DNA from: a virus
DNA: 64,000 bases
Virus record (IMG/VR): IMGVR_UViG_3300017598_000441
Location: 9,680 to 73,679 of that record
Direction: 5' to 3' (one strand)
Positions 1 through 64,000 of the stretch are shown here, piece by piece. Numbering within the stretch: the stretch's first letter is position 1; each line of letters begins with the position of its first letter. The position numbers and the translations under genes are program-made. The notes beneath the pieces were generated by a model that worked only from the letters and a program-made list of their open reading frames with translations, did not search any database and was not told where the DNA came from.

Positions 1-11
1 TAGATAATGAG

Positions 12-425
12 ATGAGGAAGGCTCAAATGCTAAGTCTCAAAAGATTTGGGTTAAAAGCAGAGGCTATAGCAAAAACTCATATAAGCAGACAGGATTTAAA
101 CTGGCAAGAATTAACTCCAGAGTATTTGGAGAAGAAAGTACGAGAAGGAAAAAGTGAAAATATTCTAGTAGCAACAAGTAGCTATTTCCAGTCTATAACT
201 ACTTATGTACTTGTAGATACAGTATATTCTGGAGTTACTAGAAAAGCTATAAATAAAGATGGTAAAATAATTGCAGATATAGCAAAAGTCCATGAGTACG
301 GCTCCAAATCGGGAGGGATACCTGCAAGGCCTTTATGGAAGCCTACTTTGCAAGAGGTAATGCTATGGCACGCAAAGGTGAATACTCCAGAAATGTATTT
401 TATGAAAGCTATTAAAAAGTACTGA
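12..425 (+). CDS. Neck/tail-completion (virion morphogenesis) protein; may begin upstream of the window
   Basis: HEYG...GIPARPLWKP motif typical of phage virion morphogenesis proteins; upstream of the sheath gene. Confidence 0.65.
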   Translation: MRKAQMLSLKRFGLKAEAIAKTHISRQDLNWQELTPEYLEKKVREGKSENILVATSSYFQSITTYVLVDTVYSGVTRKAINKDGKIIADIAKVHEYGSKSGGIPARPLWKPTLQEVMLWHAKVNTPEMYFMKAIKKY

Positions 426-1096
426 TGAAATTACAAGAGATAGATAGGTCAATATTTGAAAAGTTGCGTAAGGTATTGGTAGAAGCAGGATTACTCCCAG
501 ATATTACCTTATATGCCACCCCAGAGGAGTATAATGCAGCTAAAGATATACTTAGGGAGACCCTACCAGATAAACAACTTATAGAGATAGTGAGTATAGG
601 AAGTTCCTACGACAGGGGGGATAAGACCTCCGCAAAGATTATAATTGACAGGAAAAGGGAATCAGATGGGAGTATAGGGGCTTTTGGGGTAACAGAGTAC
701 GAGGCATATACAGAGTCTGGAGAGGATAAATTTAGAAAAGTGAAATACCCCTACTCAACAAAAGACGTGTATTATGAGATAAGGTTTATTTGTCAATCTA
801 CAGTAAAGGAAAGAATACTATTCGGTCTTTTCAACAAATCTTTAGGAAATATGCTGTTGCATCAAGGTCTAAATGAATTTGCACAGAACACCGAAGATTG
901 TTTTCTACTAAAAAGGGACACTTTAGTAAATACAAGTGCTGTAGATAACGTAATAGAGTGGATGTATGGATATACTGCCAAAGATGTATGGGTAGAAGAT
1001 AAATCTGTGTTACTTGAAGGTATAGTCCCACTTAACACATTTGAGTTTGATTTAAAACCTTTAACGGAGACAGAATTTAATACTCAGTTTCCTTAG
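425..1096 (+). CDS. Putative tail terminator/completion protein
   Basis: Position between neck and sheath genes; overlapping stop/start. Confidence 0.45.
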   Translation: MKLQEIDRSIFEKLRKVLVEAGLLPDITLYATPEEYNAAKDILRETLPDKQLIEIVSIGSSYDRGDKTSAKIIIDRKRESDGSIGAFGVTEYEAYTESGEDKFRKVKYPYSTKDVYYEIRFICQSTVKERILFGLFNKSLGNMLLHQGLNEFAQNTEDCFLLKRDTLVNTSAVDNVIEWMYGYTAKDVWVEDKSVLLEGIVPLNTFEFDLKPLTETEFNTQFP

Positions 1097-1102
1097 AATT
1101 AT

Positions 1103-1134
1103 TTTTGTTTTAGAAGTAAAAAGTATTATTTTTG
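1103..1134 (+). promoter_or_regulatory. Bacteroidota-type promoter upstream of the sheath gene
   Basis: TTTG ... TATTTTTG matching -33 TTTG / -7 TAnnTTTG. Confidence 0.45.
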
Positions 1135-1151
1135 TTAAAAATTGAAAAATT

Positions 1152-2720
1152 ATGGAATATCAAGGTAGAGCCAGAGTAGAAGTAAACATAGATGATAAAT
1201 CTGTACTCCTTCAAGGGGGTAAACTAGGTAAAGCCGCCGTGCTTATCGAAGCAGAGAGAGGTGAGTTTAGTAAGCCTAGAACTGTACGAACTTGGGCAGA
1301 GTATAAAAAATATTATGGAGGACTAGGGAAAGACTGGAAAACTCCAAACGCAACTTTATCTCCATACTTGGTAAAGAGAGCTTTAGAAGCAGGGGCAACT
1401 TTAGAAGTATCCAGAGTTGAACACTATACCGATATAGCAGATACTGCTACTGGTACAAGTGTAAAACCTACAGCAACTATAGCAGCAGTAGAATTTACTG
1501 GAGCCACAGCAGGAGATTATTCTATTGAGGTATCTGTAGTAGCAGCTGCAAATGGGGTAGCAGATGAGTATGATATTACCGCCAAACTTGCAGGCTATCC
1601 AGAGTTGGATTCAGCCTTACAAATATCAAATGTGCCAGAAGTGGTAGATGCTACTGTAGCTGCAAACTTCTTGGCAGTAATGAAATATGTAGAAATAGGT
1701 ACAGGTACAATAAACTTAGCTACAGTACCAGTTTCAGCACCTCTTATAGGAGGTTCGTATGATAGTGGTAACTTAGTAGATGATGATTTTGTAGGAAGTG
1801 CCACAGCAGCTACAGGAATCCACGCTTTCGACCCAGTACGTGATATATGGAGAATAGCTATCCCTCACAAATCTGTTCCAGTTATTGATATTGCTTTAGC
1901 AGACTATGCTAAAATGAGACAAGACCTACGTGCTATTTTAAGAACACCCACAGGGATAAATGGTGCAGGTGCAATAGATTATAGAAATGGTACAGGTATC
2001 TACTCACATACTGCTATTGATACACATTTTGCCTCTATGTTTACAGGAGGTCTCCAGATAAAAAATGCAGTAACAGGTGTTGTTGAAGATATTCCAGAAA
2101 CGGCAGATATTTTAGGTTTAAAGGCTTTTAGAGACAACAAAAACAATTTTGAGTATAAGCCTTGGTTTGCATCAGCAGGACCAAAATACCCAATATTAAA
2201 TGCCGTAGGTGTAGCTTATGAGTTCTCAACTCCCGCAAGAGCGTTGGAGTATGACGATGTAGCTAATGTGGGTATTAATACAGTTATCAATGACCCAGAT
2301 TTCGGGATTGTACCAAATGATAACAATACTCTACAGGTTAAGGATACCTTACTGAGCCACGAGAATGTATCGGAGCTTATGGTATATATGTTGAGAAACA
2401 TTAAAATACTTGCAAAGAGCGAACAATTCAACCCGAATGATATTGATACTTGGAAAGCTATCCACAGAAAGATAACTCCATTTTTAGATGGATTAGTTAC
2501 AGGGAGAGCAATATGGGAAGGGTATTTATACCAAGGAGACCAAGACATTGATTTTATCGAAGATGCTGTAGTAAATACTCCAGAGGGAATAGATGCAGGT
2601 GGATATACTGCGAACATCTATGTAAAACCTAAGGTTGCACTTAAATACATAGGAATAAACATCGTAGTTACAAACTCTGGTGTGAACTTAACAGAACTTG
2701 CTGAACAGCTTGTATCTTAA
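1152..2720 (+). CDS. Contractile tail sheath protein
   Basis: 522 aa; sheath motifs (RGEFSKP, W.EY.KYYG, PWFASAG, C-terminal F.PND..TW...I..FL..L...RAI). Confidence 0.92.
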   Translation: MEYQGRARVEVNIDDKSVLLQGGKLGKAAVLIEAERGEFSKPRTVRTWAEYKKYYGGLGKDWKTPNATLSPYLVKRALEAGATLEVSRVEHYTDIADTATGTSVKPTATIAAVEFTGATAGDYSIEVSVVAAANGVADEYDITAKLAGYPELDSALQISNVPEVVDATVAANFLAVMKYVEIGTGTINLATVPVSAPLIGGSYDSGNLVDDDFVGSATAATGIHAFDPVRDIWRIAIPHKSVPVIDIALADYAKMRQDLRAILRTPTGINGAGAIDYRNGTGIYSHTAIDTHFASMFTGGLQIKNAVTGVVEDIPETADILGLKAFRDNKNNFEYKPWFASAGPKYPILNAVGVAYEFSTPARALEYDDVANVGINTVINDPDFGIVPNDNNTLQVKDTLLSHENVSELMVYMLRNIKILAKSEQFNPNDIDTWKAIHRKITPFLDGLVTGRAIWEGYLYQGDQDIDFIEDAVVNTPEGIDAGGYTANIYVKPKVALKYIGINIVVTNSGVNLTELAEQLVS

Positions 2721-2744
2721 TACTAACTTTAAAATTTATACAAA

Positions 2745-3182
2745 ATGGCAGGATTTGCAAACCCAATAAGAGCATACCGATTTAGAGTAGAGATAGCGGG
2801 AAAAGACCAGTGGGCAATTCAAGAGGTAGAACCACCAGAGGTAGGTTTATCTGTTATTGCACATGGAGGAGGAGACCGAGACATCAAAACAGCCTCTAAG
2901 AAAACAATAGGAAACGCAACTTTGAAATATCTAAAAGGACTGGAAGACAAAGAACTTTTCGGCACTTTATGGATAGAACAATGTTTGAAAGGCTTACCCT
3001 CAGCCTACAAAAGGAATATTGTAGTAAAAGAATTAGCCAATGATGGAATAACTACTATCAATACGCAAGTATGGGTAGGATGTTTTCCAGTAAGAAAGCA
3101 AAGAAATACTCACAATAGACTTGCGGATGAAAACGTGATAGAAGAACTTGAACTTAGCGTTGATGAGGTAATAGAATACTAA
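2745..3182 (+). CDS. Tail tube protein (T4 gp19-like)
   Basis: NP.R.YRFRVEI N-terminus, W..CFP, IEELELSVD C-terminus; follows the sheath. Confidence 0.9.
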   Translation: MAGFANPIRAYRFRVEIAGKDQWAIQEVEPPEVGLSVIAHGGGDRDIKTASKKTIGNATLKYLKGLEDKELFGTLWIEQCLKGLPSAYKRNIVVKELANDGITTINTQVWVGCFPVRKQRNTHNRLADENVIEELELSVDEVIEY

Positions 3183-3199
3183 ATTATTAAAGAGATACC

Positions 3200-5875
3200 A
3201 TGAAGGATATTTTCAATTACTTGATAAAAGGAGTTTCCGATATTTTAAAATTAGGAAAAGACGGAGGTTTTCTAAAGTGGGTTTCTGGAAAATTTACATT
3301 TACAACCTCAGACGGAAGTACTCTAGCACCTATAAAACTAGGTGCTAGTACTAAGGTAGATGAAGCAGTTACCAGAGAAGAACTCAATAAAAAGGGTTCT
3401 ATCTCTGTTTATGGGCTATTCGATGGAGCTACCCCACCTGTTCCGTCTTCTGGGATATTATACTACTGCGATAAATCTGGACTAAGTTTTACGGAGGGTA
3501 ATATTTATATAGGTAGAGATACTGACTATGTAATATGGACACCCCTAAATGGGCAGTCTATCACATTTGCAGAGGAACTTACCCTAACAAATTCTATCCA
3601 AAAGAGTGGGGAGCTTACTATGTACCCTTACTTGATTTACATATTTGATTCAAATGATGGCAAGTATTACGAGAGTGCATCCCTAAAATTAGGAGTATCT
3701 AGTGCAGATACTACTGCAGATTTCTTAGAGAATAAACTAGAAAACTACTCTGGAATAGTTTTAGAGAAGGTTAATGCTGCAGGTAACGAAAAACTGAAAG
3801 CTAGACTTATAGACAGCTACCTAACCCAAGCTAGTACAGGACTGCACACAGGAGCAGAATTAACTGTAGGAGGTACAGCAGGTACATTTAGTATATCCTC
3901 GGGAAAAGGTTTCTGGATAGATGCGAATACGGACTTTGCATTAATTAAAGATAACTTGCAAGAGGTTATCATAGAAGAGGACTTAGACATAGCTATAACC
4001 AACTTAGGCACACATAACACGACTTATGTTATGGTAAGTAAGACTGGAGTAACTATTCAAATTACAACCTACCCTACCCCTAACCAAAGGAGAGATAATA
4101 TTTTCTTAGGTGCAGTATTCCATGCAGATAATACAAACGTAGATAAGGTAACAAACCTACCCAACGTAGCTGTAGATAATACAGCACAGGTGGGGGATAT
4201 TATGCAAGCATTAGGCGTATTTAATCTACAAGGTAATGTAGTGAAACCTAACGGAGCAAATCTGAGCTTGAATAAAACATCTGGGGAGGTCTTTAGCCAA
4301 GGCGTAAATTTCCACACGGATAACACTAAACCAAACAGCGTAGAAACCCCCGAAGATTTAGGATTTACATTTAGGTACATAAACTTAGATGGTACTGTAG
4401 GCTCAGATGTAACAGTATTAGACCCTACTACTTGGGATGATGGAGGAACAACTACTGCAATAGTAGGAACTGCAAAAACCACAGTGGTTAGAGTATTTCT
4501 GTTACCAGATAATTCAATAAGAGTTCAGAGAGGTCAAAAGATATACGACAACAGGACAGATGCCTTGATTGAGATTAATAATGGAGATTTTGTAACCGCC
4601 CCAGTCCTACAGAATAACGCAGTATTATTATGCTCTATAGTGTTAAGGTCTGGAGCAACAGATTTAACTCAAACCTCAGATGCCTTATTCTTAAAAGCAT
4701 CTAAACTAGGTGAGCTAAATGGTGTAGATTCCAATGTTTCGGAACCTGTAAGAACAGATTTCCAGAGAATAACATCTGGACAGGAGTTAGATGATTTTTT
4801 CCCGAATGTTTCTGGAGTTATAACACTCACAAAAAACGTGGAAATAGAAGGTACAATAACCACACCACACCAAGTAGATATAAATGGTTTTTATTACATA
4901 GGAAAACAAGCTTTTACAGACATTCATAACTACTCGGGAACTTCTGATGCTTTTATTGGAGGTAATGGAGGAACAGTAAAGCTTCTTACCTTAGTGGCCG
5001 CAGGAGTAGGTGCAAAACTCTTCAATTTAGATGATACAGCCAATAACAAGAATTTTGTACTTAGGGAGGTTATTCTGGCAAACAACACGGATATAGGCAA
5101 ACTAAAAGGATTTTATTTAGTAGCACTAGATATAATAAATTGCCAAAATAATACAGAAGGTATTGAATACGAAGATATTGAACACCTATACGCCCAGAAC
5201 ATTTTTTGGAGTTCTACCAATACTGGAACTTTAGAGACTTACACAGGGGATTTTGAGGTAATTCAGAATATAGGGGGTCAGTATGATGTAAGTTCTGGAG
5301 TTACTGGGGTGGACGTTACTGGGATTACTTCCATAGACTCTGGCGAGATATTAAGTTCTCCGTTCCTAGGAGATGGTACTTATACAGTAGGGACGTTTGA
5401 GGTAGAATGGCTAGTTAATTGTGGTGGTATAAAATTACAAGGAGACCAATTCTCAAAAGCTTATTTATCCTATGCAAACGGCACTACAAATACCAACCTT
5501 ACAGTAAATGTATGGGAATACTTTGAAATGCCTACAGCGACCTTAGACTCCCAGACATCACATAGATTTGGGCAGCTAACCTTATTTCCAGATACTTTAG
5601 TCTATCTAGGCAAACATACTATAAGTAAAGGTATAGTAATGACTACAGGATTAAGAAAGTTAGGAGGTGGTACAAATACCTACCAGATGCGTATAGTCAA
5701 AAACGGTCTAGCAGTAGGTGCAGAAAAGCAGTTTGAGTTAGGAAATACTGATGGCTCAATTACGCTGACTTCTGTTATAGAGTTTGAGACAGACGACCAG
5801 ATATGGTTAGAGATTAGGAACATAACAGACAATGACGATGTAAGACTACTAAGTTGTAACATATCCGTAATATAA
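3200..5875 (+). CDS. Large fibre-like virion protein
   Basis: 891 aa, Gly/Thr/Asp-rich, beta-rich appearance; inside the tail module. Confidence 0.55.
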   Translation: MKDIFNYLIKGVSDILKLGKDGGFLKWVSGKFTFTTSDGSTLAPIKLGASTKVDEAVTREELNKKGSISVYGLFDGATPPVPSSGILYYCDKSGLSFTEGNIYIGRDTDYVIWTPLNGQSITFAEELTLTNSIQKSGELTMYPYLIYIFDSNDGKYYESASLKLGVSSADTTADFLENKLENYSGIVLEKVNAAGNEKLKARLIDSYLTQASTGLHTGAELTVGGTAGTFSISSGKGFWIDANTDFALIKDNLQEVIIEEDLDIAITNLGTHNTTYVMVSKTGVTIQITTYPTPNQRRDNIFLGAVFHADNTNVDKVTNLPNVAVDNTAQVGDIMQALGVFNLQGNVVKPNGANLSLNKTSGEVFSQGVNFHTDNTKPNSVETPEDLGFTFRYINLDGTVGSDVTVLDPTTWDDGGTTTAIVGTAKTTVVRVFLLPDNSIRVQRGQKIYDNRTDALIEINNGDFVTAPVLQNNAVLLCSIVLRSGATDLTQTSDALFLKASKLGELNGVDSNVSEPVRTDFQRITSGQELDDFFPNVSGVITLTKNVEIEGTITTPHQVDINGFYYIGKQAFTDIHNYSGTSDAFIGGNGGTVKLLTLVAAGVGAKLFNLDDTANNKNFVLREVILANNTDIGKLKGFYLVALDIINCQNNTEGIEYEDIEHLYAQNIFWSSTNTGTLETYTGDFEVIQNIGGQYDVSSGVTGVDVTGITSIDSGEILSSPFLGDGTYTVGTFEVEWLVNCGGIKLQGDQFSKAYLSYANGTTNTNLTVNVWEYFEMPTATLDSQTSHRFGQLTLFPDTLVYLGKHTISKGIVMTTGLRKLGGGTNTYQMRIVKNGLAVGAEKQFELGNTDGSITLTSVIEFETDDQIWLEIRNITDNDDVRLLSCNISVI

Positions 5876-5882
5876 TATAGCG

Positions 5883-6428
5883 ATGAAACTACAGATAAAA
5901 AATAGTTCGATTGTATCAGATAAAGATACTTTAAACAATGTTGAAAACCCTACTCACGGAGATACTTATTTTGTAACCTCCGAAGGTGTAGTTTATTCGT
6001 ACTACAATACCCAAAAAAACGCACAGGAAGGAGTTTGGGTCAGAGATAAGGATGCGATAATATATGAAAAGGTAAGTGTTATTTCTGCAGAAAATACAGA
6101 AGTTACCCAATACTATCCAAATGTTTCCTTGGATATAAAAGAGGAAATAAAGCGGGTATACAATCAATATGCTTTAGATGGGAAAGATTATGATGCAGAG
6201 ATAAGAGCAGACTTTGTGTATTTATATAAAACTGGGGTACTTACTGCAATAGAAGTTTTTGCTATAGAGGAAAAACTAAAGGAGACTAGAACCCAAGTAG
6301 GAAATGGTGACTGGATGACAGCCACCAACACTATAGAGTCCGTGACAGTAGGAGATGGACTATCACAAGATATGTATGATAGTATTAAAAGCTACATACA
6401 AAACTATGTTAGCGAAAATTACACATAG
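5883..6428 (+). CDS. Hypothetical protein, possibly fibre-associated
   Basis: ORF directly after the fibre-like gene. Confidence 0.45.
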   Translation: MKLQIKNSSIVSDKDTLNNVENPTHGDTYFVTSEGVVYSYYNTQKNAQEGVWVRDKDAIIYEKVSVISAENTEVTQYYPNVSLDIKEEIKRVYNQYALDGKDYDAEIRADFVYLYKTGVLTAIEVFAIEEKLKETRTQVGNGDWMTATNTIESVTVGDGLSQDMYDSIKSYIQNYVSENYT

Positions 6429-6452
6429 GTTAAAAATCTTTTTTCTTTTGTC

Positions 6453-6489
6453 AAAAGAGGGTTGTTCTTTATATGTTCAACTCTCTTTT
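6453..6489 (+). terminator. Probable intrinsic terminator
   Basis: Inverted repeat AAAAGAGGGTTG ... CAACTCTCTTTT. Confidence 0.5.
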
Positions 6490-6552
6490 CTTGTTATATA
6501 CGCAAAAAATTACTACATTTGTACTTTAAACACATAACTAAAGAAAAAAGAC

Positions 6553-7359
6553 ATGACAGAGAAAATCACATTGGCTTCTGGAGTACCCTGTACTGTAGGA
6601 GAGCTAACAGGTAAACATCAAAGGATACTTACCAGAAATGGAGGTGAAGATGTTGTTGGAAATTTAAGTGAAATACTACTTGATGTAATAAAGGAATTAG
6701 GTAGTATAAAAGTAGTATCTGAGGAGGATATAAAAAACCTACTAAACCCAGATAGAAAAAAAATCCTAATCACAGCTAGAGATTTAGCTGTAAGAGGTAC
6801 AAAATATGCAGAATCATTCACTTACGAATTTGAGTACAGCTCTAAAAAAACTGGGAAGAAGGAGACATATCCTTATGAAGTATCCCTAAAAGATGGATTC
6901 CCAGAAACTCCGATGCAAGAAGTGGTGGCAGGTGAACTAAAACCTGTAAAGTACAGAACCTACAAAGAGGTAAATGTAGCCAAAGTAGTGACAATAGTAT
7001 TACCTAGGTCAAAGAAGGTGGTAGAATATACAATGTTAGATGGGTATGGTCAAGAACTTGCTGCAGGAACAAAAGAAGAGAACATGAGTACCCACACCCC
7101 TATTTTGATGAGAAACCCCAAGGAAATATTGACTACAGGTTCTGAGGAGGGTAAATCACAAAAAACTCCAATACTACTTGATAATAGAGGACTAGACAAT
7201 TTGGGTTTAGTTGATATTGAGTTTCTGAGGGAGGATATTAAAAAGAGAGAGGGTAGAGTAGATACCGAGGTACAATTTAAACATCCAGAGCTAGATAAAT
7301 TTGAAACTTTCGATGTGACAACAAGTTTAGCTTTTTTCTTCCTCTCGGGTTCAATTTAG
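6553..7359 (+). CDS. Tail assembly chaperone (T4 gp26-like or gpG-like)
   Basis: Immediately upstream of the tape measure gene; ends in FFFLSGSI over a slippery site; TACATTTG promoter element at 6514-6521. Confidence 0.7.
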   Translation: MTEKITLASGVPCTVGELTGKHQRILTRNGGEDVVGNLSEILLDVIKELGSIKVVSEEDIKNLLNPDRKKILITARDLAVRGTKYAESFTYEFEYSSKKTGKKETYPYEVSLKDGFPETPMQEVVAGELKPVKYRTYKEVNVAKVVTIVLPRSKKVVEYTMLDGYGQELAAGTKEENMSTHTPILMRNPKEILTTGSEEGKSQKTPILLDNRGLDNLGLVDIEFLREDIKKREGRVDTEVQFKHPELDKFETFDVTTSLAFFFLSGSI

Positions 7360-7517
7360 ATGCCGACTACTTCTATTTATCTTATGGAGGTTTAGGTTTG
7401 ACACTCGCAGAGTTTGATGAACTTTCCTATAGCAGAAGAGTAGGATTCATTGAAATGATGGAAAAAGCCAAACAGATTGAAAATAATACAATACAAGAAA
7501 ATAACAAAACAAGGTAA
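7332..7517 (+). CDS. -1 frameshift extension of the tail assembly chaperone (gpGT-like)
   Basis: T TTT TTC heptamer at 7332-7338; -1 frame stays open to TAA at 7515-7517 (FFLPLGFNLDADYFYLSYGGLGLTLAEFDELSYSRRVGFIEMMEK...). Confidence 0.75.
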   Translation, partial: FFLPLGFNLDADYFYLSYGGLGLTLAEFDELSYSRRVGFIEMMEKAKQIENNTIQENNKTR

Positions 7518-7523
7518 TTAGCT

Positions 7524-10175
7524 ATGAGTCAATTCGGTTCATTTTCTGGAGGAGGTTTAGGAATGGGTGTTGCGTTTAAATTGCAAGACCAATTTACTGC
7601 TACGTCTAGGAAAATCCAGACCGAGATGGGTATGCTATCTAAACAGACAGATAAAATATCCTCAAAAATAGCTTCAAGTAAAAAACTTATGATGGCAGGG
7701 GGTTCTGCTATGGCTGCTGGACTCGTGCTTGCAGCCCCCTTCATCATAGGTGTTAAAAAGAGTGCGGAGTTTAATGCGGCGATGTCTGATGTATTCGCAA
7801 AATCCAGAACAGAGGATGCAAAACTACAAGCTGCATTAAAATCCTCTGCAATACAACTAGGTACAGCCACTAAGTTTACAGCCACCGAGGCCGCTAAAGG
7901 TATGGGATTCCTAGCTATGGCAGGATTTAATGCTAGACAACAAATAGAGGCAATGCCAGGCCTTCTTAGTTTGGCAGCCGCAGGAAATACAGACTTAGCC
8001 ACAACCGCAGATATTGTATCAGATTCCATGACAGCTATGGGATTAAAAGCTACAGATGTACAGATGATGGCTGATAACATGGCGGCTACAGTAACACGTT
8101 CCAACACCGATATTATACAAATGGGGGAGGCAATGAAATATGCTTCCGCTTCTGCAAAAACTGCAGGTATTGACTTTGCTCAGTTCCAAGGAATGATAGG
8201 AATGGTGGGGGATATTGGTATCAAAGGCTCTATGGCAGGTACAGGTCTGGCACAAATGATTGCTAAGATGGGTGAAATGGTTACTAAATCTGAGAAACTA
8301 GATGTATTGAAGAGTATAGGTATAGAGAAAAACCAACTCTTAGATGCTAAAGGTAACTTCAAGGATATTACAGAAACTATACCCCTACTTGCAAAACATA
8401 TCAAAGCCATAGGTGATGGAACCCTTACTGAGGTAATAGGAAAGGATAAGATGGGCAAGGAGATAAAAGGTAATGCTGAACAGTTAATGATTGCCAGTAA
8501 ACTATTTGGTATCCGTGGAGGAAAAGCCTTTGCCGCATTTACAACCGAAGCAGGAAAAGATTTTAAGAAATTTGTAAAAACAATAAGAGAGGATACAGGG
8601 GCTGCAGATAAGATTGCCAACAAAATGCTAGATAATCTTGCAGGAGACTTCACAAAACTATCTAGTATAATAGATACTACTTTCATAAATCTGGGAGATT
8701 CTATAGAAAATTCTTTAAGACCTGTAACGAAGATTATTACCAATATGGTAGCAGGTTTCAATAAATTTATTCAAACAAAGGCAGGCAAATTTATCTTAAA
8801 AGTTACCGCAGCTTTATCAGCTTTACTTATAGTGGGTGGAGGTATAACTCTACTTATAGGAGCAATGAAGTTTGCGTTCTTTTCCCTAGCACCTGCAATT
8901 TGGGCTGCAGTAGCACCTATCCTACCCTTTGTTGCATTAATTGCAGCTATTGCAGCAGGATTTTGGCTCATGTACGAAGCAGTACAATCTGGAAGTAAGG
9001 CTATGGCAATATTTGGTACAATACTGATAACGGCTGTCTTAGGACCTATAGGGGGAGCTTTGGTGGTGGTTTTTGGAATGTTTATGAAACTCCGAAAATC
9101 CATAGGTGAGTTTAACAGAAAGACAGTAGATGAACTGGGCAAGAAAGGTGGGATAGCAGGCTTTTTTGAGAAGCTTGCAGGATTAGCTGTAGGTTTCAAG
9201 GCTGTAATATCTAGTATCTTTGGTTCCGATGGTAAAATGAAATTATCCATAGAATTAGAGAATAAGCTAGAAAAACTAGGTTTACTAGATACCGTGAAAA
9301 ACTTTGGTACTTGGGTCATCCGAATAAAGGAGTTAATGAAAGGGGTGAAAGAAGTTTTTGTGGCTACATGGAAATCCGTTAGAAAAACAATATCAAGCAC
9401 TGCTAAATGGTTGGCATCAAAGTTCAAGAGTATGGGCGGACCTTTTAAAAAATGGGGCTTACTCATATCGAAAAATACTTCTAAACTAGAGGACTGGAAG
9501 AAGATGGGTAAATTGTTAGGAAAAACAATGGTATTCATTTTAGGTGGGATAGCAGCTGCGTTTGTGGCGGTAGGAATAGTTGTAGCCGCAATCGTTGCTC
9601 CTATAGTGTTAGCTATGGTAGCCATAGGAGCAGCGATATATGCAAGCTACAAAATAGCCAAAGTAGTAGCTGATGGTATTGTGTTTGCTTGGAGAGCAGT
9701 AATATCTATATTTAACTCATTATACAGAAATATTTCCGAAGGGTTTGTAGAGGCATTTAGTTTTATACTAAATGTACATGAAAAGGCTTTTGATGCGGGG
9801 GTTAGTTTTGTTACTAATTTATGGGCAGGAATAAAAAGTATGTGGGGGCAGTTTACAGGGTGGCTAAGTGATAGTTGGGGAAGTATAGTGAATGGATTAG
9901 GTCTAGGAGGTGTATTTGGCACAGAAGAATCTGCACCAGAGATTAATGATGGAAGCAGTACAAACGACATAATCAAACCTTTTACTACCCCAGACAGAAA
10001 TGACACGTTAGCACAGCAGAACGCCAACAGATTTATTGTACCTTCTCCTACCGTGCTGAATAATAATACCAATTCGGAGAAGTTAATACAGCCTATAATA
10101 ACCTTGGACGGAGAGCAGATAGGAGCACACATGAATGGGAGAAATGCAATAGAAAACAGTAGAAACTCATATTAG
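7524..10175 (+). CDS. Tail tape measure protein (TP901-family core)
   Basis: TKFTATEAA..M.FLAMAGF and GIKGSMAGT motifs; Ala/Gly-rich with hydrophobic segments. Confidence 0.95.
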   Translation: MSQFGSFSGGGLGMGVAFKLQDQFTATSRKIQTEMGMLSKQTDKISSKIASSKKLMMAGGSAMAAGLVLAAPFIIGVKKSAEFNAAMSDVFAKSRTEDAKLQAALKSSAIQLGTATKFTATEAAKGMGFLAMAGFNARQQIEAMPGLLSLAAAGNTDLATTADIVSDSMTAMGLKATDVQMMADNMAATVTRSNTDIIQMGEAMKYASASAKTAGIDFAQFQGMIGMVGDIGIKGSMAGTGLAQMIAKMGEMVTKSEKLDVLKSIGIEKNQLLDAKGNFKDITETIPLLAKHIKAIGDGTLTEVIGKDKMGKEIKGNAEQLMIASKLFGIRGGKAFAAFTTEAGKDFKKFVKTIREDTGAADKIANKMLDNLAGDFTKLSSIIDTTFINLGDSIENSLRPVTKIITNMVAGFNKFIQTKAGKFILKVTAALSALLIVGGGITLLIGAMKFAFFSLAPAIWAAVAPILPFVALIAAIAAGFWLMYEAVQSGSKAMAIFGTILITAVLGPIGGALVVVFGMFMKLRKSIGEFNRKTVDELGKKGGIAGFFEKLAGLAVGFKAVISSIFGSDGKMKLSIELENKLEKLGLLDTVKNFGTWVIRIKELMKGVKEVFVATWKSVRKTISSTAKWLASKFKSMGGPFKKWGLLISKNTSKLEDWKKMGKLLGKTMVFILGGIAAAFVAVGIVVAAIVAPIVLAMVAIGAAIYASYKIAKVVADGIVFAWRAVISIFNSLYRNISEGFVEAFSFILNVHEKAFDAGVSFVTNLWAGIKSMWGQFTGWLSDSWGSIVNGLGLGGVFGTEESAPEINDGSSTNDIIKPFTTPDRNDTLAQQNANRFIVPSPTVLNNNTNSEKLIQPIITLDGEQIGAHMNGRNAIENSRNSY

Positions 10176-10176
10176 T

Positions 10177-10827
10177 ATGCCAGATATATACAACGCTTTA
10201 GTGACAGCAATTACCAATAAGATTCACAGTAAGAATCTGGAAGATACATCTGGGTACACTAATGAGGTGCAGACTGCAGGGAATATGATTTATATAATAA
10301 TTCATAGCCCAGACAAGTACGACACTATAAACTTTCAATTCATACCTAACGAGCTGATGTATGACAGGAAAGTGAATGTACAACCTGTTAGTCCAGTATC
10401 CAGAAATTTACCCTACTATCACTATGCAGGAGGGGAAACTACTATGAAACTTAGACTTGATATTGTGGCAGAGCAGGAGAATAGAGCTGATGTCATAAAT
10501 AAAGTAAGGAGAGTGGAGGCACTAGGATATTCAGATGGGTATGAGAAAAAGAAGCCTAGGGTATCTATAGTTTGGGGTAGTATGTTCCGAGGGGAATTGT
10601 GGGAAGTAGGCAACGTAAAAATAAAGTTACAGGATTTCAAACCTAGTTATGGATATTTGCCTCAGCAAGCTTATGTAGACATAGACTTAATGTTAGTATC
10701 CGATAAGAATCTGAGATGGTCAGATATTACTGAGGAGATAATAAGCCCAGTTGTTACAGGTACAGATTTCCCAGACTCTACACAGAAAACTAAATCAATA
10801 AACGATGGAACAGATTCCGAGAAATAA
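10177..10827 (+). CDS. Tail tube initiator/baseplate protein
   Basis: FQFIP..L...R and P.V.IVWG motifs; follows the tape measure gene. Confidence 0.7.
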   Translation: MPDIYNALVTAITNKIHSKNLEDTSGYTNEVQTAGNMIYIIIHSPDKYDTINFQFIPNELMYDRKVNVQPVSPVSRNLPYYHYAGGETTMKLRLDIVAEQENRADVINKVRRVEALGYSDGYEKKKPRVSIVWGSMFRGELWEVGNVKIKLQDFKPSYGYLPQQAYVDIDLMLVSDKNLRWSDITEEIISPVVTGTDFPDSTQKTKSINDGTDSEK

Positions 10828-11122
10828 TCTATACGGAAACGGTAGAATAATTCAATTCAATGATGGAGAACAGATTATAATAAGAGATTTGATAACCTCA
10901 GATAAATTTGAAGATTTTGAATACCATACCGTAATGCAGAATGACGAGATAACAAATATTGCATACAAGTACTATAAAGGAGTTGCGAATGATGCCTCAA
11001 AGTACTGGTGGGTAATAGCAGATGTAAATAATATCATGCGGCCACATGATATTTCGGACCTATTAGGGCAGGACTTAATAATACCTAATCTTAGACAATT
11101 AAATAACGCAAGGAGAAGTTGA
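10805..11122 (+). CDS. LysM-like baseplate protein (P2 gpX-like)
   Basis: HTV...D.I..IAYKYY...WWVIADVNNI..P....G..LIIP. Confidence 0.85.
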   Translation: MEQIPRNNLYGNGRIIQFNDGEQIIIRDLITSDKFEDFEYHTVMQNDEITNIAYKYYKGVANDASKYWWVIADVNNIMRPHDISDLLGQDLIIPNLRQLNNARRS

Positions 11123-12456
11123 AAACACCACTAATAAATATAAGCATAGAAGGGGAGACTATACAGGATGTACTAACATTTAGGTATGAAGATAGTATAA
11201 CTCTGGACAATATGCTAGAATTTGTTATACATGGTAGAGAAGAGCTGATAGACAAAATAAACGCCAAAGACTTTGCCTCTGGAAAAACAATAGTATTCTC
11301 ATTCGGTTATGCAGAGGGTCAAATGTCTGTAAACCATACAGCGATACTTGTAGATACCGATGTAACCTATGAGAAAGGAGGTTTTATAAAACTAAAAGTA
11401 AGAGGTTTAGATATTGGCACAGTATTAAAAAAATCCGAAAGTATAAAAGATTGGTCTGGTAACACCACAGAACAGATAGTAAAAACAATAGCTGAGAAGT
11501 ATGCTATGGACTATGAAATAGAAGATACTTCAAAAGTACATGAAAATCTACATCAACACGGCAGAAGTGATTTTGAGTTTATAGCATACCTAGCTTATAT
11601 TGAAGGAGGTTATATTTTCTACGTTAGGGGAGAGACTATGTACCTAGTCCAAAGAGGGTTAGACAAAAAAAGTAGAATAAATTATATGTACGGATTAGAT
11701 GATACTGTACTGAGTTTTTCTACAAGCCATAGGGACATAGCAAACAGTTCGGAGAGTTCAGAAATATCTGTAACTACAGTAGAGGATGACAAAGTAACTA
11801 CCGAAGATGGAATAACCAGAGAAAAAATATCAGATAAAGATATAAACTTAGGTAATTTTGAATTAGAATATCTTTCTGGCAAGTTCGATTCAAACATAAA
11901 CAGAAATATAGTATTACCTACTTTTGAGACAATAGAAGTAACCAATATTACAGAAAGTCTTATGAAAGAGACTAAACTAATGGTATTGACAGGTATTATT
12001 ACTGTAGAGGGAGACCCTTGGATGATTCCAGATGAGGTTATGACTTTAGGGGGTAATGTGCTAGAGAGAGATAAAGGAAACTGGTATGTAGAAAAGGTTT
12101 CGCACTCAATCTCAAATGGTTATATAACTACTATGCACATTGCAAAAAATGCAACCGATGAGCCAAACGCTAAAAAAAGTATTAATGTAAATACTTCAAA
12201 TAAGGAAGTCAAAAAGGTAGATATAAAAATTTCCGAAAAACCAATAGCTAAAGATTACATAACCATAAGGGTTTACGATGCTGATGGTAAATTAATAGGA
12301 TATGAAACGGACCAAGGCAAATACATAGATGCCAAAGACCAAACACAAGTAAAAAGATATACGAAGAAACCTGTTAAAACTTCTACCAGTAACGTGAAGA
12401 AACAGATAAATACAGGACCTAATGTATATGATACATCAAACAACCTAATAAAATAA
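11119..12456 (+). CDS. Baseplate hub (P2 gpD/T4 gp27-like)
   Basis: Q...SDFEFI..LA...G and G.W.V.KV.H motifs; TTG start. Confidence 0.85.
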   Translation: MKTPLINISIEGETIQDVLTFRYEDSITLDNMLEFVIHGREELIDKINAKDFASGKTIVFSFGYAEGQMSVNHTAILVDTDVTYEKGGFIKLKVRGLDIGTVLKKSESIKDWSGNTTEQIVKTIAEKYAMDYEIEDTSKVHENLHQHGRSDFEFIAYLAYIEGGYIFYVRGETMYLVQRGLDKKSRINYMYGLDDTVLSFSTSHRDIANSSESSEISVTTVEDDKVTTEDGITREKISDKDINLGNFELEYLSGKFDSNINRNIVLPTFETIEVTNITESLMKETKLMVLTGIITVEGDPWMIPDEVMTLGGNVLERDKGNWYVEKVSHSISNGYITTMHIAKNATDEPNAKKSINVNTSNKEVKKVDIKISEKPIAKDYITIRVYDADGKLIGYETDQGKYIDAKDQTQVKRYTKKPVKTSTSNVKKQINTGPNVYDTSNNLIK

Positions 12457-12458
12457 AC

Positions 12459-13184
12459 ATGGATTTTGTAGTATTTATAAAAAGGTTTAAGCTTATGGGT
12501 TTGGAGTATTTTAAAAGATATTACTCAATCTATAAGGCAGAAGTATCCAGTAATGAAGACCCTAAAGGGTTAGGTAGATTACAGCTTGTAATACCCCAAA
12601 TATACGGTAAAGATGTTTCTTATAAGTATTGGGCAAAACCTAGAGGTTTGTACTCTGGCAAAAACAAAGGGAGTTTTATTATACCAGATAAAGGAGATAA
12701 TATTTGGGTAGAGTTTGAAGGAGGAGACCCGAAGTACCCAGTCTGGAGCTATGGATTCTGGTCTGATGGGGAAGTTCCTGAGGGAGCAACGGTAGGAAAC
12801 AAAACTATCCAAACTGGTACTGGGCATAAGATAGAACTAGATGATGATAAAGGATTAATCAGAATAACTGTAGCGGAGAAAGAGTTTAGTGTAACAATAT
12901 CTGAGAGTGGTATAAGCATAGTTGCAGATAATATATCTGTAGGAACTTTGGATGAGTCCTCAGAACCTGCAGTTTTAGGGGACACTTTAAAATCAAAGTT
13001 GGACAGTATCTCAGATGAAGTTGGGAAAATAGCACAAAACACGTCAGTATTGACAGTAGGGACGGCTTTTGGACCGAGTACCCCACCAGTTAATGCAAGT
13101 GTATTTACTGCTATAAAAACAGCTATAGATTCACTAAAAACAACACTAAAGGAAATATTAAGTAAAAAAGTAACTTTAGACTAA
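12459..13184 (+). CDS. Baseplate spike (gpV/gp5 OB-fold)
   Basis: DPKGLGR, P.KGD.IWVEFEGGDP.YPVW, GHKIELDD. Confidence 0.92.
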   Translation: MDFVVFIKRFKLMGLEYFKRYYSIYKAEVSSNEDPKGLGRLQLVIPQIYGKDVSYKYWAKPRGLYSGKNKGSFIIPDKGDNIWVEFEGGDPKYPVWSYGFWSDGEVPEGATVGNKTIQTGTGHKIELDDDKGLIRITVAEKEFSVTISESGISIVADNISVGTLDESSEPAVLGDTLKSKLDSISDEVGKIAQNTSVLTVGTAFGPSTPPVNASVFTAIKTAIDSLKTTLKEILSKKVTLD

Positions 13185-13654
13185 TGCCATTACTAACTGA
13201 TATACTAAGCACAAACTTACAGAAACTTTTAAATCAAGAGTATCCCAGTTTTGAGGGATTTCCAGATAATATGGGTGGTGTTGTTGAAAGTTGGGCAAAC
13301 GCCATAAATGACTATGCTAAATCTGTTGTACCTACGAGCACAACCTCAGAACAAGCTAAAGAAGCATTTAAGAGTACTATGCTAGGAATGAGTTCTGAGT
13401 TAGGAAATGGGGCGGTCATACTCCCTTTAGCATTTACGAATTATGCGACTGCTTTAGCCTTAGGTATGGCAGGAGCAGGATTTATTGGAACACCTCCAGT
13501 AGCACCAATAAATCTAGCACCAATAATTGCTGCAGGTTTAGGGGGAGCTTCTGGGGAGATAATTGCGAATAGTTTTACAGTAGTTGTAGATATTTGGTTT
13601 AGAACAGGTACTGCCACACCTACAGCAGGAGGCTCACCTATAATTTGGACGTGA
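13184..13654 (+). CDS. Baseplate-associated protein, possibly spike tip
   Basis: Between the spike and gp25 genes; Ala/Gly/Pro-rich. Confidence 0.45.
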   Translation: MPLLTDILSTNLQKLLNQEYPSFEGFPDNMGGVVESWANAINDYAKSVVPTSTTSEQAKEAFKSTMLGMSSELGNGAVILPLAFTNYATALALGMAGAGFIGTPPVAPINLAPIIAAGLGGASGEIIANSFTVVVDIWFRTGTATPTAGGSPIIWT

Positions 13655-14046
13655 TGAATGAAGTAAAAAAATATAGTAAAACAGGAGTGGCTATAAAATA
13701 CCCAATAACTTTGGAGGAGGGAAAGGTAGCCTTAGTAACTGGGTCAGACTTAATTATACAATCTGCATTTGATATTTTATCTGCGGATGCTCCAAGATTT
13801 TTCTTAGGGGAATATAATTCGAGATTAAAAGAGCTAAAGTTTGAACAAAATGACGAAGTTTTATTATCTTTGCTACAAGTATTTATATACAATGCTTTAA
13901 AAAAATGGGAGACCCGAACTAAAGTAAAGAATATAAATTTTAACGTGGAGGAGGATTGGGTAGATTGCGAAATAACTCACCAGATAATAGGAGAGAGTAC
14001 AACAGAAAGTTTTGTATATCCTTTTTACAAAAATATAATATACTAA
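13654..14046 (+). CDS. Baseplate wedge protein (gp25/gpW-like)
   Basis: I.QS...IL, EYNSRL..L.FE, AL.KWE.R motifs; ATG at 13654 preferred. Confidence 0.88.
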   Translation: MNEVKKYSKTGVAIKYPITLEEGKVALVTGSDLIIQSAFDILSADAPRFFLGEYNSRLKELKFEQNDEVLLSLLQVFIYNALKKWETRTKVKNINFNVEEDWVDCEITHQIIGESTTESFVYPFYKNIIY

Positions 14047-14047
14047 G

Positions 14048-15718
14048 ATGGTAGAGCAAAAAAATACATGGGTAAAGTATGTTGAAAGAACATACCAACA
14101 AATAAAAGATAGTGTTTTGGTACGCCTACAAAGTCTTACCCCAGAAATAACAGACCATACAGAAAGTAATATTTTTGTTAAGATGTTAGGTATATGGGCA
14201 GGTATTGCAGAGATGTTGGGATATTATATAGACAATGTTGCTAGAGAGAGTTATATCTCTACTTGCAGATTATACTGGTCTGCAGTAAAAATAGCACAAC
14301 AGTTCGACTATAGGATATTCTCAAAATCCCCCGCTTCTGCAGATGTTACGTTTACCATAAATACAGTAAGCCTAACAGATATTACTATTCCACAAAATAC
14401 AGAATTAAAATCTAAGGGGGATTTAAAATTCCTAACAGTAGAGCCTGCAACTATAAATGTAGGTCAGTTAGAAGCAACAGTATCTGCACTACAGTTCGAT
14501 AAAGTTATTGGGGCAACCTTAGGTATATCCAACGGTTCAGATGCCCAAGTATTTGTAGTAAATGACCAAGACATTGCAGATAAAAGTGCAGTAGTAAAGA
14601 TACTAGGTAGTAACTGGGCTCATGTAGACACTTTTGCATTTAGCCTCGCAGACGATTTGCATTTTAGGATGTCCGTTAATATAGACAAACAGACAATAAT
14701 AGAATTTGGAGATGGCATAAACGGAGCTATACCTCAAAACGGAGCAACAATAACTTTGGATTACCTAACCTGTGCAGGTGCAGCAGGAAATATTGCAGCC
14801 GACCAAATTGCAGAAATAGTAGATACTATTACCCTACCCCCTAGTACAGAAATAGAAGTTACAAATAATTTAGCATCTTCTGGAGGGGTTGATATTGAGA
14901 GTTTAGATGACTTGAAACGTAGAATACCCTTATCCATAAGAACTGTAAGGGTGGCAGTAACTGAGAAAAACTTCTTAGATATTGCGAACCAAGCACCCCA
15001 AGTACAGCAGTCTGCATTGTCTTATGATTGTGGTAAGAATGTAAAAATATATGTAGTACCTATAGGTGGAGGCATTGCCAGTGAGGTATTATGTGATTCT
15101 GTAGTATTGTGGTTTGAGGATAAGAAATTATTTTCTACAAAGGTGTTTGTATTTCCTGCAGGTATGTTAGAAGTATCCCTAAACCTAAACGTACAGGCTA
15201 GGTATAACTATCAAAACATAGATGTTCAGACTAGGGTGGTAGAAAACCTAGAGGAGAGGTTTTCAATGGTATCACAGGGAATCGGAGGAAAATTAAAATT
15301 ATCCGATATATACGAAGTTGTAGAAAATACAGATGGGGTAGAATATAGTAATGTTAGACAAATAAAGTTAATACCTTATGCAAGGTCTATAGATAACTTT
15401 ATTCAACTAGATTGGACTAAAACGCTAAAAGATACAGGCAATGTATCACTGTTTTGGAAAATAACAATGATAAACCCTACTCAGTATCAATTATTCAAAG
15501 GGAGTACTTTCCAAGGGACTTATGACGTAGGTACTTTAGCAACTTTTGTGGAGATAGATTTTGTAGTAAATCTAGGGGCGTATAATACTGGGGATGAGTG
15601 GGAATTTGTAACTTACCCAAGTTTCCAAAGCAATAACGGAATAATAGAGTTGGAAGAGTTTTCCGTACCTGTTATTCTACAGAATAACACGGTAATAAAT
15701 GTAACTGGAGGTATATAG
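14048..15718 (+). CDS. Baseplate J / T4 gp6-like wedge protein
   Basis: FGDGING.IP and GG.D.ESLDDLK.R.P......AVT..NF motifs. Confidence 0.92.
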   Translation: MVEQKNTWVKYVERTYQQIKDSVLVRLQSLTPEITDHTESNIFVKMLGIWAGIAEMLGYYIDNVARESYISTCRLYWSAVKIAQQFDYRIFSKSPASADVTFTINTVSLTDITIPQNTELKSKGDLKFLTVEPATINVGQLEATVSALQFDKVIGATLGISNGSDAQVFVVNDQDIADKSAVVKILGSNWAHVDTFAFSLADDLHFRMSVNIDKQTIIEFGDGINGAIPQNGATITLDYLTCAGAAGNIAADQIAEIVDTITLPPSTEIEVTNNLASSGGVDIESLDDLKRRIPLSIRTVRVAVTEKNFLDIANQAPQVQQSALSYDCGKNVKIYVVPIGGGIASEVLCDSVVLWFEDKKLFSTKVFVFPAGMLEVSLNLNVQARYNYQNIDVQTRVVENLEERFSMVSQGIGGKLKLSDIYEVVENTDGVEYSNVRQIKLIPYARSIDNFIQLDWTKTLKDTGNVSLFWKITMINPTQYQLFKGSTFQGTYDVGTLATFVEIDFVVNLGAYNTGDEWEFVTYPSFQSNNGIIELEEFSVPVILQNNTVINVTGGI

Positions 15719-16843
15719 ATGGGTTGGTTCAAAGACAATATTTTTAGTAAGTATTTTGGTAGGTATTATAAACTTACCGACAGTTATAAAAATTTGTCGG
15801 GGGAAGGTTTATTAGAACGGTACAACCAGATAATAGGGGAGGACATAGATGAGGAGTTAGTACTTCTGTTGGAGAATATTACAGATAACACTAAAACTCC
15901 GAATACTATGTTTACTCAGTATTTTAATATAGCTGAGGATTCCTTAGGTCTGGATTTATATGTGCATACAAACTCGGACTGGACAAAAAGGAAACTTATA
16001 GAAAGAGCTGTAAAATACTATTCTATAAGAGGCTCAAAAAAAGGATATGAATACCTTTTTAAGATTATGGGTTTCACATTCATAGATTTGGTAATATACA
16101 ACTCAGATGGATTTGATACTGGTATTTTTGACGATGGTAATTTCGATGGAAGAAACGGATGCTGTATATATTACAATGTGATATTAGAAGGTCCGACTGA
16201 TTTTGAGGATATGACCAACAGCGAAAAGTTGGCAATATTAAAAATCATAGATTTTAACGAACCTATAAACGCTACGTTAGGAGTTATAACAGTAAACGGA
16301 GAGGAGGCTATATTTGAGAAAGCAGAATTTATCTGCAAAGGAGGAACAAGCCAACACCAAAAACAAGGGGAGCAGTTAGATGTATCAATTAACGTATCCA
16401 ACGTAGGTAATATAGGAGCTTGGTGTGAAATTGAAATAGATTTCGGGGAGGTACTAATTAACGGAGATAGTCCACTCAATCCAGAATATAGATACTCTAC
16501 AGAAGATGGGGTATATGAACATTATAATTTAAGCGAATTTACAATGATAGCACTTGCAGAAAACGATGTAACCTCAGTAGTAATAGGGTTAGTAGAAGTA
16601 AACCAAAATACGTTGGTAGATTACGGGATAATAAAAGATGGTAAAATCGTACAGGCAGGAATAATAAGAATGCTTTGCGATGGGGCTAAGATAGAAATAG
16701 GAGACCGTTCTGAAATGTTCGATTCGGAATCCGTACTAGATGGTACGTTAGACTTTTCTGCAAAAATAACTGGGGGGAATGCAGTACTTGATATTACCGT
16801 AGGAAACTTTACAGGATATGAATTAATTTATAGATATATATAA
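15719..16843 (+). CDS. Baseplate wedge / tail protein I-like
   Basis: KRKLI..A...Y..RGS..G motif; follows baseplate J. Confidence 0.7.
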   Translation: MGWFKDNIFSKYFGRYYKLTDSYKNLSGEGLLERYNQIIGEDIDEELVLLLENITDNTKTPNTMFTQYFNIAEDSLGLDLYVHTNSDWTKRKLIERAVKYYSIRGSKKGYEYLFKIMGFTFIDLVIYNSDGFDTGIFDDGNFDGRNGCCIYYNVILEGPTDFEDMTNSEKLAILKIIDFNEPINATLGVITVNGEEAIFEKAEFICKGGTSQHQKQGEQLDVSINVSNVGNIGAWCEIEIDFGEVLINGDSPLNPEYRYSTEDGVYEHYNLSEFTMIALAENDVTSVVIGLVEVNQNTLVDYGIIKDGKIVQAGIIRMLCDGAKIEIGDRSEMFDSESVLDGTLDFSAKITGGNAVLDITVGNFTGYELIYRYI

Positions 16844-17367
16844 TGAAAGGGATTTATAGAATACTCGAAGCAATATCTGGGCTGCTAATACTAGGCTCAG
16901 AGAAAAATAGGATACAGTCCACCTCTGGAAAACTTGCCATTAAAAATGAATCTGGACAACTTATTAAAATGCAGGTTGCAGATGGTACTGAACCAAATGA
17001 AGCAACCTCGGTAAGCCAAGTACAAACTATGGTTGCGGGAGGTTCAAATGCAAAACGGAGTAGTTTTATACATATAGACTTTAATGAGGCTGTAACGGTT
17101 ATACCTGTTCCAGAGAATGCAATAATAACTCAGATAAGGTTTATTGTAGATAATGCTTGGGTAGGAGGCATAGAGAATATAGAAATAATTAAATCTGGGG
17201 GAGCAGTAATAGTAACTGGAAATGAATTTGATAAATCCACAAATTCTATTACCTTTGTAGAGGTATTTGTAGAGATGGGCTCAGATACAGAGGTAGAGGT
17301 AGAAATTCCATCTGGGATTACTTCTGGCTCGGGGAAATTAGAAATAACTTATTATGTAAACCTTTAA
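16843..17367 (+). CDS. Virion protein sharing an N-terminal module with ORF 3200
   Basis: First ~60 aa resemble those of 3200..5875. Confidence 0.5.
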   Translation: MKGIYRILEAISGLLILGSEKNRIQSTSGKLAIKNESGQLIKMQVADGTEPNEATSVSQVQTMVAGGSNAKRSSFIHIDFNEAVTVIPVPENAIITQIRFIVDNAWVGGIENIEIIKSGGAVIVTGNEFDKSTNSITFVEVFVEMGSDTEVEVEIPSGITSGSGKLEITYYVNL

Positions 17368-17369
17368 GT

Positions 17370-17627
17370 ATGCCAACTCCTTTAATGACCATATTGCAAA
17401 CAAATACTTTACAGTCTAGGAAGATAACTGTAAGGGTATTTGTAGAGGCTCAGACAGATGCAAATATATGGGTATCAAAGAAAATACCTATAGATGCACC
17501 CTTGGGTCCAAAATCCATACAGATAAAAAGCTGTTGTGGAGAATCTACTATGGACTATGAGATAATAGGAACAGAGGGACTTAATGTAGGATACTCTACA
17601 GGATTTTCTACAGGATTTAATTCGTAA
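17370..17627 (+). CDS. Small virion-module protein
   Basis: Tightly packed ORF ending GYSTGFSTGFNS. Confidence 0.5.
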   Translation: MPTPLMTILQTNTLQSRKITVRVFVEAQTDANIWVSKKIPIDAPLGPKSIQIKSCCGESTMDYEIIGTEGLNVGYSTGFSTGFNS

Positions 17628-17630
17628 GAT

Positions 17631-18974
17631 ATGAAGACAATAGAAGAATTATTAGTTCAAAATACTGAACTTATAGCAGACAATAATAACAGGGAGATAA
17701 CTGAGAAGGTGTTGAGAGACCACTTAGCAGATATTATTGAATCCTCGGTTAATACGATAGCAGACGATATTGTCATTATAAAAAAGTTCACTTTAAGTAG
17801 CAATTCTGATTTAGGAATACTAGCATCGGAGATAAATGTAAAATTTTATGACTATGGAAAAGCATCTGTAGATAGTGATGGAGACCCAAATACCTACAAT
17901 TATGATTATGTAAGTTTTAGAATAAAACAAGGAGGTGAAATAGTACATGATGGAGTACTGACAAACCCACCAGACAACCATAGTAGACTAAGAGCTTTTA
18001 TAGAGGATTCTAGTGGATTTGGTTCTGACGAATCCGAAATAGTGGTATATATAAACAGGGTTTTACCTCCCATAGATAGAATGGATGGTAGGAATTTTGG
18101 CTTTCAAGAATTGAGAGGGGGAAGATTGGCATATAGAAATAGCAAAAACAAAACTTTGTGGCTTGCATCTGGAGATGATTTTGAAATGATGTTAGAAGAT
18201 GTTTGGCAAGTTTTAGCTCCACAGATAGCTTTAACCCCACCTAGTACAGCAGACATGAATGCCGTATGGATGTCGGGAGTAAGTGCATCTATGTACGTGG
18301 CAATAGGCAGAAGTGATAGTAGGACACCTTTTGGTGGAGGTTCTGCAGAGGCGTATGGACGTAAGGTATATAACCAAACGACTACAGCTTATGAAAATAT
18401 AGGACCTAACCCTACAAATAATTTTGCAAATATACATTCCAAAGTAGGGCAAATATATGTAGAGTATAGAGATAACGGAAGCTATAATATAAAAGATAAT
18501 GTCTTCAAAAGGGAAGAAATGCTACAAGAGCAGAGTTATGTTCAATTCTCGCTGTACAGGCTTGAAAAAGTAGTAGGACCATCCCAGTACGAATATTGCT
18601 ACTATATCCTATTAAAACCTATAGGATTAGATATTTTTGATTTATCTTATTTTGATGTACTGGAGAATAAGCTATATGCGTATTTAGACGATGGATATTC
18701 CACACCTATAATAAGAAAAGTAACCGCAGAGGATATTACTTCTGAAATAAATAATAGAAGTTACCGAGTTAAGAAGAACGAAATACTTAGGTCAAATATG
18801 ATGCTAAACTCAGCTACTTCTGGAAAATCTTTAAATGAGAGAGGTTACAAAAGCATACAATTTTTCTATACTGATACAAAAGGGAAATCTTCTGGATTTT
18901 CTCCTACTATAGAAGTAGTAAATAATAAAAGAGGATATACGACAGGATTACTTATCTCGAATAAATCCAGATAA
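17631..18974 (+). CDS. Putative tail or receptor-binding protein
   Basis: N-terminal ADNNNREITEKVLRD; in the fibre region. Confidence 0.45.
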   Translation: MKTIEELLVQNTELIADNNNREITEKVLRDHLADIIESSVNTIADDIVIIKKFTLSSNSDLGILASEINVKFYDYGKASVDSDGDPNTYNYDYVSFRIKQGGEIVHDGVLTNPPDNHSRLRAFIEDSSGFGSDESEIVVYINRVLPPIDRMDGRNFGFQELRGGRLAYRNSKNKTLWLASGDDFEMMLEDVWQVLAPQIALTPPSTADMNAVWMSGVSASMYVAIGRSDSRTPFGGGSAEAYGRKVYNQTTTAYENIGPNPTNNFANIHSKVGQIYVEYRDNGSYNIKDNVFKREEMLQEQSYVQFSLYRLEKVVGPSQYEYCYYILLKPIGLDIFDLSYFDVLENKLYAYLDDGYSTPIIRKVTAEDITSEINNRSYRVKKNEILRSNMMLNSATSGKSLNERGYKSIQFFYTDTKGKSSGFSPTIEVVNNKRGYTTGLLISNKSR

Positions 18975-18980
18975 AATAAC

Positions 18981-19130
18981 GGCAGATTTATCTGCTATGA
19001 AAATCAATTCAAGAAACCTGTATGTCGATACGATAATTCGACAAATCTGTATGTTGATACGACAATTCAACAAACCTGTTTCTTGATATATAAGGGAATA
19101 AGAACTATAGGTTTAATATAGTTCTATTCT
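18981..19130. repeat. Three ~29-bp imperfect tandem units forming nested inverted repeats, flanked by hairpins
   Basis: CAATTCAAGAAACCTGTATGTCGATACGA / TAATTCGACAAATCTGTATGTTGATACGA / CAATTCAACAAACCTGTTTCTTGATA; hairpins GCAGAT-TT-ATCTGC and AGAACTATA...TATAGTTCT. Confidence 0.8.
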
Positions 19131-19163
19131 CAAAAATTCTATTAAAGCAGAAAACTTAACATT

Positions 19164-20576
19164 ATGCAAGAAAGGATACACGAATATAAGCAGGAAGATT
19201 CTACATTCTCCTTGAACAGAAAATATTTAGGGATATTGGATGCAGGTGTGTACAGAGGGTTTGATGCAATACTAGGAGACAATATGATACTTACACTTAC
19301 CCACACTATGACAGGGGTTAAGCAGTATGACTTGGATTTGTCCCCAAAAGATGTAGGGGTAATCATAACCAAACAGGGGAATGTAATAAGGGAAGATGAA
19401 GATATTACACTCAATATAAATGTAGGACCTTCTGGGTCTTATGAATCTAGGATTGACCTAATAGTAGTAGAACACAGATTTGTAGAAACTACAGGGGGTA
19501 CGCAAGCATTATACTCAGTAATAGAGGGAGTCCCAGACCAACAACCTGTAGTACCAAATCTTTTGAATGAGGCCACTCAAGTCCCTATAGCTACCATGCA
19601 GGTTTATGAAAACTCACAGGAGCTTAATGGAACTAGAAATTTCTTTAAAAAATTTCCACCCCCAAATTATTCGGGAACTTCTGATGCTTTATTAAAATCA
19701 GAAAATCTAAACGATGTAGTAGATAAACAAACTGCACGTGATAATTTACAATTAAGGCGAGGGGTTGAGATAACTTCTGAAATAGAGGATGCGGTAAATG
19801 TGGTGGCTTCTGCAATCATAGGAGGTGCAAACACTAACTTCAATACTTTAGGTAAACTAGAGGCTATACTACAAGGGGACCCAAACATAATACAGAATAT
19901 TACATCTGCTTTGAGTGGTAAAGTAGATAAAATTTCGGGTAAAGGGTTATCCCAAGAGGATTTTACAGCTACTTTACTAGGCAAACTGAATAGTATAAAT
20001 CTAGGGGCAGCAGTAGGAAATGTGCCTGCTATAGGAGAGGCACTAGGGGCTAATAAGATAGTGGAGACGAATGGCTCTGGGGAACTAAAATCTGTATCAA
20101 AAGGCTCTGCACATAATAAATCTTGGGCAGGAACAGGTGGTCACTATGGAACTTCTGGCAGTCCAGCAAGAAGCAATCACTACCACACCAGTTATGCAGC
20201 CATAGAGACAAAAGATATAAAAACAGGTACAGCTGCATTTACAGATAATACTAGTGGAGATATAGGGATAGACCCCACTTCATATACAAGGATATTAAAA
20301 ACTGCAGATAAAATACTTATAGAGTTTTGTCTGAAAGTTACCCCCCTGTCTGGCTCAGTTCCAGAATTAGAGGTAGGGTTCGATGATGTATCAGTATTTC
20401 CAGTAGTTACTGGAGTATATATTCCTTTTGTAGTTAGGCGAAGTGGTTCACCAGAACCTTGCTACTATAGACCTGTAGCATCCACCCCCACACGAGGTTT
20501 CTTTAGTATGATGTCTGGGACATTTAACTGGAATATTCAATATATTATTTCGGGAAGTTACACAAGAATATTATGA
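19164..20576 (+). CDS. Tail fibre protein
   Basis: SRIDLIV baseplate-attachment-like N-terminus; NL.DV.DK..AR.NL, NTL.KL and KVDK..GKGLS..DFT fibre motifs. Confidence 0.8.
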   Translation: MQERIHEYKQEDSTFSLNRKYLGILDAGVYRGFDAILGDNMILTLTHTMTGVKQYDLDLSPKDVGVIITKQGNVIREDEDITLNINVGPSGSYESRIDLIVVEHRFVETTGGTQALYSVIEGVPDQQPVVPNLLNEATQVPIATMQVYENSQELNGTRNFFKKFPPPNYSGTSDALLKSENLNDVVDKQTARDNLQLRRGVEITSEIEDAVNVVASAIIGGANTNFNTLGKLEAILQGDPNIIQNITSALSGKVDKISGKGLSQEDFTATLLGKLNSINLGAAVGNVPAIGEALGANKIVETNGSGELKSVSKGSAHNKSWAGTGGHYGTSGSPARSNHYHTSYAAIETKDIKTGTAAFTDNTSGDIGIDPTSYTRILKTADKILIEFCLKVTPLSGSVPELEVGFDDVSVFPVVTGVYIPFVVRRSGSPEPCYYRPVASTPTRGFFSMMSGTFNWNIQYIISGSYTRIL

Positions 20577-21229
20577 TACTAACAAAGGTAAGAGACTATC
20601 TAGACAAAGGATTGATAATTTCTGCACTAATACAATTCAGATGTATATATCCAAACATCGTAGAGGGATTAGAAATAATCACAAAATACAGAAGTTTGGA
20701 ATCTACTTATCTTTTAGGGAATATCTCAGAGCAAGAATATACAACAGGCAGAAACAAATTAGTTTCTGCTTTTTTAAATTTAATTAACACACTAGAGGAA
20801 AACCCTCCAGAAAAACCTATTATTATGAAATTCGAGATTGAAAAACAAGTAGTAAATGGACAGGTAAATATTGCAGATACTATCAATATAGGTACGAAAT
20901 TTGCAGAGACTTTCACATCAAAAAAAGAGTACAGCCCAGAAGATACAGATTTACTAAAAGTGGTTGGGGAAGTAGGGGATGAGGAGGATAAAAAAGACGT
21001 ACCTACGGCTGTAGATGAATTTAATGAGGATGAGGAAAAGAAAGAAAGTGCGAAAGAAAGAATTACCAACTTCATAAAAACATACGGCACACCTATTTTT
21101 AAAATATTGGGAAAAGTGGCATTAGGGTTACTGTTAGCTAAATATGGACTTAGTGCAAAAGATTTGTCCTTAGACAGCACTCAGAAAAAACCAGAAATAG
21201 AAGATTCAGAAATAGACGAAAAAAACTAA
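20573..21229 (+). CDS. Protein with N-terminal EAD11 (effector-associated domain 11), acidic linker and C-terminal hydrophobic helix
   Basis: VRDYLDKGLIISAL...YRSLE...LGNISEQEYTTGRNKLVSAFLNLI fits the EAD11 pattern. Confidence 0.7.
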   Translation: MILTKVRDYLDKGLIISALIQFRCIYPNIVEGLEIITKYRSLESTYLLGNISEQEYTTGRNKLVSAFLNLINTLEENPPEKPIIMKFEIEKQVVNGQVNIADTINIGTKFAETFTSKKEYSPEDTDLLKVVGEVGDEEDKKDVPTAVDEFNEDEEKKESAKERITNFIKTYGTPIFKILGKVALGLLLAKYGLSAKDLSLDSTQKKPEIEDSEIDEKN

Positions 21230-21232
21230 ACC

Positions 21233-22147
21233 GTGGCAGTATCACATACTATTTTCACCGCTATTTTCATAGCCATTTTTACGATTCTTATAATAATGTA
21301 CCTACTAGCTAGTAAAGCAATAAGTAGGATAATGAAAATAGTGGCTGAAATAAAAACAGATGAAAGGAATAACCATAAGATACTGAGAGACTTGTCGGTA
21401 CAAGTAACCCAATTAGGTAACTCTTTTATAGAACTGGAGTCTAATGTGGATGTAAAATCTGGCTCGGATTTAGAATACCATACAGATATGGAATTAGTAA
21501 AACTTACCGTGCTAACTCCGTTCAATGATTTAAAATTATACCTAAACCGAAAACGTACCATATTAGTAGAGGAGGCTAAGAGGATGGCAAATATTGGAAT
21601 TAAAAATTCTGATTTTACAAATATTGAGGATAAGTGGGAGAGTATGAGATACGAGCTCAAAGATTTTTCAGATGGGTTATCGGAGGATTTCAAAAACTAT
21701 AATGCAACTAAACCATCAAACGAGCATTGGAAACTAGATGACTTTCTAAATGACTTATCCCACGCACTTAAATACGGAAATGGGAGCAGAGATATAATTT
21801 TCTTAAACCAGATGAAGGTTTATATAAAAACTCAGTTAGAATACACGTTTAAAGATTATACTAGGTTCAAGGTGGAATCTTTAGGGGTGGATTCTTTAGA
21901 TGTAAGTAAAACCTACCTAATAAAATTACTGGAGGAGGATAATATAGAGATGGTATTATTCCAACTTCGTAACCAAACCCAAAGTAATACAGAGTTAAGC
22001 AGCAGGCTATCTCTTATACAGGCTCAGTACAACAGGCAGATAAAAGACAAGAACTCTGGCACATTCTCGGAGGAGGCTTTAAGAATATCCTGTAACAAAG
22101 TTAGGGCTGCAGTATTAGATTTTATAAAGGTAGTAGATATACATTAA
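21233..22147 (+). CDS. Membrane-anchored protein with C-terminal EAD11 domain
   Basis: N-terminal TM helix (IFTAIFIAIFTILIIMYLL); C-terminal LSLIQAQYNRQIKDKNSGTFSEEALRISCNKVRAAVLDFI. Confidence 0.7.
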   Translation: MAVSHTIFTAIFIAIFTILIIMYLLASKAISRIMKIVAEIKTDERNNHKILRDLSVQVTQLGNSFIELESNVDVKSGSDLEYHTDMELVKLTVLTPFNDLKLYLNRKRTILVEEAKRMANIGIKNSDFTNIEDKWESMRYELKDFSDGLSEDFKNYNATKPSNEHWKLDDFLNDLSHALKYGNGSRDIIFLNQMKVYIKTQLEYTFKDYTRFKVESLGVDSLDVSKTYLIKLLEEDNIEMVLFQLRNQTQSNTELSSRLSLIQAQYNRQIKDKNSGTFSEEALRISCNKVRAAVLDFIKVVDIH

Positions 22148-22180
22148 TTTTGGTTTATATCAAAAAATATTGTATCTTTG
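22148..22180 (+). promoter_or_regulatory. Promoter of the replication module
   Basis: TTTTGG-N19-TATCTTTG. Confidence 0.75.
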
Positions 22181-22202
22181 TAGAATAATTAAAACACACA
22201 CA

Positions 22203-23648
22203 ATGACATTAGAGTTTGAAGAGAATATTCTTAGATACCTTGCCAATCCTAGTAATAAGAATAAAAAATTTATTGCTATTATTGAAGAAGATATATTTGA
22301 AGTACTTGAACATAAAATCGTGTTCAAATTATTGACTGGATATATAGAAGATTATAGATGTGTACCCACACAGATAGATTTTGTGGAATATACCAGTAGG
22401 CAAATGGAGATGGGAGATGTTGAAAGAGACATCTCAAAAGCCATACTAAGATTTGTAAAAAGAGGTCTATACAAACCTGTAGAAACTTCTGGAAAGTTCC
22501 TAAAAGAAACCATTGTAGAATTTGCTCAATTCAAACTTATGAGCAATATGTTTGTAGAGTACGCCCCTAGACTTATAGAGGGCGTAACTCTGTTTCGTCA
22601 AGCAAAAAATAGAATGTTAGATATTCTGGCTTTGTCAGATGATGACTCCGACAATTTCATACAGAGAGGGGGAGATATTCTAGTGAATGGTGGACTGGAT
22701 ACAGGAAAACTTAGCAAGGTTCTATACACACCTTACCAAGGTCTGAATATGACTATGGGAAGCCACGGTATAACGTCCCCAGAACTTGTGGTACTTATGG
22801 CAGGCTCAAAAGCCTTCAAAACAGGAGTTATGATTAACATAGCTATAGGTATGGCTAAAAGAGGTAGCAAAGTTTACTATGCAGATGGAGAAAATGGCTA
22901 CAAATCCATATCTCAAAGGGTTAAACAGAATGTTTGTGAATGTACCAAGTGGGAAGTAGTAGGGAATGCTTTTGAAGAGGAGATAGATGCCTATGGGGAT
23001 GTAATAGAACAAGAATCTGTATCAGATATGTTTGAAGCAGCATCCACTCAGATAAAAATGGTTGGAGGGGCATTTGTGATAGATAGTTATGCACCCTCTA
23101 CAGCAACCGTGGCAGATGTGGAAGATTCTTTAGAGCAATACAAAGAAGAGACAGGGTTTGAGCCAGATATAATATTTTGGGATGACAGTTCACACTTTAT
23201 TCCTAGGAAACCACAAGGGGCAGACCACCTAGATAGCCAAAGGGTTATAAAAGATATAATCGGACTGAATATGAAATTAGGGTGTGCATCCTTTACTCCT
23301 GCACAGGTAACTAGAGATGCAGTAGATAAACCTCTAATCTCAATAAAAGATATAGGCAGAGATTATGGAATAGTGAAGTACGCCCATGTAATATTATCTA
23401 TAATAAGAAGCGTTCAAGAAAGAGAAGCTAACCTAGCCCAGTTATATTCTGTAGTGCAGAGGGAGGGAAAAAGCCAAGTAGGTGCCTGTATGTTAAAATT
23501 CAATGAAGAAAGAATGCAAGCAGATGAGGTAAGTTGGGAAGAAGCTGCAGAAATCACAGAGAATATGAGTGATTACACCCCAGATAATGTAAGAGGTAAA
23601 AAATCTGAGTATAAAGAGCAGATAGGAAAAATAAAAAGAAACAAATAA
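22203..23648 (+). CDS. DnaB-like replicative helicase
   Basis: Variant Walker A AGSKAFKT, YADGE, PDIIFWD, AQVTRDA; ATG 22203 follows an ACACAC leader. Confidence 0.8.
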   Translation: MTLEFEENILRYLANPSNKNKKFIAIIEEDIFEVLEHKIVFKLLTGYIEDYRCVPTQIDFVEYTSRQMEMGDVERDISKAILRFVKRGLYKPVETSGKFLKETIVEFAQFKLMSNMFVEYAPRLIEGVTLFRQAKNRMLDILALSDDDSDNFIQRGGDILVNGGLDTGKLSKVLYTPYQGLNMTMGSHGITSPELVVLMAGSKAFKTGVMINIAIGMAKRGSKVYYADGENGYKSISQRVKQNVCECTKWEVVGNAFEEEIDAYGDVIEQESVSDMFEAASTQIKMVGGAFVIDSYAPSTATVADVEDSLEQYKEETGFEPDIIFWDDSSHFIPRKPQGADHLDSQRVIKDIIGLNMKLGCASFTPAQVTRDAVDKPLISIKDIGRDYGIVKYAHVILSIIRSVQEREANLAQLYSVVQREGKSQVGACMLKFNEERMQADEVSWEEAAEITENMSDYTPDNVRGKKSEYKEQIGKIKRNK

Positions 23649-23681
23649 TTTGTAAAGAAACTAATTATTCACTACATTTGT

Positions 23682-23770
23682 AACCTAGACAGACGTTGAT
23701 TCGCCTGTTGTGATAACGTCAATAGGTTCAGTTGTGTGTTCCCTGTTGGCGTTTTTCGGCTCTAAACAGT
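23682..23770 (+). ncRNA. Candidate structured small RNA or 5' leader
   Basis: Follows TTTG-N20-TACATTTG promoter; GC-richer than flanks; stems AACCTA/TAGGTT and GACGTT/AACGTC. Confidence 0.4.
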
Positions 23771-23807
23771 AAATAATCAATAAGTATAACTTTTTAAACT
23801 TTTAAAG

Positions 23808-24056
23808 ATGAGAGACTTAGTAATAGCAGTACTTATACTTTTAATAGCCCTTACAGGTTGTATAAGTAACGAAAAAAGATTAGAAGATGTTAAGAATAAA
23901 AACCCCGAACTAAGAATACACCACGACCCCAAAAGACCCTATTTGTATGTTACCAATGACAGTATAAATGAAAGATTCATAATATACGAATCTTACAGGG
24001 ATATGTTCTTGGAAACTAATGCAATATATTTTCCCTACGACAGCATAAATAAGTAA
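23808..24056 (+). CDS. Small lipoprotein
   Basis: Hydrophobic signal peptide with lipobox LTGC. Confidence 0.7.
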   Translation: MRDLVIAVLILLIALTGCISNEKRLEDVKNKNPELRIHHDPKRPYLYVTNDSINERFIIYESYRDMFLETNAIYFPYDSINK

Positions 24057-24122
24057 TAAAAATTTTGGTGCTAATAAAAATTTTTATTACTTTTACACCT
24101 AATAAAAACACACACTTTAAAA

Positions 24123-25121
24123 ATGCTAAGTTCCAGAAAACTATACACATACTTTGACAGCAAGTTCAATATAAAGAAGTCCAGTAATGGATGGTACAGT
24201 ATGGAATGTCCGTACTGTAACGGGGGTAGAAAATCGGAAATCTCTGGAGCAGTACATTTTGAAATGGAAATTTTTAAGTGTTGGAGAGCTAAATGTGAGA
24301 AGAAAGCATCGGTCACAGATTTCATAATTTTTTTCGAGAGAGTCAATTACAGAGGTGTAGTAGATTTAGTAGAGAATTATAAAGAAACATCTGTAGTATT
24401 TGAGAAAAACAAAACTTCAAAGGTGGATTTGGAGACTTTAAGAAAAGAAGTAAACCTACCTTACGGATTTACTTCTATCATGGAGGATACAGATATGGCT
24501 ATAAGGGCATATAATTACCTGTTTGACCGAGGTTTTACCGATACTGAGGCACTAGATAACTGTGGGTGGGGTTTCGGCTCCAAAAAGCATAAAAACTTCA
24601 AGGAAGATTACTATGGATATATTATAGTGCCTTTCATAAATAAAGGTAAATTTACTTATTTTCTAGGCAGGGATTTTTTAAACAGGGATAAGAAGTATAA
24701 GTATAAAAATCCATCAAAAAATGATTTTGGGGTAGGTAGGTCTGAAATTCTGTTTAATGAAGATGCACTTATGAAGTATGATAAAGTGTATTTATCTGAG
24801 GGAGTTTTTTGTGCTAAAACTATAGGTGAGCAAGGAATAGCTACTTTAGGTTGGAGTATGTCTCCTATACAGAAAAACAAGATAATAAAATCCCACTCTA
24901 AGGAATTGATAGTAGCTGCAGATGTAGGGTTCTACAAAAAAGCTGTACAGGCTATGATTCCATTTTTACCATTCAAAAATATAAAGGTAGTTAATTTCGA
25001 GAATGAGAGTTTAGCTGCAGTAGGGGGAGATATAAATGATGTAGGAAAAAAATTATTCCTACAAGAAGAAGAACGTACTGAGTATTTAACTATGGCAAGT
25101 GCCATGAAAATAATGATATGA
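24123..25121 (+). CDS. DNA primase (zinc finger plus TOPRIM)
   Basis: CPYC...CWRAKC zinc finger, KYKNP, LFN, SEGVF, DINDV. Confidence 0.85.
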   Translation: MLSSRKLYTYFDSKFNIKKSSNGWYSMECPYCNGGRKSEISGAVHFEMEIFKCWRAKCEKKASVTDFIIFFERVNYRGVVDLVENYKETSVVFEKNKTSKVDLETLRKEVNLPYGFTSIMEDTDMAIRAYNYLFDRGFTDTEALDNCGWGFGSKKHKNFKEDYYGYIIVPFINKGKFTYFLGRDFLNRDKKYKYKNPSKNDFGVGRSEILFNEDALMKYDKVYLSEGVFCAKTIGEQGIATLGWSMSPIQKNKIIKSHSKELIVAADVGFYKKAVQAMIPFLPFKNIKVVNFENESLAAVGGDINDVGKKLFLQEEERTEYLTMASAMKIMI

Positions 25122-25696
25122 TTAAAGCAATATTAAACAAGTTCGTAAATCCAGATTTATCTGTAGAATTTACTCGAAAACATAAGAACGCAAAAACACC
25201 CTCAAAAGCATACGAAGGTGATGCAGGCTTAGATATGTGGGCTACTACAGTGGATTTCACAAACCCTATGTACATTGAATATGGTACAGGGATTCACATG
25301 GCAATACCGAAAGGGTATGTAGGATTATTATTTGCTAGAAGTTCCGTGCGTAAGTTTGCACTAGCTATGGCAAATTGTGTAGGAATATTAGATGCAGGCT
25401 ACAGAGGGGAGATAAAGTTTTCATACAGAACTTATGAAAACTCTTTCGGCAATACTGATATGATAAAGAAGTTGGAGAAATTGGGGGTAGTGGATAGTGT
25501 AACTGCTTTACAGGATTCAAAGGATAAATCTAAACAATTCTACATCAAACCCGAAAACAAAAAGGTGTATATGGTAGGAGATAAAATTGGGCAATTAGTA
25601 ATCTTAAAACTGCCTACCATAAAACTAAAAGAAAAGAAAGAACTAACCCCTAGCGAACGAGGCACAGGAGGCCACGGTAGTAGTGGAATAAGATAA
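25118..25696 (+). CDS. dut: dUTPase (trimeric type) with an insertion
   Basis: GDAGLD, ARSS, GILDAGYRGEI, GDKIGQL, RGTGGHGSSG. Confidence 0.97.
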   Translation: MIKAILNKFVNPDLSVEFTRKHKNAKTPSKAYEGDAGLDMWATTVDFTNPMYIEYGTGIHMAIPKGYVGLLFARSSVRKFALAMANCVGILDAGYRGEIKFSYRTYENSFGNTDMIKKLEKLGVVDSVTALQDSKDKSKQFYIKPENKKVYMVGDKIGQLVILKLPTIKLKEKKELTPSERGTGGHGSSGIR

Positions 25697-25700
25697 AACT

Positions 25701-25901
25701 ATGGCATACGGAATCGTACAAAACCCCCAAGCGGTAAGAATAATAGGAGATGATGAAACTAAAGCAATAGTGATAGTTGAGACAGGTTGGGATGACCTGT
25801 ACCATGTCATAACCGAAGACGGAGAAATGCAAGAATCTAAACTGGAGAACTTAACATCCAGTGAAATCTTGTCCAAATATGGAGTATCAATTTTTAACTA
25901 A
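25701..25901 (+). CDS. Hypothetical protein
   Basis: Packed + strand ORF. Confidence 0.6.
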   Translation: MAYGIVQNPQAVRIIGDDETKAIVIVETGWDDLYHVITEDGEMQESKLENLTSSEILSKYGVSIFN

Positions 25902-25913
25902 AAATAAAACAAA

Positions 25914-26111
25914 ATGCTAACACAGTATTCAAAATGCGGAGGATGCAAAGCCTTGGCAATCGGAAAAAAATCCTACATCTGCAAATTAGGTGTAGGTATA
26001 GACTTTGAAAAAGGGTTCGGAGTAGCCTTAGCACCTAAGCCACAAGCTAAGTGCCACAAACCTAGAACAGACGAGAGTTTGAAAAAACTTGTAGATAAGA
26101 ACAAGAAGTGA
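25914..26111 (+). CDS. Hypothetical Cys-rich protein
   Basis: CGGC...C...C, possible zinc binding. Confidence 0.6.
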   Translation: MLTQYSKCGGCKALAIGKKSYICKLGVGIDFEKGFGVALAPKPQAKCHKPRTDESLKKLVDKNKK

Positions 26112-26965
26112 GAGACCCTTCCGTACATATCAAGGAAAGTACCCTACGTGAGATAATGCCAAAAATCCTAGCTTGTGATAATGTGGAAGATGCGGTAAAT
26201 AAGTTATTTAAACTATCTAAAGGAAAAATTCCAGTAAATAGAGTAAATATAAAGACCACCACAAAAACAAGAAAAAAAGTAAAGAAGGTTGCAGCATTGC
26301 TCGAAGAAGATTTAGGGGTAGAGCTATTCCAGAGGTTGTTAATAGAATACAGGACAATAACCAACCATAGAGGGATTAGGGCTATAAAGAAAGGAGATGT
26401 GAATTACACCAACTTAGTGGAGGTCACTAAGTTGGCTACTTCCTTTATTGAAGATTTTAAACTACCTAAAGAAACTGGGTACATAGAGTTTATAAAGAGG
26501 GGAATAGCTTTGATGGGTAGGAAGTATGGCATAAATAGATTCAAGTATCATTACGAAAAAATCTGTATGCAATATGAAAATACTCTACTACTAAAACAAG
26601 ACGACAACCCAAAAGGAACTAAGGAGGTATATAATATCTGGAAAGTCCTTATGTTGGAGTATGCAGGAGGAGAGTATCTACTAAGTTCGGACGATGAACT
26701 GGTTAATATGGTACTGGCAAGACAAGAGGCAGACGAACTGGGAGCAGATTATAAAGACTGGATGACAGCCCAATTTGAGGGATTAGCATGGCTTAAAACT
26801 GTACCAGAATTGGTAGGTTTTTTTGGGATAAATGCAAAATCCAGATACAGGAAATACTCCACTAATTTTGTAGATAAAGAAGCTGAGGTAGTGGTAGTAA
26901 ATAAGAATATGTCAGAAGCACAATTAAGATACCAAAAACTTAGAAACAAGAGAGCAAATGGCTAA
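26108..26965 (+). CDS. Hypothetical protein
   Basis: 285-aa ORF overlapping both neighbours. Confidence 0.7.
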   Translation: MRDPSVHIKESTLREIMPKILACDNVEDAVNKLFKLSKGKIPVNRVNIKTTTKTRKKVKKVAALLEEDLGVELFQRLLIEYRTITNHRGIRAIKKGDVNYTNLVEVTKLATSFIEDFKLPKETGYIEFIKRGIALMGRKYGINRFKYHYEKICMQYENTLLLKQDDNPKGTKEVYNIWKVLMLEYAGGEYLLSSDDELVNMVLARQEADELGADYKDWMTAQFEGLAWLKTVPELVGFFGINAKSRYRKYSTNFVDKEAEVVVVNKNMSEAQLRYQKLRNKRANG

Positions 26966-27530
26966 AATATCAAAAAGAGGTAAATTACAAATCAAGAAAG
27001 ATGAAAGTACCTATTTAGAGGTATGGAACACCAGAGTACATACTTGCGAGGAATGTGGGGCAGATTTGGGGGATGAGTTTAAAGACGAGTTCGGTAGAAT
27101 ACAGAAACACATATACTCACATATATTAACAAAAGGAGCCTTTCCAGAGTTTAGGAATAACCCAGAGAACTTTAATCTATTATGCCTAAGACACCATCAA
27201 GAGTGGGAGTTCGGGAATAGGGATAAAATGCACATAAATAAGCAGAATCAAAAAACAGTAGATTTGCTTAAATCTGGGGTACTAAACACAGACATCTCCA
27301 GAAAACTTTTTAAGATGAAGTCTAAGTTCCGTAACATATATTCCTTTGATAGGGGGATAAATATGTTATCTACAATACTAGATGTTTTAGACATAACAGA
27401 GATAGATACAGTAACTAGGTTGGCTAATATGGTAATAGAAAATAAATTTCTACCTAAAAATATTGAGACCTTAAACCAGAATTTAGATATATTAGTAGAG
27501 AAGTATTCCGATAGGAACTTGTACGATTAA
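26958..27530 (+). CDS. HNH-like zinc-finger nuclease
   Basis: CEECG...SHILTKG.FPE.R...EN..LLC..HH..WE. Confidence 0.7.
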   Translation: MAKISKRGKLQIKKDESTYLEVWNTRVHTCEECGADLGDEFKDEFGRIQKHIYSHILTKGAFPEFRNNPENFNLLCLRHHQEWEFGNRDKMHINKQNQKTVDLLKSGVLNTDISRKLFKMKSKFRNIYSFDRGINMLSTILDVLDITEIDTVTRLANMVIENKFLPKNIETLNQNLDILVEKYSDRNLYD

Positions 27531-27543
27531 AACACACACAGAA

Positions 27544-29058
27544 ATGGAAATAATACTAGGTAACGTAAGATGTAAATGCGTAATAACCTCCGAAGATAGA
27601 AAACTAGGTTTTGATGCAATAAAAAAACTTAGGGAGATTCTTAGAGAGAGGCCCGATGGATACCACCGTTCGGAGAGATTCCAAAAAGGTCAGTGGGATG
27701 GGTATTCTTATTTCCTTACCCCAAAAACGAGAGTGTTTCCAACAGGTATGCTACCTTGGGTGTTGCAATATTGCAAGGCACTTGGGATAAAAACAGAGAT
27801 AACTGATAAACGAAATAACTTACCAGAATTTACCGATTCCTTAGTAGATTCTTTTGGTGATATAACCTTATGGGACTACCAAAAAGACTTGGTAGAAATA
27901 GTTAGGAACAACCGACTAAAGATTTCTGAGGATGAGTCAATAAGTTTCAACAGAGGTATATTCGATGTAGCTACCAATGCAGGAAAAACAGTAATAATGC
28001 TAGGGGTATATTTTAACCTAAAAACCCCTAAATTACTATTCTTAACCAGAAGATTTGCATTATTTGTTCAGACAGTAGAGTTTTTCGAGAAATATGTAGA
28101 GGATGTAGGGGTGATTCACTCAGCTACTGCCAAACACCCAGACAAACGTTGGAGAAAAGCAAACTACAAAATAGGTTCTGTTACTATTGCTATGACACCC
28201 ACCCTAACCAGAAGGTTAAATAAAATAAATGTACAAAAAGATTTGAAGGCCTTTAATATGCTAGTTGCGGATGAGTGCCATTATTCCACAGCAGACACGG
28301 AAAAAGCCATAATTAATAAAACAGATGCAGGGCTGAGAATGTTTGTATCTGGAACTCCTTTTGCCAAAGTGGGAGATAAGGTAAAAAAGCTAAATCTTAT
28401 TGCTATGGCAGGGCCTGTAATAGGTAAAATCAGCAACAAGGATTTGGTAGAAAAGGGAGTAAGTAGGCAAATAAAAGTGCATATACATTTGAACCACGTA
28501 ATCCAGAAAGGAGGTTTTCCTGCGATAGATTACGCAAGCCAGATGGAAAATTTTATACACACGTCAAAAGAAAGATGCAGAATTATCCATAAAGAGGTAA
28601 CAGAAAACCCAAACAATATACATTTAATAACATACATAAACGAGGAGCATGGAAAGTTTATGTATGATTATCTTACTAGCCAAGAGGGTTATCATATACC
28701 CACGGTAGTTACAGGGGGTTGGGATACCAAAGGCAGACACAATAAGCAGAAAATGTTTATGAATAAACAGATAAATGTATTCATTGTATCTGAAATAATT
28801 AGAGAGGGGTTGAATATGCCATTCTTAGACACTCTTATATATTCTGGAGGAGGAAGTAGCAGCATAGGGTTGAAACAATGGTTTGGAAGAGGGATAAGAA
28901 TAGGCTCTTTACAGCAGAATTTTAAGGTATTAGATTTTATGGATATAGGACATAAAATAATGCCACACTCCAAAAAAAGGGTAAAGATATACGAGGAAGA
29001 GGGTTACATCATAGAGAAATACTATGATGAGAAGGAGATTAAAAAATTATCAAATTAA
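27544..29058 (+). CDS. SF2 (DExH) helicase, UvsW-like
   Basis: ATNAGKT, ADECH, SGTP, EGLN.P, Q..GR..R. Confidence 0.92.
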   Translation: MEIILGNVRCKCVITSEDRKLGFDAIKKLREILRERPDGYHRSERFQKGQWDGYSYFLTPKTRVFPTGMLPWVLQYCKALGIKTEITDKRNNLPEFTDSLVDSFGDITLWDYQKDLVEIVRNNRLKISEDESISFNRGIFDVATNAGKTVIMLGVYFNLKTPKLLFLTRRFALFVQTVEFFEKYVEDVGVIHSATAKHPDKRWRKANYKIGSVTIAMTPTLTRRLNKINVQKDLKAFNMLVADECHYSTADTEKAIINKTDAGLRMFVSGTPFAKVGDKVKKLNLIAMAGPVIGKISNKDLVEKGVSRQIKVHIHLNHVIQKGGFPAIDYASQMENFIHTSKERCRIIHKEVTENPNNIHLITYINEEHGKFMYDYLTSQEGYHIPTVVTGGWDTKGRHNKQKMFMNKQINVFIVSEIIREGLNMPFLDTLIYSGGGSSSIGLKQWFGRGIRIGSLQQNFKVLDFMDIGHKIMPHSKKRVKIYEEEGYIIEKYYDEKEIKKLSN

Positions 29059-29120
29059 TTTTGGTATATCTCAAAACTTTTCTTACCTTTACAGCAGTAA
29101 AAAATCTAAAAACACACACA

Positions 29121-30599
29121 ATGGAAAATCTAAGTGAAGTAATTTTATCTGAGACCCTAAAAGGAATCTCAGATAAAACACTACTAGAGGTAAAAAATAA
29201 GAAAACCAAAAAATTTGCCAACAGCCTTTGGGATGAATTTAGTAGTGAGAATATGGAAAAAACCCTTTGGTACAAAGATGGAAAATTCTCTGCTGAAATG
29301 CTTACAGAAAGTCTGCCCATAGTACTCAGCAACTGTAGAGAGGAATTAGTCCCAAAAGAGACTAAGCCTAAAGCCCTAAAACATAAAACTAAAAAAATAG
29401 AGGTAGGTAAATTGTCTGGAAAGTTTGGGTTAGAAGATATTCTGTACCTGTGGAGACTAGATGGAAATACTCCATACGGAAGCAACCCCAAACCTAAAGG
29501 GTATGATGAACCCAAACTTACAGGCTTTAATCAAATGGATGAAATTCCTGTAGCAAGTATAGCAGATTCATTAAAGCTTATATATAAAACTGAGGAAGAG
29601 ATAGTTTTAGAGGCCAAAAGAAATCTGAAAGCCCTAAGAAATAATATAGAACTCTTAACTGCACTACCTAGGAAGATAAAGAGAACAAAGCAAACTATTA
29701 AAAATATGCAGTCAGATATAGTAGAACTCAGCTATATCGTAAATAATCCTCAAAATATAAAGAATACAATAAACTACTATAAAAGTCTGCATGAAAGGCA
29801 ATGGGTTACTAGGTTCACTAATAAGAACTTTTATGTAAAGAAGGTGTATCCGTATTCTAATACTAAACAGGATATAAAAGAGGATTTCTATAAATGTTTA
29901 CTGTATTTAGGGTTGGATAACAAACCAAACCTAAACCTACACAGATATTTCATAGCTTATCAAAAAGACTTGGTAGCTATAGTCAGTACCGCAGTACTTT
30001 TATTAGAATCTTGTTACACATACCCAAACTTAACCCTAAAAAAGTTTGAGGAGATGAGTACGGGTCTGCCCTACAACTTCTACTGGCAGACTGCAGAAGT
30101 ATATAAAAATACCTACGATAAATACACAGAGTTAATAAATGAATTGATGAAAAACCCTACAAGAAAAAAGAAGGTTTTACTGGACCTTACAGAACCTGTA
30201 ACTATGGAAAAAATAAAAAAATATTCAGTGCCAGATTGTTTTGGGCAGGAGTTTGATATAAGAGATAACTCTTGTGCCAAATGCCATGATAACACCACTT
30301 GCGGAATTATATACAGGGATACTGTAGGAAGTAAGGCAAAAAAGCAAGTAGATAAATTCGTAGCACCTCCCTTGGATACCGTAGATTTCTCAGAACTAGA
30401 TGAGAAAAAAGATAGGATAGTTGCCCTACTAAAGCAAAAAGCCAAAACAGGAAAGAACATGACAATAGCCGCATTGGTGAAACATATTGAAAAAATATCA
30501 AAGTGTGGAGATAAGGAAGCTGTACACGGATATTTCAAAAGACTTATTCTGGAGAATGGTCTAGGCACAAAAGATGGGGTAGTAATTATAAAATCATAA
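29121..30599 (+). CDS. Hypothetical protein with C-terminal Cys cluster
   Basis: DCFG...C.KC.D...C; ATG 29121 follows a promoter and an ACACAC leader. Confidence 0.65.
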   Translation: MENLSEVILSETLKGISDKTLLEVKNKKTKKFANSLWDEFSSENMEKTLWYKDGKFSAEMLTESLPIVLSNCREELVPKETKPKALKHKTKKIEVGKLSGKFGLEDILYLWRLDGNTPYGSNPKPKGYDEPKLTGFNQMDEIPVASIADSLKLIYKTEEEIVLEAKRNLKALRNNIELLTALPRKIKRTKQTIKNMQSDIVELSYIVNNPQNIKNTINYYKSLHERQWVTRFTNKNFYVKKVYPYSNTKQDIKEDFYKCLLYLGLDNKPNLNLHRYFIAYQKDLVAIVSTAVLLLESCYTYPNLTLKKFEEMSTGLPYNFYWQTAEVYKNTYDKYTELINELMKNPTRKKKVLLDLTEPVTMEKIKKYSVPDCFGQEFDIRDNSCAKCHDNTTCGIIYRDTVGSKAKKQVDKFVAPPLDTVDFSELDEKKDRIVALLKQKAKTGKNMTIAALVKHIEKISKCGDKEAVHGYFKRLILENGLGTKDGVVIIKS

Positions 30600-30602
30600 T
30601 CA

Positions 30603-33600
30603 ATGAAATATTCGAGTTGTTCAAAATGCAAAATAAGTTCGTCCTGTAAACATACTGCATTACAGGAGGATTCTGTACAGAAAGATTTTCTGATAATATC
30701 AGACAGACCTAGCCAGTTCGATGATAATGCAGGTACAGTCATGCGAGAGGGTAAAGATAAACTTATCCAGAACTTATTTGCTATGGCGGGAGATGTAGAT
30801 GTAGAAAGTATAGCATATTCCTATGCTGTAAAATGTTACACCCCAGAGGTAGATATTAAAAAAGAGGCTGCAAAATGCTTACCCTACCTAATAGAGGAGG
30901 TACAGACTATAATGCCTAAATGTATAATGGTTTGTGGAGAAGTTTCTTTTAAGGCTATTTGTGAGGGGGATTATACAAAACAGATAGGTACAAGTGTTTT
31001 CTCCAGAAAGTTCGGAAGACAGTTCGAGAAAGTGCCTATAATCGTAAACTACGATACGGAGTTTGCCTCTGAGCATTCCACAAAAAATACAGACTTCTCT
31101 AGAAATGTAAGCCAGAAGTTTGTAGATATACTTAGTAAGGCTCACAATATTTCAGAATCTAAGGAGGGCTCAGATTCAGCAGTAGCGAAAGAGAGGCTAA
31201 CTAAGATAGTGGATGTACTAGATATAGATACAGCTAAAAAGTTAGTGGAATACTGTAAAATAAAAAAGGTAGCAAGTTTCGATTTTGAAACACCTACTTT
31301 AGATTACAAATCTGGAGAAAAACCTACTTCGTTAGCCATATCTTTCCAAGCGGGTAGTGCATATTTTATACCTATGTGGCACTGGTCAAGGGTCTTTCCA
31401 GAAGAAGATAAAGAGATTTTAAACGGATTCCTAGAATGTGATGAATTGACAAAACAGGAGTTCCTACATATTGCAGAATTAGTTTTTAGGAAATCTGGAG
31501 TAAATAAAAATGCAGATGATTTAATTGAGTATATCAATACTGTAATAATACCCCAGTTCTTGCCTAAAATGGAAACTGTAGAATTGACTTACGATATAAA
31601 GGAAATAATAGCTGACCTTGTAGATAAGGAAGAGTGGACAGAAGATTTCATTTATGAAGTTATATCTATAATAAACGATGGAATTTTTGGGGATAGAGAT
31701 ATTGTAAAAGTGGCACATAATTTCTCTTTTGATAAGCACTGGGGTATGGAGAACGGCATTGTCAAGTTTCGAGGGAGATGCAATGATACTATGTTGATGC
31801 ACCACTTAGTTAGAAATGATGCCAAGCATGGATTGAAATTCATTGCTCCCACATACTACCCCGAGTTTGCAAACTGGGAGGAAAGTTTAGGCTCGTATCC
31901 TTGGGATGCAATACCCTTTAAAGTTCAAGGATTGTATAATGGTATAGATACTGACTTAACCTTGCGTATAGAACCTATTTTAGAAGATGAACTTCTAAAA
32001 GATGAACAAGTGTATAGGTTCTACAGAAATCTTACAATACCTACTATGCACGCTTTGACGGATATGTCATATAGAGGTATGAGCATAGACAGGGATTTGA
32101 TTGAAAAATCTATTAAGGAAACGGATGCAATAATAGCAGATGTACAGGCAAGTTTACTCCAGTATCCAGAGGTAATAAAATTTGAAGAGCATAGTAGGGA
32201 GGTTGCAAAAAAAGAAAAACTAAAAACCCTAAAAGAAAAAATCAAGGTTGCCAAAGAACGTACGAAGGTAAGTGTAGGCAAAAAGATAGAGAAGCTACAG
32301 GAAAAAATAGCTAAATCAGAAGGTGCTATAGAGGATTTGAAAAAAAACTTATTAGATGTAGAGGAGTATGTACTGTTCTTAGAACGTAAGAAGGATGAGG
32401 AAGATGGAGATAATGCCAAAGAATTAACTCGAGAAATCAAAGAGGAGAAGAAAAAAGTAGCCTCCCTAACAAGAAAACACACTACTGAGGTACGAAAAAT
32501 AACGAACACAAAAACCTCTATAGCAGAGTTAGAGACTGGAGATAATGATAACCACCACGTAAAAAATTGGAAAAAACAAATGTCTGAAATAAAGACAGGT
32601 GTGGTGGATGTATATGAAGGAGTTTCTTTATCCTCTCCAAAACAACTAGGAGACCTACTGTATGAACCTCACGGATTTGGCTATCCTATGCAATATGACT
32701 GGAAAAAGAGAGCAAAAACCAAGTCCACAAACAAAGCTATTCTAGGTCAGTTCGAGGATGATACAGGATTTATAGCAGAACTATTAAAGCTAAAGTCTAT
32801 TCAGCACACTAAATCCACTTACTTAGAGGGTATAAGGAGCCGACTGGATAGTAATAATATGCTACATACATCTTACAATCAGTTGATAGATACAGGTAGA
32901 ATATCCTCCAGAAACCCAAACTTGCAAAACATACCCCCAGAGGGGAGAGTAAAAGATGCCGAAGCATCTAGGGTGGTTGGGTTTATAAAAAAATCTTTCA
33001 ATGTACCCGAAGATTGTAGTATTCTAGAAGCGGATTACAGTCAAGCTGAACTAAAAGTAGCTGCGGAAGTGGCGGGAGAAACCAATATGATTGAGGCTTA
33101 TAGAGATGGGCAAGATTTGCACGTAAAAACAGGATGCTCTATAGCCGAAATTGAAGTGCCAGAGTATTACGAACTCCCTAAAGCAGAGCAAAAACCTATA
33201 AGGCAAAATGCGAAAGCAGCAAACTTCGGATTGATTTTCGGACAGGGTGCTAAAGGGTATCAACAGTATGCGAAACAAAACTATGGAGTGGAGATAGATA
33301 TACATGAAGCAACTAGGCAAAGGGATGTATATTTTGAGACCTACCCTAAGATTTTGAAGTATCATACAACGGCAGTAAAGGAGGCAGAGAAGTATGGTTT
33401 TATGAGAACTATGCTAGGCTACAGGAGATTTTTGCCAGATATTCATTCTGTAGATGACTTTCTAAAAGGGGAGGCAGGAAGACAAGCTATAAATACCAAA
33501 ATACAAGGTACAGCAGGACAACTTACCTTATTCTCTATATGTTTACTTAAAATACGATTACACCCCTCCGTGCAGATGATTAACACGATTCACGATAGTA

Positions 33601-33776
33601 TATTTTTCATAATACCAAACCATCTGTTAGAGGATACGAAGAGAATTATTCGCAAAACTATGGAGAACCTACCTATAAGAGAGTATTTTGGTGTAGGCAT
33701 AGATTCAGTTAAGATGAAAATTGACTTTAAGATAGGTACGAAAAGTTGGGGTGAGATGGAAGAAATTGAAGAATAA
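30603..33776 (+). CDS. polA: Family A DNA polymerase with N-terminal UDG-like domain and 3'-5' exonuclease
   Basis: CSKC...C and AVKC UDG-like N-terminus; DFET, HNFSFD, YNGID exonuclease; TGRISSRNPNLQNIP, DYSQAE, RQNAKAANFG, HDS. Confidence 0.96.
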   Translation: MKYSSCSKCKISSSCKHTALQEDSVQKDFLIISDRPSQFDDNAGTVMREGKDKLIQNLFAMAGDVDVESIAYSYAVKCYTPEVDIKKEAAKCLPYLIEEVQTIMPKCIMVCGEVSFKAICEGDYTKQIGTSVFSRKFGRQFEKVPIIVNYDTEFASEHSTKNTDFSRNVSQKFVDILSKAHNISESKEGSDSAVAKERLTKIVDVLDIDTAKKLVEYCKIKKVASFDFETPTLDYKSGEKPTSLAISFQAGSAYFIPMWHWSRVFPEEDKEILNGFLECDELTKQEFLHIAELVFRKSGVNKNADDLIEYINTVIIPQFLPKMETVELTYDIKEIIADLVDKEEWTEDFIYEVISIINDGIFGDRDIVKVAHNFSFDKHWGMENGIVKFRGRCNDTMLMHHLVRNDAKHGLKFIAPTYYPEFANWEESLGSYPWDAIPFKVQGLYNGIDTDLTLRIEPILEDELLKDEQVYRFYRNLTIPTMHALTDMSYRGMSIDRDLIEKSIKETDAIIADVQASLLQYPEVIKFEEHSREVAKKEKLKTLKEKIKVAKERTKVSVGKKIEKLQEKIAKSEGAIEDLKKNLLDVEEYVLFLERKKDEEDGDNAKELTREIKEEKKKVASLTRKHTTEVRKITNTKTSIAELETGDNDNHHVKNWKKQMSEIKTGVVDVYEGVSLSSPKQLGDLLYEPHGFGYPMQYDWKKRAKTKSTNKAILGQFEDDTGFIAELLKLKSIQHTKSTYLEGIRSRLDSNNMLHTSYNQLIDTGRISSRNPNLQNIPPEGRVKDAEASRVVGFIKKSFNVPEDCSILEADYSQAELKVAAEVAGETNMIEAYRDGQDLHVKTGCSIAEIEVPEYYELPKAEQKPIRQNAKAANFGLIFGQGAKGYQQYAKQNYGVEIDIHEATRQRDVYFETYPKILKYHTTAVKEAEKYGFMRTMLGYRRFLPDIHSVDDFLKGEAGRQAINTKIQGTAGQLTLFSICLLKIRLHPSVQMINTIHDSIFFIIPNHLLEDTKRIIRKTMENLPIREYFGVGIDSVKMKIDFKIGTKSWGEMEEIEE

Positions 33777-33855
33777 AATAGGTAATTAATTTTGGTATAT
33801 ATCAAAACTTTTATTATCTTTGCAATACTAATTAACATTAACAAATTCTACAAAA

Positions 33856-35208
33856 ATGAGAAAATTAGATTTAGGAGCGAACGAAAAGAACGCAGAAAAG
33901 TTAGGAGGGTTCGGAGGTTCCGAAGTATTCTACTTAGGGAAAGAAATGGATGATGAAATATACATCCGAGTAATCTACCCTCTGGAAAATCAAAATGGTA
34001 TGGTAAGTTTCCAAGCGGCAAAATGGTGGTTAGGTAGTAAACCTATCATGTCCCCAGAAAACAAAGTGGATGGCTTTGATGTAGTGGAAGATGAGTTAGA
34101 CCTTATCAAACAAGAGTACGAGGATGATACTAGAATGCTGAAAAGCATAAATAAAAAAACCTCAAACAACAAAGATTTTAAAAAGTCTTACGAACAATTA
34201 TTTCTGGGAGTACCTTTTGATTTTGATTTCAACGATGAGTTAGAAATCAAAGACATCTGGATTAGTGACCTTACCCGAGAGGAGGCATACGAGGCTCGCA
34301 TGGAGGTTAAAAAAGGGAAATACAAAAATGCAGCAGAAGCTATAGATGCAATGTGGGGCATAAAAGTTTCCGAGGATGAGAACATAGGAACGGAAGAACC
34401 TATTGATTTTGATAAACTTAAAAAAGCCATGATAGGAGATGGAGAAATCAAAATCATAAGTACTGGGGTACAGGCTATGAAAGAAGTGATTTCTACCTTT
34501 TCAAAAAAGGCAGCTTTAAAGCACTCAGTAAAATGTGACCTACTCACTTTGGATAATGTACGAGGGGTAAACACTATGGTATTCAAAAAAGGAAAAGGGT
34601 TGAACACCAAATACAGTTCAGATGCAGATACGTTCCCTATGGAAATGCCAGATTTCTATGATAATGATAATAACAAGCCAGATATTATCAAATTCGTAGA
34701 AGCCCAAATCAAGCCAGAAGCATGGATTAGAGCATACGTTAGATTCTATGTACTAGGAGAAGAGGAACCTGCAGATGATTATGGTCAAGATGGTGCAGAA
34801 ACAAGCAACCGAAGACAACCGAAGACAACCGAAAGAAGAAGACGTAGAGATGACGATGACGAACCTACTGAAACCAGAAAACGTAAAGATACTAATTCTG
34901 AGCCTGTAGATACTGGGAGAAAACGTAAAGATACTAATTCTGAGCCTGTAGATACTGGGAGAAAACGTAGAGATACTAATTCTGAGCCTGTAGATACTGG
35001 GAGAAAACGTAGAGATGCCCCTAAAGAGGAGGAGAAACCTACTGGGAGAAAACGTAAAGATACCGAAGAGAAGCCTACCAATAGAAGAAAAGCAGAGTTC
35101 GAGCCGAATGAAGAAAACTTCGAGAAGGAGAAAAAGGAGAACCTATCTCTGGCAGATTCTATGGAGAAAATGGAGAAATCTGATGAGGAGGAGTTAGATA
35201 ATTTATAA
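33856..35208 (+). CDS. Putative single-stranded DNA-binding protein (gp32-like) with repetitive charged tail
   Basis: Directly after polA; own promoter (33790-33822) and terminator; GKGLNTKYS; acidic end. Confidence 0.5.
   Translation: MRKLDLGANEKNAEKLGGFGGSEVFYLGKEMDDEIYIRVIYPLENQNGMVSFQAAKWWLGSKPIMSPENKVDGFDVVEDELDLIKQEYEDDTRMLKSINKKTSNNKDFKKSYEQLFLGVPFDFDFNDELEIKDIWISDLTREEAYEARMEVKKGKYKNAAEAIDAMWGIKVSEDENIGTEEPIDFDKLKKAMIGDGEIKIISTGVQAMKEVISTFSKKAALKHSVKCDLLTLDNVRGVNTMVFKKGKGLNTKYSSDADTFPMEMPDFYDNDNNKPDIIKFVEAQIKPEAWIRAYVRFYVLGEEEPADDYGQDGAETSNRRQPKTTERRRRRDDDDEPTETRKRKDTNSEPVDTGRKRKDTNSEPVDTGRKRRDTNSEPVDTGRKRRDAPKEEEKPTGRKRKDTEEKPTNRRKAEFEPNEENFEKEKKENLSLADSMEKMEKSDEEELDNL
34876..35016 (+). 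repeat. 42-bp tandem repeat, about 3.4 copies (RKRKDTNSEPVDTG)
   Basis: AGAAAACGTAAAGATACTAATTCTGAGCCTGTAGATACTGGG near-identical copies. Confidence 0.95.
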
Positions 35209-35215
35209 ACAAACT

Positions 35216-35248
35216 AAAAACCCTCAAAATCAATTTTGGGGGTTTTTT
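35216..35248 (+). terminator. Intrinsic terminator
   Basis: AAAAACCCTCAAAAT-CA-ATTTTGGGGGTTTTTT. Confidence 0.85.
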
Positions 35249-35260
35249 AAAAAATAACAG

Positions 35261-35752
35261 ATGGCAGATTTAGAAATTGTAGGTAGATTTACTGAGGACT
35301 ATAAGTTTATAGAGATAGACCCAGACCATTGCATCCCTCGGATGTTAAAGAAGTACCAAGGTATCAACTTGGATATTATACTTGCTAAACAGAAGCGTTC
35401 AAGAACTTCTGCACAAAACAGATATTTTCACGGAGTTGTTTGTGTAATGATAATTGCAGATGCTCAAAATAAAGGGGAAGACTGGGTGAGAAATCTTAGC
35501 AAAAAAGAGGCTATGGCCTATACTAAAGCACATATTTATAAGAACGTATTAAAACAAAGGCTTGTAGTAGCTGAAATAGACGGCATGGAGGTGTATGTCC
35601 AGTCTGGCAAAAGAATGTCGGAAATGAACACCTTAGAGTTCACAGATGCGGTAGAAGAGGTCAGAACACATTACGGGGAGAAAGGGTTAAATATACCAGA
35701 CCCTATCAAATACGGCTATATAGCAAATTATATAAATGCACAAAAACGTTAA
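35261..35752 (+). CDS. NinB-like recombination protein
   Basis: RTSAQNRYFHG and SEMNTLEF motifs. Confidence 0.65.
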   Translation: MADLEIVGRFTEDYKFIEIDPDHCIPRMLKKYQGINLDIILAKQKRSRTSAQNRYFHGVVCVMIIADAQNKGEDWVRNLSKKEAMAYTKAHIYKNVLKQRLVVAEIDGMEVYVQSGKRMSEMNTLEFTDAVEEVRTHYGEKGLNIPDPIKYGYIANYINAQKR

Positions 35753-35753
35753 T

Positions 35754-35981
35754 ATGAAAATACTACAAACTACGAAGTTCAAATTGTTTGAAAACAATAA
35801 TTTAGTAAGGTTTAGAAAAGTGCAGTATGAAGATGAAATATCTGGGGTAGTACAGGACTATGAATTTCAAGTCTTCAAAAGACCGTACTTTTTTGGTAGT
35901 CTAGGAAAAAAGAGGTGGAGTACTTCAATAATATCTAGAAGTTTTCGACTAGGGGTAAATTTCAGTTTATCTTTAGTTTAA
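35754..35981 (+). CDS. Hypothetical protein
   Basis: Fills the gap between genes; ATG 35754. Confidence 0.5.
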   Translation: MKILQTTKFKLFENNNLVRFRKVQYEDEISGVVQDYEFQVFKRPYFFGSLGKKRWSTSIISRSFRLGVNFSLSLV

Positions 35982-36002
35982 TTTTAACAACAAAAACACA
36001 CA

Positions 36003-37037
36003 ATGAGTAAATTAGCAGTAGCATTCGGAGACGTACAAATACATAACTATAGAGCTTATGACAAGAACACTGGGAGGAGGTTGGATAACACACTAAAGGC
36101 TGTAGAGCATATATTTGACTTCGCAGGAAAAAGTGGTATAGAATATATTTTGTTTGTGGGAGACTTGTTCGACCAACAAAAGAACCTACCCACAATAGTG
36201 ATAAATAAAACGGTGGAGACCTTTTCTAAATGTTTTAAAAAACATCCAAACATAATATTTTTAGGTATTACAGGAAACCACGACCAAAGTTCTCAGCAAC
36301 TGTTAGAGAAAGATGCAATATCCTCTCTAACTTTCTTAGGTAATATATTTGATAACTTTGTAATACTAGACAACAAAAACTACGAAATTCCAGTAGATAA
36401 GGATTTTTCTGGGACACAGCCTGTTAAAATTACAGGAATACCCTACTACGAGTATTCAGAACATTTTTTGACAAGGTTAGGTCAAGTTTCAGAAGAGGTA
36501 AAAAACAATAGTGCAAATTATGTAAATATCCTACTTACACACCAAACCCCCACAGGCCTAGGAAATCCAAACATACCTGTGGATGTAGATGTAAACGACC
36601 CTAAGTTAGAATGTTTTGATTTAGTTCTAAATGGGCATATACATAAATACCAAGAGATTACTAAAAAGTTTATAGATGTAGGTAGCCCTATAGCTAGAGA
36701 TGCAGACGATGAGGGTGACGAAAAAGGGTATTTGGTGATAAATTTAGAGAGGCCTCAGACCCGAAAATTCAAATCCCTAAACAGCGAATTTCCTGTAATT
36801 ATTACTAAATATTCTGGAGACGAAATGACTGAATGGGAGCAACAGCAATACGTGAGAGAAGTCCCCTTACCTATAGAGGAGGTAAATGAAATAATTAATA
36901 CATCCAACTACACAGCAGATTTAAAAGCCTCAGAGATTATCGAAAACTTCTGTAATGATACAGAGAACCTAGAAAAAATATCTATGGGGTTAAAAATACT
37001 GCAAGATGCAAACATTAAAAACACACACAATGAGTAG
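36003..37037 (+). CDS. SbcD/Mre11-like (gp47) nuclease
   Basis: GDVQ, GDLFD, GNHD, GHIH metallophosphoesterase motifs. Confidence 0.92.
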   Translation: MSKLAVAFGDVQIHNYRAYDKNTGRRLDNTLKAVEHIFDFAGKSGIEYILFVGDLFDQQKNLPTIVINKTVETFSKCFKKHPNIIFLGITGNHDQSSQQLLEKDAISSLTFLGNIFDNFVILDNKNYEIPVDKDFSGTQPVKITGIPYYEYSEHFLTRLGQVSEEVKNNSANYVNILLTHQTPTGLGNPNIPVDVDVNDPKLECFDLVLNGHIHKYQEITKKFIDVGSPIARDADDEGDEKGYLVINLERPQTRKFKSLNSEFPVIITKYSGDEMTEWEQQQYVREVPLPIEEVNEIINTSNYTADLKASEIIENFCNDTENLEKISMGLKILQDANIKNTHNE

Positions 37038-39459
37038 AACAATTTATAGTAAAGTAGTACTGGAGGGTTTTGGTAGTTTCCAAAAGGAGACTGAGTTCAA
37101 CCTAGATAGAGCAGGAAGTATGGTTCTAGTTAGAGGGGATAATGGAGAGGGTAAGACCACAATGTTTAGTGGCCTTATGTGGAGTCTGCACGGAATACCT
37201 ATGAAAGATATAAAAGGTAGTTCAGTAGCTACGTGGGAGCAAGTAAGAACAGAGGACTTTAGGGGGGTTAGAGTAGCCACCCACTTCCGAAAAAATGGAT
37301 ATAAGTTTGAGGTAATAAGACACCTTAAATTCAAAGGTAAAACTTACGGAGTTACTGGAGGAGATACATTAATGTTTTTCAAATGTCTAGAATCTGAAAC
37401 TATGTCGGACACGCATAGAATATCCGATAACAGGCATAAGCCAGATGTCCAGAAAGATATTGTAGAGTTATTAGAGACAGATTACACTCAAACTATACAT
37501 TCTATGTTTTTTGGGCAGGGTATGGCAAGATTAGTCAATAGCTCTAAATCAGATAAGATTAAACTGTTCGATGAGTTGTTCGATGCTACTTGGTTGAAAA
37601 ACAGTAAAGATGAGGCGAAAGTTAAAAAACTGAAAATAGAGTCTGACATCAGCACCACAGAAGAGAGGATACACTCCACTAACTCTAAGAAGAAGGACAA
37701 AGCAAACCAGATTGAACAACACCTAATCAACCTACAGGAGTTTACCGACAAAAAAGAGATAAAACATAATAAAATATCTAAGATTATTGTAAACAAAACT
37801 TCGGAGTTGGACACTTGTAGAGAAGAGTTAAAATTGCTTAGAGAGAGTGTAGATAACTACGATGATAATTTACTGGAGGAGAAGAGAGAATTATATGCAG
37901 AAGCATCGCAAGATAAATCTTTAGATGCAGATTTGGGAGTAGCTAAAAAAGCAGAGGCTGAGTATAAAACAAAGGTTGAAAAACTGGAGATAAAACTACA
38001 GTCCGAAAAACTGGAGGTAAAAACTATTGAGACTGCAGAGTGGGGTAAACTGCAAAAACTGAAAGATGCTAACTCCGAAGATTTAGAGGTTCTTAAAACT
38101 GCAGGAGAAAAAGCTAGGGATGAAGTGGAGGAAACATCTCTAGAAATACATAATACACAAATGAGGTTAAAGAAACTAACCTCTAATATAAGTACTGCAG
38201 AGGATTCTGTAAAAAAATCTGAAGGTAAAATAAAAAACCTACTTAGTGATATAGACTGTATTAGGAAGGATTGTCCAACCTGTGAGCAGGAATTACCTGT
38301 ACATACCATAAAGGAGACAAAAGCCAGACTACGAGCCCAAATCAAAGAAGAAGAGGAGTGTATGCAAGTTATGACTACCCAAATTGAAAAATACAACAAG
38401 GAGCAGGCTACACTAAAAACCACCTCAAAGCAGGAGGCAGAAAGCATGGAAAGTCTGGAGAAAAATCTAGAAGAGACAAAAACCAACTACATAAAAACCA
38501 AGGCTGATAATGTTGCACAAGAAGAGTTACAACTACAGCAGTACAACACGCTGTATAACAAGCAGTATAACATTATGGAGGCTGCAAAAACTGCATTAGA
38601 TGACCTTGGGAGAACAGAGGGTAAGAAAATAAAAAACCTCCTACATGAGCTGGACAAAAAATATACCTTGCGTGATAATCTCTTATCCAACTTGCGGACG
38701 GAAATAGCAGAAATAGAAAATACGAATAAAATCAGTATAGAGAATAAGAATAGAATCCCTGTAAAACAACTGGAGATAAAAAACCTACAGGATTATATTT
38801 CTGAGAAAAAAGAGGATTTGAATATTGTTCTGGAGGAAAACCCTCCCACAAACAACGTAGACGAACTACAGAAGGACATAGATACCCTACAAGAACTGGA
38901 GAAAGAACAGCAAGATGAAATCACAATTCTTAGAAAACAACTGGAAATAGTTAAATGGTGGTTCACTACAGGTTTTGGGGCAAAAGGAATAAAATCCTAT
39001 ATCTTTACTGCAGGTTTAATGAGATTGAACCAAGCTATTCAGAAATACGCTGAAAGACTGGGGTACAGGGTTAAATTCGAGATTGACCATAGTACAGCAA
39101 ACAAAGATTTCACAACAACAGTATTTTATTCCAGACGTACTGAGACTGGGGTACAAGAGTTCGCTAAAGACTATGAAGAGTTCTCTGGAGGTCAGAAACA
39201 AAGAGTATCCCTAGCTATTGCATTTGCTATGTTCGATATAGGAAGTGAAAAATCTGAAAGTAATATTATGATTTTAGATGAAGCTTTTGAAGGGTTGGAT
39301 GAAGAGGGTAGAGAAGCGGCCTTTGACTTAATTCGTATGAAAACGCAAGCAGGTAAAACTGTGTTTATCATAACCCACAGCCAAAATATTGACAGTAAGT
39401 ACTCGAAGAGCATAAGGGTGTACAGGAAAAATGAAATTTCTTATATAGATGAGGGGTAA
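37030..39459 (+). CDS. SbcC/Rad50-like (gp46) ATPase
   Basis: GDNGEGKT, coiled coils, CPTC zinc hook, FSGGQ, ILDEAF, ITH. Confidence 0.95.
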   Translation: MSRTIYSKVVLEGFGSFQKETEFNLDRAGSMVLVRGDNGEGKTTMFSGLMWSLHGIPMKDIKGSSVATWEQVRTEDFRGVRVATHFRKNGYKFEVIRHLKFKGKTYGVTGGDTLMFFKCLESETMSDTHRISDNRHKPDVQKDIVELLETDYTQTIHSMFFGQGMARLVNSSKSDKIKLFDELFDATWLKNSKDEAKVKKLKIESDISTTEERIHSTNSKKKDKANQIEQHLINLQEFTDKKEIKHNKISKIIVNKTSELDTCREELKLLRESVDNYDDNLLEEKRELYAEASQDKSLDADLGVAKKAEAEYKTKVEKLEIKLQSEKLEVKTIETAEWGKLQKLKDANSEDLEVLKTAGEKARDEVEETSLEIHNTQMRLKKLTSNISTAEDSVKKSEGKIKNLLSDIDCIRKDCPTCEQELPVHTIKETKARLRAQIKEEEECMQVMTTQIEKYNKEQATLKTTSKQEAESMESLEKNLEETKTNYIKTKADNVAQEELQLQQYNTLYNKQYNIMEAAKTALDDLGRTEGKKIKNLLHELDKKYTLRDNLLSNLRTEIAEIENTNKISIENKNRIPVKQLEIKNLQDYISEKKEDLNIVLEENPPTNNVDELQKDIDTLQELEKEQQDEITILRKQLEIVKWWFTTGFGAKGIKSYIFTAGLMRLNQAIQKYAERLGYRVKFEIDHSTANKDFTTTVFYSRRTETGVQEFAKDYEEFSGGQKQRVSLAIAFAMFDIGSEKSESNIMILDEAFEGLDEEGREAAFDLIRMKTQAGKTVFIITHSQNIDSKYSKSIRVYRKNEISYIDEG

Positions 39460-39505
39460 ATAAATTTTGGTATATTAAAAAATTTATACTATCTTTGTGA
39501 TAATT

Positions 39506-40048
39506 ATGAGTTTATACGAAGATGTATTCAATATGCCAGAAAAACCTAAGAGGAAATCTGGAATAAACAGCCGAGTAAAAGGGAGCAAAAATGAGAATGC
39601 TTTATGTAAAAAGTTTTTGTTTCCTTGGACTGGGGAGAGGTTTGCAAAAACTCCCGCATCTGGAGGTTTAAAGTGGGCATCTGCATTTGCGAGTGGTGAT
39701 GTTGTAAATTTAGATAGAGGAAAAGAATTTGAATTTTGTATAGAAACAAAACATTATGCAAAACTAGGTCTGAAATCTTACAACCTACATAAGAACTCAA
39801 TAATTTATAAATTCTGGAGGCAAGCCAAAAGAGATGCAGATATAATAAAAAAGCATACTCTTTTGGCAGTTCGTCAAAACGGTATGAAATCTGGAACTTG
39901 GTACATATTCTTTGCTGAAAACGTTAAAGAAAAACTAGGCATCAAACCTATATTTGAAGGAGAGGTAGATGAAGTAAAGATATACGGATTTGGTTCAGAA
40001 GAAATTTTAAACATAGACTACGAAGCACTAATAAATAAATTAACATGA
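39506..40048 (+). CDS. Holliday junction resolvase (PD-(D/E)xK)
   Basis: SRVKG...E, TPASGG, GDV, IETK. Confidence 0.85.
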   Translation: MSLYEDVFNMPEKPKRKSGINSRVKGSKNENALCKKFLFPWTGERFAKTPASGGLKWASAFASGDVVNLDRGKEFEFCIETKHYAKLGLKSYNLHKNSIIYKFWRQAKRDADIIKKHTLLAVRQNGMKSGTWYIFFAENVKEKLGIKPIFEGEVDEVKIYGFGSEEILNIDYEALINKLT

Positions 40049-40377
40049 AAAACTACATTAACGAGAAGTACTCGAAAAACAAGGCCGCCTTTGTTGTGAA
40101 AGGTGAGGATAGAAAATTACAAAGAAGTATAATCCAGAACGGAGAACTTATCAAGTTCAAGGATTACTTCACTATTAAAGCAATTCTAAAATCGGAGTAT
40201 ATAGATTTTTATGGCGTATCTGCACAGGCTGTAGATTACATCTGTAAATCTGGAGCTATAGACTCCATAAAAATAGGTACTACTAGAGTTATTCTACTCA
40301 CGAACAAAACCCGAGAGTATGTGCCTAATAGCAGCAAGAAAAGAACATCCACTATGAACTCTGTAGAGCGAGTGTAA
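40045..40377 (+). CDS. Hypothetical protein, possible DNA-binding helix-turn-helix
   Basis: YGVSAQAVDY..K.G.I..IKIG. Confidence 0.55.
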   Translation: MKNYINEKYSKNKAAFVVKGEDRKLQRSIIQNGELIKFKDYFTIKAILKSEYIDFYGVSAQAVDYICKSGAIDSIKIGTTRVILLTNKTREYVPNSSKKRTSTMNSVERV

Positions 40378-41003
40378 TGATTATTATAGATTGCTTCGGA
40401 GATGGTTCTTGTAAGAACATCAAAGACACCCCCTCAGATATGGGTGTAGGAGTAGTAATATTCTACAAAGGCAAATTGATAACTCAAATAGCCAAACACG
40501 TAGGAAAAGGCACTTCTAACCTATCTGAGTGGGAAGCTTTGATACTTGCCCTAAGAACGGCAGTAAAATATGTACAAACCCACTTAAAAGACGAAATAGT
40601 TACTATTAACTACTATGCAGATAGCAAGGTGGTGGTTAATATGTTTAACGGTCTATACTCAAATAAAAAGTTTAGGGCAGAATACAACAGGGCAAAATAC
40701 TGGGAAGACAAACTTCAAAAGAATCACAGAATAGAAGTTAGTTGGATACCTAGAGAAGAAAACACACACGCAGACAAACTTTCCAAAATAGGTAATCCCT
40801 ATTTCATACGAGAAAAAATGACTTTTGAGGAGTATGCTATAAGACAGGCGTACATATTCTCAAAAAAAGCCACACCCCCAAACCTAGATACAGCAGAATA
40901 CAGTTACTTACAAGGGCAGATGGATTTAATGGAATCCCTAATTTCCAGTAAGGTTTTGACTAAAACTAAGGCAAAAGAATTAATCAAAAATTATACTAAA
41001 TAA
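40377..41003 (+). CDS. rnhA: Ribonuclease HI
   Basis: DGSC, TSNLSEWEAL, DSKVV, WIPREENTHADKLS. Confidence 0.93.
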   Translation: MIIIDCFGDGSCKNIKDTPSDMGVGVVIFYKGKLITQIAKHVGKGTSNLSEWEALILALRTAVKYVQTHLKDEIVTINYYADSKVVVNMFNGLYSNKKFRAEYNRAKYWEDKLQKNHRIEVSWIPREENTHADKLSKIGNPYFIREKMTFEEYAIRQAYIFSKKATPPNLDTAEYSYLQGQMDLMESLISSKVLTKTKAKELIKNYTK

Positions 41004-41063
41004 TTTTGGTATATATCAAAACTTTATTTATCTTTACGGCAGTAAAAAATCTTAAAACACACG

Positions 41064-41327
41064 ATGGAAAACACATTCAAAGGAATACGAGCTTCATATA
41101 ACAACGAAATAGGAGAACCAATAATATCTGGTCAGATAGTAGAAGTATATGGTAGGTTAGCACCTAGAGAGACACATGAAATCTATTTTGAACCTAATCA
41201 TGGTTTTAGGGTTCAAGGAAACAATCTATCAGATGCAATCATAACTAAGGTGGTGAAAGATGTACGACTGAAAGACAGAATAATAGGAAACCTACAGTTC
41301 TTAAAGTTTTCAATTCTAGGTAAGTAA
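41064..41327 (+). CDS. Hypothetical protein
   Basis: Preceded by a promoter and an ACACAC leader. Confidence 0.65.
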   Translation: MENTFKGIRASYNNEIGEPIISGQIVEVYGRLAPRETHEIYFEPNHGFRVQGNNLSDAIITKVVKDVRLKDRIIGNLQFLKFSILGK

Positions 41328-41368
41328 GAACACAAGATTAGTAAAGTAAAAATCTTAAAACACACACG

Positions 41369-42847
41369 ATGGAAACAGAAATATTACCAACCTCAAAAGG
41401 TAGAGTATCTACCAAGAAACCTCCAACGGTATTATCATTCTTGGGAGACCAAGAAGATAAGTTTAAGGAAATATTAGACTTCATACATTTAGATGACCCT
41501 AAGGCAGGAAACATAGGCTTGTTACAAGGCCCCGCAGGGACAGGTAAAACCTACCTAGTGGGAGTATTAATACAAACCTTAAAAGACCAAAACTTCAAGA
41601 ACATAGGAGTTTTAGCACCCACAGGACAGGCTGTTAAAATCTGTAGGGAGAATGCAGTAGAGCAATCTGATACTATAAGATATGGGACTGTACATTCTGC
41701 ATTCGCAGTAAGACCAAAAAAGGAGAGTGAAATACCTATTTTTGAGGTAGATAAAAATGGGACTCAGTGGGCTAGAGATTGCTCAATACTTTTTGTAGAT
41801 GAGGTTTCCCAGATTGCAGACGACTTATTTTTCCTCTTGGAAGATTATGCTACCCAGTTAGATAAAAAAGTAATTCTAATAGGAGATAGTTATCAAATAC
41901 CTCCGATAGGGTTTGAATATTCAATACCTTTTACAAAAGCCGAGCAGAAAGAGTATGATATAAAAGTATTCGAGCTAAAAAAACCTATCCGACAAAAGGA
42001 GGGAAGTCCTATACTAGATAATGCCGACCTAATCAGAAAATATATCAAATACCCAGAAATTTATTTACCCGAAGACAGAAAAAATAGATTTAACAGTAAA
42101 AGGGAAGGTATAGAATTTATCAAAGACAAGGGTTCGCATAAGGAACTTCTGAAAAAATGGTTTCTACATCCCGAGTACCAAAACAATAGATATTTTGTGA
42201 AAGTACTAGCATGGAGAAATGATACCGTAGATAACTGGAACACCCAAGTAAGAAAAGTCTTATATGGAGACAATCCAGATAATATTGAAGATACCAGAAG
42301 CAAATCTATAAAACAGTTAGTAAAAGGTGAAAAACTGATTTCTAATAGTCCTGTAATAGAGAAAAATGATTTTGGGGATGATGCGGTAGTTTTTGGGTCA
42401 AACGAAGATTTAATGTTAGTATCTTACATAGAGGATACCTACAAGGTGGATGAGGCAGGAAAATTTATCTTAGGGTACTATGATGCTATAGTAGAATACT
42501 TAGACCAAGATGGGATAGTATGTACTTACACAATCAAGATTCTAAAAAATGAATCGAAAAAACTACACCAGAAAATACAGGATAAACTGGCTAAAATAGC
42601 AAAGGCAGAACCCAAAGGTAGCAATGGGGCTAGAGCAGGTTGGGCAGATTTCTGGGAGTTTGATGCAATATTTGCAGATGTGAATTATAACTATTGCCAA
42701 ACTTGCCATAAAAGCCAAGGCAGTACTTATCTTAATTCTATAGTACTAGAGTGGGATATTTTACTGGGTAGGAAAGTTTTCGAGAGAAATAGAATCTTAT
42801 ATGTAGGAGCTTCCAGAGCAAAACAAAATTTAATCCAAATATACTAA
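41369..42847 (+). CDS. Dda/RecD-like SF1B helicase
   Basis: GPAGTGKT, APTGQA, VDEVS, GD..QIPP, TCHKSQGSTY, YVGASRA. Confidence 0.94.
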   Translation: METEILPTSKGRVSTKKPPTVLSFLGDQEDKFKEILDFIHLDDPKAGNIGLLQGPAGTGKTYLVGVLIQTLKDQNFKNIGVLAPTGQAVKICRENAVEQSDTIRYGTVHSAFAVRPKKESEIPIFEVDKNGTQWARDCSILFVDEVSQIADDLFFLLEDYATQLDKKVILIGDSYQIPPIGFEYSIPFTKAEQKEYDIKVFELKKPIRQKEGSPILDNADLIRKYIKYPEIYLPEDRKNRFNSKREGIEFIKDKGSHKELLKKWFLHPEYQNNRYFVKVLAWRNDTVDNWNTQVRKVLYGDNPDNIEDTRSKSIKQLVKGEKLISNSPVIEKNDFGDDAVVFGSNEDLMLVSYIEDTYKVDEAGKFILGYYDAIVEYLDQDGIVCTYTIKILKNESKKLHQKIQDKLAKIAKAEPKGSNGARAGWADFWEFDAIFADVNYNYCQTCHKSQGSTYLNSIVLEWDILLGRKVFERNRILYVGASRAKQNLIQIY

Positions 42848-42849
42848 AG

Positions 42850-43218
42850 ATGGGAGGAACTATATTAGATGGCTATATAGCCACCAAGAAAACAGAGGTG
42901 ATGCAAAATACTTTTGGACACCTATACCCAAAACCTCTAGAAGTATATGTAGGTACAGCCTTAGTAGTATATGACAGCTACGGAGGAATGACCTTAGTAT
43001 TCGAGGAATTTAAAGACGGTGCAGGAAAAACTTTATGTGGGGCAGACATACTACCCTCAGACTTATTAGAGTATATTACACGCAGAGTAGATAAAAAGTA
43101 CGAACAAACCCACGACCATATATACAGGTTTACAGGGACGTATAAAAAGTTTAAGAATGGTAATTTCCAATGCGGAGGTAAGATAACCAGAGTAAACCTA
43201 AACAAAATTTTGATATAA
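42850..43218 (+). CDS. Hypothetical protein
   Basis: Packed ORF. Confidence 0.65.
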   Translation: MGGTILDGYIATKKTEVMQNTFGHLYPKPLEVYVGTALVVYDSYGGMTLVFEEFKDGAGKTLCGADILPSDLLEYITRRVDKKYEQTHDHIYRFTGTYKKFKNGNFQCGGKITRVNLNKILI

Positions 43219-43556
43219 TGACAAGAGAAGAATTAGTATCCGAAATGAAAAATGGAGTATCAGTATTCCATTTTATTAAAAAAGATGGAACCACCAGAAG
43301 AGCGGTAGGAACACTAAACCCTAAAATAATAGCAGGTTTTGAGGATTCCGTAAAACATAGGGAGCTGAAAACTAAGGTAGCAAGTGCTATCAGAAACTGT
43401 AGGGATGGATTGCATTCTGCAGAAGTAGGTCTACAGTCTTTGGAGGAGCCGACAATAGTAAGCAAAGAACGTAAACTCTACCCCAATACTCAAAATTACT
43501 ATGATATTGAGAAACAGCTTTGGAGGATGTTTATAATTGAAAATTTGGTACAGTAG
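43218..43556 (+). CDS. DUF2693 / WYL_2 SH3-like protein
   Basis: F.FIKKDGT.R.A.GTLN...YYDIEK..WR.F. Confidence 0.8.
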   Translation: MTREELVSEMKNGVSVFHFIKKDGTTRRAVGTLNPKIIAGFEDSVKHRELKTKVASAIRNCRDGLHSAEVGLQSLEEPTIVSKERKLYPNTQNYYDIEKQLWRMFIIENLVQ

Positions 43557-43557
43557 C

Positions 43558-43588
43558 AAGAAAAGCCGTACATTTGCGGCTTTTCTTA
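43558..43588 (+). terminator. Hairpin that may serve as terminator and encloses a TACATTTG promoter element
   Basis: AAGAAAAGCCGTA-CATT-TGCGGCTTTTCTT. Confidence 0.6.
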
Positions 43589-43605
43589 ATTTAAAAACAA
43601 TAAGG

Positions 43606-44184
43606 ATGAAGAAGTATTTATTTATTACCCTATTCATTGCCCTAAGCAAAACAATACCCGCAGGACCTTGTGATACTCCTATACTGGAGGTAGCATTGCA
43701 AGATAAGGCTCCCGAGAAAATACCAGATGAGAAACTGCAGGAGTCTCAAACATTGCCAGAGGGTATTATAGAAATAATGAAACGCCACGAAGAGTTCAGT
43801 CCAGAAGTCATAATTCTGGATAAACCTTATATAGGCTATGGGCATGAAGTTGAACTAGGTGCAGATAGGGTTACAGAGGAACAGGCAGACAGCCTACTAA
43901 GGGCAGACATTAGAATTAATATGAATATCCTAGCAACCAAAAATCTAAGGAAATTCCATAAAAAACTGGAGCATAGGTACTTAATATTAGCCTCAGTCCT
44001 TGCTTATAATGTAGGTTGGGTAAATGTATATAAAAGTAAATTCCTAAAGAAAATAAACGAGGGATACTCAGATTCCGAAATACTAGAAGAATTTATAGGA
44101 TTCCACTTCTGGAGAGGTAAACCTCATGTAAAATTAAAAAGGAGGAGAGTGGAAGAGGCAGAAGCATGGTTAGAATTATATTGA
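43606..44184 (+). CDS. GH24 lysozyme-like protein with signal peptide
   Basis: IGYGH, TEEQADSLLRAD, AYNVG, L.RRR..E; N-terminus MKKYLFITLFIALS. Confidence 0.85.
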   Translation: MKKYLFITLFIALSKTIPAGPCDTPILEVALQDKAPEKIPDEKLQESQTLPEGIIEIMKRHEEFSPEVIILDKPYIGYGHEVELGADRVTEEQADSLLRADIRINMNILATKNLRKFHKKLEHRYLILASVLAYNVGWVNVYKSKFLKKINEGYSDSEILEEFIGFHFWRGKPHVKLKRRRVEEAEAWLELY

Positions 44185-44273
44185 TTTATTGCAAAATAAT
44201 TTTGGTATAAATCAAAACCTTTTGTATCTTTACATTGTCAGTAAGACAAATACAAACCACTAAATTTTATACC

Positions 44274-44528
44274 ATGACAGAAGTAGAACTTAACGAAAAA
44301 GCTGAATTTAATAATGCTATCCAAATCATAAAAAGAGAAGAGGATAATAAAAATATACCAAATAAATTCGGTATGGAAAAGGTAGAGGCGATTTGCAGTA
44401 CCTTTAGAGCAAACAATATAAACTATTGTGTAACTATAAAAGAGCCTAACATCATAAGATATTCTTTTAAGAACAGATATTCAACTACTTCTGGGAGTAT
44501 AAAATTAGTACAAAACCTTAAAAATTAA
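44274..44528 (+). CDS. Hypothetical protein
   Basis: Follows a promoter cassette with AAACCACTAAATTT leader. Confidence 0.65.
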   Translation: MTEVELNEKAEFNNAIQIIKREEDNKNIPNKFGMEKVEAICSTFRANNINYCVTIKEPNIIRYSFKNRYSTTSGSIKLVQNLKN

Positions 44529-44531
44529 GTT

Positions 44532-44735
44532 ATGATATTAAAACCCACCGCCTTTATTCAAGGGCATAGCTTTGATTTAAAAACCCGATTAGAAAACTAT
44601 AAGAAATATAGGAAACCTAAAAGAGTGAAACCCTTGGACAGCTACACAGCTTTTATATGTTGCTATGGGGATTTGAGAGAAAATTATTTCAACCAAGAAA
44701 ATTTAAAAAACACACACGATGGAATGGAGAATTAA
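44532..44735 (+). CDS. Hypothetical protein
   Basis: Packed ORF. Confidence 0.5.
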   Translation: MILKPTAFIQGHSFDLKTRLENYKKYRKPKRVKPLDSYTAFICCYGDLRENYFNQENLKNTHDGMEN

Positions 44736-46740
44736 AACCTTATCGAAGGAGTTGGACAAAATGAACCACGATTACTATGTGGTAGGAAATGGGCTATATT
44801 CAGATTACGAATATGACATGAAGTTAAAAGAATTGCAAAATCTGGAGGTGTTATACCCAGAATTTGCACTACCCACCTCACCTACGCAGAGAGTAGGTTC
44901 CGACAGAATATCTGGCTTTACTTCTGTAAAGCATGAAACAAAAATGCTAAGTTTAGACAACTCTTATAACATAGAGGAAGTTGAAAAATGCCTAAAAAGA
45001 ATAGCAGCCTCAACCGAGGCAGAGATAGGGTATGTAACCGAAATAAAAATAGATGGAGCATCTATAGAATTAGTTTACGAAGATGGAGTATTGACACAGG
45101 CAACTACCAGAGGAGATGGAGAGTTTGGAGACGATGTTACTGAAAACGTGAAAACTATCCGTTCAGTACCTTTAAAACTCAAAGGGGAGTATAAGCCTAG
45201 AATGACTTTCCGAGGTGAAATTGTAATGCCTAAAAAGGTGCTTCTTGAAATAAACGCAAAAAGAACAGAGACAGGAGAAAAACTGTTTGCCAATGCGAGA
45301 AATGCAGCATCTGGAAGTCTAAAATCTCTGGAGCCAAAGGAGGTGGCAAAAAGAAAATTAGATTGTATCATATTTGAATCAATTTATGAATCTGAAAAAA
45401 CAGTAGAGAACAGCCACCACTGGAGAATGTTGGAGGTTGAAAGCCTAGGATTTAAAACGATATTTACTGGGTTAGATATTCCTATGATGTTTACAAAAAC
45501 CAATCACAAAAACATTGCAGGTATAAAAGCATTTATAGATGTCTGGGAGACCAGAAAAGATACTTTGCCGTACTTGGTGGATGGAATAGTAATAAAAGTA
45601 GATAGTATATCTTTAAGAGAGGTACTAGGTGCAGGAAGTAAATACCCTAACTGGGCATTTGCCTACAAGTATAAAGCAGAAGAAAAATCTACCTTACTCA
45701 AAGAAATTATCTATCAAGTAGGTACGTTTGGTTCAATAACTCCAGTAGGTAAGTTAGAAACAATAGTACTTTCAGATACTAACGTTTCTAATGTTATGAT
45801 GAACAACCCAGACTGGATTGCTGATATGGATATTAGAGAGGGGGATTCTGTAATAGTAGAGAAGGGAGGCGAGATAATCCCTAAGATACTTAGGGTAGAT
45901 TTGTCCAAAAGACTAGAAGGTGCAAAACCTATCAAGTTCATAACTCATTGCCCTTGTTGTGGAAGTGAACTCAGCAGAAAAACTACCATGAAAGGAGAGG
46001 ATACAGCAAATATCTTCTGCCTCAACTCAGAAGGTTGTGCCGACCAAGTTATCGCCAAAATCAAACACCTAACCAGTAAAAAGGCTATGGATATTCAAGG
46101 ACTGGGGGCAGCCACAGTTCGAGAATTATTTGAGAAAGGGTTAGTGAAAAGTCCTGTGGATGTTTACAGATTAACTTTGGAGGATTTGGAAGGAAATAAA
46201 ATCAAAAACTCAAAGAATATTTACAACTCCATACAGAACTCCAAGAACTCAAAGTTCTACAGAGTAATATACTCTTTAGGCATACCGACTGTAGGCACAA
46301 CTACATCAAAATTTTTAGCTGAAAGACTTGAAAATCTGGAACAACTAAAAGATGCAAGTTACCTAGACTTGAAAGAATTAGGTTTATCGGAGGGGGTTCG
46401 AGAAGAGATACATTCATACAGAGGAGAATACCTAAATGGTATTATGGAATATTTCTGTGAAAATGGATTCAATACCAATAAGGAGGAAGCTTCTGAAAAA
46501 ACATCTAGTAAACTGGTGGGTAAAAACGTCATAATTTCTGGAAATTTTGGAGATGCCTCTAGAAGAAAATACTTGGAGTCTCTTATAATTGAGCACGGAG
46601 GTAAAAAACAGTCCTCAGTAAGCAAAAAGACTTCATTTGTGGTTGAGGGTGAAAAAATGGGTTGGAGTAAGAAGGAAAAAGCTATAAAACTAGGAATACC
46701 CCTAATAACGGAGGAAGATTACTTAAAAATGTTAGACTAA
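44719..46740 (+). CDS. ligA: NAD-dependent DNA ligase
   Basis: SPTQRVG, EIKIDG, RGDG..G.DVT, NARNAASGSL, DGIVIKVD, C4 zinc finger, HhH, BRCT. Confidence 0.98.
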   Translation: MEWRIKTLSKELDKMNHDYYVVGNGLYSDYEYDMKLKELQNLEVLYPEFALPTSPTQRVGSDRISGFTSVKHETKMLSLDNSYNIEEVEKCLKRIAASTEAEIGYVTEIKIDGASIELVYEDGVLTQATTRGDGEFGDDVTENVKTIRSVPLKLKGEYKPRMTFRGEIVMPKKVLLEINAKRTETGEKLFANARNAASGSLKSLEPKEVAKRKLDCIIFESIYESEKTVENSHHWRMLEVESLGFKTIFTGLDIPMMFTKTNHKNIAGIKAFIDVWETRKDTLPYLVDGIVIKVDSISLREVLGAGSKYPNWAFAYKYKAEEKSTLLKEIIYQVGTFGSITPVGKLETIVLSDTNVSNVMMNNPDWIADMDIREGDSVIVEKGGEIIPKILRVDLSKRLEGAKPIKFITHCPCCGSELSRKTTMKGEDTANIFCLNSEGCADQVIAKIKHLTSKKAMDIQGLGAATVRELFEKGLVKSPVDVYRLTLEDLEGNKIKNSKNIYNSIQNSKNSKFYRVIYSLGIPTVGTTTSKFLAERLENLEQLKDASYLDLKELGLSEGVREEIHSYRGEYLNGIMEYFCENGFNTNKEEASEKTSSKLVGKNVIISGNFGDASRRKYLESLIIEHGGKKQSSVSKKTSFVVEGEKMGWSKKEKAIKLGIPLITEEDYLKMLD

Positions 46741-47630
46741 TGAAAACTAAATTCAGAGAATTAAAACTCAGCAAAAAGAATATAGCGAAACTGGAGTTAA
46801 TAAACTCTATTATTCAGCAATACAGAGATGAGGGGTATAGAATGACCCTAAGACAGTTGTACTACCAGTTAGTTTCTAGGGATGTAATACCCAATGAGAA
46901 AACTGAATATGCTAAAATTTCCAAACTACTGAAAGAAGGTAGGATGGCAGGAATAGTGGACTGGGAGGCTATAGAAGATAGGCTCAGAGTTCCTTACTTA
47001 CCCTACTGGAACATAGACCCAAAAGAGGCTATTGAGGATACTGTAAAACAGTATAGATTAAATAGGCAGAGAGGGCAAGAAACTTATGTCGAAGTCTGGG
47101 TAGAGAAAGATGCACTTAGTGGAGTGCTAAAGAAAGTGACCTCAAAGTACCATGTAAAACTATTGGTAAATAGAGGCTACGGCTCAGTTACTGCTATACA
47201 CGATGCTTATAAGAGATATTCTGTAGAGATTGAGCACGGTAGGAATATTGTCTTACTGTATCTGGGAGACCATGACCCGTCTGGTATGGATATGATAAGA
47301 GATATTAATAGTCGTATAGGAGAGATGTTAGAAGTACAAGGTATGTATGGGAGCCTAGAGGTAAGACCTATAGCCTTGACTATGGGGCAAATAAGAAAAT
47401 ACAACCCTCCAGAAAATCCTGCAAAACTGACTGACCCTAGAGCAAAGTGGTATATTGAAAAGTTCGGATATAAGTCGTGGGAGTTGGATGCCTTAGAGCC
47501 GAAAGTGTTGAACAACTTAGTATCCTCAGAAATCGAAAAATCTATTAATATGGATATATTTAGGGGTAGATTGCAGCAGGAGGAGGAAGACAAAAAGAAA
47601 TTAAGGGAATTGACTAAAAACTTTAGATAA
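46740..47630 (+). CDS. Topoisomerase VI-A/JetD-like winged-helix plus TOPRIM protein
   Basis: TLRQLYYQLV, VWVEKDAL, YLGDHDPSG, ELDAL. Confidence 0.8.
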   Translation: MKTKFRELKLSKKNIAKLELINSIIQQYRDEGYRMTLRQLYYQLVSRDVIPNEKTEYAKISKLLKEGRMAGIVDWEAIEDRLRVPYLPYWNIDPKEAIEDTVKQYRLNRQRGQETYVEVWVEKDALSGVLKKVTSKYHVKLLVNRGYGSVTAIHDAYKRYSVEIEHGRNIVLLYLGDHDPSGMDMIRDINSRIGEMLEVQGMYGSLEVRPIALTMGQIRKYNPPENPAKLTDPRAKWYIEKFGYKSWELDALEPKVLNNLVSSEIEKSINMDIFRGRLQQEEEDKKKLRELTKNFR

Positions 47631-47800
47631 TGAATAGTTGGACAAATTTCAAGTATTTTATATTCAGAATATTCAATACTACCTACGGACTGACTGGGGA
47701 GAATGCACCTAAAAACCCAGAATTAGGCAAGGAATACACAAGTAGATACAGTATTACTTACAGGTATGTAGGTAATGACAGGTATTTCATGGTAGTCTAA
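47630..47800 (+). CDS. Small hypothetical protein (56 aa, below the ORF-track cutoff)
   Basis: ATG overlaps the previous stop; MNSWTNFKY...RYFMVV. Confidence 0.5.
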   Translation: MNSWTNFKYFIFRIFNTTYGLTGENAPKNPELGKEYTSRYSITYRYVGNDRYFMVV

Positions 47801-47870
47801 AAATAAATTTGGTACTTAACAAAATTTTTATTATCTTTACATCAAAGAAATATAAACAAAAACACACACA

Positions 47871-48206
47871 ATGCAAATAGGTAAATTAAAAGGTCGAACA
47901 GTCCAGTTCGGGAAAAGCAAAGGACAACCTTGCTACAGAAACCCTAAAGCCTTCCAGAAAAAAACAAATGAAATCTGCTACATACCCAAACATGGTATGG
48001 AGACGACATCTGGAGGAGATTTAGACAATGCGAGCATAATCTTTAAATATCAAGATATGCTAAGAATGTCCAGAGGGTATGTATTAAGGAACAACCTAGC
48101 AGACTCTTATGAGGACGTGGCTAAAACCTTATTCAACGAATGCCACGGAATGCTGCCGAGTACAATCTTAGAGAATTGGGAGATGGACTTACAGTATCCC
48201 AGTTAA
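47871..48206 (+). CDS. Hypothetical protein
   Basis: Promoter and ACACAC leader upstream. Confidence 0.7.
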   Translation: MQIGKLKGRTVQFGKSKGQPCYRNPKAFQKKTNEICYIPKHGMETTSGGDLDNASIIFKYQDMLRMSRGYVLRNNLADSYEDVAKTLFNECHGMLPSTILENWEMDLQYPS

Positions 48207-48322
48207 ATTTTGAACTAAGGCAAAATTTCTGTTAAAAACTTTTGGCAAAACCAAAAAATTTATTTATATTTACAATCTCAAAACAATAGTAATTTTAGTA
48301 TTAACCACAAAAATCAAATTCC

Positions 48323-48805
48323 ATGAAAAGAATGATTTCGCTATTTACACTAGCATTTCTTATGATTGCGTTAGCATACGCAGGTCCTCCAGAAGGGGAG
48401 AATGACCCAGTAAACAAAACCTTAACAGAACTAGGACTGGACGAAGTAGATAAGAGTATTGAAGTTCTAACTTTTATTGTTACACCGAACAGCGTTGCTC
48501 AGAATGAATTTGCTGCGGTTGTACACTCCACAGAGGAGACACTTCAAAGTACTATTATTTGCAGGAAAAGGGAGACATATTTTGAAGACCCGTATTTTGA
48601 TAACGACAAGCTTTTTTACAGAACTGGAGTAGGATTAACAGACAAATTATATTACCTACCTAATTGTAAAAACAGAAAGCTAAGCAACACTCTATTTTTT
48701 GGTGTTAGTTCGGGAGGTCTATCTGGTTTGTGTAACCTAACTCAGAATACCTTTTATAAAAACTTATTAAGTAACGGAAATGGCAGCGGTGGTTTATCTC
48801 ACTAA
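48323..48805 (+). CDS. Secreted hypothetical protein
   Basis: Signal peptide ending ALAYA; own promoter and terminator. Confidence 0.7.
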   Translation: MKRMISLFTLAFLMIALAYAGPPEGENDPVNKTLTELGLDEVDKSIEVLTFIVTPNSVAQNEFAAVVHSTEETLQSTIICRKRETYFEDPYFDNDKLFYRTGVGLTDKLYYLPNCKNRKLSNTLFFGVSSGGLSGLCNLTQNTFYKNLLSNGNGSGGLSH

Positions 48806-48828
48806 CCTACAAAGTGCCTAGACAAAAC

Positions 48829-48857
48829 AAACCCTAATCAAATGATTAGGGTTTTTT
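48829..48857 (+). terminator. Intrinsic terminator
   Basis: AAACCCTAATCA-AA-TGATTAGGGTTTTTT. Confidence 0.88.
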
Positions 48858-48879
48858 ATTACCAACTAAAAAGAATAAA

Positions 48880-49884
48880 ATGAAAATTATAGCAGGACCC
48901 TGTAGTGCAGAATCAGAATCACAGATAAAAGAAATAGCAGACTCACTAAACGCTTTTGGAGTAAAGACTTTTAGGGCAGGGGTATGGAAACCTAGGACTA
49001 GACCTAATAATTTTGAAGGTTTCGGGGAGAAGGCAATACCTTGGTTAGCGTACCCTAGAAATTTAGGTATGGAGGTTACTGTAGAGGTAGCAAATAAACA
49101 TCAAGTATCTATAGTCTTAGAAAATTTGCATATAATAAACTCAGTATGGATAGGAGCTAGAACGACAGCTAACCCATTTGCAGTTCAAGAAATAGCAGAA
49201 GCACTGGAGGGAAGTAATATTCCTGTAATGGTGAAGAACCCTCTAAACCCAGATATACAGTCTTGGGTAGGGGCTATAGAAAGATTACAAAGTAGAGGCA
49301 TCAAAAATATATCCGCAGTACATAGAGGATTTACAGATGATTTGGAGACCAGATACAGAAATAGTCCTAGATGGGATTTCATCTGTAAATTTAGAGAGGC
49401 ATTGCCAGATATTCCTATAGTATGCGACCCTAGCCATATAGCAGGAAGTAGGTTATACATAGATGAAGTGTGTAGAACAGCAGCTCAGCTAGGGGTGGAT
49501 ACTTTTATGATAGAATCTCACAGCAACCCCGAAAATGCTATGACGGATGCGGCCCAACAAGTAACCCCAGAACAACTACATTTAATTGTATCTAATCTGA
49601 AACTGGAGACAGAAGAGCATCTTATAAGCCTAAGCAATAGTAGGAATCAAATAGATGCTATTGATAGGAGCATAGTAAGACTTCTTGAAGAAAGATTCAA
49701 ACAGGTTGCAAATATCAAAGGGGTCAAAAAGGCAAAAGACATGGAGGTACGCCAACCCCAGAGGTGGGAGGATGTACTCCGAAATATCAAAGAAGAATCT
49801 ATACATTGTACTAATATATCTGAATCTGAGGTAGTAGAAATCTTTAACACGCTGCATAATATATCTATAGCAAACCAGATATAA
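48880..49884 (+). CDS. Bifunctional DAHP synthase (type I-beta) / chorismate mutase (AroQ)
   Basis: IAGPCSAES, KPRT, WIGAR, HRGF, DPSH, IESH; C-terminal R.QID.ID..I..LL.ER...K...Q..RW...S...Q. Confidence 0.95.
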   Translation: MKIIAGPCSAESESQIKEIADSLNAFGVKTFRAGVWKPRTRPNNFEGFGEKAIPWLAYPRNLGMEVTVEVANKHQVSIVLENLHIINSVWIGARTTANPFAVQEIAEALEGSNIPVMVKNPLNPDIQSWVGAIERLQSRGIKNISAVHRGFTDDLETRYRNSPRWDFICKFREALPDIPIVCDPSHIAGSRLYIDEVCRTAAQLGVDTFMIESHSNPENAMTDAAQQVTPEQLHLIVSNLKLETEEHLISLSNSRNQIDAIDRSIVRLLEERFKQVANIKGVKKAKDMEVRQPQRWEDVLRNIKEESIHCTNISESEVVEIFNTLHNISIANQI

Positions 49885-50050
49885 ATTTTGGTATATTAAA
49901 AATTTTCCGTATCTTTACGGAGTAAAAGGGACAAAAATAAACCAAAATTAATTAATCTTTTATGAAATTAATTTTGGTTTATAACAAAACTTTTCGTACC
50001 TTTACGAAGTAAAAGGGAAAACAAATAGTACAAACCACAAATTTAGAATC
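49884..50050 (+). promoter_or_regulatory. Two tandem copies of the phage promoter cassette
   Basis: TTTTGGT...CCGTATCTTTACGGAGTAAAAGGG then TTTTGGT...TCGTACCTTTACGAAGTAAAAGGG. Confidence 0.8.
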
Positions 50051-50248
50051 ATGTTAGAATTACTAGACAAAAAGTACGAGGGAGCAATTACATCAGAACC
50101 GACTACTCTTAGGGTAGATGGCAAAGCTACAAAACTGAAATTATTCATAGATACTTTGGAGAGTAGTGGAGTATCTGAAAAAACAGCAATAAACAGGTTC
50201 AGTAAATTCGTTAGAGACAACGATATGATTGAACTAATTAATAATTAA
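50051..50248 (+). CDS. Hypothetical protein
   Basis: Follows the promoter cassette. Confidence 0.6.
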   Translation: MLELLDKKYEGAITSEPTTLRVDGKATKLKLFIDTLESSGVSEKTAINRFSKFVRDNDMIELINN

Positions 50249-50284
50249 CACACACAAACAACACACACAAACAAAACACACACA
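50247..50284 (+). repeat. Triplicated AACACACACAA leader motif
   Basis: AACACACACAAAC AACACACACAAAC AA AACACACACA directly before ATG. Confidence 0.85.
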
Positions 50285-50722
50285 ATGAGAAAAAAAATTG
50301 TATTACTAGACTTGAACAGCACGCTTGCAGTAAAATCTAGCTATGACTGGAGAACATTTACTTACGATGTATCCGCAGATGAGTACTCAAAGGAGTTAAT
50401 AGAAAAACTCAAATCGGAGGGGCACGAAGTATGGATTCTAACTGCCAGAACTACAGAGTATGAAAAAGATACTTTGGAGAAATTGATGAAAGACACAGGT
50501 TATGCTCCAGATAAATGCTTCTTTAAAGGACATGGAGGGAAACAAGAAAGAAAACTTCCTGCACACATTTACAAAAGATTATTTGTAGAGGAGCTTCTGA
50601 AATCTGGGGAGTATAAAACATCTGATTTCATTGCTGTAGAAAGTAATTTTAAAACGCATAAACAATACAGAGAACTGGGACTCACGGAGATTTATAAGAG
50701 AGACCAGTATCTGAAACTGTAA
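50285..50722 (+). CDS. HAD-superfamily phosphatase-like protein (PNK-phosphatase type)
   Basis: LLDLNSTL, ILTAR, conserved K, AVESN. Confidence 0.75.
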   Translation: MRKKIVLLDLNSTLAVKSSYDWRTFTYDVSADEYSKELIEKLKSEGHEVWILTARTTEYEKDTLEKLMKDTGYAPDKCFFKGHGGKQERKLPAHIYKRLFVEELLKSGEYKTSDFIAVESNFKTHKQYRELGLTEIYKRDQYLKL

Positions 50723-50724
50723 AA

Positions 50725-51405
50725 ATGGAAAAAGATACCCACACAGAAGAAGGTTTTTCCTTCAATTCAATAGTAGAGTTTGATAGTCATATATCAAACT
50801 CTATTCCTAGTTATGATAGTTTGTTAAACTTTGTAGTTCAACTATCCGACTACTTCATGGAGGAGGGAGTCAATAATTTTGATATAGGTTGTAGCACAGG
50901 TAAATTAGTCAAGAGGCTAGGAGAAAGACATCCAAGCTCTAAATTTACTGGCATAGATAATGAGGTGAATTTCAAAGATGAGATGGATTCAGCCTCAACC
51001 AATACCAATTTTATATTCAAAGATATATTCAAAGTGGATAATTTCAAGAACTCCAACTTTAATACTTTAATATTCACCTTGCAGTTTTTACCTCCCCACA
51101 AAAGATTAGAATTAGTGAAAAAACTCTACGATGGGTTAAACTTAGGGGGAGCCTTAGTAGTTGCAGAAAAGACACTATCAAAAAGCTCCAAGTTCCAAGA
51201 GATTCTAACCTTTTTATATTACGACTATAAGAGGGCGTATTTTTCAGATAAGTCTATTTTAGAGAAAGAGAAATCTCTTAGAGTCATAATGAAGCCTATG
51301 ACATTCCAAGATTTAGAAAACTTAATGATAGCAGCAGGCTTTTCAGAAGTAGAGATTTTCTGGAAAAGTTATAATTTCATAGGTATAATTGCAATAAAGA
51401 ATTAA
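50725..51405 (+). CDS. cmoA: CmoA-like SAM-binding protein (putative carboxy-SAM synthase)
   Basis: F.F...FD.HI..SIP.Y, DIGCSTG, IDN, FTLQFL, GGALVVAEK, DYKR, AGF..VE.FW..YNF...IA.K, colinear with CmoA. Confidence 0.8.
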   Translation: MEKDTHTEEGFSFNSIVEFDSHISNSIPSYDSLLNFVVQLSDYFMEEGVNNFDIGCSTGKLVKRLGERHPSSKFTGIDNEVNFKDEMDSASTNTNFIFKDIFKVDNFKNSNFNTLIFTLQFLPPHKRLELVKKLYDGLNLGGALVVAEKTLSKSSKFQEILTFLYYDYKRAYFSDKSILEKEKSLRVIMKPMTFQDLENLMIAAGFSEVEIFWKSYNFIGIIAIKN

Positions 51406-51425
51406 TAATCCATAAAAGAAGAAAG

Positions 51426-51992
51426 ATGGCAGTAGTAAAAAAAATGGTAAAGATATTCAAGAAGGACATTCAAGAATATTCAAAGAATGAGAAGATTCAC
51501 ACTAACGAGAATCTTGCATTAATCCGAAAAAGTATCTCAGACATAGGGTATGTAACCCCTATTGTAATAGATGAAAATAATGTAATCCTAGCAGGGCACG
51601 GAAGATTCGCAGTTATGTTAGAGAGTAAGACTCTCAAAATAGAGTGTATGCAAATAACAGGTCTTACAGAACTACAAAAAAAGAAATTTAGACTATACGA
51701 CAACCAGACAGCTAGGACGGGTCACTTCGATAATGATTTATTACTAGACACCGTGGGAGGTATCCTAGCAGAAGATTCGGAGTTTAATATCGGAATACTA
51801 GGTATTGAAGGTTTAGCGGAAGCCTTTTCTGATGAGATTATAAGCCTAGATTTAGGTACTGCCAAATTTGAAAAAGTAGAAAATGAAAGTCCTTTGAAAG
51901 TACTGGTAGTAGTTACTGACCGAGTAGAGGAAATAAAAGAACTACTAAGAAAGGAGAAAGGTACAGAGTTTTCACAAGGAATAAAAGCATAA
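51426..51992 (+). CDS. ParB N-terminal domain protein
   Basis: N.KIH, SI...GY..PIVIDEN.VILAGHGR, RL.DN. Confidence 0.9.
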   Translation: MAVVKKMVKIFKKDIQEYSKNEKIHTNENLALIRKSISDIGYVTPIVIDENNVILAGHGRFAVMLESKTLKIECMQITGLTELQKKKFRLYDNQTARTGHFDNDLLLDTVGGILAEDSEFNIGILGIEGLAEAFSDEIISLDLGTAKFEKVENESPLKVLVVVTDRVEEIKELLRKEKGTEFSQGIKA

Positions 51993-51996
51993 TACC

Positions 51997-52488
51997 ATGA
52001 GCAGAGAAAAGGAAATTACACTTAAACAGCTCAAATCTAAACTAGCTCTGGTAAAAATACAGCCAGATAAACTACTGGAATTAGATACAGAGTTCATAGA
52101 GTTGGAGCAGGAATTATCTTCAAATTCTAAAAAACCTTACTTATCAAGCCTAAGTGCTATAAATACTGTGGTAAGAAAATACAAAAAACTTGTAGATTTA
52201 ATAGTGGCAGATAAACTCAAAGGAATCAGTTTAAGAAACATAAAATTGATAATGAGTACAGAGGGACTACGAAACCTAGTAGTAGTCTTTAAACCCCAAG
52301 ATTTCAACCTAAAGTTTTTCGGAGGGGACTACCGAGCAAAACTTACTCCAGAGTACTTCTTTAGACTGTTGGAGGATAAAGTATCTGGAAAAGTATTTAT
52401 TTTTAAACATTCAGAAACTTCGGTAGCTAAAACACAGACTGCAAACATTACAAAAACACAATACTATGTACTCTTTAGTAAAGATTAA
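51997..52488 (+). CDS. Hypothetical protein
   Basis: ORF within the ParB/methyltransferase cluster. Confidence 0.65.
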   Translation: MSREKEITLKQLKSKLALVKIQPDKLLELDTEFIELEQELSSNSKKPYLSSLSAINTVVRKYKKLVDLIVADKLKGISLRNIKLIMSTEGLRNLVVVFKPQDFNLKFFGGDYRAKLTPEYFFRLLEDKVSGKVFIFKHSETSVAKTQTANITKTQYYVLFSKD

Positions 52489-53950
52489 ATTAAAAAGCTT
52501 AATAGGGGATGAGGACAACCCTAGACTTCTAGCAGACAAGACCAAAGAACTTCTAATATTATCACTAAAGAAGTTCGGATTATTGTCTCCTATTTATTTG
52601 GACCAAAGAGGAGTTTTACTATCTGGACACCAGAGAACCAAAGTTATGAAAGAACTGGGAGTAGAATCCGTCTATTGTAATGTTCTTAAAATGGACTTAG
52701 AAGATAAGAGTAAATTTAACAGCCTCAACTTTGCATTCAATAAAGAGCTACAGGAGATTAATGGTTTTGAGAACTCATCCGAAGAACATATAAAAAGTAA
52801 GAGGGCAGAGTTATTAGAAATGCTTACAGGCATGGAAGACTTAGAAGACATAACACAACCCCTAAGAGAAACCTCTGTAGTACCAGTTTCAGATATTACA
52901 CCAACAGAAACAGACATACCCGAAAGGTTAGTATCCAACTCTAGAATGTTATTTGCTATGGCAGGAGTAGTAATCCCCTTAATATGTGATGAGAATTACA
53001 ATATAGTAAACGGAAACGCTAGATACATATTCTACAAAAAGAAGTTTGCTAAGATACCCTGCATAGTAGCAAAAGGAATCACTCCAGATATATTTAAGTA
53101 CATAACTGCTAACTATTCTCTAAAAGGTAGAGAGGATAATATCCGAGTAGAGGCTAGAAGACATTTCATAAGACCTCACCTATCAAAACACCATGAAGAG
53201 ATAGCTATGGGTAAAGCATCTGGAAACTTTCCACTAGCATTTAGATTAAACTATCAAAACAAGCATTATAAGCATACTTTAGACTTTGGTTCTGGTAATG
53301 GTAAACAAACAGCATTTCAAAGGGCATTAGGGCAGAATATAACGATGTTTGAGCCATTTTCTACTAAGAAGCTAGGTGAGTTCTCTTTATTGGAGACATA
53401 TACCAATTTAAGCACGTTTCTGGATGAATTAGAAGCAAACGATATATTTGATATGGTAAGGGCGAATGCAGTATTGAATAGCGTACCTTTCGAGGAAGAT
53501 TTAAAGAAAGTGGTAACACTCCTAAAGTTTCTGGCTTGCGGAAGTATTAAACTCGCAGTTACAGGAAGAAACGTAAGAAAGTTAGTTAAGTGGGAAGGTA
53601 GAGGTACAGGCACTAAGATTAAGGATATGGGAAAATCCGTTATTATCAGTATTTCACAAAAAACCAAGGTTCAGAAATTCCACACCATAGAAGAGATGGT
53701 AGAAATGTTCTCAGATGAAGGAACAGGAACGGAGGCATTAATAGTAGATGGAAGGTCTGGAGATATAGCAGTAGAGATTAGATACCCTAAATACACAATA
53801 GGTAAAAAGGAATTACTAGAGGCTGTGGCGTTTGAGTTCGGTATGAGTTACGAGAATAGGGTGTTTAAAGACATCAAGAAAAGGGCATTGCAGGTATTCG
53901 AGGAGAGATATGACAGACTACTGTTAGCAGGCGTAGTACAAACCAACTAG
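52466..53950 (+). CDS. Two ParB-like domains fused to a class I SAM-dependent methyltransferase-like domain
   Basis: NPR...SL.KFG...PI...LLSGHQR; second IPLI.D....VNGNAR; LDFGSGNG, FEPF, AVLNSVPF. Confidence 0.8.
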   Translation: MYSLVKIKLKSLIGDEDNPRLLADKTKELLILSLKKFGLLSPIYLDQRGVLLSGHQRTKVMKELGVESVYCNVLKMDLEDKSKFNSLNFAFNKELQEINGFENSSEEHIKSKRAELLEMLTGMEDLEDITQPLRETSVVPVSDITPTETDIPERLVSNSRMLFAMAGVVIPLICDENYNIVNGNARYIFYKKKFAKIPCIVAKGITPDIFKYITANYSLKGREDNIRVEARRHFIRPHLSKHHEEIAMGKASGNFPLAFRLNYQNKHYKHTLDFGSGNGKQTAFQRALGQNITMFEPFSTKKLGEFSLLETYTNLSTFLDELEANDIFDMVRANAVLNSVPFEEDLKKVVTLLKFLACGSIKLAVTGRNVRKLVKWEGRGTGTKIKDMGKSVIISISQKTKVQKFHTIEEMVEMFSDEGTGTEALIVDGRSGDIAVEIRYPKYTIGKKELLEAVAFEFGMSYENRVFKDIKKRALQVFEERYDRLLLAGVVQTN

Positions 53951-53990
53951 AAATTTTGGTTTTTTACAAAAACGAACAGAATAAAAAATT

Positions 53991-54527
53991 ATGAAAAAGA
54001 CAGACAAATCTGATTTGACAATCTGGACTAAAGCAGGTACAAAACGGAAAAGAAAAAGGAGACCAAATTCAAAACCAAACTCAGAAGCTACCAAAAAAGC
54101 CAAGCAACGTAAAGCCGCTAAGACTGCCAAGGAAGCAAGTATAAAAACCAAAGCTGCTAAAGCTGCAATGTTAAAGGCTTTGACTGCGAACTTAGGTATT
54201 GTTACTAATGCGTGCCAACAGGCAAACCTATCAAGAACGCAACATTACCAGTGGCTCAAAGATGACAAAGCTTACAGTCAAGCCGTGGAGGATATAGGAG
54301 AACAAGCTATTGACTTTGTGGAAGGTTCTTTATTCAAACAGATTAAAAACCAACAGACTGCCCCTACTATATTTTATCTAAAAACCAAAGCAAAACACCG
54401 TGGGTATATTGAAACGCAAGTAAATATAAATCACGAAGGGGATTCTCTACATGAATTAACAGAAGAGGAACTTAAACAAATTGCAGAATATGGATATGTA
54501 AAAGATAAAGTAAAAGAAGTAGATTAA
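53991..54527 (+). CDS. Terminase small subunit
   Basis: LGIVT.AC....SR..HY.W...D, AIDFVE..L, IFYLKTK.K.RGY; precedes TerL. Confidence 0.85.
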   Translation: MKKTDKSDLTIWTKAGTKRKRKRRPNSKPNSEATKKAKQRKAAKTAKEASIKTKAAKAAMLKALTANLGIVTNACQQANLSRTQHYQWLKDDKAYSQAVEDIGEQAIDFVEGSLFKQIKNQQTAPTIFYLKTKAKHRGYIETQVNINHEGDSLHELTEEELKQIAEYGYVKDKVKEVD

Positions 54528-56185
54528 TGAGGCCGACAGTAAGCAGAAATGATGCACTTATAGAACTAGCCAGACGTAAGCAATTAGAGTACTGGAGACT
54601 TAACCCCTTAAAGTGGTTAGAGGAGAGACTGGGAGAGAATCCTAGAGACTTTAAGTGGTCAGAAATGAAAGGTTTTGAGAAACACCAATGGGATGGGGAT
54701 AAAGATTGTTTAGCCTCAGTCTGGGAACTCTTTGGAGATGCCTTATCCGCATCAGCTAATGGAGAAATACCAGACTGGAGATTTGCAGCAATAGAAAGTG
54801 CAACAGGTACAGGAAAAACCTATTTTCTGGCTAGGTTAGTACTTTGGTTCTTAGATACCAACAGGAACAGTTTAGTGGTTACTTCCGCACCCTCAGAAAC
54901 ACAGTTAAAGATGGGATTGTGGTCAGAGATTGCAAATCTATTCCCTAAGATAAAGAAATCTAGACCCTACTCTGAAAAATGGAAGCTAAGGGTAGCTATG
55001 GATATTAAACAGAAAGATTTGGCAGATAGTTGGCACGCTATAGGTTTTGTTACAGGTACTAATGCTAATGAAGAATCTTCAAACAGAGCCAGAGGTTTCC
55101 ACAGAAAAAATATGTTAATCATATTAGAGGAGTGCACAGGTATTCCCCCATCTATTTTGACAGCATTTCAAAACACTTGTACTGCAAATGCCAATTTTAT
55201 TCTAGGAGTGGGAAACCCTAACAATGAGTTCGATACATTACATAGATTCGCAACCCAAGACAATGTTAGAAACTTTAGGCTATCGGCTTTTGACCATCCT
55301 AATATTGTTTTAAAGAAAGAGCATTTCTCTGGGGCAGTTACCGAAACATCTTTAAAGGATAGGTCCTCTACTTATGTAGAAGGTTCCGCATTCTGGAATG
55401 CTATGGTTAGAGGTATATGCCCAACTACCAGTGTAGATAGTTTGGTAAATCTAAAATGGATGGAAGCCGTACTAAATATAGATGTAGAACCAGAATTTGA
55501 AACGGAGACAGATGCTGTAGGGGTGGATGTAGCCAACTCCACAAATGGGGATAAAGGTGCAACAGCTTGGGGACATGGCAGCAAACTTACTGATATGTTT
55601 GAATTTGTTTGTCCGAACGCCACACACTTAGGCTATAATTTGATACTAGATGATGTATCCCTTGCAGACAATGGATACCTAAACTACGGATTACCTACTA
55701 TAGGGGTTGATTATGATATTCCACAAGAGTACATAGGGATAGATGCTGTAGGAGTAGGAGTAGCTACGGTTAATGCACTACTGGACGAGGACATTACTCC
55801 AGAATCTCTACAGGGTGGACAATGGAAAGAGGTTATACCTACAGTAGAAAAAGTCCTAGACGGAAATACTGTAGAAGTCCCAATGTATAAGTTTCCATCT
55901 CTTAGGTCTCAAATGTACTGGGAGTTTAGGGAGGATATAAGACTTAAAAAGCTATCTATATGTATTGCCAACCCAGAGATGCGTAATCAGTTAATCAAAG
56001 AAGCAACAATACCTAAATACGATGTTAGTCGAGGTTATATTACCGTGGAGAGCAAAGAATCTATCCGAAAAAGATTAGGGAAGTCTCCAAACGTTCTTGA
56101 TTGTGCTGTTTATTGGAACTGGATTAGAAAAGGGTATAGAGTAAACCCTCAAACATTCTACGTGAATCTATCTGGAGGGAGTTAA
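54527..56185 (+). CDS. Terminase large subunit
   Basis: SATGTGKT, IILEE, GNPN, GVDVA, ESKE.IRKRLG.SP...D. Confidence 0.92.
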   Translation: MRPTVSRNDALIELARRKQLEYWRLNPLKWLEERLGENPRDFKWSEMKGFEKHQWDGDKDCLASVWELFGDALSASANGEIPDWRFAAIESATGTGKTYFLARLVLWFLDTNRNSLVVTSAPSETQLKMGLWSEIANLFPKIKKSRPYSEKWKLRVAMDIKQKDLADSWHAIGFVTGTNANEESSNRARGFHRKNMLIILEECTGIPPSILTAFQNTCTANANFILGVGNPNNEFDTLHRFATQDNVRNFRLSAFDHPNIVLKKEHFSGAVTETSLKDRSSTYVEGSAFWNAMVRGICPTTSVDSLVNLKWMEAVLNIDVEPEFETETDAVGVDVANSTNGDKGATAWGHGSKLTDMFEFVCPNATHLGYNLILDDVSLADNGYLNYGLPTIGVDYDIPQEYIGIDAVGVGVATVNALLDEDITPESLQGGQWKEVIPTVEKVLDGNTVEVPMYKFPSLRSQMYWEFREDIRLKKLSICIANPEMRNQLIKEATIPKYDVSRGYITVESKESIRKRLGKSPNVLDCAVYWNWIRKGYRVNPQTFYVNLSGGS

Positions 56186-56275
56186 TGTGTAGTTTATTAT
56201 TAGACAATAACTAGAAATATACCTAAATATAGCATTTTATTAAAAATTACCCCAAGGGTATAACCAAAAATAACG

Positions 56276-56309
56276 AAAGTGTGTAAAATCAAACTACACA
56301 CTTTTATTT
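56276..56309 (+). terminator. Probable terminator after TerL
   Basis: AAAGTGTGTA ... TACACACTTT followed by T-rich tract. Confidence 0.6.
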
Positions 56310-56321
56310 TACAATAAACCT

Positions 56322-56403
56322 AAAAATAATTTTGGTAGATAACAAAACTTTTCGTATCTTTACATAAGTAAAAGAGATAATACAAACCACTAAATTTAAA
56401 GCC
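56322..56403 (+). promoter_or_regulatory. Promoter and leader cassette copy
   Basis: AATAATTTTGGTAGATAACAAAAC...TATCTTTAC...AAACCACTAAATTT. Confidence 0.8.
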
Positions 56404-56682
56404 ATGTCAAAAATAGCTTATGTTTGCCCATCCTGCCTCAACGAGATTTCTGTAGAGGAGTATCACAGCAATAACTGCAGCCAATGTAGTAAACCAGAGA
56501 AAATAAATCTACTGACTAAACCCGAGGAGACTCTTACAGAAAAAGAAAGGGATTTGATAGGAGACCAAGTAGGCTCTCAGTTCGATGAGAGTATGATAAC
56601 TACAGGTTGGAACGATACAGCACTCCAAAGATATTATGAGGAGTGTGTTAATATGGAAGAATTTAATAACCCTAGAAACTAA
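56404..56682 (+). CDS. Hypothetical zinc-ribbon protein
   Basis: CPSC...CSQC. Confidence 0.7.
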   Translation: MSKIAYVCPSCLNEISVEEYHSNNCSQCSKPEKINLLTKPEETLTEKERDLIGDQVGSQFDESMITTGWNDTALQRYYEECVNMEEFNNPRN

Positions 56683-56686
56683 CCTA

Positions 56687-56941
56687 ATGAAAATTACTGT
56701 AAACAAAAATAAAGCAAAGGAGAGAAAAGAAGAGGTAGTCGCAGAAATTTTAGCGAAAGCTAAAGAGTGTGCAGAAAAGGGTATCAACTCTTTCACTTAC
56801 CATTTTAAAGAGGGGGAACGGAATAGTTTTCCACCCCCTTTGATTAATATATCCGTAAGCAAAGCATCCGAGGGTACTGTAAATTGTGGGTACAGGTGCG
56901 ATGCAGGAACCCACGTTAAATATTACATAGGAGAGAAATAA
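56687..56941 (+). CDS. Hypothetical protein
   Basis: ATG 56687 just after the previous stop. Confidence 0.6.
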   Translation: MKITVNKNKAKERKEEVVAEILAKAKECAEKGINSFTYHFKEGERNSFPPPLINISVSKASEGTVNCGYRCDAGTHVKYYIGEK

Positions 56942-56959
56942 ACTTTTTTAAAAGACATC

Positions 56960-57214
56960 ATGGAAATAGACAAAAACCCTAGAGAAAAAAATCCGAAAAG
57001 CCTAGATATAAAACTACTAGAGATTACACCCTCTGGAGATATTAGAAGATTCCAGTCCCAGTTACGTGTAGGTACAGATACGGCAGACTACATACTTGAA
57101 AACGGAGAGATGAGAGGTTGGGGGTATAATCTAGGGGGTTGTGGGTTTCACAAAGTCATAACGGATTATGTAATAGTATCAGATTCTAGTGAGATGCTAA
57201 CACAGAATATGTAA
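56960..57214 (+). CDS. Hypothetical protein
   Basis: Packed ORF. Confidence 0.6.
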   Translation: MEIDKNPREKNPKSLDIKLLEITPSGDIRRFQSQLRVGTDTADYILENGEMRGWGYNLGGCGFHKVITDYVIVSDSSEMLTQNM

Positions 57215-57247
57215 AAACCAACACATAAACCACTAAATTTTAAGACC

Positions 57248-57691
57248 ATGAGCAAATTCACAAGACTAACAGATAAACCTCTACCAGTTGTAACCCCTAG
57301 ACCTACCAGAGTAAGAATACTGGAAATAGAGATTACAGACGGGTTCCACAAAAACTGGTTAGGAGATACGGTACAGGTACACTTTTCAGATACTGACTTA
57401 GAGGTAGGGGATAGTGTGCAAGTTGCAAGAATGAACTGCAGGACTACTACAAACGTTCTGCAATGGGATGACTACAAAACAGGTCAGAAAAACTACCTAG
57501 GAGTAGGGCATGATAACTGGTGTGATTTTACTTCTATGTTAGGCAAGGTCTCGAAAGTTCTCTTTGGATATGAAGGAATGAGTAATGATAATAAAGTTCG
57601 CAAGAACATCCAAAAAGCAAAAGGATTCACTAAGGCAGATATTGCAGATACCTTTGTTAAGGTGTATAAGATGAATAACACTTTAGCATAA
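57248..57691 (+). CDS. Hypothetical protein
   Basis: AAACCACTAAATTTTAAGACC leader. Confidence 0.7.
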   Translation: MSKFTRLTDKPLPVVTPRPTRVRILEIEITDGFHKNWLGDTVQVHFSDTDLEVGDSVQVARMNCRTTTNVLQWDDYKTGQKNYLGVGHDNWCDFTSMLGKVSKVLFGYEGMSNDNKVRKNIQKAKGFTKADIADTFVKVYKMNNTLA

Positions 57692-57697
57692 AATTAT

Positions 57698-57791
57698 TTC
57701 ATTTCATTGCTAAATAATTTTGGTAGGTAACAAAATTTTCCGTATCTTTACAGAGTAAAAGAGATAAAAACAAACCACAAATTCAAGACCT
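57698..57791 (+). promoter_or_regulatory. Promoter and leader cassette copy
   Basis: Near-identical to copies at 59054, 61046, 61899 and 63916. Confidence 0.85.
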
Positions 57792-58007
57792 ATGTACATT
57801 CAAGACCTAACAGACAATCAGCTTACTACTCAGTACACAGCATTTAAAAGTTTCCATGAATTACTTCATGCCAAAGGAAACTACCGACCATCACTAAGAA
57901 CCGAAACTACCAGAGGTAGGGAACAATTCGACCTAAGAGTGTTGGCAGATTCCTACGATTTAGAACAACTAAAAAGAGGGGATTCCCGAAGAGCATTCAG
58001 AAGCTAA
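57792..58007 (+). CDS. Hypothetical protein
   Basis: Follows a cassette. Confidence 0.7.
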   Translation: MYIQDLTDNQLTTQYTAFKSFHELLHAKGNYRPSLRTETTRGREQFDLRVLADSYDLEQLKRGDSRRAFRS

Positions 58008-58063
58008 AATTATAATAATAGACAAAAATTGTGTATCTTTACAAGGTAACATAAACGAATATA

Positions 58064-58267
58064 ATGCAAAAACGAGCTAGATACCTGCCAGTCCAGAGAA
58101 CAAAATACTGGCAGGTACATCACGAATATTATTGTCTTATCCAAGGTAGGACAATATCCGAACCTGTAACAGATACTGCAGGGGTAGTATTAAAGTTCAA
58201 AAACAAGAGAGGGGCAAAAGCATGGATAAGTGCCAGAAACGGTCTCCTTAGAATATTTCCAAATTAA
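58064..58267 (+). CDS. Hypothetical protein
   Basis: Preceded by TATCTTTAC element. Confidence 0.6.
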   Translation: MQKRARYLPVQRTKYWQVHHEYYCLIQGRTISEPVTDTAGVVLKFKNKRGAKAWISARNGLLRIFPN

Positions 58268-58281
58268 AATAAAACACACGT

Positions 58282-58593
58282 ATGAATCTAGAGGACATAA
58301 AATACGATATTGATGATAGTGGTTTCGGGGACGGAAGCGTTGCTATCCAGTTTTCAGAAATCTTTGCCAACGAGGGGGAGGCTCAAAGGTTCTTACTGAA
58401 ATTCAAAATGCAAATGCAAACTACTGAGGAGGTTTACTTTTCTTACCGAGATATAAATTCAGAAATCCAACACGCAAGCATGAAGACAAAAGACGTTGGA
58501 GAATACATTGGTACTCTGGAGACCAAACTAAATAAGTTCAAAGCATTAGTAAAAGAGTTTAACGAAATAAATAAAACACACAATGACAGCTAA
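58282..58593 (+). CDS. Hypothetical protein
   Basis: ACACAC leader. Confidence 0.65.
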   Translation: MNLEDIKYDIDDSGFGDGSVAIQFSEIFANEGEAQRFLLKFKMQMQTTEEVYFSYRDINSEIQHASMKTKDVGEYIGTLETKLNKFKALVKEFNEINKTHNDS

Positions 58594-58900
58594 AAAGTTT
58601 TTTGAAGAAGAGGCAGATAATGTATTCTCCAGTATTAAGGGAGTTACCCACACGGTAGAGGGAGTGAAACAGCAAGTTTATACAGAGTCAGAAATGATAG
58701 CTTTTGCGGAGGCTTACCGTAAGGAGACCTTACCAGATGCAAAAGTATATGAAGCTATTGAAAAGATTCAACAGGCAATAGTAGAGGCAGGAGGTACATT
58801 CCTACCCCAGAGAGATATTAGGAAAATGTCGGTGGAGGAATTACTGCAGCTGACCACTCCAAACAATATTAAATTTATGGTAAGTGCCGTACAAAAATAA
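58583..58900 (+). CDS. Hypothetical protein
   Basis: ACACAC leader. Confidence 0.65.
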   Translation: MTAKKFFEEEADNVFSSIKGVTHTVEGVKQQVYTESEMIAFAEAYRKETLPDAKVYEAIEKIQQAIVEAGGTFLPQRDIRKMSVEELLQLTTPNNIKFMVSAVQK

Positions 58901-59053
58901 TTACAGATATGTTATATAAAGGGTTTAAGATAGTTCCAGACAAAAAGCTAGGCTACTCACTAATAGATAGAAAAGGTAAGTGGGCTTGTAGCAAAACAGG
59001 TAAAGAAGAATTAGAAGAGATAGTTGATGACATTTTAGATAAAGAAAATTAAT

Positions 59054-59153
59054 TTCACTTTATTGCTAAATAATTTTGGTAGATAACAAAATTTTCCGTA
59101 TCTTTACGGAGTAAAAGGGAAACAAATAGTACAAACCACTAAATTTTAAGACC
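59054..59153 (+). promoter_or_regulatory. Promoter and leader cassette copy
   Basis: TTCACTTTATTGCTAAATAATTTTGGTAGATAACAAAATTTTCCGTATCTTTACGGAGTAAAAG...AAACCACTAAATTTTAAGACC. Confidence 0.9.
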
Positions 59154-59393
59154 ATGCAAGGATTAAGAAACAACTCAGACAACACACTACTAGAAGTATT
59201 TTTCTCAGCCTCAACAAAAGTAGGAGGAGTATTAGTTTGGTTAGAAAGTAACCTAGACAAACTAGGACTAGAAGAGGAGCACAGCTGCACAGTATCCGCA
59301 GACGAATGTAACGGCAAAGTCCGTTTCACAGTCTCTGGGGACGAAGACTTAAAAGAGCTATTCCTAGAGGAATTAACAGTACTAGAAATGTAA
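59154..59393 (+). CDS. Hypothetical acidic protein
   Basis: Follows a cassette. Confidence 0.7.
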   Translation: MQGLRNNSDNTLLEVFFSASTKVGGVLVWLESNLDKLGLEEEHSCTVSADECNGKVRFTVSGDEDLKELFLEELTVLEM

Positions 59394-59422
59394 TAACACA
59401 AACCACTAAAATTTTTAAAACC

Positions 59423-59776
59423 ATGCCAGATAAAAAACTAAGTGTAGGTCAAGAAGTGTACCTACTGGAGAGCCTACTTTACAGAAAAAAGAATAGAGAG
59501 GATTTAATAAAAACGGAGATAACCAAAGTAGGTAGGAAGTATTTCTACATCCAAAATTCCGACTCTAAGTTCAGTATAGATACACTAAGGGAGGTTAATA
59601 ATATTAATTATCAAGGACGTGTGTATCTAACAGAGCAAGAGCATAAAGACAACCTAGAGCACAAATCTCTGTATGAGAAAGTGACAAATAGTTTCAGAGG
59701 TTATCACAGAGTAGAACTAAACCTCTCCCAGTTAAGGAGAATAAACGCAATAATTGAGGGGGCAGATAATGAATAG
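59423..59776 (+). CDS. Hypothetical phage protein
   Basis: VGQ.V...ITKVGRKYF; AAACCACTAAA leader. Confidence 0.7.
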   Translation: MPDKKLSVGQEVYLLESLLYRKKNREDLIKTEITKVGRKYFYIQNSDSKFSIDTLREVNNINYQGRVYLTEQEHKDNLEHKSLYEKVTNSFRGYHRVELNLSQLRRINAIIEGADNE

Positions 59777-60224
59777 GCTAATCTCAGATATAGAGGACAG
59801 GATAGAGGATTTAGTATCCAACCTACTGACCCACGATAGGGAGTGTGACGAGGATGTCCCAGAAGGGGCTATAGAAGATGTCATAAGAAAAGGCATCATA
59901 ACTAAAGGTCAGATAGTAAAGAAGTTTGAGGAGGCTCTAGAAACTGCAATAGGGGGCATAAAACCCGAACCCCAAACACCCACCACAGCAGAACAGGAGC
60001 TTAGAAATAAGCTGTTAGGAATTATCCAAAAAGTAATTCCAACAACAGAGCTGCACGAATCTACTGCAGGTTGGATAGATGATTTGGATTTCCTAGAAAT
60101 AGTGATAAACATAGAGAGGGACTTAGGCTGCACGATAAACGAAACCGAAACCTACATAAAGCAGTTGGAGAGTGTTGATAAGCTAGTGGACTGGTTAGTT
60201 CAAAATATAAACTTCACAAAATAA
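59769..60224 (+). CDS. Protein with a C-terminal acyl-carrier-protein-like domain lacking the Ppant serine
   Basis: GWIDDLDFLEIVINIERDLGCTINE...LESVDKLVDWL versus ACP GxDSLDxxExxxxxExxFxxxIxD...TVxD. Confidence 0.65.
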   Translation: MNRLISDIEDRIEDLVSNLLTHDRECDEDVPEGAIEDVIRKGIITKGQIVKKFEEALETAIGGIKPEPQTPTTAEQELRNKLLGIIQKVIPTTELHESTAGWIDDLDFLEIVINIERDLGCTINETETYIKQLESVDKLVDWLVQNINFTK

Positions 60225-60228
60225 GCAG

Positions 60229-60693
60229 ATGAAAAATTTTAAGATTAAGGGATATTCCAGAGTATTCAAATACATAGGGGTATTTATTCAGAACGGAATA
60301 ACTAACTTTAGAACTACTAGCCACCGAGGAGAGCCAGATACAAACATAGAATTTACTACTGAACCTGTTTGGGAGACTCTTAGACTTGAAAGTCCAGAGT
60401 TCTTACTGATAGAAAACCTTTTACCCGAGGATGCAGATATAGATACAAGAGGTATTATTTTTATGGTAAGTGTGCCTCCGAGTGTTGCTGAAATATTAAA
60501 AACTGCATTAGTATCTAGGACTAAGAAGGCTAAGGAACCCTTGACTATAGAAGAACTTTCTGAGGGTGCAGAACAGAAGAAATCTATAGACAGGAAAACT
60601 CTGGAGATTAAAGTCTCCGAACTACTTTCAGAAAAAACCCCCGAAGATGTGGCTTATGTTCTGGCTCTTATTGTAGCTAAAATGTTTAAATAG
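60229..60693 (+). CDS. Hypothetical protein
   Basis: Packed ORF. Confidence 0.65.
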   Translation: MKNFKIKGYSRVFKYIGVFIQNGITNFRTTSHRGEPDTNIEFTTEPVWETLRLESPEFLLIENLLPEDADIDTRGIIFMVSVPPSVAEILKTALVSRTKKAKEPLTIEELSEGAEQKKSIDRKTLEIKVSELLSEKTPEDVAYVLALIVAKMFK

Positions 60694-60701
60694 ACAAAGT
60701 T

Positions 60702-61040
60702 ATGAAAATCACTATACTTACGACCGAAAAGAAACTTACCCGAGGAATAATAAAGCAGATGCAGGTAAGGCTTAGTCATAGGCTAGAGGCTAAAGAATGT
60801 CTCGGATTCCTATACAATGTACATCCAGAATATAAGAAATTATTCCTGTTTTGCATTAATGATTCCTACTGCTTAGTACCTTGGGACGTATGCACAACGA
60901 GTAATCCAAATATTCTGGAGACACAATTCAGAAGGAATTATATAACTCGAAAAATGAAATTTAGTGATGTAAAGGCTAGGAACGCATGGATGGATAAGCA
61001 TAAGGCTTTGAAAAGTTTCGCCAAACAGATTTTTATTTAA
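60702..61040 (+). CDS. Hypothetical protein
   Basis: Packed ORF. Confidence 0.65.
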   Translation: MKITILTTEKKLTRGIIKQMQVRLSHRLEAKECLGFLYNVHPEYKKLFLFCINDSYCLVPWDVCTTSNPNILETQFRRNYITRKMKFSDVKARNAWMDKHKALKSFAKQIFI

Positions 61041-61045
61041 TTAAA

Positions 61046-61137
61046 TTCACTTTATTGCTAAATAATTTTGGTAGATAACAAAATTTTCCGTATCTTTACG
61101 GAGTAAAAGAGATAAAACAAACCACAAATTCCAGACT
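61046..61137 (+). promoter_or_regulatory. Promoter and leader cassette copy
   Basis: Near-identical repeat. Confidence 0.9.
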
Positions 61138-61557
61138 ATGAATATAGACCAAGCAAAAGCATTAATCCGAAAAGAAGACCCCGAAGTCTTCAAAGATTTA
61201 ACAGACCATGTAGAGATTGTAGAGGGAAAAGCCCAATGGGATTCCTTAAAAACGTCAAATTACCTACTTGGTAAGCTACTGAGAGACGTTTATAAACATT
61301 TAGGTAAAGGAGAACCCGAAGTTTTAAAACACTCCCTACTGGCACCAAAAGACAAGCAGTGGAGCATAGTGTTTACCCACCCCACCTTAAAAGAGGAAGT
61401 TACACTATCTTGGTGTAAGCATCCTATGGTAGATGGGTGGTGTTGGTGGTTCTCAGCACAAGCAATGGGGTACAATGGGGATACCAAAGCAACCATAAAC
61501 CGTATGGTAAAGGAAATCAAAAAGTTAGACTGTAAAACTAAAGAATATGTACAATAA
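61138..61557 (+). CDS. Hypothetical protein
   Basis: Follows a cassette. Confidence 0.7.
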   Translation: MNIDQAKALIRKEDPEVFKDLTDHVEIVEGKAQWDSLKTSNYLLGKLLRDVYKHLGKGEPEVLKHSLLAPKDKQWSIVFTHPTLKEEVTLSWCKHPMVDGWCWWFSAQAMGYNGDTKATINRMVKEIKKLDCKTKEYVQ

Positions 61558-61891
61558 GAACTGGCAAGAAATAATGAAAGATGAGTTAAGTGCCTACTGC
61601 ATTCTACATTGGTGGAACTGTGGAAAGAAAACTCTTGACTTCAAAGGAACATTGAAAGACCTAATGAAAAAACAAGGTATCACTTTCTGCAAACGTAAAA
61701 CAGACCGTGAAGGAGTTTATATGTTTTACTTCAAAAGCGAGCGAGATATAAGGTTCAAGGTAAAAAGTTCTGTTGAGGAATTTAGGTTTGTAGCAAAACA
61801 GTTTATCCAAATGGAATTAGTAAGAATGGGGGATAAGACCCAACTGCAGGTACATAACACTTGGAGACCTACTGTAACCGTAAATTTCTAA
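61547..61891 (+). CDS. Hypothetical protein
   Basis: Overlaps the previous stop. Confidence 0.65.
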   Translation: MYNKNWQEIMKDELSAYCILHWWNCGKKTLDFKGTLKDLMKKQGITFCKRKTDREGVYMFYFKSERDIRFKVKSSVEEFRFVAKQFIQMELVRMGDKTQLQVHNTWRPTVTVNF

Positions 61892-61898
61892 ATTATTT

Positions 61899-61992
61899 TT
61901 CACTTTATTACTAAATAATTTTGGTAGATAACAAAATTTTCCGTATCTTTACGGAGTAAAAGAGTTAAAAACAAACCACTAAATTTTAGACC
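61899..61992 (+). promoter_or_regulatory. Promoter and leader cassette copy
   Basis: Near-identical repeat. Confidence 0.9.
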
Positions 61993-62262
61993 ATGAGAAA
62001 ATTAATCCTAGAGATAAGCGAGGAAATCCAAAGAGTGAAACCATCTGCCCTAACCATAGGGAAGGTTTTGCAGAAAATGCTAAAAAAGCTAAAGGAGGAA
62101 AACTTAGTTTATGTAATCTACGTGGAGAACATAAAGAATCCAAATCCAAACAGAAAGGTAATAGCTAAGATAGAAAACGAGCTAGATGCTAAGGAGGCAC
62201 TAAGTGCTTTTAGAAGAGCATCTATAACTGCCCCTCTGTATTACACACTTGAAAAGGTATAA
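61993..62262 (+). CDS. Hypothetical protein
   Basis: Follows a cassette. Confidence 0.7.
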   Translation: MRKLILEISEEIQRVKPSALTIGKVLQKMLKKLKEENLVYVIYVENIKNPNPNRKVIAKIENELDAKEALSAFRRASITAPLYYTLEKV

Positions 62263-62263
62263 A

Positions 62264-62533
62264 ATGAAAAATATATATAAAGGGGTGAGGTGGATACAAT
62301 CTTATCTACCTACCCAACCTACAAGCCTAAGAGCTGTAGTCTCAGAGCATGAGGGACACCTAGAAATAGAACAGCAACTAGGCAAGGAATTAACAGATAA
62401 GCTGATTTTACTTAGTCAAAAATATACCCACTCGCTAGACTGGGTAGCAGGTAATTATGTTAGCATTCAAACTGCTTTTGGAACATCCGAAGCAGAAGCC
62501 CTCGAAGTATTAGAAGAACGTTGTAAAATTTAA
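62264..62533 (+). CDS. Hypothetical protein
   Basis: ATG 62264 just after the previous stop. Confidence 0.6.
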   Translation: MKNIYKGVRWIQSYLPTQPTSLRAVVSEHEGHLEIEQQLGKELTDKLILLSQKYTHSLDWVAGNYVSIQTAFGTSEAEALEVLEERCKI

Positions 62534-62536
62534 CCT

Positions 62537-62761
62537 ATGGCAAAGATAACACAAGAGACTTATGATTCTCTACAGAAGACAATGAAACAAGGTAAATACG
62601 CAAATCATATTTGTTTTAGCAGAAGAGGCTTAGGCAAAACAGAAACTTTTGAAGTACCAAAAACCGACCTCAAAATTGAAATGAAATGCGTACAAAAACA
62701 AGGTATGTGGGAAGGGGATTCTAACTTCGTCCCAGTAGGATACACCCCTACCAATATATAA
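62537..62761 (+). CDS. Hypothetical protein
   Basis: Packed ORF. Confidence 0.6.
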   Translation: MAKITQETYDSLQKTMKQGKYANHICFSRRGLGKTETFEVPKTDLKIEMKCVQKQGMWEGDSNFVPVGYTPTNI

Positions 62762-62951
62762 ACAGTTTTAAACAAGAGATTCTAATGACGTATAAAGAGC
62801 TATTAAAACTAGATGGTATGAAAGAACAGTTTCACCCAGATGATTATGAAGCAATCTTAGAAGCAGATGAGGATGATACCTTGGAGTATCTAAGGCATGA
62901 TTTAGTTGTAAAACTCCTAGAGATGGGCTTTGACCTCACATAACGAAGACT

Positions 62952-63419
62952 ATGATAACTCCAGAGCAAAGGGAACACGCTAAGAAATACATGAAGGATA
63001 ATCTCCCGAACTTTTGGGCAGTATCCTCAATTCTTAAAACAAATATGATAGAACTTATGGCTAAATACGCAAAAGAACAAACAGGCAACAGCAAACCTTT
63101 AGAGAAAGGAAAAGACTTATACACCTCAGAGGAGATTCTTGCAGCACCAGACCTATACGAATTGCAGCATAGATTCTGTTGCTTAGGCTTAACATTCCAG
63201 TATCAGATGACAGAATCTGAAATGGATTATGTGGCACACATAAAAGGAGCATATCGAATATCGGACTGGATTCTTAGGAACTCAAACTCTACAGGGTTAA
63301 TAACTTTCAACAGGGTGGAGGATGTAAAAGGTTGTCTGCAGTCAGATGGAAACCCAAACAAAGCAGTGATGCTATCAGATGATACAGCCTTACAGAAATT
63401 ATTCTTTTGGCTCAGCTAA
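62952..63419 (+). CDS. Hypothetical protein
   Basis: Packed ORF. Confidence 0.65.
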   Translation: MITPEQREHAKKYMKDNLPNFWAVSSILKTNMIELMAKYAKEQTGNSKPLEKGKDLYTSEEILAAPDLYELQHRFCCLGLTFQYQMTESEMDYVAHIKGAYRISDWILRNSNSTGLITFNRVEDVKGCLQSDGNPNKAVMLSDDTALQKLFFWLS

Positions 63420-63438
63420 AAATCAAAAACTTAAAAAT

Positions 63439-63681
63439 ATGCTTAATTTTTTAGATGAAAGAAATAGAACAGGAGGAGTACATAGGGAAGCAGCACAATT
63501 TGCTACAATAATATTACATCGTGAGGATTTAATCACATCCAAAAAGAAGAAACTTACCAGAAACATCTCCATATACGATTTCAAGGCTTCAAGTCTATCG
63601 AAGGAGGATATAAGGAAAGCTGACAGTATAGCTTTCGTAGATGGAATAAGTATCAAGGTATTGAAAAATAAATATAAATAA
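63439..63681 (+). CDS. Hypothetical protein
   Basis: ATG 63439 with A-rich leader. Confidence 0.6.
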   Translation: MLNFLDERNRTGGVHREAAQFATIILHREDLITSKKKKLTRNISIYDFKASSLSKEDIRKADSIAFVDGISIKVLKNKYK

Positions 63682-63690
63682 TCTGCAATT

Positions 63691-63876
63691 ATGGATAACG
63701 AAAAAGCAAAAATAAAAGCAAGGGAAGTAGTGAACAAATTCGATAAATTTGGTACATCTGAATTGCCACAGGAAGACAAGAGGTATTTACAGGACCTTAT
63801 TTGCAATACCTTAATGGACGTTGAAAAGAAGGATGTTACACCATGTACCCCAGAAAATTGCAGACACGGATATTAA
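63691..63876 (+). CDS. Hypothetical protein
   Basis: Packed ORF. Confidence 0.55.
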   Translation: MDNEKAKIKAREVVNKFDKFGTSELPQEDKRYLQDLICNTLMDVEKKDVTPCTPENCRHGY

Positions 63877-63915
63877 CAGATGTGAAAACAGAAGACAAAT
63901 TACCTAAGAAATAAC

Positions 63916-64000
63916 TCACTTTATTGCTAAATAATTTTGGTAGATAACAAAATTTTCCGTATCTTTACGGAGTAAAAGAGTTAAAAACAAACCACTAAAT
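63916..64000 (+). promoter_or_regulatory. Promoter and leader cassette copy (cut by the window end)
   Basis: Near-identical repeat. Confidence 0.9.

Follow-up and report, generated by a model that had tools for sequence, protein, structure and literature searches.

Effector-associated domains (EADs) are Death-domain-like homotypic adaptors (Kaur et al., PMC7159879; PMC8195603), predicted to link sensors with suicide effectors in bacterial immunity as Death domains do in animals. In Bacteroidetes, EAD11 (Pfam PF19964) is found at the C-terminus of proteins that combine LRR, AP-GTPase and COR domains (PMC8195603 supplement), and the published architectures include COR+EAD11 and COR+EAD11+TIR; in paralogous host proteins of the COR+TM+TM type, a membrane-helix effector sits where EAD11 would be (PMC8195603). 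The published network has EAD11 recovering itself alone, without a profile link to Death-like domains (PMC8195603 supplement), and under the "EAD principle", neighboring genes that carry the same EAD are predicted to form one system (PMC7159879). This is the background, with its Bacteroidota setting, on which the original prediction for the present locus drew, and the published work (PMC7159879; PMC8195603) bears it out. The sensor-effector wiring is so far mostly prediction and has hardly been tested by experiment; a phage adaptor that lacks an enzyme offers a natural probe of it. Full-text literature searches for phage-encoded EADs found no paper.

The locus described here belongs to an uncultured phage with a complete genome of 73.7 kb, which holds both ORF1 and ORF2; positions are those of the window, the whole 64,000-nucleotide stretch that was analyzed. 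Both reading frames lie exactly where they were originally placed, and they close the tail module, as had also been proposed: a tape measure gene, a baseplate gene and a tail-fiber-like gene lie upstream, and ORF2 stands directly 5' of the replication module. The features are as follows.

19164..20576, plus strand: tail-fiber-like gene, 470 aa, matching PHROG tail-fiber and tail families (best E 5.8e-9)
20573..21229, plus strand: ORF1, 218 aa, ATG start, an orphan with an EAD11-like domain, linker, acidic helices, moderately hydrophobic helix and acidic tail
20573..20803, plus strand: ORF1 residues 1-77, four-helix domain, probably a diverged EAD11 (profiles, BLASTP, AlphaFold2)
20746..20780, plus strand: terminator-like hairpin within ORF1 codons 58-69, with a 10-bp stem, a 6-nt loop and a T-run
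20933..21052, plus strand: ORF1 residues 121-160, acidic segment, net charge -11
21095..21151, plus strand: ORF1 residues 175-193, moderately hydrophobic helix, Kyte-Doolittle hydropathy (KD) 1.48 over 19 residues
21233..22147, plus strand: ORF2, 304 aa, GTG start, with membrane anchor, stalk, conserved helical body and EAD11
21251..21310, plus strand: ORF2 residues 7-26, transmembrane helix, predicted N-out/C-in, KD 2.85 (residues 7-25)
21323..21460, plus strand: ORF2 residues 31-76, helical stalk, coiled-coil-like, 18% mean pairwise identity, low pLDDT
21461..21880, plus strand: ORF2 residues 77-216, family-specific helical body, the best conserved part at 32% mean pairwise identity
21902..22132, plus strand: ORF2 residues 224-300, EAD11 (Pfam 39 bits, E 8e-10)
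22149..22180, plus strand: Bacteroidota-type promoter (TTTG, 20 nt, TATCTTTG) at the head of the replication module

The start of ORF1 overlaps the stop of the tail-fiber-like gene (ATGA), which matches the tail-fiber family phrog_2631 at E 2.4e-6. At the 3' side, the unit carrying ORF1 and ORF2 is limited by the Bacteroidota-type promoter, and the promoter motif was not found between 18632 and 22145. The motif was found 11 times against 2.45 expected, and none of 100 shuffles had as many; judged by this motif, the phage uses Bacteroidota-type promoters, and its host group is probably Bacteroidota. The DNA ligase is not informative on the host, its best matches being to Gammaproteobacteria at only 30-36% identity. 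ORF1 and ORF2 share one reading frame and have TAA ACC alone between them. Read-through that would fuse the two was set aside because a common frame is expected by 1-in-3 chance and because the ORF2 relatives all stand alone, starting at the membrane helix; no longer fused forms scored, which is weak evidence. Only four terminator-like sites were found on the window's plus strand, and three of them are intergenic; the fourth is the hairpin within ORF1 (dG -12.9 kcal/mol, z -4.9), a possible attenuator of ORF1/ORF2 expression.

ORF2 has the architecture first proposed for it, a transmembrane helix followed by a helical body and EAD11. The EAD11 domain passes the Pfam cut-off of 26 bits, with residues 229-299 aligned to profile positions 6-77 of 80, and scores 42.8 bits (E 3.3e-12) when all six frames of the genome are searched and 22.8 bits with a profile built from six EAD11 domains of Haliscomenobacter; Pfam EAD11 is also matched by seven of the ten family members. 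AlphaFold2 builds this C-terminal domain from helices 224-234, 238-249, 253-275 and 280-300. Across the family, EAD11 averages 24% pairwise identity, compared to the higher value of the body, which bears the motifs LTPxxDLKxYL, YGNGS and YIKxQLExTFKDY. The body is matchless in Pfam, PHROG, NCBIfam, PADLOC and the PDB, and gave no usable matches in the ESM Atlas; a PADLOC match to BrxA (13 bits, E 0.011) is insignificant. Searches of PDB sequences returned nothing for either protein beyond weak coiled-coil matches to the ORF2 stalk. The anchor-body-EAD11 design is common to all ten relatives, which derive from metagenome contigs no longer than 58 kb. No relatives were found in bacterial species genomes, in plasmids, by blastn, or in deposited phages by tblastn, where one search gave chance matches only (E 5), and scans of viral, metagenome and genome contigs found no contigs encoding them.

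The deposited ORF2 gene call begins at M34 and so leaves the helix out; the long GTG form is probably real, because the helix is present in every one of the ten relatives. Throughout the family, the N-terminal flank of the helix has a charge of -2 to +1 and the C-terminal flank has 2-5 K+R, and by these flank charges the body and EAD11 of ORF2 should lie in the cytoplasm. The proposed placement at the membrane agrees with this anatomy, as far as ORF2 is concerned: the anchor is present and EAD11 should face inward.

For ORF1, the claim of an N-terminal EAD11 stood in part. Its Pfam score (21.7 bits, E 2e-4) is below the cut-off of 26, and the match is partial, residues 38-75 covering profile positions 43-80, the second half of the domain. 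On the other side, ORF1 is the sole match besides ORF2 in the six-frame EAD11 search of the 73.7-kb genome (E 6e-6), and none of 2000 shuffles reached its scores against the EAD11 profile of the ORF2 family (11.3 bits) or against the Haliscomenobacter profile (6.9 bits). BLASTP aligns it with the bacterial protein WP_013769095.1 at E 9e-4 (16/50 identical), the alignment spanning the final EAD11 helix and continuing past the domain edge into the linker. The AlphaFold2 model of residues 2-76 has helices 2-11, 15-25, 30-47 and 53-76, a short-short-long-long pattern common to this domain and ORF2 224-300. For ORF1, hhalign gave a probability of only 3.6%; the VIA-align matches were all generic four-helix bundles (maximum Z 8.1 with ORF1, 9.0 with ORF2), and Foldseek against the PDB returned nothing at E up to 0.001. 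In the ESM Atlas, the top feature match of ORF1 is a Bacteroidota EAD11 cluster at 0.79, a lead only. Pfam matches to DUF6987, DMAP_binding and VPS28 are insignificant, and a search for relatives of ORF1 matched ORF1 itself and nothing else. Profiles and the modeled fold make ORF1 a probable diverged EAD11, which we file short of family membership.

The acidic linker attributed to ORF1 is present at residues 121-160. Its predicted hydrophobic C-terminal helix is also there, at 175-193, but is hydrophobic only to a moderate degree: KD is under the usual transmembrane threshold, the helix contains three lysines, and its pLDDT is <50. It may serve as a peripheral membrane anchor and is not a clear transmembrane helix; ORF1 has neither a lipobox nor a signal peptide.

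Scans of the phage genes (Pfam, PHROG and others) revealed no NTPase core and no EAD-type enzymatic effector. Under the "EAD principle", one EAD copy would be joined to a core component (AP-GTPase, STAND, VMAP or similar) and another to an effector or signaling enzyme; no such partner domain was found in ORF1 or ORF2 (Pfam, PADLOC, NCBIfam) or in the other genes scanned. That principle would have adjacent copies more alike than outside copies; ORF1 and ORF2 (E 0.015, 8/27 identical) are less alike than ORF1 and WP_013769095.1. A complex prediction for ORF2 218-304 with ORF1 1-82 scored 0.00, which speaks neither for nor against binding. With the helicase as synteny query, no related viral contigs were found; the polymerase recovered two distant viral contigs, both without EAD11 and without the ORF2 family, and we regard the pair as accessory because the nearest phage that could be retrieved lacks it.

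The sole recognizable lysis gene, which the original prediction had overlooked, lies about 21.5-22 kb from ORF2:

43606..44184, plus strand: phage lysozyme (endolysin) with an N-terminal export signal (Pfam Phage_lysozyme 41.2 bits; PHROG endolysin E 1.5e-10)

Its probable start is M24 of the ORF beginning at 43537, and its neighbors lack a membrane helix. The original prediction noted that no holin is evident, and this was upheld on the scale of the whole 73.7-kb genome: a hydropathy scan that took in every ORF of at least 35 aa did not find an ordinary small multi-helix holin. Strong membrane embedding is confined to ORF2, the tape measure, a lipoprotein encoded at 23808 and a secreted protein encoded at 48323; ORF1 ranks next in hydrophobicity among the non-structural proteins. 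The sole lipoprotein-like gene, 23808-24056, lies past the helicase.

The anatomy of the pair is likely this: ORF2 is a single-pass inner-membrane protein with a few residues outside and with its stalk, conserved helical body and C-terminal EAD11 in the cytoplasm, while ORF1 is soluble or peripheral and begins with a diverged EAD11, which an acidic linker and a hydrophobic helix with lysines follow; both are read with the late tail genes. As to function, the original prediction offered a decoy, an exclusion system and a lysis switch and made no choice among them. The reading we favor, at a probability of roughly 0.35, is that a phage-borne, enzyme-less EAD11 pair connects with the EAD11-based immune wiring of the host at the membrane. 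The EAD11 domains would dock like-with-like on presumed EAD11 proteins of the host; the presumed targets are AP-GTPase sensors and SIR2- or TIR-type effectors with EAD11. By holding these at the membrane or capping them, the pair would block the assembly of sensor and effector. The timing would fit, because bacterial receptors are able to sense structural proteins of phages, the major capsid protein among them (PMC13581612), and ORF1 and ORF2 are produced along with the structural genes. Adaptor-only Death-fold decoys of animal viruses provide the working analogy.

Docking on host proteins is supported by the genuine EAD11 of ORF2 and the probable one of ORF1, both without an enzyme; by the predicted cytoplasmic location of the ORF2 domain, the compartment of host EAD11 proteins; by the host-type EAD11 wiring that Bacteroidota carry, taken with the Bacteroidota-type promoters of the phage; by the fact that ORF1 resembles a bacterial EAD11 protein (E 9e-4) more closely than it does ORF2 (E 0.015); and by the retention of the anchor-body-EAD11 design in 10/10 relatives. 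Anti-defense genes are more often early, and the place of the pair in a late structural operon counts against a decoy. So does the conservation of the helical body above all other parts, since a plain decoy needs neither a conserved body nor an anchor. The half-domain match of ORF1 under the Pfam cut-off counts against docking as such, and the hairpin inside ORF1, which may keep expression low, is odd for a stoichiometric decoy.

The main rival, which we consider unlikely, is that the pair times lysis. ORF2 would be an unusual holin-like or membrane-depolarizing protein, its EAD11 and body polymerizing in the cytoplasm so that its membrane helices cluster; ORF1, making contact by EAD11 and using a membrane-active helix of its own, would set the process off or hold it back, and the de-energized membrane would render the exported endolysin active. 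The two genes end the tail operon, among late genes, ORF2 is strongly membrane-embedded with ORF1 next among non-structural proteins, and an endolysin with an export signal but no adjoining membrane protein makes the idea more concrete, not more proven. The failure of the scan to find an ordinary holin points the same way, but small holins under its size and hydropathy limits may escape in phages with secreted endolysins. Holin, antiholin and spanin families in Pfam and PHROGs are unmatched by either protein; instead of a membrane protein beside the endolysin, ORF2 is a one-helix protein about 21.5 kb off, and with 304 aa and a large conserved cytoplasmic domain it makes an atypical holin. Its predicted N-out/C-in topology is the reverse of the single-helix T4 holin and of i-spanins, and a two-component spanin is contradicted by the C-in prediction in 10/10 of the family and by the want of a lipobox or signal peptide in ORF1. 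That the phage turned a host suicide-system adaptor into a lysis clock, with ORF1-gated clustering of ORF2 by EAD11 de-energizing the membrane and freeing the exported endolysin, is more doubtful still.

There are two other explanations. The pair could be a conflict module owned by the phage, an effector and an adaptor that act in superinfection exclusion or inter-phage warfare against a competing phage or mobile element, by membrane damage or by blocking a step, with the ORF2 body as sensor or effector. The "EAD principle" for adjacent same-EAD genes (PMC7159879), the membrane-helix effectors in the EAD11 position of host COR+TM+TM paralogues, the existence of a bacterial EAD11-plus-membrane-helix protein and the accessory status of the pair are all in its favor; yet an NTPase or sensor domain is absent, PADLOC defense models are unmatched, the domain faces the cytoplasm, unlike usual injection blockers, and the two EAD11 copies are not mutual closest relatives, contrary to what cognate adjacent EADs would be. 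We hold this the least probable of the readings. The odds are also well against the genes being unrelated neighbors without joint work, the EAD11 likeness of ORF1 being chance or a relic and the ORF2 body doing the work, e.g., as a membrane tether for a replication or assembly step, with EAD11 for self-association only. The sub-threshold match of ORF1 to profile positions 43-80 only, its hhalign probability, its lack of relatives beside the ten of ORF2, the better conservation of the body than of EAD11 and the position of ORF2 directly before the replication module would all suit such a case. Against it, the two sole EAD11 matches of the genome are adjacent, ORF1 outscored 2000/2000 shuffles with two independent profiles and aligns past the domain edge with a genuine EAD11 protein, and the two domains have a common helix layout and align to identical stretches of the same generic four-helix bundles.

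Should the favored docking on host EAD11 systems block them, viral Death-fold decoys would have a bacterial counterpart in the pair, which would also be a handle to show that EAD-EAD docking is real and necessary. If it instead times lysis, it would represent a new type of lysis control in Bacteroidota phages, and a lysis clock would place a holin-type function on a Death-domain-like polymerizing adaptor.

The Death-fold decoys of animal viruses include vFLIP and the viral pyrin-only and CARD-only proteins. As in those, a virus carries a homotypic immune adaptor domain of its host without the enzyme attached to it there; the differences are that EAD11 has no profile link to Death-like domains in the published network and that binding and inhibition by the phage pair are proposals. 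Among known lysis pairs, T4 T works with RI/RIII, and pinholins serve exported (SAR) endolysins. The locus shares with phage holin/antiholin pairs a late one-helix membrane protein and a partner gene, and with pinholin/SAR systems an endolysin with an export signal in a phage that has no other holin candidate. By contrast, there is no sequence match to any of these, the predicted topology of ORF2 is opposite to that of T4 T, and ORF2 differs from the holins of such pairs in its distance from the endolysin and its large conserved cytoplasmic part.

The closest bacterial likenesses come from Haliscomenobacter plasmids, which have seven EAD11 matches: AP-GTPase frames, a SIR2 protein, a protein of 155 aa with EAD11 only and one in which EAD11 is accompanied by a membrane helix. 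On Haliscomenobacter hydrossis pHALHY02, WP_013769095.1 (155 aa, EAD11 only) aligns with ORF1, and WP_013769099.1 (277 aa) has the same order as ORF1, i.e., EAD11, linker and hydrophobic helix, and like it just misses the Pfam cut-off (24.9 bits); its helix has a KD of 2.35 compared to 1.48, and a strongly acidic linker is a feature of ORF1. ORF2 has the reverse order, anchor first and EAD11 last, and a body absent from all bacterial genomes searched. Unlike the phage pair, the pHALHY02 proteins are bacterial and lie within an island of further EAD11 proteins. Set against EAD11 conflict systems at large, the pair and its phage lack an AP-GTPase, STAND or vWA-MoxR core and an enzymatic effector, the domains are phage-borne, ORF1 does not reach the cut-off, and the two copies do not pair as closest relatives; what the locus has in common with these systems is a small all-helical terminal domain, above the curated cut-off in ORF2, present as two copies in adjacent genes in a Bacteroidota setting.

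Residues 229-299 of ORF2 (21233-22147; 304 aa, GTG start) match effector-associated domain 11 (EAD11; PF19964) at 39 bits, with a Pfam cut-off of 26. EADs are defined as small non-enzymatic domains, present in one copy on a core NTPase component and in another on an effector, often encoded by the next gene, and are predicted to dock homotypically, in the manner of Death domains (PMC7159879, PMC8195603). At its other end, ORF2 has a strongly hydrophobic helix (residues 7-25), which is missing from the deposited gene call starting at M34. Searched exhaustively with HMMER, a set of 1.84 billion representative proteins yields only ten full-length relatives, 267-331 aa long, seven of which match Pfam EAD11; they sit on contigs from metagenomes, the longest being 58 kb, and none was found among 185,579 species genomes. 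A hydrophobic N-terminal helix opens all ten, invariably flanked by neutral or acidic residues on its N-side and by two to five Lys/Arg on its C-side; by the positive-inside rule, the remainder of ORF2, EAD11 included, is predicted to face the cytoplasm. The most conserved segment is the helical body (residues 77-216; motifs LTPxxDLKxYL, YGNGS and YIKxQLExTFKDY), for which searches gave no known counterpart.

Searches with the adjacent ORF1 (20573-21229; 218 aa) returned no relative, only the protein itself. Against Pfam EAD11, ORF1 scores 21.7 bits, under the cut-off, with the last two helices alone covered. Across the whole genome, searched in six frames, there are just two EAD11 matches, ORF2 (E = 3.3e-12) and ORF1 (E = 6e-6). 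ORF1 reaches 11.3 bits against the EAD11 profile of the ORF2 family and 6.9 bits against a profile of six Haliscomenobacter EAD11 domains, each score being matched by 0/2000 composition-preserving shuffles. BLASTP aligns 50 residues of ORF1 to the 155-aa EAD11 protein WP_013769095.1 (E = 9e-4), extending beyond the domain into the linker. AlphaFold2 models residues 2-76 as four helices, short-short-long-long, the same pattern as in ORF2 residues 224-300, and, in alignments to generic four-helix bundles, the two domains cover the same bundles and the same parts of them. These independent checks agree: the EAD11 likeness of ORF1 is beyond chance, and its N-terminal domain is probably a diverged EAD11. 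The rest of ORF1 comprises:

after the N-terminal domain, a linker modeled with low confidence
residues 121-160, acidic helices with a net charge of -11
residues 175-193, a helix that is only moderately hydrophobic and contains three lysines
C-terminal to helix 175-193, an acidic tail

The window covers positions 9680-73679 of the IMG/VR virus record (73,679 bp), which is rated complete by CheckV, and all genes of the phage lie on the + strand. There are 11 matches to the Bacteroidota promoter pattern TTTG-N17-21-TAnnTTTG where 2.45 would be expected, a count reached in none of 100 shuffles; this excess fits a Bacteroidota host. Proteins identical to ORF1 and ORF2 (P0001 / P0003) are found on four contigs, the longest of which, at 103,872 bp, may be a concatemer or a larger genome variant, since it exceeds a record rated complete. 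The features that frame the pair are:

7524-10175, + strand, tape-measure gene, 5' of ORF1
12459-15718, + strand, baseplate genes, 5' of ORF1
19164-20576, + strand, tail-fibre-like gene, 5' of ORF1
20746-20780, + strand, hairpin (perfect 10-bp stem, 6-nt loop) plus T-run, inside ORF1 (codons 58-69; dG -12.9 kcal/mol, z -4.9)
22149-22180, + strand, good Bacteroidota-type promoter directly 3' of ORF2, ahead of the helicase ATG at 22203
43537/43606-44184, + strand, lysozyme (endolysin) gene among replication genes (Pfam Phage_lysozyme, 41 bits)

The ORF1 start overlaps the tail-fibre-gene stop (ATGA), and the ORF2 GTG lies 3 bases past the ORF1 stop. The Bacteroidota-type promoter motif was not found in 18632-22145 and a promoter stands just past ORF2, so the pair closes the late structural unit; 3' of it come genes for a DnaB-type helicase, primase, dUTPase, helicases, family A DNA polymerase, SbcCD, RusA and ligase. 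The promoters at 22149-22180, 33791-33822 and 39466-39497 carry almost the same cassette, TTTGGT[A/T]TATAT ... TATCTTTG, precede the helicase gene, a 450-aa gene at 33856 and the RusA gene, respectively, and look like one class serving the replication module. Strictly defined, hairpins of the kind found inside ORF1 number only four on the + strand of the window, and the others (35221, 43562 and 48830) are intergenic; the hairpin at 20746-20780 may throttle ORF1/ORF2 expression as an attenuator within the coding region. ORF1 and ORF2 are in frame with each other (21227-21235), with TAA ACC alone between ORF1 and the GTG, and hypothetical read-through would yield a 524-aa product with EAD11 at both ends. 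Such read-through is unlikely because ORF2 relatives are stand-alone proteins, and the common frame is probably a coincidence.

No similar deposited phage was found for the region around the pair, and the pair is absent from the closest phage that could be retrieved, whose polymerase is 33% identical; it is thus accessory. No paper on phage-encoded EADs came up in full-text literature searches. The new features of this case are the pairing, the membrane anchoring and the placement in the late operon.

The endolysin is the sole recognisable lysis gene of the phage. Its probable start, M24 (43606), opens an export signal, signal-peptide or SAR-like; directly upstream there is a promoter-like motif (43544-43576), as well as a hairpin (43562-43583). 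The endolysin neighbours have no membrane helix, and neither holin nor spanin lies beside it. No ordinary holin emerged when all ORFs of at least 35 aa in the whole genome were scanned for hydropathy. Apart from a lipoprotein of 82 aa and a secreted protein of 160 aa, no non-structural protein but ORF2 is strongly membrane-embedded. The former (23808-24056, between the helicase and primase genes, preceded by a promoter motif at 23649-23680) has a lipoprotein-type signal whose hydrophobic stretch ends in LTGC; it matches no family and could be receptor-blocking or spanin-like. The latter (48323-48805), likewise matching no family, begins with a clear signal peptide, its C-terminus is rich in Gly/Ser, and a strong terminator hairpin (48830-48853) follows its gene.

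The anatomy of the pair is firm; its function is not. Our leading, still tentative reading (probability about 0.35) is that ORF1 and ORF2 are an enzyme-less adaptor pair that would dock onto host EAD11 proteins, which would then be held or capped at the membrane. It is suggested by docking being, to our knowledge, the only known role of EAD11, itself predicted, by the lack of an EAD-system core or effector in the phage genes scanned, and by the predicted cytoplasmic orientation of the ORF2 EAD11. Phage structural proteins, e.g., the major capsid protein, can be sensed by host receptors (PMC13581612), and production of the pair along with the products of the structural genes would fit this reading. 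However, anti-defence genes seldom sit among late genes, and the conserved body and anchor of ORF2 would be superfluous for a plain decoy. The position of the pair, the exported endolysin and the lack of another holin candidate would suit proteins that time lysis, but this is unlikely, given no family match and a predicted ORF2 topology that differs from that of known single-helix holins. It is more doubtful still that the two are functionally unrelated neighbours, and a phage-owned exclusion module seems the least probable.

LRR+AP-GTPase+COR proteins of Haliscomenobacter and Saprospiraceae end in EAD11, sometimes followed by TIR (PMC8195603 supplement). The Haliscomenobacter hydrossis plasmids pHALHY01 and pHALHY02 contain seven EAD11 matches (part of them at NC_015512.1 120000-137000), among them two long AP-GTPase frames, a SIR2+EAD11 protein and a 155-aa EAD11-only protein. 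The seven together form a natural, compact network of EAD11 proteins that could serve as a test bed. A 277-aa protein of these plasmids, with EAD11 at residues 9-84 and a membrane helix at 106-124, has the same domain order as ORF1.

Follow-up and report, generated by a model that had tools for sequence, protein, structure and literature searches.

Why does a phage encode a shikimate-pathway enzyme close to a CmoA-like protein and a ParB-fused methyltransferase? The locus lies within a 64,000-nucleotide stretch (the window) of IMGVR_UViG_3300017598_000441, a CheckV-complete record of 73.7 kb; the host of this 74-kb phage is probably a member of the Bacteroidota. On the + strand, the gene order is DAHP synthase-chorismate mutase (DAHPS-CM, or the aro gene), HAD, CmoA-like, ParB, a 163-aa open reading frame, a ParB-ParB-methyltransferase fusion, TerS, and TerL; the genes named in the original prediction were all where it had placed them. 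We consider it fairly probable that this is a phage nucleic-acid modification module that runs on carboxy-SAM (Cx-SAM), with its own prephenate supply and ParB-fused transfer to DNA. The phage DNA is probably marked with a base so far undescribed, because Cx-SAM and the prephenate supply are paired with an uncharacterised ParB-fused transferase and not with the one known DNA carboxymethyltransferase. The original interpretation stood as to the type of CmoA, the missing acceptor enzymes, and the links of CmoA to the fusion and to DAHPS-CM. We found no paper that links aro gene supply to CmoA, or a ParB fusion to carboxymethyl transfer.

A CmoA-like protein without the known acceptor enzymes

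The CmoA-like protein (50725..51405, + strand; 226 aa) has TIGR00740 as its best match (2.5e-37). Its score of 128.9 bits is below the curated cut-off of 193.3 bits, which counts against it; SpCmoA from Synechococcus phage S-B43, which was demonstrated to make Cx-SAM (PMC12783734), scores 115.6 bits. The two phage proteins are 40% identical (8e-58), and the 50725 protein also matches the CmoA structures of E. coli and H. influenzae (1e-26 to 8e-28). The original prediction had raised doubts about Arg199, and the protein does read EKEKSLR and IFTLQF, as it had noted. But among 28 phage CmoA-like proteins, position 199 (E. coli numbering) covaries with the residue four further on: E. coli-type CmoA has R...E, while the SpCmoA type, including the 50725 protein, has E...R. 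Since the validated S-B43 enzyme has the same charge swap, this doubt about its identity is resolved. We infer that the 50725 protein is a carboxy-SAM synthase of the validated phage type; given this close homology, it would convert SAM and prephenate to Cx-SAM.

The S-B43 system (CmoA-CmoX-CmoY) forms 5-carboxymethylcytosine and its glycine amide (Yang et al., Nat Commun 2025, PMC12783734). This is the cyanophage report that the original prediction had mentioned, and the architecture here does differ, as it claimed. Both phages have a CmoA of the same subtype, with the E/R swap, and ParB-domain proteins nearby, and neither has CmoB; the presumed purpose of both systems is to mark DNA genome-wide with a carboxymethyl handle. 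Unlike S-B43, our phage has no homologue of the C5-methyltransferase (no SPPC motif and no equivalent of R350) and no AsnB-type ligase. Instead, its candidate transferase has an unrelated class I fold with two ParB domains and no conserved cysteine, and its module includes a PNKP-like HAD and a prephenate-supplying enzyme. The S-B43 study found no candidates for N6-A or N4-C carboxymethyltransferases, and it left the availability of prephenate open (PMC12783734).

None of PF00145, PF08003, PF01555, PF00733, or PF01136 occurs in the 73.7-kb record, so the whole genome lacks a C5-methyltransferase (CmoX), CmoB, an AsnB-type ligase, an N6/N4 methyltransferase, and a U32 enzyme. (As a positive control, S-B43 matches PF00145 at 4.9e-54.) There are no tRNA genes in the window. 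The original prediction had seen no cmoB or tRNA genes, and for CmoB this extends to the entire genome.

The candidate ParB-fused transferase and its neighbours

The proposed Cx-SAM-dependent transferase (52466..53950, + strand; 494 aa) matches phrog_5475 across its full length (1.1e-40). At the N-terminus are tandem ParB cores, two segments that both match the stand-alone ParB. The C-terminal part contains a normal SAM-binding motif I with an acidic post-I residue, and structural comparison of its model (pLDDT 79) with class I SAM methyltransferases gives Z of 9–11; the predicted LDFGSGNG and AVLNSVPF motifs are present in the protein. The catalytic domain is closest to generic class I methyltransferases that act on small molecules or RNA, and its nearest structural neighbours include METTL6, Trm9, Hen1, cap N7 methyltransferases, and small-molecule enzymes. 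The top structural matches include no DNA methyltransferase, and the (D/N/S)PP(Y/F/W) motif of DNA amino-methyltransferases is absent from the protein. Across the fusion family (138 clusters at E ≤ 1e-30), the near-invariant residues are G275, G277, E296-P297, N338-S339-x-P341-F342, and D345-R346. Because a conserved cysteine and C5-methyltransferase motifs are both lacking in the family, a base nitrogen or oxygen would be a likelier acceptor than pyrimidine C5.

In E. coli, CmoA makes Cx-SAM from SAM and prephenate, and the class I-fold CmoB uses Cx-SAM at O5 of ho5U. The phage module would be similar, in that Cx-SAM from CmoA would be consumed by a class I-fold carboxymethyltransferase that alkylates a heteroatom. 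Unlike E. coli, the phage genome lacks CmoB (PF08003) and a U32 enzyme (TrhP-type), the window lacks tRNA genes, and the transferase carries ParB domains and adjoins terminase genes.

The pairing of the fusion with CmoA is near-constant in other phages, as the original prediction would have it. Among 21 IMG/VR loci with homologues of the fusion, 18 have CmoA within a few kb. Two more records have CmoA elsewhere, which brings the count to 20 of 21, and the remaining record is a 4.9-kb fragment. In Gordonia phage Evaa, Aeromonas phage HJ05, and Pseudomonas phage SM1, the gene adjoining the fusion best matches CmoA (1e-26 to 1e-35). Of the 21 records, just one has a C5-methyltransferase, and these three isolates all lack it.

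A stand-alone ParB N-domain protein (51426..51992, + strand; 188 aa; phrog_620, 9.7e-31), which nearly all related loci encode upstream of the fusion, is probably a partner or activator of the fusion enzyme. Complex prediction for this ParB with the fusion's ParB region gave 0.47, versus 0.01 for the best control, which is weak support: among solved complexes, 58 of 80 reached the mark, as did 2 of 110 mismatched pairs, but at 0.60 or under, just 7 of the 80 solved ones did, along with both mismatches. Contact agreement between runs was at least 79% and the partner's pLDDT was at least 75. The pass may also stem from likeness to solved ParB dimers.

A phage ParB activates a DNA-modifying dioxygenase on double-stranded DNA (PMC13229309), and ParB-Methyltransf_23 fusions, which are enriched in phages, are predicted DNA methyltransferases (PMC12704722). 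In these systems (the former being 5mYOX-ParB phage thymine dioxygenases), as in our proposed module, a DNA-modifying enzyme that acts after replication is accompanied by a ParB N-domain protein or fused with one. Unlike them, our locus has two fused ParB cores as well as a free ParB, and no link to CmoA or Cx-SAM was drawn there.

The HAD (50285..50722, + strand) has a capless HAD fold of the polynucleotide 3'-phosphatase (T4 Pnkp) type; its DLNST and ESN motifs are atypical. The best structural matches for its AF2 model (pLDDT 94) are 4xrp_A and 5uj0_B (Z 14.5, rmsd 2.6, 129–130 residues aligned). D9, N11, T13, T53-A-R55, K97, and E119-S-N121 are invariant in 10 homologues, and an asparagine replaces the phosphatase's general-acid aspartate. 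The HAD gene adjoins CmoA in many lineages. This conserved protein is a member of the module, though our proposed mechanism gives it no role.

Just downstream of the fusion are the small terminase subunit (53991-54527, + strand; phrog_4044, 2.8e-07) and the large subunit (54527-56185, + strand; phrog_2, 8.8e-26). This neighbourhood (53991..56185) is the module's context in all lineages, including the related loci and the isolates. The two fused ParB domains with the free ParB, the PNKP-type HAD, and the constant adjacency to terminase all point to DNA as the target. We propose that the fusion, probably aided by the free ParB, takes Cx-SAM and would transfer the carboxymethyl group to replicated phage DNA ahead of packaging.

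A proposed prephenate supply

The DAHPS-CM gene (48880..49884, + strand) encodes a 334-aa protein with a type I-beta DAHP synthase domain (PF00793 DAHP_synth_1, 5.7e-31) and a C-terminal AroQ chorismate mutase domain (PF01817 CM_2, 4.2e-17). The original prediction described its motifs as intact. This is so for the DAHPS domain, whose PCS, KPRT, DPSH, IE.H, and TD motifs line up with those sites of P. furiosus DAH7PS that bind metal and PEP, but the mutase domain has Q and W at the positions of D48 and E52 of E. coli CM. Cellular Bacteroidota DAHPS-CM share this ILQxxRW variant. The protein scores under the NCBIfam equivalog cut-offs.

Cellular DAH7PS with a C-terminal CM domain are bifunctional, and prephenate feedback-inhibits their DAHPS domain (PMC8408635, PMC12202928). 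The enzymes from Prevotella nigrescens and Porphyromonas gingivalis have the same domain order as the phage protein, which is 45–50% identical to Bacteroidota bifunctional enzymes and retains all of the DAHPS metal and PEP ligands. Unlike these cellular relatives, it is phage-encoded, its N-terminus is about 19–25 residues shorter, and its gene lies beside a Cx-SAM module and not among aromatic amino acid genes. DAHPS-CM would add capacity at the first shikimate step and at the step that turns chorismate into prephenate, so that prephenate would not limit bulk synthesis of Cx-SAM. If the phage copy retains feedback inhibition, then the drain of prephenate via CmoA would raise the flux.

As a reverse test, we considered 21 viral records whose DAHPS(-CM) shares 33% identity or more with the 48880 protein. 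CmoA is encoded within about 0–7 kb in 13 of these and a U32 enzyme is present in 6; the 2 records with neither are both fragments. By comparison, CmoA is found in 70 of 50,697 phage records (~0.14%). In the 13 records with CmoA, the partner is the ParB fusion or CmoX, and nine are ParB-fusion modules. Some phage DAHPS-CM genes lie within CmoA-DAHPS-CM-(CmoY)-CmoX operons of the published type. The predicted co-occurrence of DAHPS-CM, CmoA-like, and ParB-methyltransferase genes is thus seen, and it backs the predicted role in prephenate supply: given this linkage, the aro gene's most likely role is to provide CmoA with prephenate. In Aeromonas phage HJ05, the cluster that holds the module also includes a DAHPS, of another subtype. 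Yet of about 25 genomes that bear the module, only 3 encode a DAHPS. The module therefore works in its absence, and DAHPS is an accessory that turns up occasionally, outside the core.

The aro gene is a separate transcription unit. A terminator-like hairpin (48829..48854, + strand; 11-bp stem and T tail) lies just 5' of it and would separate it from the upstream unit. The distance from the end of the aro gene to the start of the CmoA-like gene is 841 nt, close to the predicted 0.85 kb. In between, at 49908..50018 (+ strand), are two copies (49908-49931 and 49995-50018) of a 24-nt cassette, CGTAnCTTTACGnAGTAAAAGGGA; the window's + strand carries 7 copies in total (100 shuffles gave an expectation of 0). 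The original prediction placed two promoters here; the two copies are there, ahead of the HAD-CmoA operon, as candidate phage promoters.

Other explanations and minor features

We also considered that the fusion might be an ordinary SAM-dependent DNA or RNA methyltransferase, with CmoA either draining host SAM (as a counter-defence) or feeding a host CmoB for tRNA cmo5U, and with the aro gene supporting turnover. The fusion's normal motif I and acidic post-I residue fit this idea, as do the ParB-Methyltransf_23 fusions; a CmoB-family match in Bacteroides (in the control panel) would allow the tRNA route, and a SAM drain was raised as a possibility in PMC12783734. However, independent action of the two proteins does not readily account for the near-obligate pairing with CmoA, seen in 20 of 21 records and in three isolates. 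As for a SAM drain, phages deplete SAM with SAM lyases, which require no co-substrate. And the pairing also occurs in a Gordonia phage, while cmo5U is described as a Gram-negative tRNA modification (PMC12783734). So we think this explanation is unlikely. Similarly improbable is that the fusion uses Cx-SAM but acts on RNA, a nucleotide, or a protein (such as terminase or the ParB partner). Its structural neighbours do include RNA and small-molecule enzymes, the HAD resembles the phosphatase domain of the RNA-repair enzyme Pnkp, and domains of the ParB fold, which bind NTPs, are also found in kinases (SerK and Srx, for example; PMC12704722). But ParB N-domains on phage methyltransferases are generally regarded as DNA-directed, the position next to terS and terL is typical for DNA-modifying genes, the window has no tRNA genes, and in the sole validated case of a phage using Cx-SAM, the acceptor is DNA (PMC12783734).

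Even less probable, in our view, is that DAHPS-CM serves aromatic amino acid supply in general, as an auxiliary metabolic gene, and lies near CmoA by coincidence. Its separate transcription unit and its absence from most module-bearing phages would be consistent with this. But 19 of the 21 close DAHPS(-CM) records have CmoA or a U32 enzyme, usually within 0–7 kb, despite the low base rate of CmoA; the gene is found inside CmoA-CmoX operons; and two distinct DAHPS subtypes were recruited. Distant phage DAHPS/KDO8PS-like genes without the CM domain show no linkage to CmoA or U32 enzymes.

Returning to the locus that we propose to be a Cx-SAM module, two of its open reading frames are unassigned. 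A 65-aa ORF (50051..50248, + strand; from the ORF list) has no match in Pfam and may fall outside the system. The 163-aa protein (51997..52488, + strand) has no match in Pfam or PHROG and a poor Atlas model (pLDDT 0.41); it is kept only within the close clade, with weak homologues at the same position in related loci L010, L011, L013, and L014.

The CmoA-like protein and its gene neighborhood

The window covers bases 9680-73679 of an IMG/VR virus record of 73,679 bp, which is complete according to CheckV; the G+C content is 36%. The phage encodes a tail sheath, a baseplate, and its own DNA polymerase, primase, helicases, and SbcC. The locus that we studied lies on the + strand and begins with a fused DAHP synthase and chorismate mutase (DAHPS-CM, or the aro gene; 48880-49884; DAHP_synth_1, 5.7e-31; CM_2, 4.2e-17). 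The aro gene is followed by a HAD-like protein (50285-50722, a match to the HAD fold), a CmoA-like protein (50725-51405; best match TIGR00740, 2.5e-37), a free ParB-like protein (51426-51992; phrog_620, 9.7e-31), a 163-amino-acid protein that belongs to no family (51997-52488), and a ParB-ParB-methyltransferase protein that we will call the fusion (52466-53950), whose entire length is matched by phrog_5475 (1.1e-40), a family without an assigned function. The genes for the small and large subunits of terminase start at 53991 and 54527, also on the + strand, and an NAD-dependent ligase and a topoisomerase-like gene lie on the 5' side of the locus. The motifs that the original prediction cited for these proteins are present in the sequence. 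Pfam has no matches to the fusion (none at E ≤ 0.01), the 163-amino-acid protein, or either terminase subunit. The ESM Atlas model of the 163-amino-acid protein is poor and yields no usable match, and megablast of the whole locus against phage records found no match.

The CmoA-like protein scores 128.9 bits against TIGR00740, which is under the curated equivalog cutoff of 193.3. But SpCmoA from Synechococcus phage S-B43, which makes carboxy-SAM from SAM and prephenate (PMC12783734), scores just 115.6 bits. Since this experimentally validated enzyme falls short too, the cutoff leaves out true phage members of the family. The CmoA-like protein is 40% identical to SpCmoA (8e-58, residues 11-225), and it aligns lengthwise with the structures of CmoA from E. 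coli and H. influenzae (1e-26 to 8e-28). In E. coli CmoA, Arg199 forms a salt bridge with the carboxylate of carboxy-SAM (PMC3663124). The CmoA-like protein has glutamate at this position, with an arginine four residues on. This substitution and the altered NFTLQF motif were the two caveats of the original prediction, and both are common to the active SpCmoA, whose sequence reads LFTLQF and EKEKELR. Among 28 aligned CmoA-like proteins from phages, the Arg199 position and position +4 covary: E. coli-like members have K-R-x-S-L-E, while SpCmoA-like members, including the protein from the window, have K-E-x-x-L-R. The exchange looks like a charge swap over one helical turn. Overall, there is good support for the CmoA-like protein making carboxy-SAM, as judged from sequence comparisons. 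We also noticed a subgroup of fusion-linked CmoA-like proteins (in L016, L017, L026, and L027) with neither arginine of the swap pair (K-E-L-S-L-A/G-G) and with LMF replacing LQF; these may make another SAM derivative.

The fusion as a candidate transferase

The fusion (494 amino acids) has two ParB N-domain cores, a conserved arginine-rich linker, and a C-terminal class I methyltransferase fold. Each of the two cores aligns to the free ParB (1e-07 and 3e-07). Although Pfam's ParB family (PF02195) gives nothing at Pfam's threshold, phrog_620 matches in two stretches (5.6e-23), and GHQR, a G-x-x-R phosphate-loop motif, is invariant in the family. At E ≤ 1e-30, a profile search for this family yields 138 clusters, nearly all with around 500 amino acids. 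In 92 members, which are about 22% identical to the fusion from the window, conservation falls on the GHQR loop of ParB, G275 and G277 (motif I), E296-P297, N338-S339-x-P341-F342, D345-R346, K401, and Q403. The features of a class I SAM methyltransferase, D273-x-G275-x-G277 and the acidic post-I residue E296, are near-invariant or invariant, and homologues of the fusion carry PF13489. The AF2 model of residues 225-494 (pLDDT 79) resembles generic small-molecule and RNA methyltransferases (Foldseek TM 0.4-0.5; VIA-align Z 9-11), for example 3sm3, 3d2l, and 3thr (Z 10.8-11.1, rmsd 3.3-3.7, 170-179 residues aligned; for 3sm3, VIA-align gives Z 11.1 and rmsd 3.5 over 170 residues). Neither Foldseek nor VIA-align places a DNA methyltransferase among the top matches, which by itself excludes nothing.

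No cysteine is conserved among the 92 members of the fusion family, which argues against C5 chemistry of the kind carried out by CmoX, the cytosine C5 transferase of phage S-B43. Nor does the fusion look like a DNA amino-methyltransferase (N6-A or N4-C): the motif after beta4 is NSVPF, not (D/N/S)PP(Y/F/W), and PF01555 does not match.

We also searched the whole 73.7-kb genome for other enzymes that might use carboxy-SAM or tailor its product. PF00145, the CmoX type with its SPPC motif and R350 equivalent, has no match (as a control, S-B43 matches at 4.9e-54). CmoB (PF08003, Methyltransf_9) is missing genome-wide and the window contains no tRNA gene; the original prediction had seen neither in the window. 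AsnB-type ligases (PF00733), U32 proteins (PF01136), and N6/N4 methyltransferases (PF01555) are missing from the genome as well. Because none of these five families is present, the fusion is the only candidate consumer of carboxy-SAM that we found. DAHPS-CM genes pair with U32 enzymes too, so we considered that a base might be hydroxylated and then O-carboxymethylated, following the logic of cmo5U on DNA. We rejected this idea, as the U32-bearing records lack the ParB fusion and CmoA, and the window's genome lacks U32.

To find other fusions in IMG/VR, we used an alignment-based scan, which was needed because the fusion as a single-protein locus query found just one distant ParB match. The scan gave 21 loci. 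A CmoA-like gene lies within a few kb of the fusion at 18 of these (by tblastn), a free ParB is upstream in nearly all, and a HAD gene is beside CmoA in about half. For two of the other three loci, a CmoA-like domain is found at a different place in the record, and the third is a 4.9-kb fragment. Just one of the 21 records contains PF00145, distant from the module (as we call this cluster of CmoA, fusion, and ParB genes, with or without HAD). The same gene set is found in three groups of cultured phages, represented by Gordonia phage Evaa, Aeromonas phage HJ05, and Pseudomonas phage SM1 and its relatives. In Evaa, gp1 is ParB, gp2 is the fusion, gp4 is a phosphatase, and gp5 is followed by the terminase (gp6). 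The neighboring "methyltransferase" genes of Evaa, HJ05, and SM1 have CmoA as their best match (1e-26 to 1e-35), and none of the three phages has PF00145. In two records (G019:C1:88802-89329 and G020:C1:1775-2302, from loci L028 and L029), the CmoA-like domain is part of a 545-amino-acid open reading frame and seems to be fused to a further domain; it is also far from the ParB-methyltransferase gene.

Proposed prephenate supply and DNA modification

The aro protein has the domains of a type I-beta DAHP synthase with a C-terminal chorismate mutase (107.9 and 62.6 bits, versus Pfam cutoffs of 25.5 and 27). Compared to DAH7PS from P. furiosus (1ZCO), the metal ligands (Cys, His, Glu, and Asp) and the KPRT site for PEP are kept. 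Against the NCBIfam equivalogs it scores 143-168 bits, which does not reach the cutoffs of 279-335. The match to type I-beta DAHPS is far better than to KDO8PS. The closest relatives of the aro protein are cellular DAHPS-CM enzymes from Bacteroidota (45-50% identity), so the host is probably a member of Bacteroidota; the G+C content is not in conflict with this. The N-terminus of the phage enzyme is about 19-25 residues shorter than in its cellular relatives. The chorismate mutase domain has Gln and Trp at the positions of D48 and E52 of the E. coli enzyme, and it has the motif ILQxxRW in common with the relatives from Bacteroidota. Enzymes with this architecture from Bacteroidota were shown to be bifunctional, with prephenate acting as a feedback inhibitor of DAHPS (PMC8408635).

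In the reverse direction, a scan for relatives of DAHPS in phages gave 46 loci, with 21 records at least 33% identical to the window's gene. As a check, the original prediction had named the co-occurrence of DAHPS-CM, CmoA-like, and ParB-methyltransferase genes across phage genomes. CmoA is found in 13 of these 21 records, generally 0-7 kb away, with nine ParB-fusion modules among the partners. The other partners are operons of the published type, CmoA-DAHPS-CM-(CmoY-like)-CmoX. Another 6 of the 21 records encode a member of the U32 family, to which the other known modifier of nucleic acids that depends on prephenate, TrhP, belongs. The two records with neither CmoA nor U32 are 18% and 42% complete. 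For the distant DAHPS- or KDO8PS-like phage genes that lack the chorismate mutase domain, no link to CmoA or U32 was seen.

Among genomes with the module, DAHPS is occasional: it is found in the window's genome, L013, and HJ05. In HJ05, gp6 (L003:6257-7420) is a DAHP synthase of 387 amino acids without a chorismate mutase domain. It is clustered with the ParB fusion and CmoA, directly after the large terminase (which has no family match and is presumed from its position and its homology to SM1 gp55). Since tblastn with the window's enzyme missed gp6, it belongs to a different subtype of DAHPS, which suggests that HJ05 recruited DAHPS independently.

Several variants of these loci are worth describing. 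Compact CmoA-DAHPS-CM-(CmoY-like)-CmoX operons are found at L051:2635-6046, L048, and L047, where CmoX is 42-45% identical to SpCmoX; the gene for prephenate supply thus sits inside the published type of system. In L040, L049, and L050 (records G026, G035, and G036), two CmoA paralogues flank DAHPS-CM, one on each side, and the ParB fusion and HAD are also present. In L013, the closest DAHPS-bearing relative, DAHPS-CM (14226-15182) stops before the last helix of chorismate mutase and lacks its Ser and Gln positions, so this domain may be degenerate.

Tentatively, and with slightly more doubt than confidence, we propose that the fusion belongs to a second class of natural DNA carboxymethyltransferases, unrelated to the first (CmoX). 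It would mark a ring or exocyclic nitrogen or an oxygen of a base and so form a DNA base that is not yet described. Some phages would pay for this with their own DAHPS-CM, raising prephenate in the host, and the ParB/Srx-type domains, presumably NTP-binding, and the atypical PNKP-like HAD protein might process the carboxylate further. Parts of this proposal are on firmer ground: there is good support for the aro gene supplying prephenate to CmoA, and moderate support for the fusion consuming carboxy-SAM and acting on phage DNA before packaging.

We also considered three less likely alternatives. The fusion might carry out plain methylation, with CmoA serving an unrelated role; to be weighed against this is the steady company of CmoA. 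Another alternative is that the acceptor is something other than DNA; at the 21 fusion loci, terminase genes adjoin wherever they are recognizable. Finally, the aro gene might be near CmoA by coincidence. Its patchy presence among the modules would fit with that; as a base rate to set beside the reverse scan, 70 of 50,697 phage records contain a CmoA match.

The closest known system to the one we propose is CmoA-CmoX-CmoY of phage S-B43. The window's genome differs in having no CmoX-type C5-methyltransferase, with the ParB fusion as the candidate transferase instead. The first report of carboxymethylation as a natural DNA modification dates from late 2025 and concerns one type of enzyme, CmoX, acting on cytosine C5. 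That study noted ParB proteins near CmoX, found no other class of transferase and no candidates for N6-A or N4-C carboxymethyltransferases, and did not settle where the prephenate comes from, asking for study of its availability; the words chorismate and DAHP do not occur in the text of the paper (PMC12783734). Fusions of ParB with Methyltransf_23 have been listed as enriched in phages, but no tie to CmoA was drawn (PMC12704722). We found no paper that links ParB fusions to CmoA or phage chorismate mutase to DNA modification, and none on N-carboxymethylated DNA bases that occur naturally in phages, or on DNA modification in Samunavirus or PaMx31. Both points, on transferases and on prephenate, are touched by the locus and its relatives: CmoA, in the absence of CmoX, goes together with a large uncharacterized family of transferases fused to ParB, and DAHPS-CM recurs in phages with either type of transferase. 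If the proposed chemistry is correct, it would add a new modified base and a new enzyme scaffold for site-directed functionalization of DNA, and it would be a case of a phage redirecting central aromatic metabolism toward a modification of DNA. Since the module is present in three groups of cultured phages (Gordonia phage Evaa, Pseudomonas Samunavirus, and Aeromonas phage HJ05), these ideas can be put to a direct test.

Accessory proteins and candidate regulatory elements

For the model of the HAD protein (50285-50722; pLDDT 94), the nearest structures are those of Pnkp1 from C. thermocellum and Pnkp from T4, in both cases the capless 3'-phosphatase domain (Z 14.5, rmsd 2.6, 129-130 residues aligned); they score about 2 Z units above the remaining matches. 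However, it lacks the motifs of HAD phosphatases, which are DxDxT, with the second Asp as general acid, and an acidic pair in motif IV. Instead, motif I reads D-L-N-x-T, where Asn takes the place of the general acid, and motif IV reads E-S-N; neither varies among 10 homologues from distant phage lineages. So the protein may not be a standard phosphatase. We rejected a KdsC-like partnership with a KDO8P-type synthase, given that HAD is kept in modules without any DAHPS and has a Pnkp-type fold, and that the aro protein fits DAHPS far better than KDO8PS. We also rejected a role like that of haloacetate dehalogenase, acting on the carboxymethyl group: this is a mere chemical analogy, and L-2-haloacid dehalogenase (Z 10.2) is well below Pnkp.

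Complex prediction for the free ParB (51426-51992) with the ParB region of the fusion gave a score of 0.47, versus 0.01 for the best control, with at least 79% agreement of contacts between runs and a pLDDT of at least 75 for the partner. Among 80 solved complexes, 58 attain a score of 0.47, as do 2 among 110 mismatches; 7 of the 80 solved complexes and both of these mismatches do so at 0.60 or less. This weakly supports pairing of the two proteins, and likeness to solved ParB dimers may explain the score.

A terminator-like hairpin lies ahead of the aro gene. A 24-nt cassette with an internal hairpin, CGTAnCTTTACGnAGTAAAAGGGA, has seven copies in the window, all on the + strand, where none would be expected by chance. 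Two copies (49908-49931 and 49995-50018) are between the aro gene and the HAD-CmoA operon, and the other five (at 57741, 59097, 61089, 61942, and 63958) are in the 57.7-64 kb region. The cassette is a candidate promoter or RNA element, specific to the phage, that may serve a single temporal class of genes; this class would include the HAD-CmoA operon. Immediately 5' of the HAD start codon (ATG), there are three tandem repeats of the AACACACA type (50245-50287).
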